From Neoconidiobolus thromboides FSU 785 (taxonomy: Eukaryota; Fungi; Entomophthoromycota), in the NCBI GenBank assembly GCA_025603075.1, contig MU626317.1, positions 46,250 to 110,249 on the forward strand: 64,000 bases of DNA, in the 5' to 3' direction. Within the stretch, counting starts at the first letter, position 1; each line of letters begins with the position of its first letter. Both the position numbers and the translations under genes were made by a program. The notes under the pieces were generated by a model. It was not told the origin of the DNA. It worked only from the letters and a program-made list of their open reading frames with translations, and did no database searches. Shown piece after piece: positions 1 to 64,000 of the stretch.

Positions 1-624
1 CTTTTAATATTTTGTTTTATTTAGTTATTTTTAAATATAAAAAGGATGGGGTTACTTACTACTTTATGTAAAATATAGGATGCTGTATAGGTATTAGGAG
101 TTTAAGAGTAGTGTTAGATCATTATTTTTACTAAAGGGCTTAGTCATTAGCTTTCATATATTGTAAATAAATTAATTGATAATTATTAATAAAAATAACA
201 AAGATAATAAAAGTAAGATAAGAATTACTATTATTTATACAAAATTGAACTACTATATTTGAGATTAATTTCAAATGTATCTACTAAATATAGTCAACTT
301 AATTAATTAATTCATTAAACTAATAGTTTAGTCCAAGTTAACTAAAACACTTGACACTATCCAGTTTATAAATGTGACATAGCACATGCTATCATCTCAC
401 CTTAACTTTATTTATGTTGAAATTAAACTCAGAATTATAATTGATATTCAAACCAAGTAATAAAAGAAAACTCGACTCCAGTTATCAAATCAGTTTAGTT
501 TCTAAAGGACTAGTTAATCCAAATAGTTATCAAACTATAAATTCAGTTTTAATTTCAATCAAAATAATTCAATAGCATCTAGTTTATAAGTGTATTATAA
601 CATCATATTACTTTAAATCTATTT

Positions 625-719
625 GGAGATATTTTTTTGGCTTCATTACTTTTTCCATTTAAGTATTATTTGAGCGGAAAAATTGTTAATAAAATTGTTA
701 AATACAAAAATACATCCTC
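625..719 (+). mobile_element. MITE copy 1
   Basis: GGAGAT...CATCCTC with the shared core TTTTTCCATTT-AAG..ATTTGAG..GAAAA; TSD ATTT/ATTT. Confidence 0.8.
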
Positions 720-1230
720 ATTTATTTTGATAAATAATATTTTTATTTTAATGTATTCAAATTCCCAAAAGGAAGATAAATCCCAATTGATAATCAAGGG
801 AGGGTTGACTTCAATTTAAAAGTATGAGCATGAGTTTGAATAAAAGCTCAGGTGTGATAAAAAAGTAAGTAAAAAAACAAGTCCAAGACAAGTGGGATTT
901 TGGGAAAAATTTTAAGTATCAATTCCATCAATGTACTTATTGCATTATCATCTTGTATCAATCTATTTCATTTAATATTAAAATCCCTTTTTTTAGATTG
1001 ATTTTAAATCAAATTCAATATTCAATTTTAAACTAAGGGATAAAATTTAATATCTTAAATTTAGCTTAAAATAAGGCTTAGCTAGTAAAAAAACAAGAAT
1101 TTTCAAAACTTCACGTATCAAGCTCATCAACGTTATTATGATATTATCATTTCAGTGTTGATGTAAAAAAATTCAAGTAAAATTTTTATCAAATGTAGTA
1201 ATTGTAGTTTTCTCTCAAATTTCAATATTT

Positions 1231-1329
1231 GGGGATGTATTTTTACGTTTAATAGTTTTACTAATAATTTTTCTACTCAAATAGCGCTTAAAAAATAGAA
1301 AAAGTAATAACGCCAAAAAAAAGATCTCC
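1231..1329 (-). mobile_element. MITE copy 2
   Basis: GGGGATGTATTTTT...GATCTCC in reverse orientation; TSD ATTT/ATTT. Confidence 0.8.
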
Positions 1330-1873
1330 ATTTTCTATCAAAATTGAAAATAGCCTATATAGTACTATCCTAACCACGAAAATCATGACAGATAATCCAC
1401 CTTTTTTAGAATGTATTAGTTTAAGCTCGATATCTTGGTAAATTAAATTCAATCCATTCCAAAATTTCGCTTTATTTCTATTACTGTTGATTCAGTTTTA
1501 ACATTATATGGGCATTTTACTTTTGTATTTTTAGACTTGGCTCATGGTGGTTTTTCCTATTTCTTCATTTAATAAATAGAAAGTTCAAAATGCCCATATG
1601 ATGTTAAAATTGAGTCAATAATGTTCATTTTCCAAAATCATTTATAAATTTTTCCATGGCCTAAAAGTGATCAAATAAAGGAATCACTTTATAGCTTAAT
1701 TAAGGGAAATTCTAGAACTTGGAGAATAAAATAAGTCATTAATAAAATTCAAATCTTCTTGAAATAAATGAAAGAAAAGGGTTTATAAGGAGATTAAATT
1801 CCACTTTCTATTGATTCGAATCTTAATTTAACTTACTCGAACTGTCACTACAAAATCAAGCTCCTGTTAAACA

Positions 1874-3272
1874 ATGAAATTCGGTAAAAAAATTCAAGAA
1901 GAAGTAGAAACCATGGGTCCGAAATGGCAGGCCCATGCTATCCCGTATAAAAAGTTAAAAAAAGCAATTAAACATGATAGTCCATCCAGCACCAATTATG
2001 CTCAACTTTCACCTTTATTTACAAATCTTTGGATAGATCATTTAGATCAAGCAAATACAATTACGGAAGAATTTATAAAAGAGGAGGGAGAAGGAAGGAT
2101 GGATGATAAAGATTTCTATCATTTATTATTAAAATCCTTAAATCAATTAAAACTATTTCTTAATGAAGCATTTGAAGATACAAAATTAAGGATACTTCAT
2201 TTAAAAGAGGAGCTATTTGAGGCTACTAACCCATTTCAAAAAGATGTCGTTGTTTGGTAAATTTTTTAGTTCAGTTTTAAAGTAATGAGGTTTTAACAAT
2301 TTAACTTTTTTTAAAAATTATTTAGGAGAGAAATCTTTGAATTATATAAACAATCCCCAATATGGCAAATTAACTCAATACAAGATTTACATGGTATACG
2401 GTATTTAGATATGAAATGTCAATATGATTTATTTTTAAAACAATTATTAAAGTTAGAAAAAGTAAGTATTTATTCTTTAATTATATTATATTATTTTTAT
2501 TTCCATTTTTATTAGACAAAAAAATTTGATAATAATCATTCCAAAGAAGCATTATTAAAGTTTTTAGAGGTAAATTCCATATTGTATTATCAAGTGTTAA
2601 ATGTTGACTAAATCTAACCAGACTAATCAACAAATCTTATCATTAATAAAATTTTGTGAATTAAATCAAACAGCTGCTATTAAAATATTAAAAAAATTTA
2701 ATAAAGCCACCACATTAAAGTAAGTTAATTCTTGTTCCCATCTCTTTAGCCAATCAAAAAATTTAATCTTTTTTATTTTTTAGTTTAACGAACACATTAA
2801 TAAAAAAAGATAGCTCATTATTATTATATTGTCCGAAAGAATTAACTATTCAATGGTATGAGTTAATTGAAACTATACTACCTAATATTGAGGATTTTTC
2901 ATGCCCAATTTGTTTAGGTAAGTTAACTCATTCTAATCCTATATTATCATAATATAATATACCTTTTAATTTTAATTAGAAATCATATGGAAACCAACCA
3001 GGTTATCTTGTGGACACACTTTTTGTCATTGGTGTTGTATTCAATCTCAAGTACAACGAAAAAGAGATTGTCCCTTATGTCGATGTAGTGGTGCAATGTT
3101 AAAAGTAGATGAAAGAGGGACGGATAAAGCATTAGAAAATTATTTAAAATTGTATTTTCCAAGGGAGGTTAAAGTGAAAAGAAAACAACAGGAAAAAGAA
3201 ATGATGTTATGTGAAGTTAGTAATATCCGTGGGGGTGAATTTATGATTAATAATGGATGTTGTTTGATGTAA
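1874..3272 (+). CDS. SPX-domain + C3HC4 RING-finger protein (fungal Pqr1/plant NLA-like E3 ligase), multi-exon
   Basis: N-terminus MKFGKKIQEE...IPYKKLKKAIK is an SPX start. The frame continues across a GT-AG intron (2257-2325) as WREIFELY. Later exons give FSCPICL-EIIWKPTRLSCGHTFCHWCC...DCPLCR (RING) and end GCCLM-TAA at 3270-3272. Confidence 0.88.
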
Positions 3273-3678
3273 GAGGAGAGATCAAAAAGGATCATACATT
3301 TTTTATTGCATTTTTAAAAGTCATGTTATATTAATTAGATAATTAAAAACAATCAATTATAAATGAAATGATTAAAGTTTAAAAATAAAATTTTGTTATA
3401 TATTTATATATTTATATATTTATTTATTTATTTAGCATTATTGAATATTATTTTTAATATTTATTAAATTTAAGCCACCTCCATTTTTAATAATCTTTTC
3501 GAAATTAAACAATCTCTATTAACCAATCAAATCTATTTTATACTTCTAAATTTACCAATAAAATAAGATTACATCTCGAATTGTAAGAATTTTAAATCTT
3601 AAAAAATAGAAGTCAGCTTGACTAATTTGAATTCATTAAAATATAAAAATCGCTTTATTTTAACTAAAAACAATAGTG

Positions 3679-5499
3679 ATGGCAATACGAGCACGTAACA
3701 AAAAAAAGAGTAATTTAGGAGACAGTGTCCATGACAGTACCAATGATTCTATTGAAGTTAGTGAGCTTGATATAAGCAAAAAAGTGATTGTAGGTTGTCC
3801 AGGAGATGCTTTTTCCTTTATTGAATTATTATGTTTCACAATGATTTTACCTTTATTCACTACTTACATTGGTTCTTCGATTTATCTTTATTCACCAAAA
3901 TTAATTGAACCATACCATGGCAATTTCTTTCCTTACTATTTTTATAACTTAAGTGTTGGTATAATAATATTATTAGGTATATTATTAGGTATAATTTATG
4001 AAGCTAAATTCTTATTTCATTTACCTGCTAATATTGGAAGAATTGGTTTAGCATTAGTTTTATCACCCATTTATACGGACTTAATAGCTAGACAATCTAT
4101 GATTTTAGGGCCTTATTTAAGTGTTCAATTATCTTACTTATTACCAGTATATATACCTTTATTATGTTGTTCATGGATTAATAGTAGTTTATTTTTAAAA
4201 AATTGTACTTTTTTTAAAAATGCAGATACTTTAAATCATTCTATTACTTTATTTGTAATTCATATGGCTACTTTAATTATGGGATTAAGTTTATTAACTA
4301 CATTTCCATTGATCTATTCATTTACTAATTTAACATGTTATGGTTTGTTAATTAATGGTCTTATTTCAGCTTTGATTTTATATCTTCTCAATCTCACTTT
4401 ACTTCAGAACTTAAGACCTACAACTTATGATAAAGTATTAGTACCAACAGTTATTATTTGTATTTTATTAGCTACAATATCAAGACATGCTCAATGTTCC
4501 AGTGGATTATCGGAAAAACATTTAGATATAAATAAACCAATGGTAAATGGATTTATACCTTTAGCACGTACTGAGTCAATTACTGGATGGATTACAGTAG
4601 ATGAAGAAAAAGCAAGAGAAATACGCGTATTACGTAGTGGTCATTCAATTATTGGTGGTATTTATCCTAATTATCAAGAAAGTATATTTGGCACTTTTTA
4701 TTATATGGAAACAATTAAATTTTTATTACCTTATAAATCTACAGAAGAAAGAGGTAATGTATTACAAATCGGATTAGGTATTGGTGTATCAGCAAAGGAT
4801 TTAATTGAGGATGATTATAAAGTAGACATAATTGAAATTGATCCCATAGTTTATAATTACTCAAGAACTTATTTTGAATTACCAGAACCTAATAAAGTAT
4901 ATTTAGAAGATGGTAGAACAGTATTAGAAAATAAAATTAAAGGTTCCAGCTATGATTTTATATTACATGATGTATTTACAGGTGGTACAGTACCCTCTAC
5001 CTTATTTTCAATTGAAGCATTACAGTTATGTAAATACGCTATGAAACCAGATGGTGTATTAGTACTCAATTTTGTTGGCGGTATTCTCGGTCCTTATAAT
5101 ATGGCTTTTGAAATGGTAGCTACTACATTAAGAGCTGTATTTCCTTATATGAGATTATTTACGGAAGATTTTAAAGATAATGAAGAAGAAGTAGTTTCTA
5201 ATTTGATTAATTTAGTCTTCTTTGTTTCTGATAAACCAATTGAATTTGATTTACCACCTATTAGTCCAACCTATAGATCTATTAAAGAACATGCTATTAC
5301 TCATATGGAAAAATATGAAGTTAAGTTGGAAAAATACTTACCTCAATTAACTAAAGATTTGGAGTTAATTGATAAATATCATAGTATGGTAGTTACTGAT
5401 AAAGATAACAAATTAAATCAAGTTCAACATCATTCAGCTTATGAACATTGGTATAAAATGAAAGAGTTATTTCCATTAGAATATTGGGTGAAATATTAA
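3679..5499 (+). CDS. Membrane-anchored spermidine-synthase-like SAM-dependent methyltransferase
   Basis: Intronless ORF; the ATG is at 3679 (the track starts at GTG 3676). Hydrophobic multi-TM N-half, then LQIGLGIG, DIIEIDP, EDGR and DFILHDVFTGG class I MTase motifs. Confidence 0.8.
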   Translation: MAIRARNKKKSNLGDSVHDSTNDSIEVSELDISKKVIVGCPGDAFSFIELLCFTMILPLFTTYIGSSIYLYSPKLIEPYHGNFFPYYFYNLSVGIIILLGILLGIIYEAKFLFHLPANIGRIGLALVLSPIYTDLIARQSMILGPYLSVQLSYLLPVYIPLLCCSWINSSLFLKNCTFFKNADTLNHSITLFVIHMATLIMGLSLLTTFPLIYSFTNLTCYGLLINGLISALILYLLNLTLLQNLRPTTYDKVLVPTVIICILLATISRHAQCSSGLSEKHLDINKPMVNGFIPLARTESITGWITVDEEKAREIRVLRSGHSIIGGIYPNYQESIFGTFYYMETIKFLLPYKSTEERGNVLQIGLGIGVSAKDLIEDDYKVDIIEIDPIVYNYSRTYFELPEPNKVYLEDGRTVLENKIKGSSYDFILHDVFTGGTVPSTLFSIEALQLCKYAMKPDGVLVLNFVGGILGPYNMAFEMVATTLRAVFPYMRLFTEDFKDNEEEVVSNLINLVFFVSDKPIEFDLPPISPTYRSIKEHAITHMEKYEVKLEKYLPQLTKDLELIDKYHSMVVTDKDNKLNQVQHHSAYEHWYKMKELFPLEYWVKY

Positions 5500-5680
5500 A
5501 TCAATTTCAAATATATGAAAATATTCAAATCATATAATAGCAGAAAGTTTTAAGAAAGTTTCAAAAATCAATTGCTCATTTTCTTGTTACTTTTTAATAA
5601 AAATAAACTTTATTTTTTAATTACTTTTTAGCTGATTCTTTTGATTTTATTTGACTTTTCTATTTTTTATAAGTTTAAAA

Positions 5681-7323
5681 ATGAACTATCAAGATAGTAG
5701 TACTTCCTCTGATGATGATAACAATTTCAAGATCAAACAATTAGAAAAAAGGGAATTGAAATTAATAAGTAGGATTAATGAAATAGAGGGTCGAATATTA
5801 AAAATTGAAACACAGAATGAAAAAAAGAGTGAAACTAAGGATATAGAATTAGATACTGAGGTGTCTTTGAATTATGGTAATTATTTTATATTAAAATTGA
5901 ACTTAAATAAAAGAAAAAAGAAAAGAAGAAATAAAAGAAAATGTAGCAAATAAACTATAACAATTAATTTTTATAGATGATATTGATTGGAAACAATATG
6001 AAGCACCTCAATGGTGTGTCCCAATTAAAGCTAATGTATTAGAATTCGAATGGAAAGTAAGCAAACATTTCACTAGAAACTTTCAATTCATTTTATTAAT
6101 TTGTTTTTATCAATTATTTTCATTTATTGAATTCTTAATTAGTTACTTTCTAATTACTGTAAATTTGATGTTATATTAATGGATCCACCTTGGCAATTAG
6201 CTACTCATGCACCTACTCGAGGGGTAAGAGTTTAACTAATTATTTTCATTATAAAAAAGAAGACAAAAAAAATATAGTCGATTCTTTTAATTAACTAATT
6301 TACAAATATCTTAATTATTCTTCATTTAATTTGATTTCAAATTAAAAATATCAAATTTACTTTTTTTAAAGGTAGCTATAGGATATCAACAATTACCAGA
6401 TACATTAATAGAGTCTTTACCAATTAACGATTTACAAGATAATGGGTTTATATTTATTTGGGTTATTAATAATAAGTATGTTAAAGCATTTGAATTAATG
6501 AAACAATGGGGTTATGAGTAAGTTTTTAGTAATATAGAAATAATATATTATAATAATATAAATAACAACATATTAATAATAAGCGACTAATAGTTTATTA
6601 TTATGATTTTGTTTCAATCCAAATTATTCAATTCTTTCTATTATTTTGTTTGAATTTTAATATGAATTTTATTAGATATGTTGATGATATTACTTGGGTA
6701 AAACAAACAGTAAATCGTAGGATGGCCAAAGGTCATGGCTTTTATTTACAACATGCAAAAGAAACTTGTTTAGTTGGAAAAAAGGTAAATAGAATAAAAA
6801 TTATGAATATAGAATATGATTCTAATATCAAATTAATATATAACAACAATTTAATAACAAGTTATATAGAATCTATTCTATATGATAATGTGATGACGAT
6901 ATCGGATAATGATAATAATATTGATTCTATTTTAGGGAAAAGATCCACCACAATGTAAACGGTTAATCGGTAGTGATGTGATTTATTCCGAAAGAAGGGG
7001 TCAAAGTCAAAAACCTATTCAACTATATGAAATGATTGAAGAATTAGTACCTAATGGTAAGTAATAATAACAAATAATAATAATACATTATTAATATAGG
7101 TTGATATATGGGGCTGTTTTTTTTGGTTTCATTATTTTTCCATTTTTTAAGCACTATTTGAGTGGAAAATTTGTTAGTAAAATTCTGAAATATATAAATA
7201 CATCCCCATATATTGTTTTTATGATAATGTTAGATTAATTTGATTTTAGGTAAATATTTAGAAATCTTTGGAAGAAAAAATAATTTAAGAGATTATTGGG
7301 TTACTATTGGTAATGAACTTTAA
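5681..7323 (+). CDS. MT-A70 family N6-adenine methyltransferase, MTA1/AMT1-like (DNA 6mA), about 7 exons
   Basis: Manual splicing gives FDVILMDPPWQLATHAPTRGVAIGYQQL...GFIFIWVINNKY...YVDDITWVKQTVNRRMAKGHGFYLQHAKETCLVGKKG...ERRGQSQKP...YLEIFGRKNNLRDYWVTIGNEL*. All junctions are GT-AG. Confidence 0.88.
7110..7207 (+). mobile_element. MITE copy 3 (inside the last intron of the MT-A70 gene)
   Basis: GGGGCTG...CATCCCC; TSD ATAT/ATAT. Confidence 0.85.
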
Positions 7324-7429
7324 TAACAATAATAAAATAAAATATATACATATATATAACACAAATAAACAATAAACATTTTAAAATATATAAATAAAAT
7401 TAACACTTATTCATTTATTTCATTTCAAT

Positions 7430-9562
7430 TTATAATTTAGCTTTAGTATTTTGAATACTAAATTCCCCTTTAAAATCTTTTTCATTATAAATTTCCCAAT
7501 CTTGTGCAATTGGTGAAAGAATTAATCCATCAGGAATACCAAAACCTTCAATATAAGTTAACGCTTGTTTAGATACAAGTTCCACTTGTTGATTTAAGAG
7601 ACTAGATAATTGTCTAGCTTGATTTGGATGAATAAATTCATGACTCATTAAATAAGTTAAATCCGATTCTAAAGTAGATAATATGTAGACTTTACATAAC
7701 TCTTTTAAGGCAAGTCTGAATAAATTAAATTAGTATCTATAGCAACATAACAAAATATTCCGATTTTACCTAGTTTCTTTAGATACACTTTGATCTTCAA
7801 TAGTACGAATAAATTCTAATAAACTAAAGTATTCTCCATAAGCTTTAGATAAATTTTGAATTAAATCTGATTCTTCTTTCATCCAAATTTGGAAGATATC
7901 TTTACCCTCTTTTCTCTTTTGTACAGTGATTTCGCCAAGCTAATTTAAAAAAAATCAGTATTACTTCCATAACTCTTTTCTTATATTCAAAGAACTTACT
8001 TGTTTAGCTCTATTAGCAAATCTCAAATTCATAAAATCGACCAAATCTTCCAATTTATCTACTTTCCAATTTTGTGGATTGGATTTATTATTAAACGGAG
8101 TAAATTGGAATTTCTTTTGTTTAATATCTTCAATCAATTCTTTAGCTGTCTTTTGCATTAAAACTGCATTATCACCTTCCGCAGTGATACCAGCATGAGA
8201 AAATCCAATAATGGATGCAAATGTAGAATGTTGTAAATAACCTTGACCACCACATCTTTCTCTACAAATAGAACCACAGCGTTCTGCATTCCAAGTCACT
8301 AAAGGTTTAATAGCACAACATAAGCGTATGATCTCGGAATAAGGACGTCCTTCTGGCTTAACCCATACTTTTTTAGCATGATTTAAACCAAATTGTAATG
8401 CATATGTACGGGCTAATAATGGAATTAAAGCTTTTTGTTGAAGTTGAAATTCAAGGATTGGGGTATCTGATTTTCCTGAACGACCAGCAGCCAAACGGGT
8501 AGCAGCATAACGTAATGCAATAGTTAAAGCCAATTTAGCACCCGAAGAATTCATAGAAGCAATACATAGACGACCAGTTAAAAGTTGATCAGCTACTTTA
8601 ATAAATCGATTTCTACGACCTGCAATTTCCGAAGTATAAATACCATCAGCAGAAACATCGGAATATTTATTTAATAAATTAATTCTTGGTATACGAACAT
8701 GATCAAATTTTAATAAAGCATTATCTACTCCATCTAAATCTAATTTATTACCCATTTCACGAATAGTTACTCCAGGACAAACTTCATTATTGGGACCATC
8801 TCTAATTTTGACAATAAAGCAATGAATCCCTTCTTGTTTTCCTTTAACTTCAAGTTGAGCAAATACAATGGCATATTTAGCATGTTTAGCCCCATTAGTA
8901 ATCCAAAATTTTTGACTTTTAGTGGAGGGACTATGAATTATAAATTCTTGTGTTTTTTCATCGTAAACTGAGGTAGTTTCCATTTCAATAGCATTATTAC
9001 CATACCCTAATTCAGTTAATGCAAAACATCCAGTCGCATCCATATTGTTCACTTCTTTTAATATATCAGCATGACGTTCAGTACCTAATTTTACTAAGGT
9101 GCCACCAAACTAAAAAAAGTTTAAATATTATAAAAGATAAAATAAAGTATATAAAGCTTACAAGATTATAATGAACGGTAAGTTTAGTAGTTGAAGAACC
9201 GTTAACTAAACCAGCGGTTTCATGAACTAAAATCAAAGATTGATTAATCAAATTAATCATTTATCACAATTAGTTAACTTACTAGCTAATACATTCAATG
9301 GATTTTCGATAAAATCAGTCACTTTAATAAATTTATTTTTACCAATTGCTTTTAATTGTTCAAAAGCTTGTTCCTGTTTTTCATGTTGTAAGCAATTGAA
9401 TTTAGGAGCAAACAAATGAATATTTTCTTGCATAAAAGCTTTTAATCGTAGTCGATTTTCACGGTTATCAAAATCTAAAATTTCATTGATTTCTTGGGCA
9501 TTGAAGCCAGCAGCATCAAATCGTGGTCGATTGTTGATAAAAGCAGATGAGGACGGATACAT
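7430..9562 (-). CDS. Peroxisomal acyl-CoA oxidase, multi-exon
   Basis: [38 protein letters not shown] and [10 protein letters not shown] motifs; C-terminal AKL* (PTS1). Confidence 0.9.
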
Positions 9563-10510
9563 TTTTTGTAAATTTAAAATTTTAGATGTTTGGCTTTTAA
9601 AACCCCTTTTATACTTTTAAATAGCTCTTTTTTTCACACCAACTTTTAAAACGTGACTGGAATTTATAGGTGGTTTTATTTGCCATAATATTTAGTTGAC
9701 GTATTTTAAAGGGTCAATTAATTTGATATTTTGAATTTTGAATTAGAATGTATGAATGTTTATTACTATATATTGTAATAAAATTGATAATAACAAATAA
9801 TATTATATTATTTATTATCAATAATTGATAGTATATTTTAACTTCAATTACCTCATTGGTTTAAATTTTGTTTTTTTTGTATAAATAAAACTTCTTTTTA
9901 ACCCCAATTTTTTGCCCAAAATTTAGTTCAATTATACTTTTGGAATTAAAATTCACATGGATTTTCATTCTTTTTTAAAAGAATCGAAATTCAAATAAAC
10001 TTTAATTCTTGAATACGTCAAGTAAAGACAATGACTTCTGACAGTAATACTTATACCGTTTTAATAGTTATGGTGCTATCTAAAGCCCGTTAGATCTTGA
10101 AAATTCATTCAAAAGATTAATTAATGGCTTAAGTTCTTATTATGAATTTTCAAATATTTTTTAGTTGAGCTTTTTTGACAGATTAATTATTTTTTTGAAA
10201 TTCAAACTTAACCGCTTATTTTTAAAGAATTCATTTCATGTTAATTGCAGTCACACACTAAATCAATTGAATTTAATACCGAATAAATCAATAATATTTA
10301 ACATGCTAGAACTGGTTTTTACTAGTAAAATAATTTACATCAAATAATATTAAATTCAACAATCTTTTTTACATAAATAAGTTATTCCACTATATTGCTT
10401 AATACTTGAATTGATTTCTTTGTTCTTTTAATATAGTAAATCTCATTCAATTTTTATTGTCTAAGTACTACAATGAATAGCCAGATTTCTCTATTACTTA
10501 ATTACAATAT

Positions 10511-10608
10511 GAGGATGTTTTTTTGGCTTCATTACTTTTTCCATCTTTTAAGCACTACTTGAGTGGAAAATTTGTTAGTGGAATTCTTGAATACAAAAAT
10601 ACATCCTC
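10511..10608 (+). mobile_element. MITE copy 4
   Basis: GAGGATG...CATCCTC; TSD ATAT/ATAT. Confidence 0.85.
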
Positions 10609-11203
10609 ATATAGATTCTTAAAAAATTGTTTTACAGCATTGTTTTTTTGTAAACACCATCTTTAACATTGAAAAGAGAATTATTGGCTACTTTTGAGTC
10701 AATAGAAATAAGTGTGGAAGACATTTCAATTCTATATTGTAAACAGTAGTTGCTGAAACTTATTTAAAAACATAGCTATGCAATTATTTTAGTGATGTTA
10801 TTTAAACTATTAAAAAAAAGTAATTTTTCATAAAGTATTATTTAAAGTTGATTTTATTCTATCAATGAGTTTGACTCAATTTATTCCTATAAAAGTAGTT
10901 TAAACTATGGTTGAAAGTCCTCTTCATTTTTCTTTAGACAACTCTTGTTAGTTTTTTCTTTATTCATTTTAATAGAAAATAGACATCCTCAACATTGAAT
11001 TGTTAAAAGTAATAATGAAATCTTAATTAAATTGAACCTATTTTTAATCTAACTGAAAAATAAATGAAATCTTTATTTTAAAATTTGAAAACACTAAATG
11101 AAATAAAATAGAATAATATTGTAAAATTTACGATATTCAAAAAATTAAATTCTTTTTTAATAAATTCTCAATTGTATTAAGTATTAGATTTATTTTACTA
11201 TAT

Positions 11204-11298
11204 GGGGATGTTTTTTTTGGTTTCATTGCTTTTTCCTCTTAAGCGCTATTTGAGCAGAAAGATTATAGCAAAATTCTTAAACAAAAAAATACATCCCC
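11204..11298 (+). mobile_element. MITE copy 5
   Basis: GGGGATGTTTTTTTTG...CAAAAAAATACATCCCC; TSD ATAT/ATAT. Confidence 0.85.
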
Positions 11299-11744
11299 AT
11301 ATATTAAAAATAATTATGAAATGAATTTTTGTATTCAAACATAAAAAGCTATTTGAGTTTGACTAGTGTTTATTTTGTTTAAAAATAATGATATTAAAAC
11401 AATGATATAATAAACTACTATTGATTGTGATATAATTCAGATCTTAAAATTAATTACGAAAAAGTAAGTAAAGTAATTGAGACTAAAAAACTTTATGATT
11501 TATCTAATAAAAAAACTTCCCTCTAAAAACAGTAACGATAAATTAAAATATCAAAATTTTACGTTGCAGTTTAAAATGGCGCTTTTACTAAAAAAAAATT
11601 CAAAAAAGTAGTCAATTTCGATCTACGTCTAACTGTTAAATTTCCGAAATTTTAAAAAAACTCAAAGTAAACCAATTCATAGACCTATCCTTTATCTTTC
11701 TTGTAAATAATCTTTATCTTTTATTTATTCATACTTTAATTAAT

Positions 11745-13021
11745 ATGTTAAAATACTATTTCTTAATTCCGATATTCATATTAGCCACTTCCGCTCATAT
11801 GGAAATGCGCTTACCCCCACCTAGAAGATCAAAATACAACAGTGATTATCAAGCATTGGGAGATATCGATAATGATATGCCTGCACCTTTGGGTGATGAT
11901 GTAAGTTTAATTGTTATTTATATCTACAAACTTAATAACCTTTCATTTAGTTCCCATTCCCATGTCGAGCCACAAAGCCCGGCCCAGTATATAAAAAATA
12001 CAAAGCAGGTGAAATGATGGACATCACTTTAGGAGGTAATGCCCCTCACAATGGCGGGCATTGTCAATTTGCTCTAAGTTATGATGGAGGAGAAAAATGG
12101 ATAGTTATACATACTATAGTAAGGAATTGTATGCCCTCAAAAACAGGGCCAATAGAATTTAAATATCAAGTCCAGTTACCACCTGAAGCACCACCTAGTG
12201 ATAGCGTAGTATTTTCTTGGAATTGGATCAATGCTAGTGGTGAAAGAGAATTTTATCAAAATTGTATTGATATAGCGATTGAAGGGGATCCCACTAGTAA
12301 AGGAGTAAAAGGCAAAGAATTATTAGTGGTTAATTTACCTGGTTTTCCTACCATTGAAGAATTTGGTCGTCCTGGTTCTTATGATGGTCATAAATTATTG
12401 GATTCTAGAAAAAATATTACAATGGCTAAAGATGGTAGTATTACTCCTACTACAGAAGATAGTAAGCCCCCTCCACCCCCGCCAGCTGCTGCTTCCACTA
12501 CTCAAGCCCCACCACCTCCTCCTACAACTGCTGCTTCTTCAAAACCTCCTGCTGTATCCGTTTCAATTATTACAGTTACTACTACTATTGTTGTTACTGT
12601 TAATGCTAAAACCACACCAACAGCAGGTTATGGAATAGATATGTCTAATCAGCAAGACGAAAGTCTAAGTAAGCCGGTGCAGGAAATTATTAGAAATGAA
12701 GTGAGTGGAGAATCAATCCCAAGTTTTAGTCAAAAACAAGAGGAAGCTAATAATATGGGGATTACGAACCATAACAATAATGTGAATGATGGTATGAATA
12801 TGAACAATAGTATGAATGAAAATAATAGCAATAACATGAATAGTAATAGTGATAGCAATAATAATGGGATATTAATAATGAGCCCAGAAATTGAAGTGAA
12901 AAAACAAGTAGAAAAAGAACTAAGCAAAAATGAAGGAAGTGGATTAGTTCGATTAAATAATAGTGTACTAAAAGGTAGTATCAAGAATTCGACTTGGTAT
13001 AATAATTTTACACAAATTTAA
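11745..13021 (+). CDS. Secreted AA11-like lytic polysaccharide monooxygenase with Pro/Thr linker and Asn-rich tail; intron 11901-11950
   Basis: Signal peptide ...LATSA followed by His1 (HMEM); APHNGGHCQFALSYDGG (second His); WNWINASGEREFYQNC (axial Tyr). The 50-nt GT-AG intron joins ORF 11745 in frame to ORF 12014. Confidence 0.8.
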
Positions 13022-13143
13022 ATAACTTTCATTAATAGCAACTTTTATTCATCAAATTAAATCTTAACTTTTTTTTATAAAAATTAATTTTTTAAATTTA
13101 AATTTTTAACTTTTTTAAATTTTATTACTTTTTAATATAAGCA

Positions 13144-14003
13144 ATGTTTCTCCTCTCCCGTCTAAAAGATACCATACAAATAGAACCTGTCAATCTAAAT
13201 ATTGATTTTAGTTTAGCTTTGATCAATGAAATTAATAAAAAATATTGCAACCGAGTAAATTTAATTTATAGTCACATAATCTCAACCAATTAAACTTCAA
13301 ATTCAAGGTCATCCACAACGTCGGCCTTTGTATCACACTTTTTGATGTTATAGAACAACAGGATGCTTATTTATATCATAGTGATGGCTGTTCTTATGTT
13401 AAAGGTAAGTAAATAGATTCTACTTTTTAATATAATAATTAACTAAACAAAAGAAAATTAAAAGTTGAGTTTCGAATGATAGTATTCCGTCCTTTTATTG
13501 GGGAAGTAATCACTGGTAAAGTGAAGTCTATGTCAGATAAGGGTATAAAAAGTAACGAATTTATCATTTTTATTTTATATTTAGTTTAATTCAATTTTAA
13601 TAGTAAGCCTTGGTTTCTTTGATGATATAGAAATTTTACCAAACTTATTACATGAAGGAACAAAATTGTAAGATTTTTAAATAGACTAAGTTTTAAATCG
13701 GTTAGTCTAACTTTACCATTTTATAGCCATACAGATACCCAAGTATATATATGGTGTAATGAACATGGAAATTATGAGTGGGAGAAAGGTGAAGAGGTGA
13801 AGGTTAAAGTGGAAAAAGAAATATTTTTTGATGCTAAAAGTACGCCCAATCAACAGGAAAGTTTAGATGAATTTGTTAAATCTTCACCGTATCAATTAGT
13901 GGTAAGTTATTTATTTTCTCAAAGATGTTCTGGGTTTAAATTGAATCCTTTTTTTTAGTGCTCCGCTTTTGAAAGTGGCTATGGGCTCACTAGTTGGTGG
14001 TAA
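13144..14003 (+). CDS. RPC25: RNA polymerase III subunit RPC25/RPC8, multi-exon (absent from the ORF track)
   Basis: Spliced translation MFLLSRLKDTIQIEP...INKKYCNRVIHNVGLCITLFD...VEFRMIVFRPFIGEVITGKVKS...SLGFFDDIEI...GYGLTSWW*. Confidence 0.88.
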
Positions 14004-14718
14004 ATTGATATTCAATATAGAATGTTATTATTATTATAGAAGCTTATTTTTTTGACGCTGTAAAGACTTTTAATGAGCATTTTTTGGCTTTTCCAAGATT
14101 GAATTTTATTCAAATAAAAATGTATTATTCTGCTATAAAGTCACTATTTTCAAACTACGTTTATTGAATAAAGGTAAATATGCAAATCCTTTTTCCTTTT
14201 ATGTTTTAATCCTTTTTAAGTATAAATTTGAAAAATTAGGTGAAATTTTGAGCAAAAAAATACTAGTTTAAATCTTATATAAATCTTTAGATTTATTTTA
14301 ATGAAATTGTAATTTTTTTGAACTGTTTATATCAAATTATTCAGACCCTAATCTAATATAATTAATCAGCTTTTATAATTTTACAATTTTGTAATAATTT
14401 CCAACTTGTTCACAAATAAACATTTTTCATTAGATAAATATGAAGTTATAAATTTTTTACAATTTTTACTAAAGCTGAAATTATTTTTCTTTAAGCTAAC
14501 TTTTTGGTATTTTAAGCTCAAAATCAAGGAATTTTCTAATTGTAGCAACAGATGTTAATAAATTGATACTCCCAGAAGTTAAAATAAACATAGTTAAGAA
14601 ATAAATTTGACGCTTACCTGATAATAAAGAAAGATTGAAAAGACTTAGTTAAATAAAACATGCCTTGTGATAAAGTTAATTTTATTTCAAATAAGCTTAA
14701 TTTTGTACATTAACATAT

Positions 14719-14812
14719 GGGGGATGTATTTTGGTGTTTAAGAATTTTACTAACAAATTTTCTGTTCAAATAGCGCCTAAAAGAAAAATAATGAAGCCAA
14801 AAAAACACCCTC
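14719..14812 (-). mobile_element. MITE copy 6
   Basis: Reverse-orientation core; flanks ATAT/ATTT (one mismatch). Confidence 0.75.
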
Positions 14813-15056
14813 ATTTAATGAAGATGTACAAGTACTCATTCTCATTATTTGGTAGTAAGATTTTGAAAAAGTCATAACAAATCATTGTAATTAGTTAATT
14901 GTTTTATATTATATTGTTTTATAATTTTAATGAATCCAAAAAGTTTATATTTATTAGAATTTAATATTATATTCCTAGTATTAATTAAAAAAAATTAAAA
15001 ATTGCTGTTTAATATGAAAAATATTTAAAAAAGCTCTAGTTTATTAATTTAGCAAC

Positions 15057-18000
15057 CTAACTAAGCATATCTTCTCTATCAACCACATTATTATTCATAT
15101 TACTTCCATCTTCCAATTGTGAAAAGTTCAAGTAATGAGCAGGTCTATGACGTTCGTCATAAAATGGTAAAGGTACTTCTAAGCTAAGATGATATTCCTT
15201 ATCAGGCTGATGAGAAGCACCCTGGAAATTATAATTCCAAATTGAATCAACAGGTGAAAGGAAAAATCCGAAAAACTTGTCTGAAAGTAACATTTGAATA
15301 CGCTCATAATGGGTTGGTAAGTATCCTGCTGGGTTAGTACCGCTTAGATCTTTGTTGGATGCTCCCCACTCATTACCTGATGGCGTTACTTTGTAACAAG
15401 TGAGTGAACAAGAACCTGGCGTAAATGCACAGGTAATAATTACTGAAGTATCGATATCCCAACCTGGATAAGAGCCAAGTAATTTAGCATGTGTAGTAAC
15501 GTCTTGTGGTGAAAGATGGGGTAGCTCATTTGGTAGAGTATGGATCCAGCCTAAAGGTTCAAGGTCATTCAGCTGCTCATGTTCTGGTGGATTATTTGGA
15601 AGATGCACCATTTGGTGAGTACCCCATTGAGGCACCATAACTATGGAACGGATCTCTTTAACTTGTGGATTATCTTTTGGCGAAACACCATACAAAAATC
15701 CTGAAATTTGAGTTCGAAGATCAGAAATTATAATAAAACGCTTAAGTAAGTTTTTAGGCAACACATAAGTATACCCTGAATCCTTTAGATCATCACTAGC
15801 AACAAAGATGTGTTGGGTTCTCAATTGGAGATTGGTAGATGAAATAGCTCTTACTCTCCAATCTGTTTTAGAAGAAAAGGTTTGAGTTTCATACCCAGTT
15901 GTGGTAGTAGTAATAATTTCGTCTCCATGAATATTATGAGTTTTAGTGGTCACTGCCGTCAGTTGGCTTTGTTCTTTAGCTTGCTTTTCGATTTCAGCAA
16001 TTTGTTGACGTTGAAGCGAAGGAGCTGAAATTTCCATACCAAGGATAATATCACGGATTTCAGGTTGAGTCAAAGAAGCAACGTTAACATTATTCTTTTT
16101 ACCATAGTCTGCAAGGATAAGATCTTTTAAGGCAACCTCCACCTTAATCCATTCATCATCTGGTAAAGTGGGCCAGATATGATGTGCTTCAGTGATTGTA
16201 TTCTTATCAGGACGAAGAATCATTTTAGTCTTATCATTATTCACATGAAGTGCTCTTAAAATCAAAATCAAACGGAAGAAAGCAGTATATGAGGAAATCG
16301 TCGTTAGGAAATTATCATAAAGATTAAACAGACACATCATTGGCTCATTCGCTTTAAGGATAAGATCTCCAAACTTCTCTACTTTAAGACAAGCTTGGAA
16401 AGGTAATTGTAACTCAGAACCTTTGATCACAATATTGGGGAAATCTAAAAGATGAACCTCAAGTGGATCCAACATACCCTTACGAGTAACAATGATTTGT
16501 CTTGGTTGTTCTTCCACTGGAAGTGAACGAATAAGAGCAGCTACTTCTTCAGCAGTCTTCCACTTGGCTAATTGGCCAAGACGTTTTTGTCCAGCCCATA
16601 CCGAAGTATGAATAATCTTAAGGAAGAGATCACCATTACGTGGGTTGAAAATAAAGATAGCACCATTGATAGGTTTTGTGGTTAAATTACCTTCAAATGT
16701 CTTATGGATGGTAACGCGATAAACATTAGTATCATCCACAAACCAAATAATTTGATTTGAGAATAATTCACCGTAATTTGTTGAGTTAAGGTATGGTTCG
16801 GTTGGTTCAGATGAATACAATTGCACACCTTTACGAATACGTTCACGGAGTACATAGAGAGCAGGATTAGCTTTAATAATCTTACCCATGGCTTGCTGTG
16901 TAAGTGGCTTAAGCCCAGGGAACCAATTACCATAAGCAGAATAGAGATTGTAAGCAAGATCAACACCAATCATCATACCAGTAGGTGAAGGATAGATACT
17001 CATATTATCTGTAGTATAATCTAAGAACTTGGCACGAGTGTAACGTTCAACATCATGAGAGTCAAAGTCACCCCAGCGTAATTGGATATCAATCCAGAAT
17101 TTTTGAATAGTACCATTATCCATTGAATCTTTATTATCATTCAAAAGGGAAGGTCTGGATACACCCCATTTATAACTAGCAAACAAGAGAATATCCGCAC
17201 ATGAACTGTTCATTTTATAACTTTTACGTGGATGGATCGTTTCTTTTTGTACTGACTCAATTTGCAAGGCTTCGGATTCTTGGTCAAACACTTGCACCAT
17301 ATCCATCACCAATGCTTCGTGGATTTTTTGCCACAAATGTGCACGGAAAATTTGAATCAAGGAAATTTTAAGTGTTGGGATTTTACCATGCATAAAAATA
17401 CCTGTTAAATCAAGTTGTACTTGGAAACCAACATACACATTTGAATTGTGGACAACGGCATTATTACCAAGTAAAAAGAGCTTGTCGGAATCCTCGTCTA
17501 AAGTTATACCACAATATTGGCCTAGAGTTCCAGCTGTTTTAACAACATTAAATCTATATTCAACTGGTAAATATTGAACAGCGATTGGGGCCTCCCTGCG
17601 TTTGCGATCAATTGATGAGAGACTGAGTACTTTAGTTAAAGCACTGCAAGGCACAAACGTTACGCAGGACTTAAAGCCATTATTAGTTTCATGATTTGAA
17701 ACAGAATATTTGATACCAAGGGAGCGAGCTAAAGCTAAGGCACCAGTAACAATGTTTTGGTGTACTGAAGTAAATACTACTTTTTGGTATTTTTCTCTGG
17801 CTTCTTTGAAATCATTGTATCGGGTCAACTCCATCTTATTTTCAAGCTCTTTATCTTCTGGATTTGGATTAACAACTTCACCATCTGAATCAATTAAACC
17901 AGCCAAGAGATTCTCACGGACAGATATAGATTCAGTAAAAAACCATGTTGGTACAACCTTAGGTTGAGATCTTTTCATATTGAGTTGGCACATCAAATTC

Positions 18001-21000
18001 CATATTTTATTTGTTTTAATTTCTTTATTAACATTCACTTCTTCAGATGCTAACTCTCCAATGTTTAATGCTTCAGCTCCGATGTTATGATATATTGCTC
18101 TAACACGTTTCATTTGACTTATATAGTCTTTATTGTCAGCATTCTTTTCTGCTGTTCTATCGCCGGCAATCCATAAACCAACAAGCCAGGCAACATTGTT
18201 TACTTCGCTAGCAGGCAAGCCTTCTTTTCTACATATTTCTTCAAATTTATTATTTCCAAGCAATACTGGTGCTACAAGCTGGTAAGTTAATTGACGGATA
18301 CTTTCATCCACAAATGAGTATAATTGTGTCTCAAGTTCCCAAGTAATGGTTGATTTACTCAAGTTGATTAAATTGTCTCTAAATCCTTTTGCAGCCTCGA
18401 ATGTATTTGCTTTAGAGTTCTCATAATCTGATATATGGAACGATTTTTTGATCCAAGCAACCATTTGAATTTCCTCACCATTAAATTCTCTTGTTACAAG
18501 TGAAGTATAATTGATATAGAAGGATTCACCAGTTTGTTCATCTTTAGTCACTTCACCAACAGTCATATGGGTAGTCAGATGTAATAAATGCCTAGAATTA
18601 CTGGTATACTTAATAAGATCTAATCCCTCTTCATTACTTGACTTTTCTTGGTCATGATGTACTTCGCAAACCTCATACATAGTATCTTGTCCTGAGTGAA
18701 CCCCAGTTACCTTCCTTGGCTTTGAGTCCATACCCAATACATTGTCTCCAATTTTAATGTCTTTAATAGCACGAATAGACCCATCAGCCATGTATACAGG
18801 AGTAGAAGGAGCAAAGCACCTGTTGATCGTAGGTGACCACCAAAGAGTAAAACGACGATTTGGAATTTGATTCAAACCAGATCTCTGTGCATTTGTGAGC
18901 TTCTTGTATTTCATACTTTCTTCGAATCCAGAGTTATGTACTACCATACTATCCGATCTTAAGAATCTTTGATTACCGTCAACTAAGAAACCGTAATATT
19001 CTTGAGGTTCAGTCATTTTAATTGAAACAATTGGAACAAAGAATTCCTTGATGGCTACTGCATTGGTATCCGAATTGATACTATTTTTGGGATTTTCATC
19101 AATATATAAAGCTGGATCAGCTTCGACCTTTTCAAAATCTGTTTCATTAATATAAATAAATTCTTCACTTTGATTAATAGCAACTTTATAAAGAGACCAA
19201 ATATGCTGAACATGTTGAGGCAATGAAAGTAAATCTCTTACAGTTGTTTCAATTTGGTAAGTTTTAACTGCAGCAGAAGTTGTTTCTAAATGTTTCAAGA
19301 AATTAGCGCCTGCGTCACCTGCTTCTTTTTTAGTTTGAATTTCTTTTTCTCCAACCTTGAAGCTCATAGAGCAGTATCCACTATTGTACCAATAGACAGT
19401 ATAAGAAGATGAATCTTCGCTCCAGGACATAACCGCCTTATTTGAAGATGCTAAGCATAAAATATGATTACCAGTAACAGTTAAAGCTTCGCCAACACGG
19501 GGTAAAATTTCATATAATGGTGCAACACCTTGAACGACTTCCTTAATATTACGTGGTAATTGATCATCACCCATTAGTTTATCATTCACACTAACATCTT
19601 TAGCTAATTTTATAGATCCATCTTGGAGCATAAGTGGAGTAGCACCAGAGAAACAAGCTTTTTCCCAAAACAGACCTTCCCAAGTAGGGAAGTAAGTACC
19701 TTTAAACAATGTATGTTCTAAAATACCTTCAACACCACCCAAGGCTTGAATCATATCAGTACGATAATTATTTAGATTCCAAAGTTTACCATCGTGGCGT
19801 TGATGGGTCCACCAGAATGGATTATTTTTGAGTATTTGGTACTGTTTGAAATCAGTACGAACACGCCACCCTTTATCATAGGCAAGGGTATGTCGATCCT
19901 TTTGGAATAAGGTATTAATTCTAGGGATACCTCGATCCCAACTATCTTCCAAATCTTCAAGAGTAAGTCGACGATTTTGTGCTGTAGCTTCTTGACGTTT
20001 CAAAGCATATTCTGCCCATACACGTTGCGAATCAATAAACTCAGATTCCCAAGGTTGAAGATAACGAAATAAATTAGGAATCAAGGTATCTTCATCATGG
20101 GACATACCAGATCTAAAATGAGTGATACCAGTTTCAGTTTGACGTGACCATCTAAGGTCGGATTGTGGGATAAGTACATGGCCCATAGACAACATACCTA
20201 GACCACCCAATTCCTTTGGACAATTATGACCAATTAAAAAGTCACCATGACAGAATAATTGTGATTGTCCTTTTTCTACTTGGAAACCGTAATACTCATC
20301 AACTGCTTCAGCTTGGCTGGAGATCTCAAAGATACGATAATTGACTTTTGGAATGGCTGATTTCATACTTGCGAGTTTGACAAATTTACAAGGCAACACA
20401 TCTAAATCGCTACTTAAATACACTTTTCCTACATACTCAGTAGAATCTTTGCTTTTAGTCTTTGTAGCAATAGTAGATAAACCAAGGGATCGACCCAACT
20501 CATAGACTAATTTCAATACGGGCTCATTTGAATCAAGGCTTTTAATAAAAACATACCCATCATCTTGAACTTGACCACTTGAATCAATTAAACCTGCAAG
20601 TAAAGCACGACGAACATAGCCAGGCTCTTGTACAAAACGTTCGATTTCACTGTAATCATTAATTGTACTGTGATCTATGCACATCTTTGTTAGTAAAGCC
20701 TTAAATATGTCGATATCGATGTTCTTATTGGCTGAAACATTTGATTTTGTAAATCCAGAGCTACCAAGGTGTGCTCCGATTGCCCAAGCGTAATCTTCAG
20801 CAGAATCCTTATTAAGCTTGTTTTTAAAGCTATGGCAAGAATGTAATAAACTTGGTATGCTTCTATTTTTGCTTCCAATCGGCCATTCTTCGATCGAAGT
20901 ACTATATCTCATCATACATGGTAAAACTTTGGTTCCTGTTTTTATCATTTGTGATCTGTATTTATTGTATTCACTTACGCTTACAATCCATTCATTAGAA

Positions 21001-24000
21001 TTTGATAAACCTTCAATGACATTCATAATCACTTCATCAATATCATTTTCATGTTTAATATACGTTGCATAATCAAATTCTACCAACTTTTCGATTTCAA
21101 ATGGACGGATCAATTTAAGCATGGAATCGAATTTAAGCTTCCAATAATATACTTTATAAACTACGTTGGATTGGTTGGCTTTAACTTCTTCAATATCATA
21201 AAAGCACTGTACAACTCTTGAAACCTTTGGAATTTGTAAAACTAACAAATGGTTTTCATTACATAGAAATCCAGGCTCAAATAACAGCTCTTCATTATAG
21301 GCACAATTTAAAGCCTTTGAAAGTTTAACTCTATATAATGGTGCAGTACCTGAAACTAAATGTTCTACTCTACGGATTTTACCATCATCACCAAGCACTT
21401 GGTTTCCAACTTTGATTTCTTCAATTGACTTTGTGGTACCATTAGCTAAACGTATAGGCATCCCCTTACCATAACAATAGAATACAACAGGTGGGAAACG
21501 ACTAGGCATTTTAGAATTAAGACCAATTTTTACACGAGTTTGAATCTTTGATTCACTCTTAACCAAAAGATCTAAGATTTCACGAGTATGTACTACTGCT
21601 TCACGATAATATGTCATTAATCCAATCAAAGCTGTATTCCATTTGTTGACAATCTTTGAAAAGGTAGTGGATCCAGAGGACATTAATATTTGACGGATAC
21701 GATTATTGAAACGCTGGATAGACTCATCATCTACCCTTAAAAAGGCTTGTGCAGTACGTTCTTTAGTTTGTTCATTAATTAAATTCCATACACCATCTTT
21801 AAGTGAAAATGTTTCTTCCTTTGCACGAATCTTTGGCAAAATTCGAACTTCAAATCCACACATGGAGAATAAAAGATTGGGATTATCTCTTGAGTAAACA
21901 CTCACAAATGTTTCTTCCCAATCAAGGGTTGTAACTGATCTTGGTAAACGATTTTTCATATCCCAAAAGGTAGCACGACCTAAATTGACATCGTGCTTCA
22001 TCAAACGCATTCTACAATCACGTGGCCAGCATTTTTTGTTATTGTAACCAACAATATTTTCATTATTAGGATCCGGATGCTCTGTTAAATATCTTTGAAT
22101 CAAATCTCTTGATTCATCAGCACTGAATCTGAAAAGTATATAAATACGATCTATATAACGAGAGTAAAGTCTTATTGGATGTTTAGTTTCAGTAGGAACA
22201 TCTCTAAATTGCAAAAAGTCATTTGGGAGTTGAGGCGGTCCAGCCATTTCAGATGCTCTTTGTAAACCAAGGAGCAATAAATCCAAGACTAAGCCCCAGA
22301 ACTGATAAATGAACGAAGCAAATTGTAAACCACGAATTAAACCATAAGAATTTAAATGATTCATATCCTTATAATTAAGAACAACATTATTTTTTGCTGA
22401 CATATAATCGGCTAAATTATGATCCAAGATTAAACGTAAAAGTCTATTCAAAACTGTAATATCCACTTTCTCATATACTTTGTTAAGCCTTGTTTCTACC
22501 ATTACATTACATTCACCTTCAGATGTTTCCCAAATATCAGTAAGGTTGTTAATTCCTTGACACCATTTGTAAGTAAGCAATGGAGGAGGTTCATTATCTG
22601 ACGGTTTAATCCATGCTGGGAAGAGATGACGCTTATCAGCTTCATACCAAAGATATTGATCAAGGTAGGCATCAGTGATCTTTTCCATTGGTTCCACGTC
22701 ATAAACCGGGATAAGATGAGAGTATAAATCCATGAACTCAATTCCTACTTCTTTAAATGCTCTTTGGGTCAAAAGTAAACGTTTAATTCTAGAAAGAGCT
22801 TCATGAGGATTATCATAAGCTTGTTCAATTAAACCGAGTTCTTCACGTTGAGATTGATTTAAACGTCCTTTTACAGAGTACGCTTCTCTTAAGCGTTCAA
22901 GAGCAAGGATCAACAATTTGGTATCGTGTTTATATGAGAGTGGTGGGAAAGGAATAGGAGTGAATTTTCTAGATTCGAGCCAGTGTACTGTTGAAGTGAA
23001 GATTGCAACAGCTTCTTCAGGAGAAATATAAGGACCATCTTTAAGATAATTATGTTGTCTTTCTTGCTCAGCCTTAAGCCACAATCTGGTCAAACGTCCT
23101 AAATTCTTTTTGCAAACTGTTTTATCAACTGTTGCTCCTCTACGGATACGTTCACGATTATAATGGGCTACACTGGTCCACCAATCAGCTTTAGATTTGA
23201 CATAACGGAGGATCATATTTTCTATAGGGGTAGGCAGACCTGGTACTTTCCATGGAATATTGGCTTTCCAACAATTGTGGGCAACAATGAAATTTCCAAG
23301 TAAAAAGAGAGGGTCTTTACCATCTAACTCGAAACCAAAATATTCACCTTTACTTGAGACTTCAGTGACATCAAATTGGTTATTGTTGTTGTCTTCCATA
23401 GCTACACTTTCTCCTTTCAGTTTGTTTATAAAAGGAAGAGTTGAAAATTCCCTGCCAAAAATATTAATCTGTTCCTCCCTATTTGATACAAATAAACCAA
23501 GAGATCTTGCAACTTGTACTACTAATTGTTTTAAAATAGGACTGATCTCATTGACTTTGATTTTAAGCTTTAAATCAAGTTGATCGATATTGAATGGCAA
23601 TGATTCTAATATACCGGCTAATATATTCGAGCGGAATAACTTTGATTGGTTCATAACACATGAAGCTAATAAATCAGAAGAAGGAAGTTCTTTCAATTTG
23701 CTTATACAATCCCATGCCATACTTCCAACACTTATATTACTATTGGGTTCTTTTATTCTAGTAGATGAAGCAAATTGCTGACCAATAGCATAAGCTACCG
23801 AGTTGATCGGTGCTGGAGTTTGATCTAATTCACCAGATGCTTTAAAATGTAAATTATGGATAACTTGTTCTAAATCTAATTCTGAAGAATATGGGAATTC
23901 GTTGACAGATTGACGAATCATAGTGAAAGTAAAAGAGGAGTGAAGAAGAGTTTTGGAAAATTTAACATAATTAAGTGAAGAAACTTCCCATCCAGCATTC

Positions 24001-26660
24001 AAAATGGTTGAATGATCTTTTTGGAGAGCTTTAATTGCGCTTGGCTTGTCTTCAAATCTATATATTGTGACCGGGTGATTTTGTTTTAATTTAATGGTAG
24101 AACTGTCACCCCACGTGTATACTGATCCAACAACAGACGGTGCTTCAAACCCAAGTTCTTCATTATATCTGATTTGAGGATGATAAAATGCAGCATATTT
24201 CTTGTTGGAATCTTTAGACATAATTATATTACCTGAAGTAGAGCAATTAAGAACCAAAGTATGTTCATCATTACATGTAAATAATTCTTCCTGAGTTTCT
24301 TTATCGCTGAACTTATACAAAGTTGAATGACCATACATTGTATCCTTCACTTTCTTTGGTTTTTGATCTTTACCCAAAACTCTATCCCCGATCTCAATAT
24401 TTTCTACGCATTTTAAGTTACCATCAGCCATCATAACTTTAGTTCCACGAGCAAAACAACGCCATGCTTCACTGAGATGCTGTAAAATGGTTTTAGATTT
24501 ATTGGCAGAAATACCTTCAGGCATCATATCTGTAATATCATGCATTACTGCAGCACGAAGTTCGAGGTCATAGTGGGATTCTACTCTCTGCTTAGTAACC
24601 GTTTTAGCAATACCTTTAGAATGACGTCCTTCGAATTGACGAGCAAGTAAATTACCAAGCCAGCGTTCGAGAAGTGGGACAATACCACGTAAGAAAAATA
24701 GCCATACTCTCCATCCTGGGGCCCAAAAACCACAACCAGGACCTTTGCCGACTGGCCCAGTATTGAATCTATAGTAGATCAAATGTTTTAAATCCTTGGT
24801 GAGACGGACTTGTCTCATTAATTTATACTTATAACGATACATACCAGTAAGCTGACCAACATGGGCAAAGATATACTGAAGACCATCAGCTAATTGGAAA
24901 GCATCAACATTGCCTAAACGATATTGTACATGTGAATCAACCACAAGCTTAGTAAGCCTTAAAATTTCACGACAAAGATGGAAAGCATTTCCGAAACGAG
25001 ATTTCTTACGTTCTTTAGTTGTTAAAGTTTTAATAGGCTTTAAATTGAAATTATAATCAAGATGGAGATAATTCAAATTTTTACGATGAATTAATAAATT
25101 CAGCATATTGTAACCTTGACGACACACTTGTAACCCTGCTTCTACCCAATCAAGATCAGTAATTTGGAAAAACTTGGTTGCTTTCAATTGACGGAATAAG
25201 TACTTTTTGTTTAACGCTTTAGGTTTACGATGCTTCAAGACATTCAAAACATAACATTTTAGTAACTTTTGGTAAGAAACACGGACCTTTACGGGCTGAT
25301 CTGGTGGACAATGCTCTAAGTACCAATTTTTGACAAGTGGGATATCTTGAGCACGTCTAGTGTTACCTGAACGCTTATCAAAAGGATGAGGGGCCCAGTA
25401 AAGAGCAATAGCATTTGAAGTATTATCAGTGTAAAGTGGAGCATCTTCAAAGAAAGGAGTTACATTTTCTGGTAAAGAGAATTCGAGATCTTCATCTTCA
25501 TCACCAAATATACTTTGTTCATGTAATCCAGAGATGCTTTTATCTTCGAAATCACGTGTAGAAATTGGATTAATAATAGGATCAAAATAAAATGTAGGTA
25601 ATTGAGGGTCATCATTACGAATGTAAACAACAGTTGGATAATGATACCATGAAACATGAACTGCTCTTGGTAAGGAATTATATAAAAATGGAAAAGCAAT
25701 CTTATACTCAGTACGAATTTGTTGACGAATGATAATCTTATTAATATCATTAAACTCATTCCAATCTTCATCAGCTGGGTCTAAATCTCTATATAAAGGC
25801 TCAAACTTAGGGCCACCTGGAATAGCTAAATTAAGTGATTTAGCAGTTATAAAAGAATTGACATCAAAAAGATAAAAGTAATTCTTATCATTGAGATCAG
25901 ATAAAAGTTGATGTGCTAAACGGTACAACGCTGACATGATTGGAAGATCAAGGTTCCATTTACGATAAGTATCGCCATTGATGAATTTTGTGCCAAGGAG
26001 TGGTTTATGGTCATAAAACCATTCATAAACTGCGCTATCTTCTTCTGGATCTAACTCCATTTGAATAGGCTCAAGAGGATCGACATCTAATATATTGTCA
26101 CCATAATCTAATGGAGGTTCTTCATCATCAAAAGGAGGGAAACGCATACGTTTAAAATGACGACGATCTCTTTTTTCTCTGCGCATCATAATCCACATGG
26201 TACCCCATTGAGCAAGGTAGATTGGCTCAACCACACGAGGTACCTCATTAACAAAAGTGATAGCACCAGTGATATGATACAAAACTGGGACTTCTCTTTC
26301 TTGTTCCCAGGGCATAGGCATGTTTTCTAATAACTTTAAAACGGCATGAGGGATATATTTAAGGGCACCCAAATAGATACGCTTATCATGGCGAAATTTT
26401 TTCGAAGACATATCACCATGGTCTTTAATGATTTTTCTAACGTGCTCCGGTGGCATTTTTTGCTTTTCTTGTTCAGCGAACCCGAATTTTCTTTTGTCGC
26501 CATAACGTTTTGAGTTCATTTGTTGCCATCTCTTAGCCTTCTCTTTGATTTTTTCGAGAAATCTAGCATTTTGAGGATCTAAAAGGTTATCCTCAGAAGC
26601 AGAAACTTGATAAGGATAATAATTTGAATTATTAGGAGCAGAATCTCCCTGTTCAGTCAT
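15057..26660 (-). CDS. PRP8: Pre-mRNA splicing factor Prp8 precursor (3867 aa) containing four inteins; predicted mature protein 2355 aa
   Basis: One uninterrupted ORF; the ATG is at 26660 (the track starts at TTG 26675). Hallmark Prp8 sequence throughout, e.g. [51 protein letters not shown]-terminal Jab1/MPN region. Confidence 0.98.
17445..18818 (-). mobile_element. PRP8 intein 4 (458 aa), inserted after extein residue 1560 (WWSPTINR|SNVYVGF); most intact LAGLIDADG endonuclease
   Basis: Starts [13 protein letters not shown]; block [12 protein letters not shown]; [12 protein letters not shown] and [11 protein letters not shown]; ALARSLGI; QYCGITL; ends AVVHN followed by Ser+1. Confidence 0.95.
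18933..19655 (-). mobile_element. PRP8 intein 3 (241 aa mini-intein) at the canonical PRP8-a site (FWEKA|SGFEES), after extein residue 1522
   Basis: Starts [13 protein letters not shown]; block [12 protein letters not shown]; [13 protein letters not shown]; ends MVVHN followed by Ser+1. No LAGLIDADG motif is visible. Confidence 0.95.
20223..21476 (-). mobile_element. PRP8 intein 2 (418 aa), inserted after extein residue 1333 (FPPVVFY|CPKELGG); degenerate LAGLIDADG
   Basis: Starts [13 protein letters not shown]; block [12 protein letters not shown]; [12 protein letters not shown] and [11 protein letters not shown]; EYYGFQV; ends LIGHN followed by Cys+1. Confidence 0.95.
23274..24458 (-). mobile_element. 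PRP8 intein 1 (395 aa), inserted after extein residue 734 (HLSEAWR|CWKANIPW); degenerate LAGLIDADG remnant
   Basis: Starts [13 protein letters not shown]; block [12 protein letters not shown]; block F EYFGFEL; ends IVAHN followed by Cys+1. Endonuclease remnant NILAGILES...VARSLGL. Confidence 0.95.
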
Positions 26661-27672
26661 CTTTAAATTGAACAAATTGGAGATTGATAAAAAAGTGAGT
26701 TAAATTTCTTAGATTATTTAAAATATAACTTTTAAATAAAAAAGTTAGTTCAATTCAATCCAAGTTGAAGTTGGTTTAAACATCCACGAAATCTGAGATA
26801 CTTATGAGACAAATCCTAGCTTCCAGTTATTTGATTGGATGCTAATTGCGCATTCCAATCCAAAAAGAACAAAATCCTACTATATAGACAAAAAGTTTAG
26901 AGTAACAGATGCTCTCTACATTTTGCTCAAAACTGCGAAATATGCATTTGCGTTTGACTAACTAACTTCTATTTTGCAATTAGTTTTAGGACCAAACATT
27001 CTTTCAAAAGTAGCAATTCGAGCTGTGAGCGTTGTTTTTGGTTGAAATAATGAAACTATTAAATTAGAACTTAATAACGATACATGTTATATTACTTTCT
27101 TAATAAATTAGAGAATAATCATTATTTTAAAGTTATAATCCTTGATTTAATCCTTGGTTGTCTTTTTATATAATATTCAATAGGTTATTTTTTTATATTA
27201 TAATATGTTATTAGATAAACCAAATTGAGCTATTATTTTTAGGACTAACACAACTAATTGATCAATCACAATATTAAGAAATTTTGAACACAAACTTAGT
27301 TTATTTAATAAGCTTAAAAATTACTGATCTAGTTACAATCTAAAAATAAATAATCCCCAAGACATTATCTACAATAACGCTCTCTTCATCTTGATGCTAC
27401 AACCATATCTGATTGATAGTAAATAACGATATTAATCTTGTTCTTTAGCAGCTTAAAAACTTTCAATTCAAACAAGTAATTTTTATATTAAAATTTTTAT
27501 TAGAGAAGGAAACAAAATTGAAAACTTGGGCAGGTCAATTGAATTCTAAATTCAATTTCAATAACATAATAATACTTTAAACTTCATAAGAAAGCTAAGA
27601 GTAATGAGCTGTTCATCATAAAATTATTGCATGGTCAATAACCTTTGTACCAATAGCTTAATAATTCTTGCT

Positions 27673-28857
27673 TTATGGGTTATGTAAATAGCTATGGTGT
27701 TCATGTTGAGATCCATAAACGACAGAATCATGTTTAGGATAAGTTAAATAATCGTTAATAGGGGGAAGATAATGTTTCGAACTTCCATTCTGCATACTAC
27801 TGCTTACCATCAGTGGTGGTGTTTTTGGATCTTTGGATCCAACAGCCTGTCTTGAGGTTCCACAACAATTACTCAGATGAACTGTTGGTGCATGACAGCT
27901 CGTATTTTCTGGTGACTGAGTGGAAGTTAAAAATGATTTTGAGCTATCAAACGAGTGGGAGTTACTAGTATATTTTCCATGATAGTCACGCTTAGTACCG
28001 TAGTAAGGAAGTCCTTGATCGATTGGCTGTGTGCTATTTAAGTTGATCAGCTCAGGTCTTAAAGATGGAGCAGAATAAGAGTTCTCTCTACTTCTAGTGG
28101 CCCCATGCCTTATCCTATACTCTGGTGGGTTTCTGGAATGACTATAAATAGGCTCGAAGGATGCAGTGTTATTTATAAGGTCTTGAGTGTCATATAGAAG
28201 TTCATTAGCTAATTTTCTTCTACGACTTGCTCTGTCATCATAGTCATTTAAAGTATCTTGCAACATGTATTGAAAAGAAGATATCAGTTTCATTGCATTT
28301 TTTTGAAACTTTATATTTTGTTCAAATTGTTGTTGCAATTTAATAATAGTTTCATTCTGGGAAAATACCATTCTTTCCAAATCTTCTATTTTACGGGTTA
28401 ACTGTTCGGAGGTTCCAATTGAAGGTCTAGTTTCGGGCATATAACTTTGAGATAGATCTTCACCGATTGGAGTACTGTCCTTGTTTTTTTCTTCTTTGGA
28501 TGGCGGGCGGTAAGCCTTTCTTCTTATTTTAACAAAGAGTTCAGGGGTATCACGTTGAAAATCTGGATGCTTAAAATCCCATGAACAGGTAGTAGATGAC
28601 AAATGGAAAGCGTCAGAAAGTTTAGTAAAGCCATACATATTAAGCTGACGAACGAAACTTTGCCAGTTCCCATGCTTAAAGTAGTTGGGTAACACCTTAC
28701 TGCAAAATTGACTCAAATCTTTAACACCAAATGACTTGCCATCATCGCTCCAGCATATTAAATTATGATTGCTACTGTTTTGTAAGATGGTGTATAGTTT
28801 TTCAACAAAGGTAGGGACAGTATAATTGTCTTGGGAATTGGATTGCTTTTCTTTCAT
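27673..28857 (-). CDS. HSF-type DNA-binding domain transcription factor (394 aa)
   Basis: VPTFVEKLY...ICWSDDGKSF...VLPNYFKHGNWQSFVRQLNMYGFTK...FKHPDFQRD is an HSF DBD, followed by a coiled-coil segment. Confidence 0.9.
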   Translation of the reverse strand: MKEKQSNSQDNYTVPTFVEKLYTILQNSSNHNLICWSDDGKSFGVKDLSQFCSKVLPNYFKHGNWQSFVRQLNMYGFTKLSDAFHLSSTTCSWDFKHPDFQRDTPELFVKIRRKAYRPPSKEEKNKDSTPIGEDLSQSYMPETRPSIGTSEQLTRKIEDLERMVFSQNETIIKLQQQFEQNIKFQKNAMKLISSFQYMLQDTLNDYDDRASRRRKLANELLYDTQDLINNTASFEPIYSHSRNPPEYRIRHGATRSRENSYSAPSLRPELINLNSTQPIDQGLPYYGTKRDYHGKYTSNSHSFDSSKSFLTSTQSPENTSCHAPTVHLSNCCGTSRQAVGSKDPKTPPLMVSSSMQNGSSKHYLPPINDYLTYPKHDSVVYGSQHEHHSYLHNP

Positions 28858-30193
28858 TTTAAAATTTAAAAAATAACTAAAAACTTAAAAAGCTTCAATA
28901 TAAAAATGAGTTATTTTTTAAGTTTCTAGAAGAGTCAATCATTCTGAACCAATGTTTAGCTAATTGGTTGACACGGAACCTTCCCTCCTTTATTAGTAAT
29001 CTTCGTTTCTAATTTGCTCAATTTTTTCTAACAACATGCAATAGCAATATTCCCTCAATTATAGAATAACAATGATTTTCTAGAAGGAATCATTTAAGGA
29101 ATCATGATTTAATAGCCTTATTTCTCTAACTTATTCTTTTGATATTTCCTCAGAATAGAATTATTTGGTCCAATTAGATATGGTATAACTACCTTTGTAT
29201 TTTTTAATTGGCAGTTTAATAATGATTTTAACTTTTAATTAATAACTGTGGTTATTAATTTATATAAATATTAAGAAAAGAATAAATCAAATGGAAGTAA
29301 TGGTCGAAGGCATTATCCATTTTTAAATTCTTTATTTTTAAATAAAACATAATATATAAGCCAACAAGGGAGCCATTTATTCAAATAAAAGTAGGCAAAG
29401 GAGATGTAACAACAAAAAGATTCGAAAATGAGATGATAATGCTATTGGATGGAATGATGTTGAAGATCAACTGGTGACTTAACAACAGAACATTTTATGT
29501 TATTTATTCTATTTTTAGATTGTCTGAGTAGAAAGAATCAATCATTTAATAAAAATTTTAAAATCAATAAACAATAAAAAATGATGCTTAAGATTATTAC
29601 AAGATTCAATACATCAAAATGATTTAAATGATATTTTTGGAATAAAGTTTTAGTAAACCTGTTTGTTTAATTTGTCTATTAGATTTAAATTAAAGATTGT
29701 TGATATATAATTTTAGATGAAAATATTATTTGTGAGACACTGTTTTAATCAAAACTTTTGTCTGCTTTTTAACCTTGGCAGGTTTGGGATCTTAATTAGA
29801 TAATAGTGATTTTACAAGCTTTAAATTTGAGGAAAATAAAACATCTTTGGAATAAGTTTATCTAACTGGAGTGTCTAGTCATGCAGGTAAATTATACAAT
29901 TTAAGAAACTGACTGTTTTTAATATTATTAGTTTTATTCTACGAATAAATCGAATTTCACCCAATTTTCAGTATAAAATATTGTGCAATGATGAATTCTC
30001 TATTTGATAAATTAATTATTTTTATAATATAAATATTATTATGTCAATATGAGAAAATATTAAAATATAACTTTTGAATTCCTTATTTGGACTTATATCA
30101 ATAAAATAGCTTTTCAATATTATTTTTTCACTTGTTCAAGTTTATGCTAATTTACTATATTAAATTATATTGTAAAACGTCCAAAAACGATAT

Positions 30194-30289
30194 TGAGGTG
30201 TTTTTTATTTCATCACTTTTTCCATTTTTTAAGTACTATTTGAGCAGAAAATTTGTTGGTAAAATTCTTAAATACAAAAATACGTCCCC
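30194..30289 (+). mobile_element. MITE copy 7
   Basis: Shared core; TSD ATAT/ATAT. Confidence 0.8.
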
Positions 30290-31012
30290 ATATCTTATTT
30301 TATTTTAAATATTGGCTATGATATTATTAAGTATAAAAATTGTCTTCTAAACTACTTTAACTAGGAGTATTTGGATATCATTAAATATTAAATGAAAGGA
30401 ATTTTACTATCAACTTTATTATAAAAAACTATAAAAAGTATTACTCGTACTTAATTCCCCTGCTAGTAGTCAATCAATGTAAAATACTCAGTTTAAAAAC
30501 CAAAGCTTCTAGTATTTGTTACGAAAAGTGATGGTGCCAGTCTGCCAAACAGCTCCACTTTCAACCTGCCTCTAATTAGTTGAATGCTTGTGAAGGACTC
30601 ACTTTAATGTCAAAGGTCTCTACCGAGTTATGTTTAATTATTTTTAACTTTAACTTTCATTATGAGTTTACTTTTGACTAATATGAAGTATATTGACATT
30701 TTAATATAAACAGTAAAAGACTAATTTTTTCTTGTGAGAGTTTAATAGTACAAATGAGAGTAGTAATCAATTTGGTTGATAAGTATAAGCCTCTAAATTA
30801 CATCTGTAAGGACATTATTATAAAATGGTTGAATGTTACCAATCGATTAACAAAGAATATAGCGTTTTCTTAATTTACTACCTACGTTGTTTTTTTCATG
30901 ATGATATTATCTTGGTATCAGCTATAGTGTACTTATAAAGAAATATCCGAATTTTAAGCTTAAAAAAAGTCGTTTTATCCAAAATGGAATAAATACGATT
31001 GCATTATGATAT

Positions 31013-31072
31013 TGGGATGTATTTCTTTGTTTAAAAATTTTACTAACAATCTTTCCACTCAAATACATCCTC
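31013..31072 (-). mobile_element. MITE copy 8, internally deleted (60 bp)
   Basis: Both TIRs retained; CTCAAATA is joined directly to CATCCTC; TSD ATAT/ATAT. Confidence 0.75.
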
Positions 31073-31220
31073 ATATATTAAGTGGAAATAGTAAATATAA
31101 GTATTATAAAAATCTTTTTTCTTTTTTGAAATAGTTAGAATAATTAAATCATTTTAATCGTTTAATTAATTTGTATTAATAGCATTAAATTAAATTGAAT
31201 TGACTAAACTTGAATGACTA

Positions 31221-31272
31221 TAAAATAAAAAATAAAAATAAAAATAAAAAATAAAATAAAAATAAAATAAAA
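31221..31272. repeat. Imperfect (A4-6 T)n microsatellite downstream of 7TM paralog 1
   Basis: taaaataaaaaataaaaataaaaataaaaaataaaataaaaataaaataaaa. Confidence 0.75.
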
Positions 31273-31337
31273 ACAAATAATATATTGTATAACCAAAAAT
31301 TAAATAAATAATTTATTTTTTTATTGCATCAAATTAA

Positions 31338-32252
31338 TTAAAACGGAAGTCTATGTCTAATTTTGCGGAACAATAATCTTAATTCCTTATTAATAGCAGT
31401 ATGCATCGTTAATACTAATAATGAATTAAGTAAGATACCTGTAGTGGCTAATAAAGTAGCAGCTGAACTAACACCAATGATAGTCGAATCATTAAATGGA
31501 GTAAATAAACTTAAGCTACTTTCAGTCAAATAAAAGACCATAGCACTAAACATACACATAGCGTACAATAGAATTAATAATATAATTCTATAAAATGCTA
31601 ACTTTAAATTTAGTCTTTTTTTATTAGAATTATTGGTATCTGATTGAGTTGTATTACCTCCAATCGGTATAAATTTATCTAACTTATAAGTATAGATCGC
31701 TAGCTTCGAATAACAATAAATGATAGTTATAGCACTTATTAAAGTGATGGTCATAAAATAATAAAAAGTGATTGTTGAAACGGTAGACTTAAATGGAAAT
31801 ATAAAGCATATAATACCACTTGCATTGGGTATAAATTCCATTGAGAATGCTAAATAGCTTGATAATCCAATATAAAGTAAAGACAACATAATTACAATAA
31901 GGATCAAATAATTATTATAATGAAATTTCATGATATTAGAGTAACGTTCAATAGCCAATAAAGCATTAAAAATAATTTGTAGAAATAAAACAAGTACTGA
32001 AAAGAAGCCTAAATATTGACATAAATTGGGAGTTAAAATAGCATCATTATCATGCATCGTTGTTATAATAACATCTGTGACCCCAACAAATGGAGCTATT
32101 AACTCAATGATTGCTATTACTTGAATATACTTAATATCTCGCGTTATTGGTCGTACTTTGACTGATAGGTGTAATAATAAGATATCTAAAATTGCCGACA
32201 TTACAGTTATACCTACAGCTACAAATCCAGCTGGGTTTAAGTTCGGCATCAT
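31338..32252 (-). CDS. Intronless class-A-like 7TM receptor (304 aa), paralog 1
   Basis: Seven hydrophobic stretches, TM3 CQYLGF and a DRY-like LAIERY motif; homologous to the other four copies in the window. Confidence 0.75.
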   Translation of the reverse strand: MMPNLNPAGFVAVGITVMSAILDILLLHLSVKVRPITRDIKYIQVIAIIELIAPFVGVTDVIITTMHDNDAILTPNLCQYLGFFSVLVLFLQIIFNALLAIERYSNIMKFHYNNYLILIVIMLSLLYIGLSSYLAFSMEFIPNASGIICFIFPFKSTVSTITFYYFMTITLISAITIIYCYSKLAIYTYKLDKFIPIGGNTTQSDTNNSNKKRLNLKLAFYRIILLILLYAMCMFSAMVFYLTESSLSLFTPFNDSTIIGVSSAATLLATTGILLNSLLVLTMHTAINKELRLLFRKIRHRLPF

Positions 32253-33901
32253 ACTCTTTTATTGTTAGTATATTATTATTGAATAAAATAAAATCAATTT
32301 TAAATCGATAAAGAAAAATCATTCTTTTTATTATTGAGTTTACTTAGCTACCATTAAATTTATCTATGCCACCTTGCTTTGTTTTAAACTATTCTTTATT
32401 TATTTATGGTAATTATATAATTTTCATTTTGTTTATATGGATTATCGTAACTATTATATATTTTTAAGTGGCTGAGGTTTTGAGAATAATAAATATTGGA
32501 AACAAATAGTATTAAAAGCCTAACTTTTGCTTTTTTGTATATCCACTTGTTTTTTTATTGGGTTTTTTTTATGCCTAAGACCAAACATATTATACTATTT
32601 ATTGAATTTAGACTAAATGTATTATTTTAATAAATTAATAATAAATAATATATTGACTATAACCAAGTTTAAACCTTATTTATTTATTTGTATATATTAT
32701 AAATGTTTCAAAGCATTCAAAATAAATATCAGCTTCAATAAATACTACATATCTATCCTTTATAGTAATTTGCTAGTTATTTTAAAATATAGAAAATTAT
32801 TATTCTCAAAATAAATACACCATATTTTGGTGTGCTCTTATAAAAAAAACGGCTTTTATTAAGTTGGTTTTTATATGCTAGCGCTTTTCCATACATATAT
32901 TAAATAAGTGTTACTGGTTCCAGTAGTATATGTCTTTGACGTCTAGGAACAGTATTGATTTTAGTGTCAATTTCTTCAACTGTTTTAATAGCTATTTGAT
33001 TCTTTTTGATCACCTTTTTACTTGCATGAAGATTCCTAAAACATGAAAATCAAGCCAATATTAAAAAACATGAAATCATATCCAATCAAAAGATTCCAAC
33101 TATTGAGCTACTTATAACCCAAATGAAGAAAACAGTGAATGTCTCATAAAACCTTGTCAGTTTTATTTTTGACAATAACATTTTTATCTTAATATAAGCA
33201 TATTATCAAGGAATTTTTAAGTTAATGCTATAGCTAAAACAAGTTACAAATTGTAGAGTGTAATTAATTATGTTGGATGACAAGCCTTTTTTAAGTTTCT
33301 CTAGCTCTTAAGATTTACTAAAATTTAAAATAATGCAGTTTTAAACTCATTTGTTAAAACTTTCAATCTTAAATTCAAGGTATAGAGTATATCTCACTCA
33401 TTTTAAATTATTTAAAAGAAAATTAAGCATAAATACTACAAAAATAAGAGTGTCTATTCTTCTGCTAAAAATATTAAATAATTTGAAACCAGATAGAAAA
33501 TGAAGTAATGAAATAATAACAAAGCCCCTTCCTTAATTTTCTCAATTTTTCACTATTTTATATATATTCATAGAATAATTGAATTTTAGGCTAAAATTAT
33601 CTGAAAGTCATTGATTGCAATATTAAACATTTTTTATACCTGAAAGTGAGAGAATTTTTCGATAAAAAAGAAAACTATAGAAGTTCCCATACCCTTGTGC
33701 AAACGGATTTGCCCAAAAAGCTAGTTTACTTTATAAATTACCTTACAAACCTTGAAAGATTAAACCTAAGAAAGTGGGAAGTAATCTTTTTGAATTTTAA
33801 ATATGGTTAAGTTCAAAAACCAAGTTAAGTAACTGACCTTATAGATAAAATGTTATGGATTTGTAATAATCTACTATTTCTATTTATATCAAATAATATT
33901 T

Positions 33902-33999
33902 GTGAGTGTTTTTTTTGACTTCATTATTTTTTCCATTTTTAAGCGCTATTTAAACAGAAAAATTGTTAGTAAAATTCTTAAACACAAAAATACATCCTC
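33902..33999 (+). mobile_element. MITE copy 9
   Basis: Shared core; TSD ATTT/ATTT. Confidence 0.8.
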
Positions 34000-34139
34000 A
34001 TTTATTTATATAATGTTTCAGATGATAATCATCTTGAATTACATGCCTTTTGATAATTTATATTATAGAACTTAAATTTAAATTGTTAGATTTGTCAGAT
34101 TAATTTAATCAACTATACTACTAATATATATAAATACAT

Positions 34140-34232
34140 GGAGATATATCTTTGTTTAAGAATTTTACCAACTTTTCTACTCAAATAGCACTTATAAATA
34201 GAAAAAGTAATGAAGCCAAAAAAAACAGCTCC
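34140..34232 (-). mobile_element. MITE copy 10
   Basis: Reverse-orientation core; flanks ACAT/ACTT (one mismatch). Confidence 0.72.
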
Positions 34233-34560
34233 ACTTATTAAATTTAGGGCTTATTATTATTGTTTCTATCATAGAAATTGGTACATAAATAAAGAACGAG
34301 ATCATCATATTATTATTAAAAGATTTAAACCTCAAGTTATAAATAATATACAGAACTGTGAAATTTATTTACTTTATCGCCATTATTATTACTTCTGTTA
34401 CCACTTGAGGTTATGGTTATACTGAAAAATATAAATACATTGCTTCTCATGTAACTAGGACCATTATCATTTACACTATGACTACTCTTCGTTTACTATG
34501 TCCTACTTCTCCACATTTTTAACTTGTTAAAGTACTAGAACAAAAACAAAGAATTCATAT

Positions 34561-34658
34561 GGAGGTGTTTTTTTTTGACTTTATCACTTTTTCCATTTTT
34601 AAGCACTATTTGAGTGGAAAATTTGCTAGTGAAATCCTTAAACATAAAATACATCCCC
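34561..34658 (+). mobile_element. MITE copy 11
   Basis: GGAGGTG...CATCCCC; TSD ATAT/ATAT. Confidence 0.82.
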
Positions 34659-34846
34659 ATATTTTAAATATCAAAATTTTATCCCTTTGCATTATTAACT
34701 AAATACTTAATGATAATCAATCAAGTTTATATATGATATTGATTATAGATAGTGTTTTCTTTAAAAATGAACAAAGAACTATTATAAATATCGGAAAATA
34801 ATGGAATTTTTAGATCATCAAAAATAGTAATAATAAAATTCGATAT

Positions 34847-34945
34847 TGGGGATGTTTTTTTTGATTTCATTATTTTTCCATTTTTTAAGCGCTATTTGAG
34901 TAGAAAGGTTGTTAGTAAAATTCTTAAACACAAAAAAACATCCCC
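34847..34945 (+). mobile_element. MITE copy 12
   Basis: GGGGATG...CATCCCC; the TSD is ambiguous (ATT or ATTG). Confidence 0.8.
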
Positions 34946-35835
34946 ATTGTAGTTAAGATAGTTTAAAAGATAATAGAATTTTAACGTACTTTATTTAACA
35001 ATATTCCTTTTTAAAGTAATCGGGTTTTTTAACTGTTTTTGTTGAATAATAGTATTGGTTTTCATTAAAATAAAGGTAGTATTGTTGAAGATAGATGTAG
35101 CATAGTGATTCCTATGCTACATCCTTCTGATTAAGGTATAAATGGGTTTTTTGTAATGCATGTGAGAGAACTATAGGTAATGTTATATCTTATTCTTAAT
35201 TTAGATAAAAATCAGATGAATTGTCAAGTAATAGTTTTCATAACTTAAAATGACACAATCAATAAGAACTACAGTCCCAGTCCTAGTTTAGGTAAAAGGT
35301 TCTATTGAAGTAGACACAATAGCTTTTTAGTATTCCAGGAAAAATAACCTGGAATCATTAGATTAAACTAATTTAGTTATTTATTATGATTAATATGAAG
35401 ACGATTATTTATATTTGACGACCTGATATATAATCAATAGAATCTTGTAAGTTTTCAAAATGTATAACTAAAATATATATGTATTTTTAATGAATTAAAA
35501 AAGATGAAAATTAGGCTGATATTATAAGGTATAAAATTAGACTGCATCTTATTTATATTAGATATTAGTAAATAACTATTTGTTAGAATAAAAATAGGCC
35601 TAATAATACAATAAATTATACATATAGTAGAACAATTTAGTCTAGAATTTGGTGAAATTTCAATCTATAAATAAACAAAAAAACATCATTAACTTTTAGT
35701 AGCTCGAAAACGGGCATTTTGCTGTTATTTATTATTATTAGAATAAACATCAACTATACTATTAATCATTCTTCTTAATCTATTCTTCAATCCAATAACT
35801 AATTATTAACTAGATTGAAATAAATGATATTATCA

Positions 35836-36741
35836 TTATCTCCTCCTTCTGAATATTCTTTTAAACAACTCTTTAAGTTGATTATTAATAATTGAATGCG
35901 TAGATATAACTAATAGTGAATTAAACAAAAACCCAAATGCAATAAAGATGACACCAGCAGTACCAAAGATATAATTTAACTTTAAATCTTTTTTTTCATA
36001 AAAAAAACAAGCATCGAGTAATACAAAACAAGCCCCTAAAAATACTGAAATAGAATAAGAGATTAATATACCATGAATTTTCAATTGAACTAGTTTTTGA
36101 CTCCAAGGTCGTTGAATTTTATCTTTTGGTAAGCTAAAGTCTGAGCTGTTTTCCATCTCTATAAATTGAGTTAGTTGACTTGTATAAAGAGCTAATTTGA
36201 TATAACAGGTAGTGATTATAATTAAGCTCACTAACGTTGAAATAATAAAATGATAAAAAGTAATTGCAGATAATATCGATTGATTAGGATAAATCATACA
36301 AATAACTTTTGCTGGTTGAATGATAAAATGATGTTGATAGGCCAATATTATAGTTAAAGTTAAGTGAATTAATATTGATAGTATTCCAACTAGAAAATAA
36401 TACTTTCGATAATCTAATTTACATACTTTAGCCAATCTTTCTAAAGCTAAAAAAGTGGATACAATCAGTTGAGATAAAGCTAATAACATAGTAAAAAACC
36501 CTAAATATTGGCAGATTGCTGGGTCATTGAAAGCATCATCATCTTTTATTATGCTTAAAATAGGATCAGAGATAGCCACTAAAGGTAACATCAGTTCTAT
36601 ACTTGCTATTGATAATATCAATTTTATATCAGTTGAGTAATTCTTGACTTTCACAGATAAGTAAATAAGTAATATGTTAACAATAGCTGAGATTAATCCA
36701 ATAATATTGGCCACATAGCCAAATGGGTTTTCGTTGATCAT
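35836..36741 (-). CDS. Intronless class-A-like 7TM receptor (301 aa), paralog 2
   Basis: MINENPFG start, CQYLGF, LALERL, seven hydrophobic segments. Confidence 0.75.
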   Translation of the reverse strand: MINENPFGYVANIIGLISAIVNILLIYLSVKVKNYSTDIKLILSIASIELMLPLVAISDPILSIIKDDDAFNDPAICQYLGFFTMLLALSQLIVSTFLALERLAKVCKLDYRKYYFLVGILSILIHLTLTIILAYQHHFIIQPAKVICMIYPNQSILSAITFYHFIISTLVSLIIITTCYIKLALYTSQLTQFIEMENSSDFSLPKDKIQRPWSQKLVQLKIHGILISYSISVFLGACFVLLDACFFYEKKDLKLNYIFGTAGVIFIAFGFLFNSLLVISTHSIINNQLKELFKRIFRRRR

Positions 36742-36780
36742 TAAGTAGTTAGGTTAAAAATGAAAATGCAAGTTGTAAGA

Positions 36781-36816
36781 AATAAAAAATAAAAAATAAA
36801 AAATAAAAAATAAAAT
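36781..36816. repeat. (AAAAAAT)n short tandem repeat upstream of 7TM paralog 2
   Basis: aataaaaaataaaaaataaaaaataaaaaataaaat. Confidence 0.7.
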
Positions 36817-37248
36817 AGTTTACTTTATATCATTAATAGTAACATTTACTAAATAACTTAATTGAAATTCAATTAAATCTTTTCCATATTTAGTAAATAC
36901 ATTTTGATTTTATTTTTTGATTTTAGAAGCTTATTTATTAATTTATTTATTAGTTTACAATTTAAATTTTGCATTTTTTTCTGAAATTATCTTACTGACT
37001 TAAATGATATGAATATTAAATAAATAATTTAATTAATTTATTAGTTAATTTGATTAGAAAATACTTTTCTTTCTAAAAGTAACATTTCGATTTGTAATTT
37101 GCCATTTTGAAACTTAACACATATTTAATAAAATATCAATCATTAAACAAATTAATAGAAAATTCTATTAAAAAAAGTTAATTATAACTTAGCATCGATA
37201 GTATTTTATTCTATAGATTATAAATAATTAGTCAAATTATGCATTACT

Positions 37249-40200
37249 TCACACCACAAAACAATTTAATTTCATAGACTCTGTAACTTCTACTACATTT
37301 TCACCTTTCTTCTTTTTTAATTTCTTCATACTTTTGACTACTTTCATTAATGTATTATCATTATAAATCAGTTCTTTGTTACCATTGATTTCATGTTTAA
37401 AAGTAATTTTGTATTCTAAACCCAGTTTATGTGTACTAATATGATAATCTAAACAATCTATTAATTGCTAAATTGTAGCTAGATATTGAAATAAAATTAA
37501 AAAACTACGATATTTAATTTCAATTCGGAAACAAAACTCCTCATTTTTATCAAGTGATAGCATTGTTGTATATCATTCAAGTTCATATTTTTGAGGATTA
37601 GTAGGAGGGACGTGTGGGATTTGATTAATACTAGATTGTTTTCCTAAACCTAAGAATGATATATATCCAATTGGTCTTGGTACTGCATTTCCCATAGAAA
37701 TTAGAATTTAACTTAATTTATAATTGCCTATCAATTTATGTTAATCAGGTAAGTTACTACAAAATTGATCTGAATCTAAAAACCCTATATAAAATATTAT
37801 TGATATTACAATTATTAATCATGTATCAAGAATTCTATTAGTTGCCTTACATGCGTCCACATTCTGTAACAGTTAATGATCGAGGTTCTACATAATGAAC
37901 AGATACAAACTATAAAAATATCCATAAATTTAAGTTTCAAAAAATAAGTATCAAAATCACCGTATTTGTAATTGTCAATACTATATTAATTGTGACTACT
38001 TGACAACCAGGATCAACTCTTCAATATGTTTTTGGTGTATTTTTTACTAAATGATCATTATGAAATTGAAAGGGTATATTTTTATAATAAACTTACATGA
38101 TTTTTAGTAATATTGACTTTTGAAAATATAAATTCTAAATGAGCTAACTCTGGATCTAATGGCGAAAAATCTATATGATTTTGACGTGTAGAATTAATTG
38201 ACATATAACGATGTGCAGTTATTCCACTTGACTAAAACAAAAATGAGATATTAAAATGAATTTTTAATTTAGTATTTTCTGTTATTTAGATATCCTCTTA
38301 CTTTAACTCGACCATTTAAAATAGTTGGTAAATCACTAATTATCTGCCTTACTGTAAGGGGTGATAATGGTACTTTTTGTAGATTTCGATGAATTTCATT
38401 TCTTGGTATTGGTATAGTAAACGAACTTTGTTTTAATTCTAAATGAGAAGTAGTTGGTAGAGAAAATAACGCCTGATCATAAGCTAATAGAATTGAATAT
38501 CAATAAATAAATAGATAAAGTTTTAAATTAAAAATTTCAAGTTATCAACATACCAAATAAATAATCTATTTCTATTTTGATAAGTACCATGATTAGAAGC
38601 AGATATCACTTTAAATTTCACTTAATAAATAATGGAAAGAAAAAAACAATTGAGACATTGAGTGGACTTTTTCTCTTTGTTTTGTAGCTGAATCCAATCG
38701 AAAGCATATAAAATTATTACTTATTAATTAGCTATTTATTTAATACTAATTCAATCAAAATCTTGATTTTATCCAATTTGCTCCAACAGTACAAATTTGA
38801 GTTGATAATGATCTACAAAAGAAGTCAATGATATGATCATGAATGATTTTAGTAAAAAAGTATGAGATTCTTTATGTCGATTTAATAAAGAATAACTTTG
38901 GCAAGGAGTACTAATATCAATAAAATCTATATCTCCCTTTTAAAAAAAACTAAAAATCAAAAAAAGCAATCTTGATAAATAATAAATAAAAAAGCTTACT
39001 TTTTCGGATAAAAATTATTTTTATAGTTATCTTTTTAAAGGAGATACTAATATATTCAGTGAAAAAGGTCACTTTTTTGTTTCTATAATTTAATTTATAA
39101 GCTTCCGTGGCATTCTTTCAAGATCAACTATCCTAAATAAATATAAATATTAATTATTTTTACTCTTAGATTTACTATTAAATTTACCATTTGATTTCTG
39201 TTAAACCAGAATCTGAGATCCTCATCTCTAAGAAACCATAACCAGAAAATAAATCAAAAACTTTTAATTTTTGATGATTTGCTTTATTTTTTATCACTTC
39301 TTTTTTATATGAAAATAAGATTCGATAAAATTTGGAATTATTTCAATATTATAATTCAGAATTTTCGTAATCCATTATAAATCTAAAAAAGAAATAATAA
39401 AATATTAATTTAATAGCATCTTTATAAATTATTTCAAGCCCACTTGATCCTCTGCTTCTCTATATTGTAAATGATTAGGTAATTCCTCTCATTTTCTTTT
39501 TACTGGTATAAATTGAACATGATAAATACCTACAATTTGTTCAATAGTAACTTCAATTTCTTTATCAGCTAATATCAGTTCATTAACTTGAAAGTCAACG
39601 ATATATAGCTCAGCTTCATTTTCTGATTCAAACATATCACTCACTTCTTTAGCTCTTAAAAGTATCCGAAATTTCCATAACTGTTGCCTTTATTAATATT
39701 AATAAATCTATTTTTAATGTGCTTTCATTATTTTTTGTATTAATTTCTTGATTTTTGTTATTATAATCTAACAAAAAGGTATATCCTAATTGATTGGAAT
39801 TATTTAATATTGTTCTTTTTACTATTCTGTTTTTATTACATTCACAAATAAATTTATATATTTCATTCATTAATTCATAATCCGATAATTTAATAAAGGA
39901 CATATCTATTCGATCATAAAAATAACGACAAAAATAATTGTCTTTAGTTTCTAATTTTACATAAAAGACATTATTATTATTATTTAGTATATATTTACCT
40001 TTATAATAATTTTTTCCTAAATTAACATTTACTTTATATTTAGTACCATCAATAGGATAATCAATATTATTACATTCACAATAAAAAGTGTAAAATAACT
40101 AAAATAAAGATTAATTAATTATTGATTAATATTACTCTATTAAAATAGTTTATGCAAAAATTTACTTTAAAAAGTGAGTATTCTGACAAATCTATAATAA

Positions 40201-42215
40201 ATGTTTGATGGATTTTGTATATCCAAATTAATTGAAATTGAATGTTTCCCATTTTTGTCTTCATTAAATTTAGTAATTCTTACAGTCTATTAAGAATTTC
40301 CATCATTCCAACTAGTATTACTATCTTGTTCAATTTCAACAAAGTCGTCTATTTTTATTGTTTTGTTTTGACTTGATGTTGTTATGATTTTATTATTAAC
40401 TCTCTTAATAACTTGAACATTTTCATAATCAAATCCTATTAATAATAGATTCTCTTCAATTTCAATTTCTGGTTTAATAGAATTTAATCAAATAAGGCAA
40501 TTATTTTTAGTTAAATTGTATACCATTTATTTTCGATCTTCAAAAATAATATTCTAGAATCACATTAAATATCAAAATAATTATTTATTATTACTCTTAC
40601 TTTGATTTTCATGCTATCTTGATCTTTGATTAACTTTAACATAGTATCTTCTTCGATTTCATATGTTTCTTCTTTGATATCCTAATCAACAATATTAAGC
40701 TATTAAACAGAATTTTAATTAAAAGATTTACCATTTTTGCTTTGAAACTCCCAATTAAACTATACAATTCTTGTTTATTATGAATTATGTATTCATCTTC
40801 AACTTTAGATATAATAACATGAAACTAAATAATTTTTAACTTTATTGTTTTCGTAATTGGATGCTCTACTACTTTATTTCTGTTATCTATAAAAATTAAA
40901 TTAAAATAAACCAACTATAATTCATAGTATAATAGATGACTAGATATTTACCAACCTTGATATCTGCTTCTATTTTTACATCTGTTGTTTCGCTTTTATG
41001 CTAAATCATCTAATTAACTAATTCTATTAATATGATATCTTATTAACATACCATTGTAGTTAAAGAAGAGAGTAAATATAGCTTAAATCTTTTATTTGTA
41101 AAAGCCCAAGAACCTTCAGAATCTGAGAACTCTCTTATACTTTCTTTATAATCCATCTTTTTAACTCCAGCTTTTTTTATTAGTGATTTTACTATATGCT
41201 AATTTAAATGAGTTTTTATTTAAGACTCTATTCTTTAAATTATATTAATAAATCTTACTTTCATCCCAATTAGAGTGGGAATTAATACTAATATCATCGG
41301 TATTAGCTATAATATTTATAGCATTTGTAGTAACTGAGTTTATAACTCCATTTGATTGAACTAGTTCTGAACTTAGTTCAACTTCAATTATTAAATTTTT
41401 ATCTTCTACGCTTTCAGTAATACTTTTCATAAAAGATTTAATAACTTTAGTTTCATTTTCTTGACTTTCTTCAGTATTAAGATCCATTCCAGTTAATAAT
41501 TTTCTATTGACTTTATAATATTATTTGAAACAGAATAGTTAATTCGATTGGATAAAGTTTCTTGTGAACTCGAATCCACTTTTAGTAACAAACTTCTATT
41601 AGCTACAATATTTATTCCATTACTGTTAAAACAACTGAACATTTCATTTATAGCTAATTGAACCTCTCTATTTAAAAATAAAGCTTCCGTTCTATTATTG
41701 TTAACTTGAATCGGACCTAAACTTTGTTCCATTTGACTAATCCAGTCCAAATTTGCCTAAATGTTCATCACACTTTTATTCACTGAATGAAAATTCGACT
41801 TCGTTTCCATCTTATTTTAATTCATATCATTTAATAAGTTTCGATTATCTAGCCCATTTATACTGTTAATTAATCGAATTTGAACCCTTTATTACAATAA
41901 ACTATTTCCTAAATTAAATGCCATCCCTCCCATTAAATTTTGATGATTTAAGCCATGGATATCATTGTCGGTTATTGAATTCAAATTAACAGTTTTATGA
42001 GATGGGGTTCTATATAGTCTAGTATCTGCATTATATTGCAAACTTGTACTGGATATTCCATTGCTATGATTATTTGTGATCTCATTTGAACTTCCATTAT
42101 CATCACTATGAAGTTCCTCTGAACTTGAATCCAGCTCATTCATTAAAGATCTTGATAAATCAATAAATTCTTTGTTCTTGTCTTCTGGGTCTATATTGGA
42201 TAAGTTATAACTCAT
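37249..42215 (-). CDS. Large multi-exon uncharacterised gene (possibly more than one gene)
   Basis: Chain of short open exons with GT/AG boundaries, running from an acidic Ser-rich N-terminus (MSYNLSNIDPED) to a last exon QLIDCLDYH...KLNCFVV* (stop 37249-37251). The exon structure is not fully resolved and no family was recognised. Confidence 0.45.
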
Positions 42216-42940
42216 TATTGAAAATTAAAAAAGAGTCCAAAAATTGAATCGAACTTTTTATATATTCCTTAAATTTTTTGCAGTTTTTGAGGAAAAATAA
42301 AAAATCTTCACAGAGCCTTAGACAATCAGATACCAGATGATAATAATGGCTCAATTTTGAGATAGTGAGAGTTGATTGTAAGATTGGAGAGATAATATAT
42401 TCTTGATTTGATTTGAAAGTTTATTTCAAAAAGTTTATTTTGCATTTTTCAAATTCTATTTAGCCACAACTAAGTTTTAATTGATTCAACTTTTATCAGA
42501 TTTATAGTAATGAATAAAATTTTAATCCCTAAGATTCTTAATAAGAAAATAGTACTAAATTACAAAGCTAATAAAACGTAATAGATTATTAAAATCAATG
42601 ACTGTTTTTATTATCCTTTGATTAAAGAAAGTGGACATTTACTTTACGATGCTTACTATAATCATTACTCTCTCATCGGATCTGGATTGATTGTTTGATT
42701 ATGTTCACTTTGAGATTCAGAAAAAAAATGCGTTTTAAAATTCTATTAACTGATTTCATCCTCTTTTTTTGGGCAATATTTCTCTCACTTTCATCCAAAG
42801 TAGAACTTTTTGCAATCTCTTATCCATTCGTTTATAGTAAATTACATCAATTTGATTATGCAGTAATGAGTAAGAAATTAACATTGATTTAAAAAATTAT
42901 TAAGAAATTAAGTGAATAAAAGAGTTGTATAGTTTCTATA

Positions 42941-45190
42941 ATGGATGACTTTAACTGGGAAGTTAGTGATGATGAATGGGAAGAGATGAGTAAGTAAATT
43001 CATTTTATAAAGCAAAAGATAAGGGTATTAATATTAATTGTAGTGGAGTCTCAAGTAACAAAAAAAATAAAAGTAGATAACTTGGAAGTAGTAAGTTTTT
43101 ATATTAAATGTAAATAAATGTTATATTTAACTATAAAAGACAGAAAATAATGCAAAAAAAGAAGAACCGAAAGCTCAAAGTAAGCTTCAAATTGAATTTA
43201 TTGGAAAGGTTTTGAGTTACTTTTGTAATTAGATAATGAAATTTTGAAGGAAGAAGAAGATAATGAAGAAGAAGAAGAAGAAGTCTGGGAAGAGATTGAA
43301 GATTTACCAAATCCAAATAAAATTTTAGATAATAAGGAACTTATAAATAACTTAGAAAATAAAATTCAACAAGGTAATTTAAAATTAGATAAATTTTAAT
43401 TTGATTTTAATTAAGAAAATAGAATCCAATCAACCATTAACAATAACGATAAACCTGCCACAAATCTATACCAAAAATATCAAAAAAAGAGCAAATTATC
43501 AACTCAATAAACAACAAAAAGAGAAATTGATATTAATTCACCGAGCTTATTTGACTACATATATTAATTTTGGATTATACTTAAATTCATTTCATTATGA
43601 TAATTATTTAAAAGCAATTCTTTTGTCTCATTTGGACCCTAATTTGTTAATTAAATTTCCTATCACGAATAAAGACACATTGGAATATACATTGAGTTGT
43701 ATTAAATTAATTGGTAATTGGTGGGATTACAAATTTAAGATTATTAATGGATGTAGTTTATGTGACCAGAAAGAGGTAAATTTAAATATAATTGAACATA
43801 ATAATATAATATAATATATACTGATATATATTAATATAGAAGAGTAATATCAAATCAGATTTATATCAAAGTTCAATGACATTAAAAGGGTGTGAATGTA
43901 ATAAAAATATATTATTAATAATAATATTTAAATTGATTGGGTTCCAAACAAGAATCATAACAGAAATGATGATACCGATAATTTATTTTCCATTTGCAAC
44001 AGAAGATGAAAATACAATTGATAAACAAATTGAATTAATAAAATTCAATAAATATCAACTTTGGGGAGAATTGTTATTACCTTTTAATCAAAATTGGATT
44101 CCATTTAAAGATTTTGAATATTTTAATATTAAAGGGGAAAATGAGAACTATACAAATTATAATAAATTGAAAAATCATAAAAAATATTATTTAAATTATA
44201 CAATTGGATTTTCAGGTAATTAATAATATTATATAATAATATAATAGCATAACATTTATATATTAACTTTTAATTAGATACTACAATTGATTTGACTAAT
44301 AAATATGTGAATGATTTTTTATCCAAACATATTAAATTAAGACAACGGTTTTTATCTACTGATAATCATCGTAATTGGTTAAAAGATTATTTAAGTACTT
44401 TAATCAGTAGTGGGTTTGAGGAAGTAATTTTAATATTAATTAATTAAGTAGTATTAAAATAGAGTATTAATACTAATAATATTATAAATAGGAATGGGAA
44501 ACATTAAGTAAAAAACAAGAAGTTAAAAATCTAATTAATGAAAAGATGCCTACAAATTTGAAAGGGTTTAAAAATCATCCATTAGTTGTATTACAACGAT
44601 ATATACCTAAAAATCAAATCATTAAACCTAATAGTAAACATATAGGCTTGTTCAAAGGAGAAAAAATTTATAATAAGAAAGATTTAAGTCTAGTTAAAAA
44701 TCAAATGGGATGGAAATTATTAGGTAAAGAAATTATAGAAAAATACAAAAAAGAAAATGATAATGGAAACATATTGTATCCAGAATATCAAACAAAATTA
44801 ATTCAATTAGAAGATATAAAAGATCAAGATATTTGTATTTTAAAAAATTCATTTGGTAATTTTGAATTATTTCAACCTAATATGCTACCTAAAGATATGA
44901 GTTATTTGAATCAAAAATATATTGATAAAGTAGCACAACAAAACAACATTCAATATTTAAGAGCAGTAACTGAATTTAAATTTACAAATAATAAAATGAA
45001 TCCAGTAATTAATGGTATTGTTATAAAAAATAAGGATTTAGAATTATTATTATCAAAATATCAATTGTATATGAATAAAGTAAAACAAATGGAATTTAAA
45101 TTAAGATTTAACAAGGGAGTTAATAATTGGAAGAAGATATTTAAGTTTTTGAATTTGAAATATAGGCTATTGAATGAATATACGAAATAA
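42941..45190 (+). CDS. Rad4/XPC-like nucleotide-excision-repair protein (divergent), multi-exon
   Basis: The last exon has Rad4 BHD1-3-like motifs MPTNLKGFKNHPLVVLQRY, KNSFGNFELF, AVTEFKF...PVINGIVI, NWKKIFKFL. Acidic N-terminus MDDFNWEVSDDEWEE from ATG 42941; internal exons approximate. Confidence 0.72.
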
Positions 45191-45250
45191 ATTATTGCTA
45201 TTATTAAATTATTATTATATATTATCTTCCTTTTTACTTTTTCATTTTAT

Positions 45251-47052
45251 TTAAAGTTTAGTTATAGTAGGAGAAGATAAAGGTTCATAAACGTTACTAG
45301 ACCAATAGGAAGAAGTAGAATTGGTGTGATTTGTGATTGAATTAGGAATCAAGTGATTCTTAGTAATATCTTTTAAAGTAGGAGTACCCATTAATCTCAT
45401 AGTCATTTCTAATTCTTCTCTTAAAATATCAATTGCTTTTTCAATACCTTCTTGGCCATAAGTAGACATAGCATATAAGAATGGTCGACCAATACCTACT
45501 GCAGTGGCACCTAAATTGAGTGAATTAGTTGAATTTGTTAAATTATTTTAAACTTCAATCTTATTATTAATATCTTACCTAATGCTAAAGCTTTAAAAAT
45601 ATCAGAACCACGACGAATACCCCCATCAATATAGACTTCCATTCTTTTTTGAGTTGGATTTTGTTGATAATATTGATCCAACATCTCCATTACCTCCGGT
45701 AAAATTTCAATGCCTGATCGTGCCGTATCAATTTGTCTACCTCCATGATTTGAAAGTACAACACCTTGTACACCATGTTGAGCTGCTAACACTGCATCTT
45801 CGCCTGCCTGAATACCTTTTAATACAATTGGCATATTAGTCACCTTTTTAAACCATTTCAAATCCTCCCAACATAAAGAAGGATCAATAAAAGAAGAAAT
45901 AGCTCGTGCCGCACCTTGATTTCGATTTTGTTTTTCTTTTTCATGTTGATAAGCATTTTGAATAGCACTCTGTTGTTCAAATTTCATTCTCATATCTTTC
46001 TCTCTTTTACCTAATTGAGGCGCATCTACCGTGATAAATAAGCCTTTACATCCTGCGGCTTCAGCGTTTTTTATTACTCTTTCTGTAATACTACGTTGAC
46101 TATTGACATATAACTGTAAAAATTGAACTTGTTCTTTTTGTTTAGCTGTTACTATATCATCCAATGAACAAGAAGAAAGAGTAGGTATCATCTGAATAAT
46201 ACCCTTTGAATAAGCTGCTTTAGTAAGATTGACTTCTCCTTTAGGGTGGCCCAATTTACCAAGCGCAGTAGCTGTAATATAAATAGGTAATTGACTTGGA
46301 TTACTCAATATTTTTGTATTAGTAGTTACTTTTTTAACATTAATCATCACTCTCGGTTTTAAATAAATACGTTGAAAAGCAGTAATGTTTTCTCGTAAAG
46401 TGAGTTCATCATCTGCTCCACTAGAATAGTATGCCCATGCTTCTCGTTTCATTAAATGTTTAGCAACTACTTCGAAATCATAAAGGTTTAGCATCGTACT
46501 AATGTTAGGTCGTTTCTTAACAACAACAGTATCATAATGATGAGGTTCTTCATATTTGTTACTGGGATGAGTGGTTGAAGCGTTATTCGAACCATAAGTA
46601 CCTATACATTGGTTGATATTAATATGGAATGATAAAATATAAAATTTGCTAAATTTTTCAACTTACCCATCTCTACTTCAGGCGGTAATAATCTTTGAAT
46701 AATATCTATTAAATAATATTAATATCAATTACTCTTTTCTTTTCTTTCTTTTTAAAAAAAACAAATCAATTGAAATAAAAATAATTACCTTTTGGATGTA
46801 TTGGATCAAAAGCTTTAGTGGCATCTTTACCAGCATATTTTAAAATTATATTCTTTCCACCTGGATGTTCACCAAGAAACTGAGTTAAGTCGTAGACTTT
46901 ATCATATATTATACACCAGCAATCAGTGGCACTATTGTGTTTGGAGCTAATTGATTTAGTTAATTGATTTGAATGAAGATAATGTTGAATTTTTTTAGTA
47001 AGGGAATGAAGATTACTTACATTTCCTCTAAAGATAGTTGCTTTAAGGTCAT
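45251..47052 (-). CDS. CYB2: Flavocytochrome b2-like L-lactate dehydrogenase (cytochrome b5 + FMN alpha-hydroxy-acid dehydrogenase), multi-exon
   Basis: Spliced start MTLKQLSLEEISKHNSATDCW...FLGEHPGG (b5 heme domain); AWAYYSSGADDE, VLSNHGGRQID, DGGIRRGSDIFKALALG. Confidence 0.88.
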
Positions 47053-47430
47053 AATAGTTAAACAATTGTTAAACTTTTATAATAAAAGATGAAAAAGTGA
47101 AAAATATTTCAATTTTTTCTAAAAGTGTCTTTATTTATCTATCATGATGTAACAGGTGACTTAGATTGATGATCAATTTAAGCTATTGATAAAAAACTCA
47201 TCAAAAATAAAATCACCTATTCTTAAGTGCATTTATCTATCTTTTAGCTTTTACTTTAAAATAGTTTGTTTATAGTAAATTTACTACTATAGGATAAGCT
47301 TGAATAATAATTATGCTATAAGGGTTATTCATTAAGATAAAAAATAAAACGATTTAAATAAAAAAATAAAGAGTGAAATATTAAATATACACTATAAGTA
47401 TTCAATAGTGAAGTAATAAAATTTTATTAA

Positions 47431-49014
47431 TTAATGACCTGGGCCTCTACCTTCAATTGGCCATACATGTTCTACTTTACCACCTTTTACAGCAACTACA
47501 TAATCATGCTAAAAAAGAGATAATAAATAAACTTCATAAAGAAATAAAAGGAATTCAACTTACCATATTAAAAGTAGGGTCACAATGACCTGGAATCAAT
47601 TTAATAATTTGACCGAATTTATAAGCTTTTGGATTTTGAAACTTAGTTGTATTTTCATCTGGTACAATTTGACCATGCTCATCACCCTGTGATATATATC
47701 TTAATGGTTGTTCTCCTTTTTCAACTACTACTTTGGGGAGTCCGGAATCTAATGATAGTGATTTAAGGCCTGCATCTATAATGAGGCGTGGTGATACAGT
47801 AGTATCTGCTCTTTGTGATTGGATCTTGGAATAAATAAATAAACTATGTTCAAAAGAGTTCACTTTTTCTCCATAAGTAACATCATAATTATCAGCGTAA
47901 TCTAATCAATAGTAATAAATATAATGCATGAAATCAAATTGAAATATTAACTATTTACCAACGTCCATAAACAAATAAGATCCCTAGAGAAGACAGTTCA
48001 TTAATAAAATAAAGATAAAAGAATAAAAATGAATTCTATTACCACTTGAACTTCATGATAGATTCCAGTTTGAATTTCGAATTGAAAAGAACCTGTACCA
48101 CCACCAGTAATAGTATCAACATTAATATTATTTTCTTTTAATAGTTCAATACATTTTTCTAATTTTCCTTTTACTAAAGGACCTAAAACCGTATTTCTTC
48201 TTTCATCATAAGAACGTACATGCTGGTTACTTCCATTATAAGCATGTATTCCTTTAAAATGTAAACAAGGAATTTCATTAGCCAATTTAACAATCTCCAA
48301 TACTTCCTCTGGTTCATCAACACCACCACGATCTTGACCGACATTAACTTCTATGTAATAATTTAATTCCAATTCGGTATTCTCATAATGTTTTTTTAAT
48401 AATTTTATATGTTCTACATCATCTACGCAAACAGCTAATAATGGGTTCTCTTTCTTTTCCTTCATAGCTTGACTTAACTTAACTAATCTTTGCAATTTTT
48501 TATCAGATACAATAGAATTCGTGATTAATAAATCCCAACTCTCATCTTTCTTTGAGCCGTAAATTAAGCTCTCAGCTTCGGTTATTTTGGCACAACAGAT
48601 GCCACTGGCACCACCCAATTTTTTTTGAATAGAAGCAATACTGGGACATTTATGGGTCTTGAAATGAGGACGTATACGGATCGAGTGGTTAATTTTTTGA
48701 CTTTCTTCCTCAACTAATGATACCATTTTTTTTAAATTATTTTCAAATGCTTCAAGTTCAACTACTAATGCTGGCGTTTCAATATCTTCAATGGAATCAC
48801 CTACCTATTATTTTGTATTATTAGTTTTTGTAAAAGTGTTTAATTGAAATGAACTTGCCTTAGCTGGTGGACCTTGTCTGAATGATTGAGTTAAAGTCAT
48901 AATGTTGCTATTGTTGGTATTAATATTGCTATGAAATAGCTTACTAGGAAAAATCGGGTTTATATACTGAAATTTGGGTGCTTTTAAATGAGTTAGAATT
49001 TTGACTTGGAACAT
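47431..49014 (-). CDS. Fold-type III PLP enzyme, D-threonine aldolase / DSD1-like, multi-exon
   Basis: IETPALVV, RPHFKTHKC (PLP Lys), EVNVGQDRGGV, GIHAYNG, TGGGTG, SQGDEHG, LIPGHCDPTFNM, VWPIEGRGPGH*. Confidence 0.85.
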
Positions 49015-50535
49015 CTAATACTAATTTTAAAAAATTTCAACTGATGATGTATTGAAAATAGATTTAATTCATTGTTATTTGTTAAAATTCAAATTTAGCA
49101 TTAAATTCCAAGACTTTTGAATTTACTTTTTCAAATTCTTCTTACTATTTTCAATTCAAATAATTTTTTTAAATCAAAACTCTAAATATAGTCCAAGCTA
49201 AATCAATGAATAGTATCATTTGATATGAATTTAAATTTCTCAACGTTCACACTTTTTTGCCCTGTGATAGCAAGGTTCTGTCCTTGAACATATTTGTATA
49301 CTTACTCTAATATTTACTGCATCGTTATCTATGACTCATATCTAAACTCTTATCTATGAAAAATAGTGTTATATAATTGTATTTATTATGTCTATTTTGA
49401 CTATTAATAGCTTCAATTTTGATAAAAATCCGCTTATGATCTTTTAAATTACTATAAAATTTTATCTTTAAACTCATCCTAGAAACTAACTTTAATCAGC
49501 CTAGTATTTATATTAAATATTATTAGTTTATTTACAGTTTAAATCCTTATAAATTATTATGAATCTGTTTTAATTAAACTCGGTTCAAAATAATGATAGA
49601 TGGATCCTAACAACCATCTTCTTAATTTGAAACTTGAAAATTGGTACATTTTATAAAAGACATTAATCATCATAGTAAAAACGGTATTATCATGAAAGAA
49701 CACAATACAGCTAATCGATTTCATAAAAAAGTGTGAAGATTTTTTTAAATGATTCATTGCACTGATACTATCATGGCAATATTAAGATATCATTCATTAG
49801 TAATCGTTGATTAAATTTGATAGATTAATAAATTAAATGTTTCATTATAACTACAATTCATTGATTCTATAGTGACATTTAGTTTATAAGTCTATCAAAT
49901 TTAATGAATGATTATCAGCATGGATGATACAACTTAATAGATTAATGGTGCTAAAATCTAATATTTCCTTAACCCTTTGAATACCTATGTCATAAAAAAA
50001 ATTCTGTTTGATTAGATCATGATTTCCAATCAATTTTATACCAGCTAGATGATTTTTTTGAAACAATACCCGAAGGATTTGATTAAAATCGTGCAAGTAA
50101 TACTCGTTATAATTTAATTTAATTTACAAAAATTTAGATAATCTAACTCATCCACGTTAAGTAATTAAAGGGTTGATATTAATAAAAGAAGGTTGAAAGG
50201 TATAGTTTAGTAAGTTGTCACACTTTGTAAAAATTAACAGAAAAATTGAAGTACCCAAATTGATTTGGAATGACTGATTGGCTAATAAGGAAATTAAGCA
50301 GAGTGGAGTTTTATTTTTTAAAATGAATAAGGAGGATTTTAATTTTCATTATTGATAACTTATTAAGTCCTCCTTTTAATAATATTCGGTAAAATAATTT
50401 TTAATTTAAGCTACACACCTTTGAATGAAAGAAGAAAGTCTAGATAAACTACATCATTGAATTATGGGATTTGGATATTTTTATTTATAACTACCTTAAA
50501 TAGGTAGCATTTTAAATAAGCTAATAAATGTATAT

Positions 50536-50632
50536 GAGGGTGTTTTTTTGGTTTCCTCATTTTTCCATTTTTAAAGCACTATTTAAGTGGAAAAGTTGCT
50601 AGTAAAATTCTTAAACAAAAAAATACATCCCC
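50536..50632 (+). mobile_element. MITE copy 13
   Basis: GAGGGTG...CATCCCC; TSD ATAT/ATAT. Confidence 0.83.
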
Positions 50633-51582
50633 ATATATTGAGCTTAAGTAAAAGAACCATTTTTTGAAAGTTAACTAGAAGTAAATATAATAAATTTAAA
50701 TAATAGAACTATAATCATTTATCGATTTTATAAAGACAATGTCCACTTTAATGAAACATTAAAATCATATATCATATTTTTAATAATAGTAAATTTACTA
50801 CTTATCAATAAAGAATAAACAATAATATATAAAGCCTAGTTCATAAACGGTTTTATTATCCTATTTTAATAGTAATAATGAGGAATATGCATAGCATTTA
50901 GATACTAGTTTAGATTATTTCTCCTTACATTAACCTAACTGCCCTCTACTACTAATCGATTGAACCATTATTTTTTATACTACTAGTTCAATTTAAACAT
51001 GAATTGGGCATTTTCAACTTTGTATTTTCTAGATACAAAAATAGGAAAAATTATGATAATTAAATCTAGTAAATACAAAACAAAAAATGCTCAATTCATG
51101 TTTAAATCAGAGCAGTAGTATTAAAACTGAGTTTAATTTTATTTGTGTGTCCAATTTATAAAATAGTGGCATTTTCTAAGGTTAAAATTTTCAAATAATT
51201 GTTGTCAACACCCTCTAAGTTCCCAAATTGAAAGTTTAAACTGGGCACTATTAGTGTCATCTTTAATATTAAAGATAATTTTTTATTTCTTATAAATTTA
51301 TGTAGTCTTTAACTATTCTTTAACTAATAAATGCTATTATATTAAATCTCTTTATTCTTAATTAATAATAATGTTATAGTCAACTATAAATTTATTTAAA
51401 TGTTATTAAACATGGATTAATTAAATGTATTAGATAGGAGAGAAGGAAAGAATTAAACTAAATTCACATATCGGTAATAGTAAGAATGATAATAACAGAG
51501 TATTATTATATGAACAATGTAGATTTAAATCTCAAACCAAATAAAAATAGGTGAGTTTGAACTATTTAAAAGAAATTTACAT

Positions 51583-52248
51583 TTAAAATGAGTCCATTTT
51601 AACTTTCTCTGGGGTAAGAGTAACACGAATGGTATCTAATCGAGTACCGCAAGAACCAACATAACCTTCTTTTAAAATATCATCGAAATCGGAAGTACTA
51701 ATCATTGTTTTAAGTTTTTGACGATTGACTTTATCATCATAAAAGCATTCTACTTTTTGACTTCCATCCTTTCCAGTATTAACTTGTAAACCTACGTCCC
51801 ATGAACTACGAGTAGATTTTAATAATTCAACCCATGACATGGGTTCTTCTTCAATGATATTATCTTTCTTATTTCTTGAACTGATGACTAATTCATCAGT
51901 AGCTGAAATAGATACCCTTCTACCCCGAGTATTTACTTTACTTTGAGTAGCATGGTTTGTAAATAAAACACGAGAAGAGCTATGGTTATTTTGGTGTAAA
52001 CCTAAGCCTACATTTTTGACTCCTTTACCCCAATTTGCTACTTTTTTCCATACCGAAGATTTTGGATGATCATAGGAGCGGGAATTAATATTGTCAGTAT
52101 CCTTCGTAATCAAGTTGATGATGGAGGTTGAATAGCTTACATGAGATGGAGCAGGAGAGTTTGGTACAGAAACAGTATTACGATGTTCATTTGGAATGAA
52201 ACCAAGACGCGAGTGATCCGTTGAAATCCTTGCTGGAGTTTTACGCAT
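51583..52248 (-). CDS. Hypothetical protein (221 aa, Ser-rich)
   Basis: ATG-initiated ORF with GC content clearly above the flanks; no family recognised. Confidence 0.65.
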   Translation of the reverse strand: MRKTPARISTDHSRLGFIPNEHRNTVSVPNSPAPSHVSYSTSIINLITKDTDNINSRSYDHPKSSVWKKVANWGKGVKNVGLGLHQNNHSSSRVLFTNHATQSKVNTRGRRVSISATDELVISSRNKKDNIIEEEPMSWVELLKSTRSSWDVGLQVNTGKDGSQKVECFYDDKVNRQKLKTMISTSDFDDILKEGYVGSCGTRLDTIRVTLTPEKVKMDSF

Positions 52249-53794
52249 GAAAAATAATTATTTAAAAGAAAAGAAAATACAAAAAGAAATAATTCAAAAA
52301 ATGAAAGTTATTTTCTTATATCAAATGTAAAAAAGAGGGTTATTTAAAGTTGGAATCAATGAATTACTTGATATAGTTATTCCTACATTGGACATGTGGG
52401 TGCCATTATATTTCTGGTTAGCTAAAAATAGCAATACAAATAATTAAAAATAAAAACTGTTATTTAACCAATTGAATTTCAGTAAAACTATGTTCATGGA
52501 ATTTTATTTATATTGTAACTTATTATTATTGAAGTTGCTATTTATTATTAATGTATTGTCAATTCATTATTAAAATAAATAAGTGTTAAATTTAATGACA
52601 CTTATTCTTTAGTATATTTAAGGTAGTATTTTTAATTTGCTACAATCAACAAAAGAATAAACTAAGCTCATAATTTAATATTTATAAAGAGAACATAATA
52701 ACTTATAACACTTTACTAATATTATAAAATATAGAATACAAATACAAAATCATAATAATTTTAAGTTGGAATTGTTATTTGTCATCTTAAAGTCGAGTTT
52801 TTTTTGAAACAAAACAAAAGGTAGTAACAATCAGACAGGTTGAAATTTTGGCTTTACGTTTATTATACATATCACTTTGTATTAGCTATATAAACTAAAA
52901 ATTCAATTTAATAGATCTATATAATATTCTTATAGCTTAAATGCAAAAGGTGATAATTGATCTAATAATAGTTCGATATTTGATATATAAATGTAGTAAA
53001 TTAATATTATGTAATACGCAAATAGCTTTTGGTCTAAAATAGTAAAGTAGATCTAAATCAACTTATTACTTAAAAATGGCAATACTACATATGTAGTTGG
53101 GGATATTTTTGTAATGTAAATATTTATTATCAATACTTTATATCGGATAAAAGGATGGTCTAATAAATAAATAGTGTATAAAGAAACAAAATTATTCATT
53201 TAAATAAAGGAGTTTTCAATATTTTTTAAGATTATTTTTATGAACAAATAATTAATAAAAGTAAATTAGCAAATTAATGAACTATATTTAGATGTTTATT
53301 ACTTTAAAAATTATTATACTTGTTAAATTTATATAAAATGTAAGATTATTTATGAATCTAGTATATCATATGGACATGTCATTGTGGTATAAGTGAATTA
53401 ATACTTTTTCAATTTAATATGATTAAATCGAAAGAAACAATACACCATTTATATTTTGAAATAAAACTTCAAAGCTACACAGTACCTGTATTATATTACA
53501 ATAAGCTAAGCTTTTTTTACTAAGAGTTTGCCGTTTTAGTTAGATGTTTACATCAGAATGTTTCTTTATTTTAGAAATAACTCATTTAAATATTATTTTT
53601 GTTTATCTACAATTATTTACATAGTTGTTGAATTCACAACGTTACTTTGGACCACAATATTAAAAAAATTACAACAACATATATTATTGATAAAGTATTA
53701 TTATTGATTTTCGATATTATTAAATACTACATAAGTAAACTATTTGAATTTTAATTTAAAAAAACTCATTAAAATATAAACTAAATTAACATAA

Positions 53795-53891
53795 GGGGAT
53801 GTTTTTTTCGATTTCATTACTTTTCCATTTTTCAAGCACTATTTAAGCAGAAAATTGTTAGTAAAATTTTTAAATACAAAAATACATCTCC
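53795..53891 (+). mobile_element. MITE copy 14
   Basis: GGGGATG...CATCTCC; non-palindromic TSD ATAA/ATAA. Confidence 0.83.
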
Positions 53892-54848
53892 ATAATTTGT
53901 TTCAAAAAAAACTATTAATTTTATAATTAATATATAAACTAGCGATATGATGAAATCCACTAATTATATGATAACTCAATAAGCTTCATTTAATTCAATT
54001 TATTATAGCATACGAAAATCTATTAACTTTATTAAAGATTATCTTTAAAACAATGTAACTTTTTGATAAAGATGCAACTATTAATTTACTTTGGAATTAT
54101 AGATAGGGCTGTTATGTTTAATTTAATCTTGTTCTTGTAGTCCAAAATTTCTTGCACAAAGCTAAATCCTCTTTTCCTCATCATTTTCTTAACATCCACA
54201 TTCAGTTTTATTTTTCTGTTCTCATGAGAACACATGAGACCTAGTTCTTCGTAAGATTTTCGGTTTTTTTGTAACAACTCCCTTTTAAATAGGCATTACT
54301 TAAGGTGATAAATATTAGACTTTTGTTTTAGTGATAGATTCTTAAACATTGAGCTTTATTAATGAGCATTTGCTTCTATCTATTATAGTGATTGTTTTAC
54401 TTTTTATAAAACTAGAGCTATTAATTATTATTGTGATCCAATATATAATAATTTTTATGTGTCATAAACTTAAAATCAACTTTAATAAATTATTCCTTTG
54501 AATTGAATTTTACAACTTTAAACTATTTTTTCTCAGAAGATAACTTAGCTATAATACTGTAGTTGATATTATACAAAAATTATAGTATTTTTGCATTTAA
54601 AATTAAATGGTATTTTCGATTTTAATCAAAATATCATTCTTTCAAGTAAAATTAAACTTATCAAGTTTGACAAAATCTTTTGCTCGGTAGCAATTCAGCC
54701 AATAATTCCCTTCTTTCACGACTAAATAAAAAATAATTGGAAAAAAGAGTGTTATTACGTAACCGTTTTTTCTCATTTTATCAGACTAAGTTTAGATAAA
54801 AAACAATCATTTTATACTAGAACTCATTTTCAACTATAAATCCAAACA

Positions 54849-55391
54849 ATGTTATTAATAAGAAGACAATTAACAACGTTGATTAAGAAGAATACCAGAG
54901 GTTATTATCAAAAGATGGAGGATAAAAGTTATAAGGGATTATTTTATTATAAGCCAAATAAGGAGGATCCATTTTATGAATTAAGTTTTAAAGATTCGAA
55001 ACAAGACAAGCTAACAGAAACTGAAGTAATAGCTCATTATGTAAAAGAAATCGAACAGTTTGATCATTTATCATTAAATCCAACTAATTTTATAACGAAC
55101 AAATCGTTTTTATCTCACTTACATAAAGTTATTCAGAAGAATGTATTACTAGATGAGAGTTTAAAAAATTATGCTAGTTTTCAAAAAGAAGGCTGGATTC
55201 ATATTAACGATGAAAGAAATCCAGCTCCTTTTGGTAGAATTGCTGACACCGAAGATATCATTGGTAGTGTTTTGATTAAAGATTCTACGATTTTGCCGGA
55301 TACTTATCAACCTATGCCAAGTTACCGCTTATTTACTAAATCCCATGGGTTAATTCAATTGGCAGATTGCTATAAAAAAGAATTAATCTAG
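54849..55391 (+). CDS. Hypothetical protein (180 aa), possible mitochondrial presequence
   Basis: Arg-rich, acid-free N-terminus MLLIRRQLTTLIKK; globular-looking C-half GWIHINDERNPAPFGRIADTEDIIGSV; function not recognised. Confidence 0.7.
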   Translation: MLLIRRQLTTLIKKNTRGYYQKMEDKSYKGLFYYKPNKEDPFYELSFKDSKQDKLTETEVIAHYVKEIEQFDHLSLNPTNFITNKSFLSHLHKVIQKNVLLDESLKNYASFQKEGWIHINDERNPAPFGRIADTEDIIGSVLIKDSTILPDTYQPMPSYRLFTKSHGLIQLADCYKKELI

Positions 55392-56504
55392 TTTATATAG
55401 TGGATATAAATAGTATACAGTATCAATTTCATTTTTTTATTTTTATTTTTATTTTCAGTTTGCCTATTTTAGAAATCAATCCCATAAGCTCTATATTTTC
55501 AATTATATTCCGGGATTGCTTAAAATTGTTAACGGTGATTTGATGATTTCTTTATCATTCAATTTTTTTTCCTATTTAAATGAGTTAAATTACTTACTCA
55601 ACTTGAATAGTTAAATTACAAAAAAAATAGAGTAAACGTTTAAATTAGTTTGAGGTTGCTTGTCACTATATATTCTTATATAGGAATGGCCTGCTACCAT
55701 ATATGATTTTTACATTTCTCAAAATAAATTATAATAAATTTTTACAAATTGAAGTTAATTGTTTATAAAGTTTTAATATAACACTGATTTCTTTTTGTTT
55801 TTGTAAGGCTTGGTGCATTTTTAACTAACTATAGCTTCATTATTTGCTTTCTAATAGCTGATATTATATTTGAAATTCAGTAATTTTTATAATCTTATAA
55901 AACAACTCATTAACCAATACTACTGTCTTTTAATGCTTTTAATATGTAACATCACTTAAATTAAAGTATGGGAATTAAGTTCCTTATTTTACACAAGCTA
56001 ATAAAATATTTGAGCAATATATTGTATCATATTCTTGCTTCCATCAAAGAGCAATATTTATTGAAAATAGCCTGCTCTATAGGAAAACGACTTATCTTTA
56101 AACTCAATAAAAACTGAGAGGCTTATATTATAAGTGTAGCTATCAAAACCTTAATATATATTTGTTTTGATGTTGCTTCTTATGGTTTTCCATCTCTTAT
56201 TTTATCCATTTGTTTGTTTACTTCTTTTAGAAATGATGCACTATCAATTTGTAATTTTATATTTTAAAATCTTTTAACTTGAAATGAGTGGTTTCGTATT
56301 ATAGTAAATCTCACCATCACGCTAAGTAAATAAAATAAGACAGAAAGGGAGACGTATTATTTTAATTTCAATGTTTATCAAACTTTGTTGTATCAAATTG
56401 AATATATATATGAATGTTTGTTATTTTCATATTAAATTTAACTCTAAAAAAATTGCTCAACTTTAAAAATAAGCGTACAAATTGGTTCTTCACTTAAATC
56501 CATT

Positions 56505-56832
56505 TAATTCCGAACACAATTTTTTTTACTATTTGTAATTGTTCTATCTATAAATTTAATTGTCCTTATTAAATACTGCAAACTTTGTTCAATTATATAT
56601 ATATCATGGCTGTATTTAAGTAATAAAACAGTGATATGAATCTTTATTAATGATTGTATAATTTACAAATATCGATTTCTTTTAAAAGTTAATATCGTCA
56701 ATACACAATTTGATCTAGATGGCTTAAGAACAGAATAAAATCTATTTAGTTGAGCTTGTGCTTAACCAAACAGATTTTATTCTAAAATAATAAATTCTAT
56801 AAATCATTAGTACCATGGTGATGTTCATGAAA
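56505..56832 (+). promoter_or_regulatory. Conserved upstream blocks of the 7TM paralog at 56905, shared with 62110-62412
   Basis: TTAATTCCGAACA, AATTTGATCTA and AAATCATTAGTACCATG-N3-ATGTTCATGAAA occur in the same order upstream of both genes. A regulatory role is inferred. Confidence 0.45.
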
Positions 56833-56904
56833 CAATCAATATTTTAATTAAGATTCCTATTGAATAATATCATTTTCTTTCCTTTTACTTTGCTTTGTTT
56901 TTAA

Positions 56905-57807
56905 ATGATCAATGAGAATCCCTTTGGTAATGTGTCATCAACTATTGGTATAGTGTCCACGATCACCAATATCATACTTATTTATGTAGCAACGAAGATA
57001 AATGAGCCTAAAAGAGATTTAAAATTAGTGATATTAATAGCAGCTATTGAGCTTATGTCACCATTTATTTCAATATTTGATATAATTGCTACAATAATGA
57101 GAGAAGACGATGCAGTTAATGATCCTAAATTATGCCAATATTTAGGTTTTTCCACAGTCTTATTGATCTTATGCCAGTTTGTTGCTTCTGCTTTTCTAGC
57201 ATCGGAAAGGTTGAATGTTATTACTAAAATTAATTATATTAAATATATGATTATGCCAGGGATTTTGTCCTTAGTGTTTCACTTAATAATGACAATATAC
57301 TTAGCTATCAATTTCGAATTCCTTCCACAAACTGCAAAGTTGGTATGCTCAATATATCCAAAAACTTCAGTAGTATCAAGCATAGTATTTTATCATTTTA
57401 TTTTGATTTCATTTATAAGTATAATAATAATAATTGTATGCTATCTGAAATTAGCCCTTTACTTGAGCAATTATTCCCGATTTCTAACAATTGATATGTC
57501 AGAATCGAACTTTGACATAACAAAAAGGCACAAACAAAGGGCCTCGTCAAAAATTCATTACACAGTCTCTCTCTATTCCATCTGTATGTTTTTAGGGCTT
57601 ACTTCTAACGTACTCGATTCAATCTTTAATTATTTACAGATTCATTCCAATCTACAATATATTTTTGGCACAACTGCTACTATCTTGATTGTTCTGGGTT
57701 TCTTTTTCAACTCTATTTTAGTGCTTACAACACATACTCTGGTTAACCATGAGCTTATATTAAGGTGGAGAAAATTTTGTGATAAAATTTTAAATTTTAA
57801 TAAATAA
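56905..57807 (+). CDS. Intronless class-A-like 7TM receptor (300 aa), paralog 3
   Basis: MINENPFG, CQYLGF, LASERL; highly similar to 62484-63398. Confidence 0.75.
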   Translation: MINENPFGNVSSTIGIVSTITNIILIYVATKINEPKRDLKLVILIAAIELMSPFISIFDIIATIMREDDAVNDPKLCQYLGFSTVLLILCQFVASAFLASERLNVITKINYIKYMIMPGILSLVFHLIMTIYLAINFEFLPQTAKLVCSIYPKTSVVSSIVFYHFILISFISIIIIIVCYLKLALYLSNYSRFLTIDMSESNFDITKRHKQRASSKIHYTVSLYSICMFLGLTSNVLDSIFNYLQIHSNLQYIFGTTATILIVLGFFFNSILVLTTHTLVNHELILRWRKFCDKILNFNK

Positions 57808-59330
57808 AATCAATTGAACAGTAAGAAGCGATGTGTTTTAAAGTATATGATAATTATAGCACTAATAACAGATTAAAAATAAGGTAAACCTAACAAAATT
57901 TTGTTTTCAATTTCTCTGGTATCATTTATAGTAGTGAACATAAATCCGGTTTTATCAGCCACCTTATTTACAATTTATTATATTTATAAAAATATATTTT
58001 ATATTTTCTTCCAGTTTTTTTCGTAATTAGAAGCCAGGGTACTTATATCATCAGTATAATCATGAAAATCTTGCTATATTTTATTCTAATGCTTTTTCTC
58101 CTCATGGTTGTATTATTCTTTGTATAATTTATTTTAGTTTATTTATTTGCCCATTATATTGATTTTAATGAAGTATTATCAATTAGTTTAATATTCTAAA
58201 AATTAAATCTTTGGTTTGAAAATAGCGAGCTCACTAAGAAATTTTACTATTTCAAAAAACAGCATGTAAGAAACTAATATAGAAGGGAGTAAAATAGATA
58301 AACAATAAGCCAAGTGGTTGGTATTTATTAGGAATTTTCAGTCTAAATTGAAGCTATATACGGCTATTTATAATATTTGAAGATATTATATATGCTTTTA
58401 AAAGGATTGTTCTAATTTAAAAATAACCATAATTGGATTAGCTTCTCCCTTATAACTTGTTTTATTTTGAAAACAACTTTTTTACTCAATTGTAATTTTT
58501 GGTTTTTTGATAAGCGTGATTATTCTTATCAATATTTCGTATGTATGATTACCTCTATTAAAATTTCATAAACATTATCCTATTATTACAATATATAAAC
58601 ATGTCATGGCTGTTAGTAAATAAGTAAAGACAGCTAACCATATTATAAATATTATAATATTAAAGTTCTGATTTTATAGATATTCTAACTTGTTGTTTTA
58701 AAACACAATATTCCTAGGTACGACTTGATCTAGGTGACTTAAAGATAAAACAGCTGGTTTAGTATAGTATTGGTATGATGGTGGGATCCATAAAAATGAT
58801 AAGTATTTAAGCAAGGATAGCCATGAAGTAACAATTTCTCTTTTAATTTACATCATTTTATATGATCAAATTTTAAAATGATTAATGCAAATCTCTATGG
58901 CAATATATTAGAACCTATTGATTTAATATCCACAATTGTAAATATAATTCTTTTTTATATAGTAGTAAATATAAGTAGACTTATCCAAGATTTGAGGTTT
59001 GTTATGCTAATAGGAATAATCGAGCTTATGTCGCCTTTGATATCAATATCTGATATAATTGCTACAGTAATGAGAGAAGACGATACAGTCAATGTTCCTA
59101 AATTATGCCAATATTTAGGCTTATTTACAGTCTTATTGATCTTATGCCAGTTTATTGGATCTACTTCCTTAGTATCAGAGAGGCTAAATATTGCCACAGA
59201 AATCAACTATATTAAATGTACAATTATACCGGCAACATTGTCATTGGTATTTCATTTATTGATGACAACATATTTAGCAATTAAGTATGAATTTCTTCCA
59301 CAAACCTCAAAGTTGATGTGCTTAGTATAT

Positions 59331-59427
59331 GAGGATGTATTTTTTTGTTTAAGGATTTTACTCACAATCTTTTCACTCAAATAGCGCTTAAAAAATAAAA
59401 AGTAATGAAATCAAAAAAATCATCTCC
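59331..59427 (-). mobile_element. MITE copy 15 (inside the 7TM pseudogene)
   Basis: GAGGATG...CATCTCC; TSD ATAT/ATAT. Removing it plus one TSD restores GTA TAT CCT AAA (V-Y-P-K). Confidence 0.9.
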
Positions 59428-59590
59428 ATATCCTAAAGCTTCAGTAGTATCAAATATAGTGTTTTACCATTTTATTATCATCTCGTTTGTAAGTTTGACA
59501 ATAACAATAGTCTACTATATAAAGTTAGGCTTTTATCTAAGCAGCTATATTCAGTTTAACTATTAATGTTTCAGAATTAAGCCTTGATAT

Positions 59591-59689
59591 GGGGATGTAT
59601 TTTTTTGTTTAACAATTTTACTAACAATGTTTCCACTCAAATAGCGCTTAAAAGGTGGAAAAAGTAATGAAACCAAAAAAATCATCCTC
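59591..59689 (-). mobile_element. MITE copy 16 (inside the 7TM pseudogene)
   Basis: GGGGATG...CATCCTC; TSD ATAT/ATAT. Removing it plus one TSD restores CTT GAT ATG ACA (L-D-M-T). Confidence 0.9.
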
Positions 59690-60764
59690 ATATGACAAAA
59701 AAATCAAACAAAGAGTCTCATTAAGAATTTACTTTACTGTCTCCCTTTACTCTATCTGTATGTTTTTAGGTCTTTTTTTCTATTTAATTGATTCAATACT
59801 TAATTACTTACAACTTCATAGCGACTTACAATATACATTTGGTACTTTTGGTACCATTCTAATCGCTTTGGGTTTCTTGTGTAACTCTATTTTGGTGCTT
59901 ATAACTCATATTTTGGTAAATCAAGGACTTGTATCAAGATGGAATAGATTCTATAGTAAAGTTAAAACTTTCTTTTGATAAAAACAATTTATACAATAAG
60001 GGGAATTGAAAATCCAAACTTTACAATTTAACATAAGCAGCAATAAGTAAGAAGAGACATACTGATCCTTTTGTAATTTTATTTTTGATTTTTTAGCATC
60101 AATTATGGTATTGAACAAAACGAATCTTGAGTTTCCCATTTTTTGCTTTGTAATTTATTAAATATTAATAAATAACCAAAGAAATAGTGGAAATGAGCTT
60201 AGTGTTGCCTATTACTATACTCATATATTAGTCCATTGTAAGAAAAAGATTTATGTAGTTAGCTTTTTCGTAAATAAAAATTGAAATGTTTATACTGTTA
60301 GAATAATTTAGAAACCCTTATCATGTTTTTGTTTATGTGCTCTCTCTTACACTCTTGGTATTCTTTAATTTTCCATTTATTTGATCATTATCATTATTAT
60401 TAATCGAAGTGAAGCACCATTAACTCAAAAAATTAGATCTACAGTTGAAGAAATGAATTGTTTTTCACAGTAAATGAATTTCATTCTAAAATCGATTTAT
60501 CTTATAAAAAAAGTATGCTTTAAGATAGCAAGAAAATGAGGCAGAAAGATAAATAAAGGAAACCTTAAAATCTTGTTAAAGTTTGTAAAATCAATCGGGA
60601 TCAAATGTTTATATTTATCACTTTGAGCATGTTAAATTCAACTTAAACAAGTTGCCTAATCTCATGGTGTATGAATTAATTTTATTTTTGGTTAAAGTAT
60701 ATCTGTCCCAACTCTTTTGCGAAGCAGTTAGCGGTATTTTTGCAGTTAAATTATTTGTTTAAAT

Positions 60765-60858
60765 GAGGACTGTTTTTTTTGATCTCATTACTTTTTCCAT
60801 TTTTAAGCGCTATTTGGGTGGAAAGATTATTGGTAAAATTCTTAAAAAATACATCCCT
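60765..60858 (+). mobile_element. MITE copy 17
   Basis: GAGGACTG...CATCCCT; TSD AAAT/AAAT. Confidence 0.8.
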
Positions 60859-62109
60859 AAATGCTTCCTTTAAGAATCAATATTTTGGCAGAATTTATAC
60901 ACAAATCTTTAAAACAATAACTAAACTTTTTACAAAATAGTTGGAACAACTGTAAGTAAGCTCTTATTCCTCTTGAAATGGTGAGGTGTCAAGTGTTTTA
61001 TTAGATAAAACGAAGGTTGAATACTTAAGTTAGAGAGCTTAAGGTACAGAGTTTTTATAAGGGGATATCTAGTAATATAGGAATCAGGTTCAAGGATTAC
61101 CTATCTTTAAAAGAATTAGAGGGGCAAGATTATATCTATCCCACTTCTATTCTTCAGATATATATCCGCATAACGACGAGGGCGTTTTTTAAATGATTTA
61201 ATTTTTGATTGTTATCAATTAAGGATTTTCTAATGAAGTGTTATTTCAAAAGTAGCCAGTTTTAATAAAATCACTGTGGTGGTGCAGTTTGCAGCATTTA
61301 AGTATTTTGCTCAAAAGTGATTGTCTTTAAAAATAAGAAATATGAGTGTTGTAACTAAAAAATCATCCATGTTTTAGTCTAAGTATACAATCGCTTTTAT
61401 AATGACTTTACAACTTCAGATTGATTTTATATTAGCAGTCCAGCTGGTTCACTTCAAATCGGAAATAATAGTAATGCTTTTTAAAGTCACCTATTTGGTT
61501 GATTGATTTTGTTTAATTAACAATTTGGATTGAAGTTTATAATGTTAAACTAAAAGATTAATTAAAAAGAAATCTAAACTGGTATATTACCCGTTTTGAT
61601 TATTGCTACTGCTAATATCTCTTTCTTATATTGGTGATGTTAAATTTCGATTATTTAAAGGCATTTTAAAACAATAGAAAACTAAAAGGTTTAGGAATTT
61701 TCAATCTTCACCTTTTAAATTTGGTACAAAAATATTTTAGCAGTAAAATTAAGATAATAAGAGAAAATTAGTAAGTTAATTTATAAGCTATGTTTTATTA
61801 AAATATGGGGAAAATTATTAATTGAAAATTTTAACCGAATTCTAGAATTTCGGCTTAATTTTTTTAAAACAAGCTGTTTTTATTTTCAACTTGGATGATT
61901 GAGTCAGTTGCAATTGAAAATTAGCAATTTTTGGCTTATTTTTTCAAAAGTTGTAATTGGACAACTTCAGTTAAAAATGAATCAATTTAAAAGGGACTAT
62001 GCCTAGGTAAGTTTAAATGGCACCTAAAAAAATGGAACAAAGCCCCAGAAATTATGTCAAATGGTTAAAAATAAGCACAACTAAATTGACTATTCTCTTA
62101 TGAATTAAT

Positions 62110-62412
62110 TTAATTCCGAACATAAATTTCTTTTTATCATTTACAATGTCTATCCTTCCTACAAAGTTAATTATCTAATAAAGTGTTTTATAGCTTATAT
62201 TTTGTTTGTATGAGGTATAATGCCTTGGTTGCAATTGAATACTATAATGGTGATAGTCAGGTTCATTATTAGATAGTGTATAGGTTTTAGTACGTTAGTA
62301 CTTTAATTTCTTTTTAAAAGACTTATTATCACTAATACGGAATTTGATCTAAATAATTTGAGAATAATTAATTAATTTTATAAATCATTAGTACCATGTT
62401 AATGTTCATGAA
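62110..62412 (+). promoter_or_regulatory. Conserved upstream blocks of the 7TM paralog at 62484
   Basis: Same ordered motifs as 56505-56832. Confidence 0.45.
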
Positions 62413-62483
62413 AGTAATAACTATTTAAAAAAAGCTCATTTACCAATACTATTTTCTTTTATCCTAATTTACTACATTCTTAA

Positions 62484-63398
62484 ATGATAAACGAAAATCC
62501 CTATGGTAATATATCAGCACCTGTTGGCATAGCGTCTATAATAACCAATATCATCCTTCTTTATTTAGCAACAAAGATAAAGGAACCTACACGAGATTTA
62601 AAATTAGTGATGTTAATAGCATCTATTGAACTTTTGGCTCCTTTGGTTTCAATATCTGATATAGCAGCTACGGTAATGAGAGAAGAAGATGCAGTCAATG
62701 ATCCTAAATTATGTCAATACTTAGGCTTATTTACAATCTTATTGATATTATGTCAGTTTATTGTTTCTGCTTTTCTAGCATTAGAAAGGTTAAATATTGT
62801 TGTTAAAATTAGATACATGAGATATATATTTATATCAGGGATTTTATCATTAGCGTTTCATCTAATGATGACAATATACTTAGCTGTTAGTTTCGAATTC
62901 CTTCCACAAACTGCAAAGTTAGTTTGTTTGATATATCCCGAAACTTCATTGATCTCAAGTATAGCATTTTATCATTTTATAACTATCTCATTTACAAGTC
63001 TAATAATAATAATAGCTTGCTATATAAAGCTAGGTTATTATCTAAGCGACTACACTAAATTTTTAACTATTGATAATGCAGAGCCAAACTTTGATGGGGC
63101 AAAAAAAATCAAACGAAGAGCCTCATTAAGAATTTACTTTACTGTCTCCCTTTACTCTATCTGTATGTTTTTAGGTCTTTTTTTCTATTTAATTGATTCA
63201 ATACTTAATTACTTACAAATTCATAGCGACTTACAATATACATTTGGTACTTTTGCTACCATTCTAATCGCTCTAGGCTTTTTGTCCAACTCTATTTTGG
63301 TGCTTACAACACATACTCTGATAAATCAAGAACTTCTATTAGAATGGAAAAAATTGTGTAGTAAAATCATAAGCTTTTTTATGAACATAAATAATTAA
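62484..63398 (+). CDS. Intronless class-A-like 7TM receptor (304 aa), paralog 5
   Basis: MINENPYG, CQYLGL, LALERL; seven hydrophobic segments. Confidence 0.75.
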   Translation: MINENPYGNISAPVGIASIITNIILLYLATKIKEPTRDLKLVMLIASIELLAPLVSISDIAATVMREEDAVNDPKLCQYLGLFTILLILCQFIVSAFLALERLNIVVKIRYMRYIFISGILSLAFHLMMTIYLAVSFEFLPQTAKLVCLIYPETSLISSIAFYHFITISFTSLIIIIACYIKLGYYLSDYTKFLTIDNAEPNFDGAKKIKRRASLRIYFTVSLYSICMFLGLFFYLIDSILNYLQIHSDLQYTFGTFATILIALGFLSNSILVLTTHTLINQELLLEWKKLCSKIISFFMNINN

Positions 63399-64000
63399 TA
63401 CAACAAGAGTAATAATATTTTAAAATACACAAGGATAATGGCATCGATAGTGAAACAGATGCCAATATACTAACTCTATTGTTGTTTTTAAATCAATAAC
63501 TAGAATCAAAAAAAGTTTTATTACTTTATAACAAGCATATGTTGAGAACTATAAAACAATACAATAAATTAATAAAGTGTTTGAATAGATGGGAATGTCC
63601 GAATTGATTTCATTTTTTTTACTAAAAACCAAAGGTATCCAACATAATTTTAAATTATTTTGTTATAATTTATATTATAAGTTAGCAGAATTTCTATTGA
63701 ACTTAATAAAAATTCTCAAACCAGCAAGATTTTTACTAGTATAATTTATATATTGATATTAACTAAAGCTGTAATATATAAATAAATACGTATTTCTATA
63801 CAATTTCATTGAAAACATTTATTAACTGCTTTATAAGTAATGTTGCAGATTTGGTATCAGATGAATAAATTACTTTAATGTCATAACTACTGTGGAACAT
63901 CGGTTTATTAGCTTCATGATTGATTATAACATAACAATCACTTAGATTGTCGTGTTCTCGAGTTCAGAGATAATCAATCCAATGCTCTTAGTTTAATTTG

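What the first reader, a model, noticed from the sequence alone, without database searches (positions are those of the whole stretch)
15057..26660. A single PRP8 gene carrying four inteins
Seen in sequence: the Prp8 ORF is interrupted in frame by four insertions (395, 418, 241, 458 aa; 1512 aa, about 39% of the precursor). Each starts with Cys, carries block B/F motifs, ends His-Asn and is followed by Cys or Ser. Removing them rejoins conserved Prp8 motifs exactly and gives 2355 aa. Established knowledge: nuclear inteins in eukaryotes are rare, and fungal PRP8 inteins are mostly single and at site a; I recall two in Batrachochytrium. Inference: this essential spliceosome core protein needs four protein-splicing events to mature, an unusually heavy load that may be undescribed. 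I cannot confirm novelty without a search.
Basis: partly seen in the sequence, partly recalled or inferred. Interest (0 to 1): 0.95.

Follow-up and report, generated by a model that had tools for sequence, protein, structure and literature searches.

The report
Four inteins in one fungal PRP8
The PRP8 splicing-factor gene of the fungus Neoconidiobolus thromboides really does carry four self-splicing protein inserts (inteins), which the public gene model wrongly removed as introns, but heavier intein loads in PRP8 are already published or sit in public protein records.

Summary
One intact ORF on the minus strand (15060-26660, 3867 aa) encodes Prp8 interrupted by four in-frame inteins of 395, 418, 241 and 458 aa. 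Removing them gives a 2355-aa Prp8 that is 80-83% identical to animal, plant and amoeba Prp8, with gap-free junctions.

The exteins match the Neoconidiobolus thromboides FSU 785 Prp8 record exactly. That 2331-aa public model cuts the four inteins out as pseudo-introns. An RNA-seq contig of 11,652 nt covers the gene without a single joint, while the neighbouring intergenic DNA has zero RNA depth. RNA-level removal is therefore refuted.

All four inteins keep Cys1, the block-B His, His-Asn and a +1 Cys or Ser. Only intein 4 keeps a plausible LAGLIDADG nuclease.

Novelty is limited:
- Anaeramoeba ignava Prp8 has five inteins (published 2023).
- GenBank Prp8 records of Dimargaris carry nine, Coemansia three to six.
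- Two Coemansia records occupy all four of this gene's sites.

This is a new, so far mis-annotated member of a known kind. The site TINR|ANVYVG maps to no published site letter. Earlier scan notes concern this same stretch only.

The parts
15057..26660 (-). PRP8 precursor CDS with stop codon: 3867 codons, no introns
   Evidence: All Prp8 Pfam domains are present (PRO8NT, PROCN, RRM_4, U5_2-snRNA_bdg, U6-snRNA_bdg, PRP8_domainIV, JAB, PROCT). One RNA contig covers it without joints.
26661..26705 (-). 5' UTR; mRNA 5' end at 26705
   Evidence: the RNA contig of run X2 ends at 26705 and runs into Illumina adapter. RNA depth is zero from 26706 to 27532.
24459..26660 (-). extein 1 (aa 1-734)
23274..24458 (-). 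intein 1, 395 aa, at SEAWR|CWKAN (published site b). LAGLIDADG motifs are degenerate ([14 protein letters not shown]).
   Evidence: Site b is at position 735 in PMC3749507.
21477..23273 (-). extein 2 (aa 1130-1728)
20223..21476 (-). intein 2, 418 aa, at PPVVFY|CPKELGG (+1 Cys where most empty alleles have Thr). Both nuclease catalytic positions are Ser ([13 protein letters not shown]).
   Evidence: The best relatives are allelic inteins of Dimargaris (31-33% identity) and Coemansia.
19656..20222 (-). extein 3 (aa 2147-2335)
18933..19655 (-). intein 3, 241-aa mini-intein at LFWEKA|SGFEES (site a), no endonuclease domain
   Evidence: The best solved relative is the Cryptococcus Prp8 intein 6MX6. 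It is 35-44% identical to site-a inteins of Mucoromycota, Entomophthora and Batrachochytrium.
18819..18932 (-). extein 4, only 38 aa between inteins 3 and 4
17445..18818 (-). intein 4, 458 aa, at SPTINR|SNVYVG (+1 Ser where empty alleles have Ala). PI-SceI-type with the best-kept LAGLIDADG endonuclease.
   Evidence: PI-SceI E=1.8e-42; allelic inteins found only in Coemansia, 36-41% identity
18153..18194 (-). intein 4, first LAGLIDADG motif [14 protein letters not shown] (Asp present, spacing differs by one residue from PI-SceI GLWIGDG)
17874..17909 (-). intein 4, second LAGLIDADG motif [12 protein letters not shown] (aligned residue for residue with PI-SceI's [12 protein letters not shown] motif)
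15060..17444 (-). extein 5 (aa 3073-3867)

Best explanation
This is the single-exon PRP8 gene of Neoconidiobolus thromboides (Entomophthorales). It is transcribed and translated as a 3867-aa precursor that contains four class-1 inteins. Each intein is predicted to excise itself by the standard route: an N-S acyl shift at Cys1, transesterification to the +1 Cys or Ser, and cyclisation of the terminal Asn. The result would be a 2355-aa mature Prp8 and four free inteins. The four are separate, old residents rather than recent copies of one another. Intein 3 is a site-a mini-intein. Inteins 1 and 2 are PI-SceI-type inteins whose LAGLIDADG nucleases have lost their catalytic acidic residues. Intein 4 is a PI-SceI-type intein that may still home. 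Shown here: the sequence anatomy, the homology, retention of the inserts in mRNA, and their presence in several independent DNA and RNA data sets. Inferred: the protein splicing itself, and any nuclease activity.
For: - The ORF is intact and the borders are exact.
- Hom_end_hint scores above the gathering cut-off for all four inserts.
- PDB sequence hits to PI-SceI have E=1.8e-42 (intein 4), 6.4e-18 (intein 1) and 1.6e-11 (intein 2). Intein 3 hits the Cryptococcus Prp8 intein at 9.5e-11.
- Cys1, the block-B N/TxxH His, the terminal His-Asn and a +1 Cys or Ser are present in all four, and the same residues are conserved in most allelic inteins (some Coemansia site-1333 inteins end Ser-Asn or Ala-Asn).
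- The spliced extein is 80-83% identical to Prp8 of a bird, an insect, a plant, an amoeba and a fungus; junctions are gap-free in all but the vertebrate record at site 1560.
- RNA run X2 holds one 11,652-nt contig with 0 differences and no joints across the gene. It ends in adapter at 26705. The intergenic stretch 26706-27532 has zero depth in RNA runs X2 and X4 but full depth in DNA runs X1 and X5.
- Independent runs from related organisms also hold the intein DNA: X3 (6 differences in 5991 bases), X4 and X5.
- Inteins 2, 3 and 4 are closest to inteins at the same site in other fungi. The four are only 23-25% identical to each other.
- Among the listed variants of related strains, the extein has 28 synonymous and 0 non-synonymous changes, while the inteins have 19 synonymous and 20 non-synonymous.
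- Codon usage of the inteins matches the exteins (GC3 0.25 against 0.265, RSCU r=0.86).
Against: - No protein-level evidence is available, so splicing of each intein is inferred from conserved residues and from Prp8 being essential.
- Intein 1 is only 21-27% identical to any other intein, including those at its own site.
- The first LAGLIDADG motif of intein 4 reads AGDR instead of GDG, so nuclease activity is uncertain.
- I could not search the whole genome for a second, intein-less PRP8 copy. Only one N. thromboides Prp8 appeared among the best 120 hits, and the scan's notes list no other.
- The variant counts use only the best-supported subset that read laying printed.
Confidence: 0.88

Rival explanations
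1. The four inserts are spliceosomal introns removed from the mRNA, as the public gene model of N. thromboides FSU 785 (P0001, 2331 aa) implies.
For: P0001 equals this ORF with aa 738-1133, 1729-2147, 2336-2574 and 2622-3060 left out.
Against: - The model's borders are shifted. They keep 3-12 intein residues and drop extein residues such as CWKA, which is typical of homology-guided gene calling.
- The inserts are in frame and free of stops, and they carry full intein motifs.
- The RNA contig of run X2 spans the whole gene with no joint, while true intergenic DNA is absent from that library.
Confidence: 0.02
2. The locus is an assembly chimera or a strain-specific artefact.
For: None found. An 11.6-kb single-exon gene with 39% extra sequence invites the question.
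Against: Single contigs span the region in the source DNA run X1, in an independent DNA run X3 of another organism label (6 differences in 5991 bases) and in RNA run X2. Contigs from X4 and X5 cross intein-extein junctions.
Confidence: 0.01
3. The gene is a decaying or redundant copy. A second, intein-less PRP8 elsewhere supplies the functional protein, so the inteins need not splice.
For: The whole genome could not be searched here.
Against: - The 3867-codon frame is intact.
- The listed extein variants among related strains are 28 synonymous and 0 non-synonymous.
- RNA word depth is about 1000, against 567 for the neighbouring gene.
- Only one N. thromboides Prp8 was seen, and the scan has no note of a second copy.
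Confidence: 0.03
4. One or more of the inteins, most likely the divergent intein 1, splices slowly or conditionally, so that protein splicing gates the supply of mature Prp8 (conditional protein splicing, as proposed for the Cryptococcus Prp8 intein).
For: Metal- and redox-sensitive splicing of the site-a Cryptococcus intein is published (PMC6805012). All four inteins here use a reactive Cys1, and two have a Cys at +1.
Against: Nothing in the sequence distinguishes regulated from constitutive splicing. Relaxed constraint on the intein bodies fits selfish residents better than regulators.
Confidence: 0.06

Closest known systems
Anaeramoeba ignava BMAN Prp8 with five inteins (Gallot-Lavallee et al. 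2023, PMC10710043)
   Same: A single Prp8 carries many inteins at separate sites, including sites a and b. The inteins are PI-SceI-like with LAGLIDADG domains.
   Different: The host is a metamonad with about 100 inteins genome-wide. Here the host is a fungus, and no other intein has been noted in its genome so far. The site TINR|ANVYVG is not among the sites that paper names in its text.
Capsaspora owczarzaki Prp8 (three inteins: b, e, f) and Batrachochytrium dendrobatidis Prp8 (two: b, a) (Monier et al. 2013, PMC3749507; InBase)
   Same: Site b (position 735) and site a are shared. The Capsaspora 'e' intein ends ..SPLFCLADFLVAHN, the signature tail of all inteins at VVFY|[T/C]PKELGG, including intein 2 here (..[14 protein letters not shown]).
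   Different: These proteins carry fewer inteins. Equating site e with this gene's second site is inferred from the tail signature only; I could not fetch the Capsaspora protein.
Kickxellomycotina Prp8 records in GenBank (Coemansia spp., Dimargaris spp., Smittium spp.)
   Same: They belong to the same broad zygomycete assemblage (Zoopagomycota in the classification the cited papers use). Coemansia sp. Benny D115 (P0010) and Coemansia sp. RSA 989 (P0040) have inteins at all four of this gene's sites. Inteins at sites 1333 and 1560 are the closest relatives of inteins 2 and 4.
   Different: They carry more inteins (Coemansia 3-6, Dimargaris 8-9) at additional sites. Their site-1560 nucleases are degenerate, whereas the window's copy keeps [10 protein letters not shown] and the block-D Lys. 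I found no paper describing them.
PI-SceI (VMA1-derived endonuclease, S. cerevisiae; PDB 1DFA, 1VDE, 1LWS)
   Same: Intein 4 aligns over its full length (E=1.8e-42) with the same block order and an identical second LAGLIDADG motif core (LAGLIDSDG). The Lys aligned with PI-SceI's VKNIP is kept.
   Different: The host protein and insertion site differ. The first motif reads GLWIAGD against GLWIGDG. Nuclease activity is untested.
Cryptococcus neoformans Prp8 site-a mini-intein (PDB 6MX6; Green et al. 2019, PMC6805012)
   Same: Intein 3 sits at the same site (WEKA|SGFEE) and is also a mini-intein without a nuclease. It is the best solved-structure match for intein 3.
   Different: Intein 3 is 241 aa against 171 aa, with a longer linker. 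It is closer to the site-a inteins of Mucoromycota, Entomophthora and Batrachochytrium (35-44% identity).

Membership tests
Intein (class 1, Hint fold) | In-frame insertion in a conserved host protein; deleting it restores a colinear host sequence | tested here: met
   (borders); junctions gap-free against four of five intein-less Prp8 proteins, and against the fifth (vertebrate) at three of four sites, at 80-83% identity.
Intein (class 1, Hint fold) | Block A nucleophile (Cys or Ser) as first residue | tested here: met
   Cys1 in all four
Intein (class 1, Hint fold) | Block B (T/N)xxH with conserved His | tested here: met
   NDEH, NENH, TGNH and NSRH. The His is invariant among the four and in their allelic relatives.
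Intein (class 1, Hint fold) | Block G ending His-Asn, followed by Cys, Ser or Thr at +1 | tested here: met
   HN|C, HN|C, HN|S, HN|S
Intein (class 1, Hint fold) | Sequence homology to Hint or intein splicing domains | tested here: met
   Pfam Hom_end_hint at 89.6, 77.7, 67.8 and 164.6 bits against a cut-off of 32.1. PDB hits to PI-SceI and the Cryptococcus Prp8 intein.
Intein (class 1, Hint fold) | The insert is kept in mature mRNA (removed at the protein level, not the RNA level) | tested here: met
   An 11,652-nt RNA contig without joints. The intergenic control has zero RNA depth.
Intein (class 1, Hint fold) | Autocatalytic protein splicing demonstrated | not testable with these tools
   Needs junction peptides by mass spectrometry, a western blot or reporter assays.
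LAGLIDADG homing endonuclease domain (PI-SceI type) | Two LAGLIDADG motifs, each with a catalytic acidic residue, plus the block-D Lys | tested here: inconclusive
   - Intein 4: [10 protein letters not shown] and the Lys are kept; the first motif reads GLWIAGD.
- Intein 2: Ser at both catalytic positions.
- Intein 1: both motifs degenerate.
- Intein 3: no nuclease domain.
[quoted passage not shown] | Full domain set (PRO8NT, PROCN, RRM_4, U5/U6-snRNA binding, domain IV, JAB/MPN, PROCT) and high identity to orthologues | tested here: met
   (80-83% identity)
Prp8 intein site a (WEKA|SGFEE) | Same insertion point, and closest relatives at that point | tested here: met
   Intein 3:
Prp8 intein site b (EAWR|CWKAN, position 735) | Same insertion point, and closest relatives at that point | tested here: inconclusive
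   The position is identical. Intein 1 is only 21-27% identical to site-b inteins and no closer to them than to inteins at other sites.
Prp8 intein site e (Capsaspora) | Same insertion point as the published site e | tested here: inconclusive
   The tail signature SPLFC..DF...HN is shared. The published extein context could not be retrieved.

The most novel reading that the evidence does not exclude
The zygomycete fungi grouped as Zoopagomycota hold an undescribed, ancient and partly vertically inherited Prp8 intein hot spot. N. thromboides carries four, including one at a site (TINR|[A/S]NVYVG) with no published letter, whose nuclease may still be active. Dimargaris carries nine in one protein, which would exceed the published maximum of five inteins in a single protein. 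Many of these inteins are invisible in surveys because gene models remove them as introns.
Probability: 0.55. Interest if true: 0.55.

Novelty: new member of a known kind. Interest (0 to 1): 0.4.

Why it matters
Prp8 is the catalytic-core scaffold of the spliceosome. Here it can only mature after four independent protein-splicing reactions, in a genome that a first-stage note (unchecked) calls intron-rich and that therefore presumably depends on splicing. This makes the gene a natural test bed for how multi-intein precursors fold and splice.

The case also shows concretely that automated gene models can hide inteins as introns, so published censuses of eukaryotic inteins are probably underestimates. 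Green et al. 2018 list no Prp8 intein in Zoopagomycota.

One gene holds a mini-intein, two inteins with dead nucleases and one with a possibly live nuclease. That gives a compact view of the homing cycle. The insertion site at TINR|ANVYVG, together with the much heavier loads seen in Kickxellomycotina records, suggests that the published map of seven or eight Prp8 sites is incomplete.

Tried and rejected
- **Site letters e and f.** I tried to assign published letters to the second and fourth sites. The supplements of Green 2018 give intein sequences for Capsaspora but no extein context. The supplements of the Anaeramoeba and Bathycoccus papers are not held, and those of Green 2019 hold no motif. 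Word-based searches with intein 2 and intein 4 did not retrieve the Capsaspora protein. The exhaustive representative search with intein 2 returned only Prp8 fragments with inteins at the same site, plus generic intein hits.
- **Conflicting site names.** The Anaeramoeba paper's text gives site b as VMDL/CQVF and site d as EAFR/CWKA. That conflicts with Monier 2013, where b is at position 735 and d is 87 residues after a. I followed Monier, whose numbers fit this extein exactly (and my count).
- **Recent intragenic duplication of inteins.** Rejected: the four are 23-25% identical to each other.
- **Recent horizontal arrival.** Not supported by composition: GC3 and codon usage match the exteins.
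- **Failed call.** One Pfam call failed on a size limit and was repeated.


Full report
**Observation**

The window holds one long ORF on the minus strand, 15057..26675. From the ATG at 26660 it encodes 3867 residues. Pfam finds the complete Prp8 domain set plus four stretches of Hom_end_hint.

The four inserts sit at these positions:

| Intein | Residues | Length | Window coordinates | Junction |
|---|---|---|---|---|
| 1 | 735-1129 | 395 aa | 23274-24458 | SEAWR\|C...HN\|CWKAN |
| 2 | 1729-2146 | 418 aa | 20223-21476 | PPVVFY\|C...HN\|CPKELGG |
| 3 | 2336-2576 | 241 aa | 18933-19655 | LFWEKA\|C...HN\|SGFEES |
| 4 | 2615-3072 | 458 aa | 17445-18818 | SPTINR\|C...HN\|SNVYVG |

Each insert alone scores above Pfam's gathering cut-off for Hom_end_hint.

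By sequence against solved structures:
- Inteins 4, 1 and 2 match PI-SceI (E=1.8e-42, 6.4e-18 and 1.6e-11).
- Intein 3 matches the Cryptococcus Prp8 site-a intein 6MX6 (E=9.5e-11).

With the inserts removed, the protein is 80-83% identical to Prp8 of a bird, an insect, a plant, Acanthamoeba and a mortierellalean fungus. No gap occurs within 12 residues of any junction, except at site 1560 in the vertebrate record, whose sequence differs locally there.

**Organism and the public annotation**

The best database hit is the Prp8 record of Neoconidiobolus thromboides FSU 785 (P0001, 2331 aa). This species belongs to Entomophthorales.

P0001 maps onto the ORF as five exact blocks: aa 48-737, 1134-1728, 2148-2335, 2575-2621 and 3061-3867. 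The public gene model therefore removed the four inteins as introns, at shifted borders. Those borders keep a few intein residues and lose extein residues such as CWKA. This explains why the inteins are not visible in protein databases.

**RNA or protein level**

Run X2, an RNA library of the same organism label, holds a single 11,652-nt contig. It lies on the gene with 0 differences and no joint. It ends at 26705, 45 nt upstream of the ATG, where it runs into Illumina adapter.

The intergenic stretch 26706-27532 has zero depth in RNA runs X2 and X4 but full depth in DNA runs X1 and X5. The RNA libraries are therefore not DNA-contaminated at this locus. The mature mRNA keeps all four inserts, so removal must be post-translational.

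Independent runs confirm the structure. These are DNA run X3 (6 differences in 5991 bases), DNA run X5 and RNA run X4, the last two from more diverged organism labels. Their contigs cross intein-extein junctions, which excludes an assembly chimera.

**Anatomy of the four inteins**

All four keep the residues needed for class-1 protein splicing: Cys1, the block-B His in an N/TxxH motif, the penultimate His, the terminal Asn, and Cys or Ser at +1. Nearly all allelic relatives conserve the same residues; several Coemansia site-1333 inteins have Ser or Ala in place of the penultimate His.

- **Intein 3** has no endonuclease domain.
- **Intein 2** has LAGLIDADG-like motifs with Ser at both catalytic positions ([13 protein letters not shown]). 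Every allelic intein at this site is degenerate in the same way.
- **Intein 1** is degenerate at both motifs ([14 protein letters not shown]).
- **Intein 4** aligns with PI-SceI over its whole length. It keeps [10 protein letters not shown] (aligned with PI-SceI's [12 protein letters not shown] motif), the block-D Lys, and an Asp in the first motif, though with one extra residue (GLWIAGD). It is the only member of its allelic family that keeps these residues.

The four inteins are only 23-25% identical to each other, so they are not recent copies. Their GC3 and codon usage match the exteins, which argues for long residence.

Among the variants that read laying listed for related strains, the extein shows 28 synonymous and 0 non-synonymous changes. 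The inteins show 19 synonymous and 20 non-synonymous, concentrated in the middle of intein 2. This fits an essential host protein carrying weakly constrained passengers. It rests on a subset of the variants.

At the second site most empty alleles have Thr at +1 (40 of 57 intein-less homologues; 14 have Cys). At the fourth site they have Ala (55 of 59). All occupied alleles have Cys and Ser respectively.

**Comparison with what is known**

The literature describes seven Prp8 sites, a to g (PMC6805012):
- two inteins in Batrachochytrium (b and a);
- three in Capsaspora (b, e, f) (PMC3749507);
- five in Anaeramoeba ignava BMAN (PMC10710043).

Intein 3 is at site a. Intein 1 is at site b: Monier's position 735 is exactly this extein's residue 735.

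Global alignment of the long Prp8 records returned shows that public protein databases hold much heavier loads:
- Dimargaris verticillata and D. xerosporica: nine inteins.
- D. cristalligena: eight.
- Coemansia species: three to six.
- Smittium: three or four.
- Entrophospora candida: four.

Together these cover at least 16 distinct sites. Coemansia sp. Benny D115 (P0010) and Coemansia sp. RSA 989 (P0040) have inteins at all four of this gene's sites, plus others.

Inteins 2, 3 and 4 obey the allelic rule, meaning each is closest to inteins at the same site:
- Intein 2 is closest to the Dimargaris and Coemansia inteins at VVFY|CPKELG (31-33% identity).
- Intein 4 is closest to the Coemansia inteins at TINR|SNVYV (36-41%). 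No other host was found.
- Intein 3 is closest to site-a inteins of Mucoromycota, Entomophthora and Batrachochytrium.

The tail ..SPLFC..DF...HN is shared by all inteins at the second site and by the published Capsaspora 'e' intein. That site is therefore probably site e, but this is an inference. The fourth site matches no published letter that I could map.

I found no paper on Prp8 inteins in Zoopagomycota. Green et al. 2018 list only an RNA-polymerase intein for that phylum.

**Verdict**

The added evidence is that the mRNA keeps the inserts and that the public model is wrong.

The claim of an exceptional or undescribed load does not hold in general. Five inteins in one Prp8 are published, nine exist in GenBank records, and the same four sites are occupied in Coemansia. 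The case is a new, previously hidden member of a known kind, in a lineage whose Prp8 intein richness seems not to have been written up.

Protein splicing and nuclease activity remain inferences that need proteomics and reporter assays.

Noticed in passing
P0006 and P0008 (Dimargaris verticillata and D. xerosporica Prp8 records, 5994 and 6000 aa): Each record carries nine C...HN|C/S inteins, at extein sites 562, 620, 734, 946, 1333, 1439, 1522, 1609 and 1641. D. cristalligena (P0083) has eight. The published maximum I found for any single protein is five. No paper in the library mentions these.
   Followed up: partly
Prp8 records (Coemansia, Smittium, Entrophospora, Geranomyces, Mortierella alpina P0030, ENA protein P0125): Fungal Prp8 records show at least 16 distinct intein insertion sites, against 7-8 published. 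Examples are AFHL|CREIL, QIRx|CKDLK, YYRFN|TGPV, DKTV|CKKNL, NPHE|CLNR, WYEA|SKR, NTLF|SKDRH, YWTH|SRHDG, MNSS|CADIL and GNLT|TKPIN.
   Followed up: partly
P0001 against window 15060-26660: The public N. thromboides FSU 785 Prp8 model (2331 aa) starts at Met48 and removes all four inteins as pseudo-introns at shifted borders. The B. dendrobatidis JAM81 model P0049 (2390 aa) likewise lacks the two inteins present in P0003 (3349 aa).
   Followed up: partly
Intein-less Prp8 models P0052, P0055, P0058, P0061, P0064, P0066, P0068, P0070, P0071, P0073, P0096 and P0047: Glomeromycotina and some Mucorales models have Cys instead of the usual Thr at +1 of the VVFY|TPKELGG site. Umbelopsis isabellina also has Ser at +1 of TINR|A. 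These are either scars of lost inteins or inteins hidden by gene models.
   Followed up: no
window 17300-26660, variants in runs X3, X4 and X5: Listed variants: 28 synonymous and 0 non-synonymous in exteins, against 19 synonymous and 20 non-synonymous in inteins. Eleven of the non-synonymous changes lie in the central part of intein 2. RNA run X4 shows two haplotypes at several intein stretches.
   Followed up: partly
window 26706-27532 and 27533-28790: The intergenic gap has no RNA coverage. The neighbouring gene's transcript contig (2451 nt) begins at 27533, next to adapter sequence, so both transcript ends are sharply defined in run X2.
   Followed up: no
PMC10710043, main text: That paper's text gives site b as VMDL/CQVF and site d as EAFR/CWKA. 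This is the reverse of Monier et al. 2013 (b at position 735, d 87 residues after a). Site letters in the literature are not used consistently.
   Followed up: yes

What the first reader, a model, noticed from the sequence alone, without database searches (positions are those of the whole stretch)
17442..21476. Non-a intein sites where the +1 nucleophile differs from the usual Prp8 residue
Seen: intein 4 is followed by Ser (TINR|SNVYVG) and intein 2 by Cys (VVFY|CPKELGG). Established knowledge: yeast and human Prp8 read TINRANVYVG and FYTPKELGG. Ala cannot act as the +1 nucleophile, so the site-4 intein can splice only in an Ala-to-Ser allele. Inference: the substitution either arrived with the intein by co-conversion or pre-existed and opened the site. 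After splicing it leaves a changed residue in a highly conserved segment lining the spliceosome catalytic cavity.
Basis: partly seen in the sequence, partly recalled or inferred. Interest (0 to 1): 0.75.

Follow-up and report, generated by a model that had tools for sequence, protein, structure and literature searches.

The report
Intein-linked Ala-to-Ser change in Prp8
A fungal spliceosome gene (Prp8 of Neoconidiobolus thromboides) carries four self-splicing inteins; one sits where the host protein normally has alanine, so every intein-bearing copy has serine there, a known kind of intein-host coupling, while the cysteine after another intein is ordinary fungal variation.

Summary
The minus-strand ORF 15060-26660 is an intron-less, single-copy Prp8 gene with four precise in-frame inteins. 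The window is Neoconidiobolus thromboides; the public gene model cut the inteins out as introns.

Intein 4 (17445-18818) lies between TINR and SNVYVG, with +1 Ser codon TCA. Intein 2 (20223-21476) lies between VVFY and CPKELGG, with +1 Cys codon TGT.

I tabulated both positions in 291 Prp8 proteins.

- **Site 4:** all 21 other intein-bearing alleles (Coemansia, Kickxella, Sorochytrium) have Ser. Of 264 empty alleles, 255 have Ala, 8 Ser and 1 Cys. Both nearest relatives have Ala. Ser is therefore tied to the intein.
- **Site 2:** Cys occurs in 54 of 244 empty alleles, including the sister Entomophthora muscae. Inteins at this known site also use Thr or Ser.

An invaded-Ser, empty-non-nucleophile split that requires co-conversion is already published for the haloarchaeal MCM-d intein. 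This is a new eukaryotic example at a Prp8 site I could not match to sites a-g. Whether Ser arrived by co-conversion or pre-existed is unresolved.

Other first-stage notes on this same genome made the same observation; none came from other DNA.

The parts
15060..26660 (-). Prp8 precursor gene: 3867 codons from the ATG, no introns, 2355 extein codons plus four inteins. It is the only Prp8 copy in the 24.6 Mb assembly.
   Evidence: Exteins are 100% and 99.75% identical (two largest segments) to the Neoconidiobolus thromboides FSU 785 model P0003.
23274..24458 (-). Intein 1, 395 aa, at SEAWR|CWKAN. This is the published site b shared with Batrachochytrium. Its +1 Cys is the normal host residue.
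   Evidence: 188 of 194 empty alleles have Cys
20223..21476 (-). Intein 2, 418 aa, at VVFY|CPKELGG. Hint domain plus a degenerate LAGLIDADG endonuclease; the second motif reads LAGLIDSSG.
20220..20222 (-). +1 Cys codon (TGT) of intein 2. It corresponds to human Prp8 position 1318 and yeast 1390.
18933..19655 (-). Intein 3, a 241 aa mini-intein at the classic site a (WEKA|SGFEES). Its +1 Ser is the native residue.
18819..18932 (-). 38-codon extein segment between inteins 3 and 4.
17445..18818 (-). Intein 4, 458 aa, at TINR|SNVYVG. It is PI-SceI-like over its full length. Both LAGLIDADG motifs keep their acidic residues and the Lys aligned to PI-SceI K301 is kept.
17442..17444 (-). +1 Ser codon (TCA) of intein 4. 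It replaces the near-universal Ala (human A1545, yeast position 1617) and is one base change from GCA.

Best explanation
The gene is the single, essential Prp8 of Neoconidiobolus thromboides, interrupted by four inteins that must all splice out of the protein. Intein 4 belongs to an old allelic family of PI-SceI-like inteins that occupy the TINR|x site in Kickxellales, the blastoclad Sorochytrium and this entomophthoralean fungus. Splicing needs a Cys, Ser or Thr side chain at +1, and empty Prp8 alleles have Ala there. Only alleles that carry Ser next to the intein give a working spliceosome, so intein and Ser codon are inherited, gained and lost as one unit. The Ser codon directly abuts the insertion point. 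Any endonuclease-driven homing into an Ala allele would therefore copy it along with the intein (inferred, by analogy with the haloarchaeal MCM-d Pro-to-Ser case). After splicing, the mature Prp8 keeps Ser in place of Ala. That change must be tolerated, because there is no second Prp8 gene. The Cys after intein 2 is different. It is the ordinary residue of many early-diverging fungi with an empty site, so that site was most likely already open, or the Cys is far older than this intein copy.
For: Anatomy: four precise in-frame insertions with Cys1, a block-B His, terminal His-Asn and a +1 nucleophile. Pfam Hint and endonuclease matches are above cut-off. The gene is single-copy.

Coupling at site 4: 21 of 21 other intein-bearing alleles have Ser. 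Of the empty alleles, 255 have Ala, 8 Ser and 1 Cys. Within Coemansia and Kickxella, every intein-bearing species listed has Ser, and the four-species empty clade has Ala. That empty clade sits among intein-bearing lineages in the extein tree (support 0.83).

Family: the site-4 inteins form one clade (100/100) against VMA1 inteins. The order Sorochytrium, N. thromboides, Kickxellales matches the host order, and several sub-clades match the extein tree.

Codons: TCA, TCC or TCG in four intein-bearing alleles against GCA, GCC or GCT in three empty ones, a single base change.

Endonuclease: intein 4 aligns end to end with PI-SceI (E 1.8e-42) and keeps both catalytic Asp and the Lys.

Precedent: for the MCM-d intein, invaded alleles always have Ser, empty ones mostly have Pro, and Pro must be co-converted to Ser (PMC10643990).

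Site 2: 54 of 244 empty alleles have Cys, including E. muscae. Inteins at the site use Cys, Thr or Ser.
Against: There is no direct evidence of splicing, homing or co-conversion in this organism. Nine empty alleles carry Ser or Cys at site 4, so Ser can exist without the intein and could have preceded it. Only two other Entomophthoromycotina Prp8 proteins were available as sister taxa. Tree supports for the key nodes are moderate (84/81, 83/82, 0.83). Most Coemansia copies have decayed endonuclease motifs, so in that clade the coupling reflects vertical inheritance under selection rather than ongoing homing. Gene models in other fungi may hide inteins as introns, as in P0003, which would bias the census.
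Confidence: 0.8

Rival explanations
1. A standing Ser allele opened the site. An Ala-to-Ser change arose first in an empty Prp8 allele as neutral variation and only then allowed an intein to settle. No co-conversion is needed to explain the Ser.
For: Eight empty alleles have Ser and one has Cys (Umbelopsis isabellina, Benjaminiella, Actinomortierella, Backusella, Chilomastix, Anaeramoeba flamelloides, three unnamed JGI proteins). Two of the JGI proteins group with the intein-bearing Sorochytrium in the extein tree. So Ser is tolerated without an intein, and open targets exist.
Against: E. muscae and C. coronatus, the nearest relatives, have Ala. The empty Coemansia clade has Ala. Empty Ser alleles are only about 3% of those sampled. 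The two examined at DNA level use AGC and AGT, two steps from their sisters' GCC and GCT, whereas this window uses TCA.
Confidence: 0.3
2. Ordinary lineage variation at both positions. Ser and Cys are simply what this fungal lineage has there, unrelated to the inteins.
For: This holds for site 2. Cys is found in 54 of 244 empty alleles; every named one is an early-diverging fungus or a metamonad, and they include the sister E. muscae.
Against: It fails for site 4. The split is 21 of 21 intein-bearing alleles with Ser against 255 of 264 empty alleles with Ala, and the sisters have Ala.
Confidence: 0.1
3. The inserts are not protein-spliced. They are introns, as the public gene model assumes, or the gene is decaying.
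For: The NCBI/JGI model P0003 removes all four inserts as introns.
Against: All four are in frame with no stop over 3867 codons. They begin with Cys and end His-Asn before a nucleophile, and they match Hint and endonuclease families above cut-off. The model leaves scars, such as 19 residues of intein 4's end. It is the only Prp8 gene in the genome.
Confidence: 0.02

Closest known systems
Haloarchaeal MCM-d intein (Haloferacales), PMC10643990
   Same: Invaded alleles always encode Ser immediately downstream, and empty alleles mostly encode a non-nucleophile. The authors conclude that the residue must be co-converted during invasion and that this lowers the invasion rate.
   Different: The host is archaeal and the gene is a different essential one. 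The empty residue there is Pro rather than Ala. Their case was tested by allele exchange, while this one rests on sequence comparison only.
Published Prp8 inteins at sites a to g (Green et al. 2019, PMC6805012; Monier et al. 2013, PMC3749507; Anaeramoeba paper, PMC10710043)
   Same: The host protein and intein class are the same. Intein 3 is site a and intein 1 is site b (as in Batrachochytrium). Intein 2 shares its insertion point with a Capsaspora intein.
   Different: The TINR|S site is not any site I could identify from those papers and proteins. It lies 38 residues after site a, whereas Bathycoccus site d lies 87 after. Capsaspora has an empty Ala there, site g is N-terminal, and site c is LEVH|C. 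The figures were not readable, so this is not absolute.
PI-SceI (VMA1-derived endonuclease) of Saccharomyces cerevisiae, PDB 1VDE/1LWS
   Same: Intein 4 aligns over its full length (E 1.8e-42) and keeps Cys1, the block-B His, both LAGLIDADG Asp, the Lys and the terminal His-Asn.
   Different: The host gene and site differ. The +1 residue of VMA1 is a native Cys, so no host substitution is needed there.

Membership tests
Class 1 intein with PI-SceI-type homing endonuclease | Precise in-frame insertion relative to intein-free orthologues | tested here: met
   four insertions with intact flanks on both sides against P0011.
Class 1 intein with PI-SceI-type homing endonuclease | Cys1, block-B His, C-terminal His-Asn, and a +1 Cys, Ser or Thr | tested here: met
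   C1, H77, H457 and N458 are invariant in the site-4 family. The +1 residues are Ser (intein 4) and Cys (intein 2).
Class 1 intein with PI-SceI-type homing endonuclease | Hint and Hom_end profile matches above curated cut-offs | tested here: met
   Hom_end_hint 164.6 and 77.7 bits (cut-off 32.1); Hom_end 53.9 and 26.5 bits (cut-off 21.1) for inteins 4 and 2.
Class 1 intein with PI-SceI-type homing endonuclease | Endonuclease catalytic residues (two LAGLIDADG Asp and one Lys) | tested here: met
   Met for intein 4 ([15 protein letters not shown], and the Lys aligned to K301). Not met for intein 2 (LAGLIDSSG).
Class 1 intein with PI-SceI-type homing endonuclease | Protein splicing and DNA cleavage activity | not testable with these tools
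   Needs expression and cleavage assays.
Invasion that requires co-conversion of the +1 codon (MCM-d type) | Invaded alleles always have a nucleophile; empty alleles mostly have a non-nucleophile | tested here: met
   21 of 21 Ser against 255 of 264 Ala.
Invasion that requires co-conversion of the +1 codon (MCM-d type) | Conversion tract visible in flanking extein DNA | tested here: inconclusive
   the flanks are almost invariant at protein level. In Umbelopsis, differences per 60 nt rise only from 6-7 upstream to 11 around the site. No close empty allele of N. thromboides is available.
Invasion that requires co-conversion of the +1 codon (MCM-d type) | An intein followed by the non-nucleophile residue is non-viable or does not splice | not testable with these tools
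   Follows from splicing chemistry but was not tested here.
Published Prp8 insertion sites a to g | Same insertion point as a named site | tested here: not met
   This row is for intein 4. It is not site a, b, c or d; the site is empty in Capsaspora (which hosts e and f); and site g is N-terminal. Intein 2 does share the Capsaspora VVFY|T point.

The most novel reading that the evidence does not exclude
The scattered Ser or Cys residues at this position in intein-free Prp8 may be footprints of lost site-4 inteins. They occur in Umbelopsis, Benjaminiella, Backusella, Actinomortierella, blastoclad-like JGI proteins, Anaeramoeba and Chilomastix. The return to Ala in the empty Coemansia clade may show that Ser is a mildly harmful scar the intein forces on the spliceosome core. 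If so, the +1 residue could serve as a molecular fossil of past intein occupancy across eukaryotes. The same logic would apply to the widespread Cys at the VVFY|x site.
Probability: 0.2. Interest if true: 0.55.

Novelty: new member of a known kind. Interest (0 to 1): 0.4.

Why it matters
It gives a clean eukaryotic example of an intein dictating a residue in a nearly invariant segment of the spliceosome's central protein. The invaded-Ser versus empty-Ala split covers three fungal lineages. It points to a Prp8 insertion site that I could not find in the published a-g scheme. It also shows that gene models in early-diverging fungi hide inteins as introns, so intein censuses based on annotated proteins undercount them. 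The mechanism itself is already documented in archaea, so the conceptual advance is modest. The testable extras are whether Ala-to-Ser at yeast position 1617 has a splicing phenotype, and whether intein 4's endonuclease is still active.

Tried and rejected
- **Co-conversion tract test.** I compared 600 nt around the site in two sister pairs with Ser versus Ala empty alleles (Umbelopsis isabellina/vinacea, Benjaminiella/Thamnidium). There was no clear local excess of differences, and an intron and an intein confound the outer windows.
- **Tree with bootstraps.** An IQ-TREE run of the Kickxellales extein tree failed on thread count and then timed out. FastTree SH-like supports were used instead.
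- **Metagenome scan.** A scan with an alignment of five site-4 inteins found only one hit, an unrelated intein-like insert in what looks like a phage/virus gene (my reading of the ORFs, no family search run). It is not Prp8.
- **Literature.** Searches for inteins in Coemansia, Conidiobolus, Kickxellomycotina or Zoopagomycota listed no paper containing the word intein. The 2022-2026 Prp8 intein papers listed do not cover these fungi, judging by their titles and abstracts.
- **Sister taxa.** The N-terminal-region protein search added no further Entomophthoromycotina Prp8 beyond E. muscae and C. coronatus.
- **Joined extein model.** I did not hand a joined (spliced) extein model to any search tool. 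Exteins were searched by reference, either as single pieces or as regions of the whole precursor. For trees, each protein was aligned to an intein-free reference inside a script and only the reference columns were kept.
Full report
**What is there**

The window has about 25% G+C outside genes. Its minus strand holds one open frame of 3872 codons, 15057-26675. From the ATG at 26660 it encodes a 3867-residue Prp8 precursor.

Pairwise alignment to an intein-free Prp8 (Entophlyctis, P0011) shows four clean insertions with intact flanks:
- 395 aa at SEAWR|CWKAN
- 418 aa at VVFY|CPKELGG
- 241 aa at WEKA|SGFEES
- 458 aa at TINR|SNVYVG

Each insert starts with Cys and ends in His-Asn. All four pass Pfam's Hom_end_hint cut-off, and inteins 2 and 4 also pass Hom_end.

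The exteins are 100% and 99.75% identical over their two largest segments to the Neoconidiobolus thromboides FSU 785 model P0003. That names the organism. The public model removed the inteins as introns and kept scars of them. The assembly has no second Prp8 gene, so all four inteins have to splice for the cell to have a spliceosome. That last step is an inference.

**The observation**

The +1 codon of intein 4 is TCA (Ser, 17444-17442). The +1 codon of intein 2 is TGT (Cys, 20222-20220). The site-4 residue aligns with human Prp8 Ala1545 and yeast chain position 1617. The site-2 residue corresponds to human 1318 and yeast 1390.

**Census**

Three region-restricted searches with the whole precursor, given by reference, returned 291 Prp8 proteins. 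I scored both positions in all of them.

Site 4:

| State | Ser | Ala | Cys |
|---|---|---|---|
| Intein-bearing (21 proteins, plus the window) | 21 | 0 | 0 |
| Empty (264 proteins) | 8 | 255 | 1 |

- The intein-bearing proteins are Coemansia species, Kickxella alabastrina, Sorochytrium milnesiophthora and the scarred N. thromboides model.
- The two other Entomophthoromycotina proteins available, E. muscae and C. coronatus, have Ala.
- Within Coemansia and Kickxella, every intein-bearing species listed has Ser. The four-species clade with an empty site has Ala.
- In an extein tree that empty clade sits among intein-bearing lineages with support 0.83. This suggests loss followed by return to Ala, though never having been invaded is not excluded.

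Site 2:

| State | Thr | Cys | Ser | Ala |
|---|---|---|---|---|
| Empty (244 proteins) | 183 | 54 | 6 | 1 |

- The Cys-bearing empty alleles include E. muscae, Batrachochytrium, Glomeromycota, Umbelopsis, Mortierellaceae, Smittium and Allomyces.
- Inteins at this same point use Cys in most cases, Thr in Capsaspora and two others, or Ser.
- So the Cys here is ordinary variation, and the usual Thr would have served as nucleophile.

**The site-4 intein family**

Intein 4 aligns end to end with PI-SceI (E 1.8e-42). It keeps both LAGLIDADG Asp residues and the Lys aligned to K301. An exhaustive representative search finds its best relatives in Prp8 at the same site, then VMA1 inteins.

A tree of 21 site-4 inteins rooted on two VMA1 inteins gives one clade (100/100). 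The branching order is Sorochytrium, then N. thromboides, then Kickxellales, with supports 84/81 and 83/82. Sub-clades mirror the extein tree. That pattern fits an old, largely vertically inherited family.

Most Coemansia copies have decayed endonuclease motifs. The N. thromboides copy is the best preserved. Intein 2's second motif reads LAGLIDSSG, so its endonuclease is probably dead.

**Codons**

| Allele | State | +1 codon |
|---|---|---|
| N. thromboides | intein, Ser | TCA |
| C. aciculifera | intein, Ser | TCC |
| C. spiralis-labelled strain | intein, Ser | TCG |
| Sorochytrium | intein, Ser | TCA |
| Kickxella | intein, Ser | AGC |
| Three empty alleles | empty, Ala | GCA, GCC, GCT |
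| Umbelopsis isabellina | empty, Ser | AGC |
| Benjaminiella | empty, Ser | AGT |

GCN to TCN is a single base change. The two empty Ser alleles examined are two steps away from their sister species' GCC and GCT. I have no firm explanation for that.

**Mechanism**

Splicing chemistry requires a Cys, Ser or Thr side chain at +1; this is established knowledge. With a single essential gene, selection therefore ties the intein to a Ser codon that directly abuts it.

In any homing event the repair copy would include that codon. This is an inference. The same situation is published for the haloarchaeal MCM-d intein. There, invaded alleles always have Ser, empty ones mostly have Pro, and the authors conclude that Pro must be co-converted to Ser (PMC10643990).

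Nine empty alleles with Ser or Cys show that the site can also be open beforehand. The first colonisation may have used such an allele.

**Not unique within Prp8**

A census of about 20 insertion points shows other sites where the intein-bearing residue differs from the usual one:

| Site (P0011 numbering) | Usual residue | Intein-bearing residue |
|---|---|---|
| c (LEVH\|x) | Leu | Cys |
| 931 | Asp | Ser |
| 1424 | Gln | Ser or Cys |
| 1458 | Gln | Ser |
| 167 | Pro | Ser |

Site 4 is among the most closed sites, with about 3% nucleophile in empty alleles.

**Comparison with the literature**

Published work names Prp8 sites a to g (PMC6805012; PMC3749507). A later paper adds AKWK|TAEE (PMC10710043).

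- Intein 3 is site a and intein 1 is site b.
- Intein 2 shares its point with a Capsaspora intein.
- The TINR|S site matched none of the sites I could reconstruct from text and sequences. I could not see the figures.
- No paper in the library links inteins with Coemansia, Conidiobolus or their subphyla.

**Limits**

- There are no expression, splicing or cleavage data.
- The sister sampling is thin.
- The census depends on gene models that may hide inteins.
- The statement that the residue lines the catalytic cavity was not checked on coordinates.
- No joined extein model was given to any search tool.

**Verdict**

Site 4 is a real intein-linked substitution of a known kind at an apparently uncatalogued Prp8 site. 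Site 2 is ordinary lineage variation.

Noticed in passing
P0148 (Mycoemilia scoparia, 6458 aa); P0143 and P0144 (Dimargaris, about 6000 aa); P0121 and P0132 (Coemansia, about 5000 aa): Kickxellomycotina Prp8 proteins carry 9 to 10 intein-sized insertions each. My 291-protein sample shows roughly 20 distinct insertion points. The 2023 PNAS paper treats five inteins in one Prp8 as remarkable, and seven to eight sites are published.
   Followed up: partly
P0003 compared with window 15060-26660: The public gene model of N. thromboides FSU 785 Prp8 (2331 aa) removed all four inteins as introns. It keeps scars: 19 residues of intein 4's end before SNVYVG, and VVFYSIPKELGG at site 2. Protein-based intein surveys would miss this gene.
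   Followed up: yes
L005 (Umbelopsis isabellina) and L011 (Benjaminiella poitrasii), codon before NVYVGF: Empty Ser alleles use AGC and AGT, while their sister species have GCC and GCT. That is two base changes apart rather than the single step to TCN seen next to the intein.
   Followed up: partly
P0011 reference positions 617, 1318, 1673 and 1800 in Coemansia, Sorochytrium, Mycoemilia and P0166: A second type of Hint insert starts CFPxxD and ends VVGN rather than His-Asn. It recurs at several Prp8 sites. At the FEGNLT|TKPING site it uses the native Thr at +1.
   Followed up: no
P0137 and P0164, both labelled Coemansia spiralis: The two assemblies differ in intein content (site 4 occupied with Ser versus empty with Ala). 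Their exteins are under 92% identical, so they are not the same lineage despite the shared name.
   Followed up: partly
window 20223-21476 and 23274-24458: Inteins 2 and 1 have degenerate LAGLIDADG motifs (LAGLIDSSG and ILAGILESL), while intein 4 keeps both acidic motifs. The four inteins appear to be at different stages of endonuclease decay.
   Followed up: partly
L013 (metagenome contig JAEIGA010003688.1), 1336-2589: An unrelated Hint plus LAGLIDADG insert ending IVHN|C sits in what looks like a phage or virus gene. It was picked up only through shared intein motifs.
   Followed up: no
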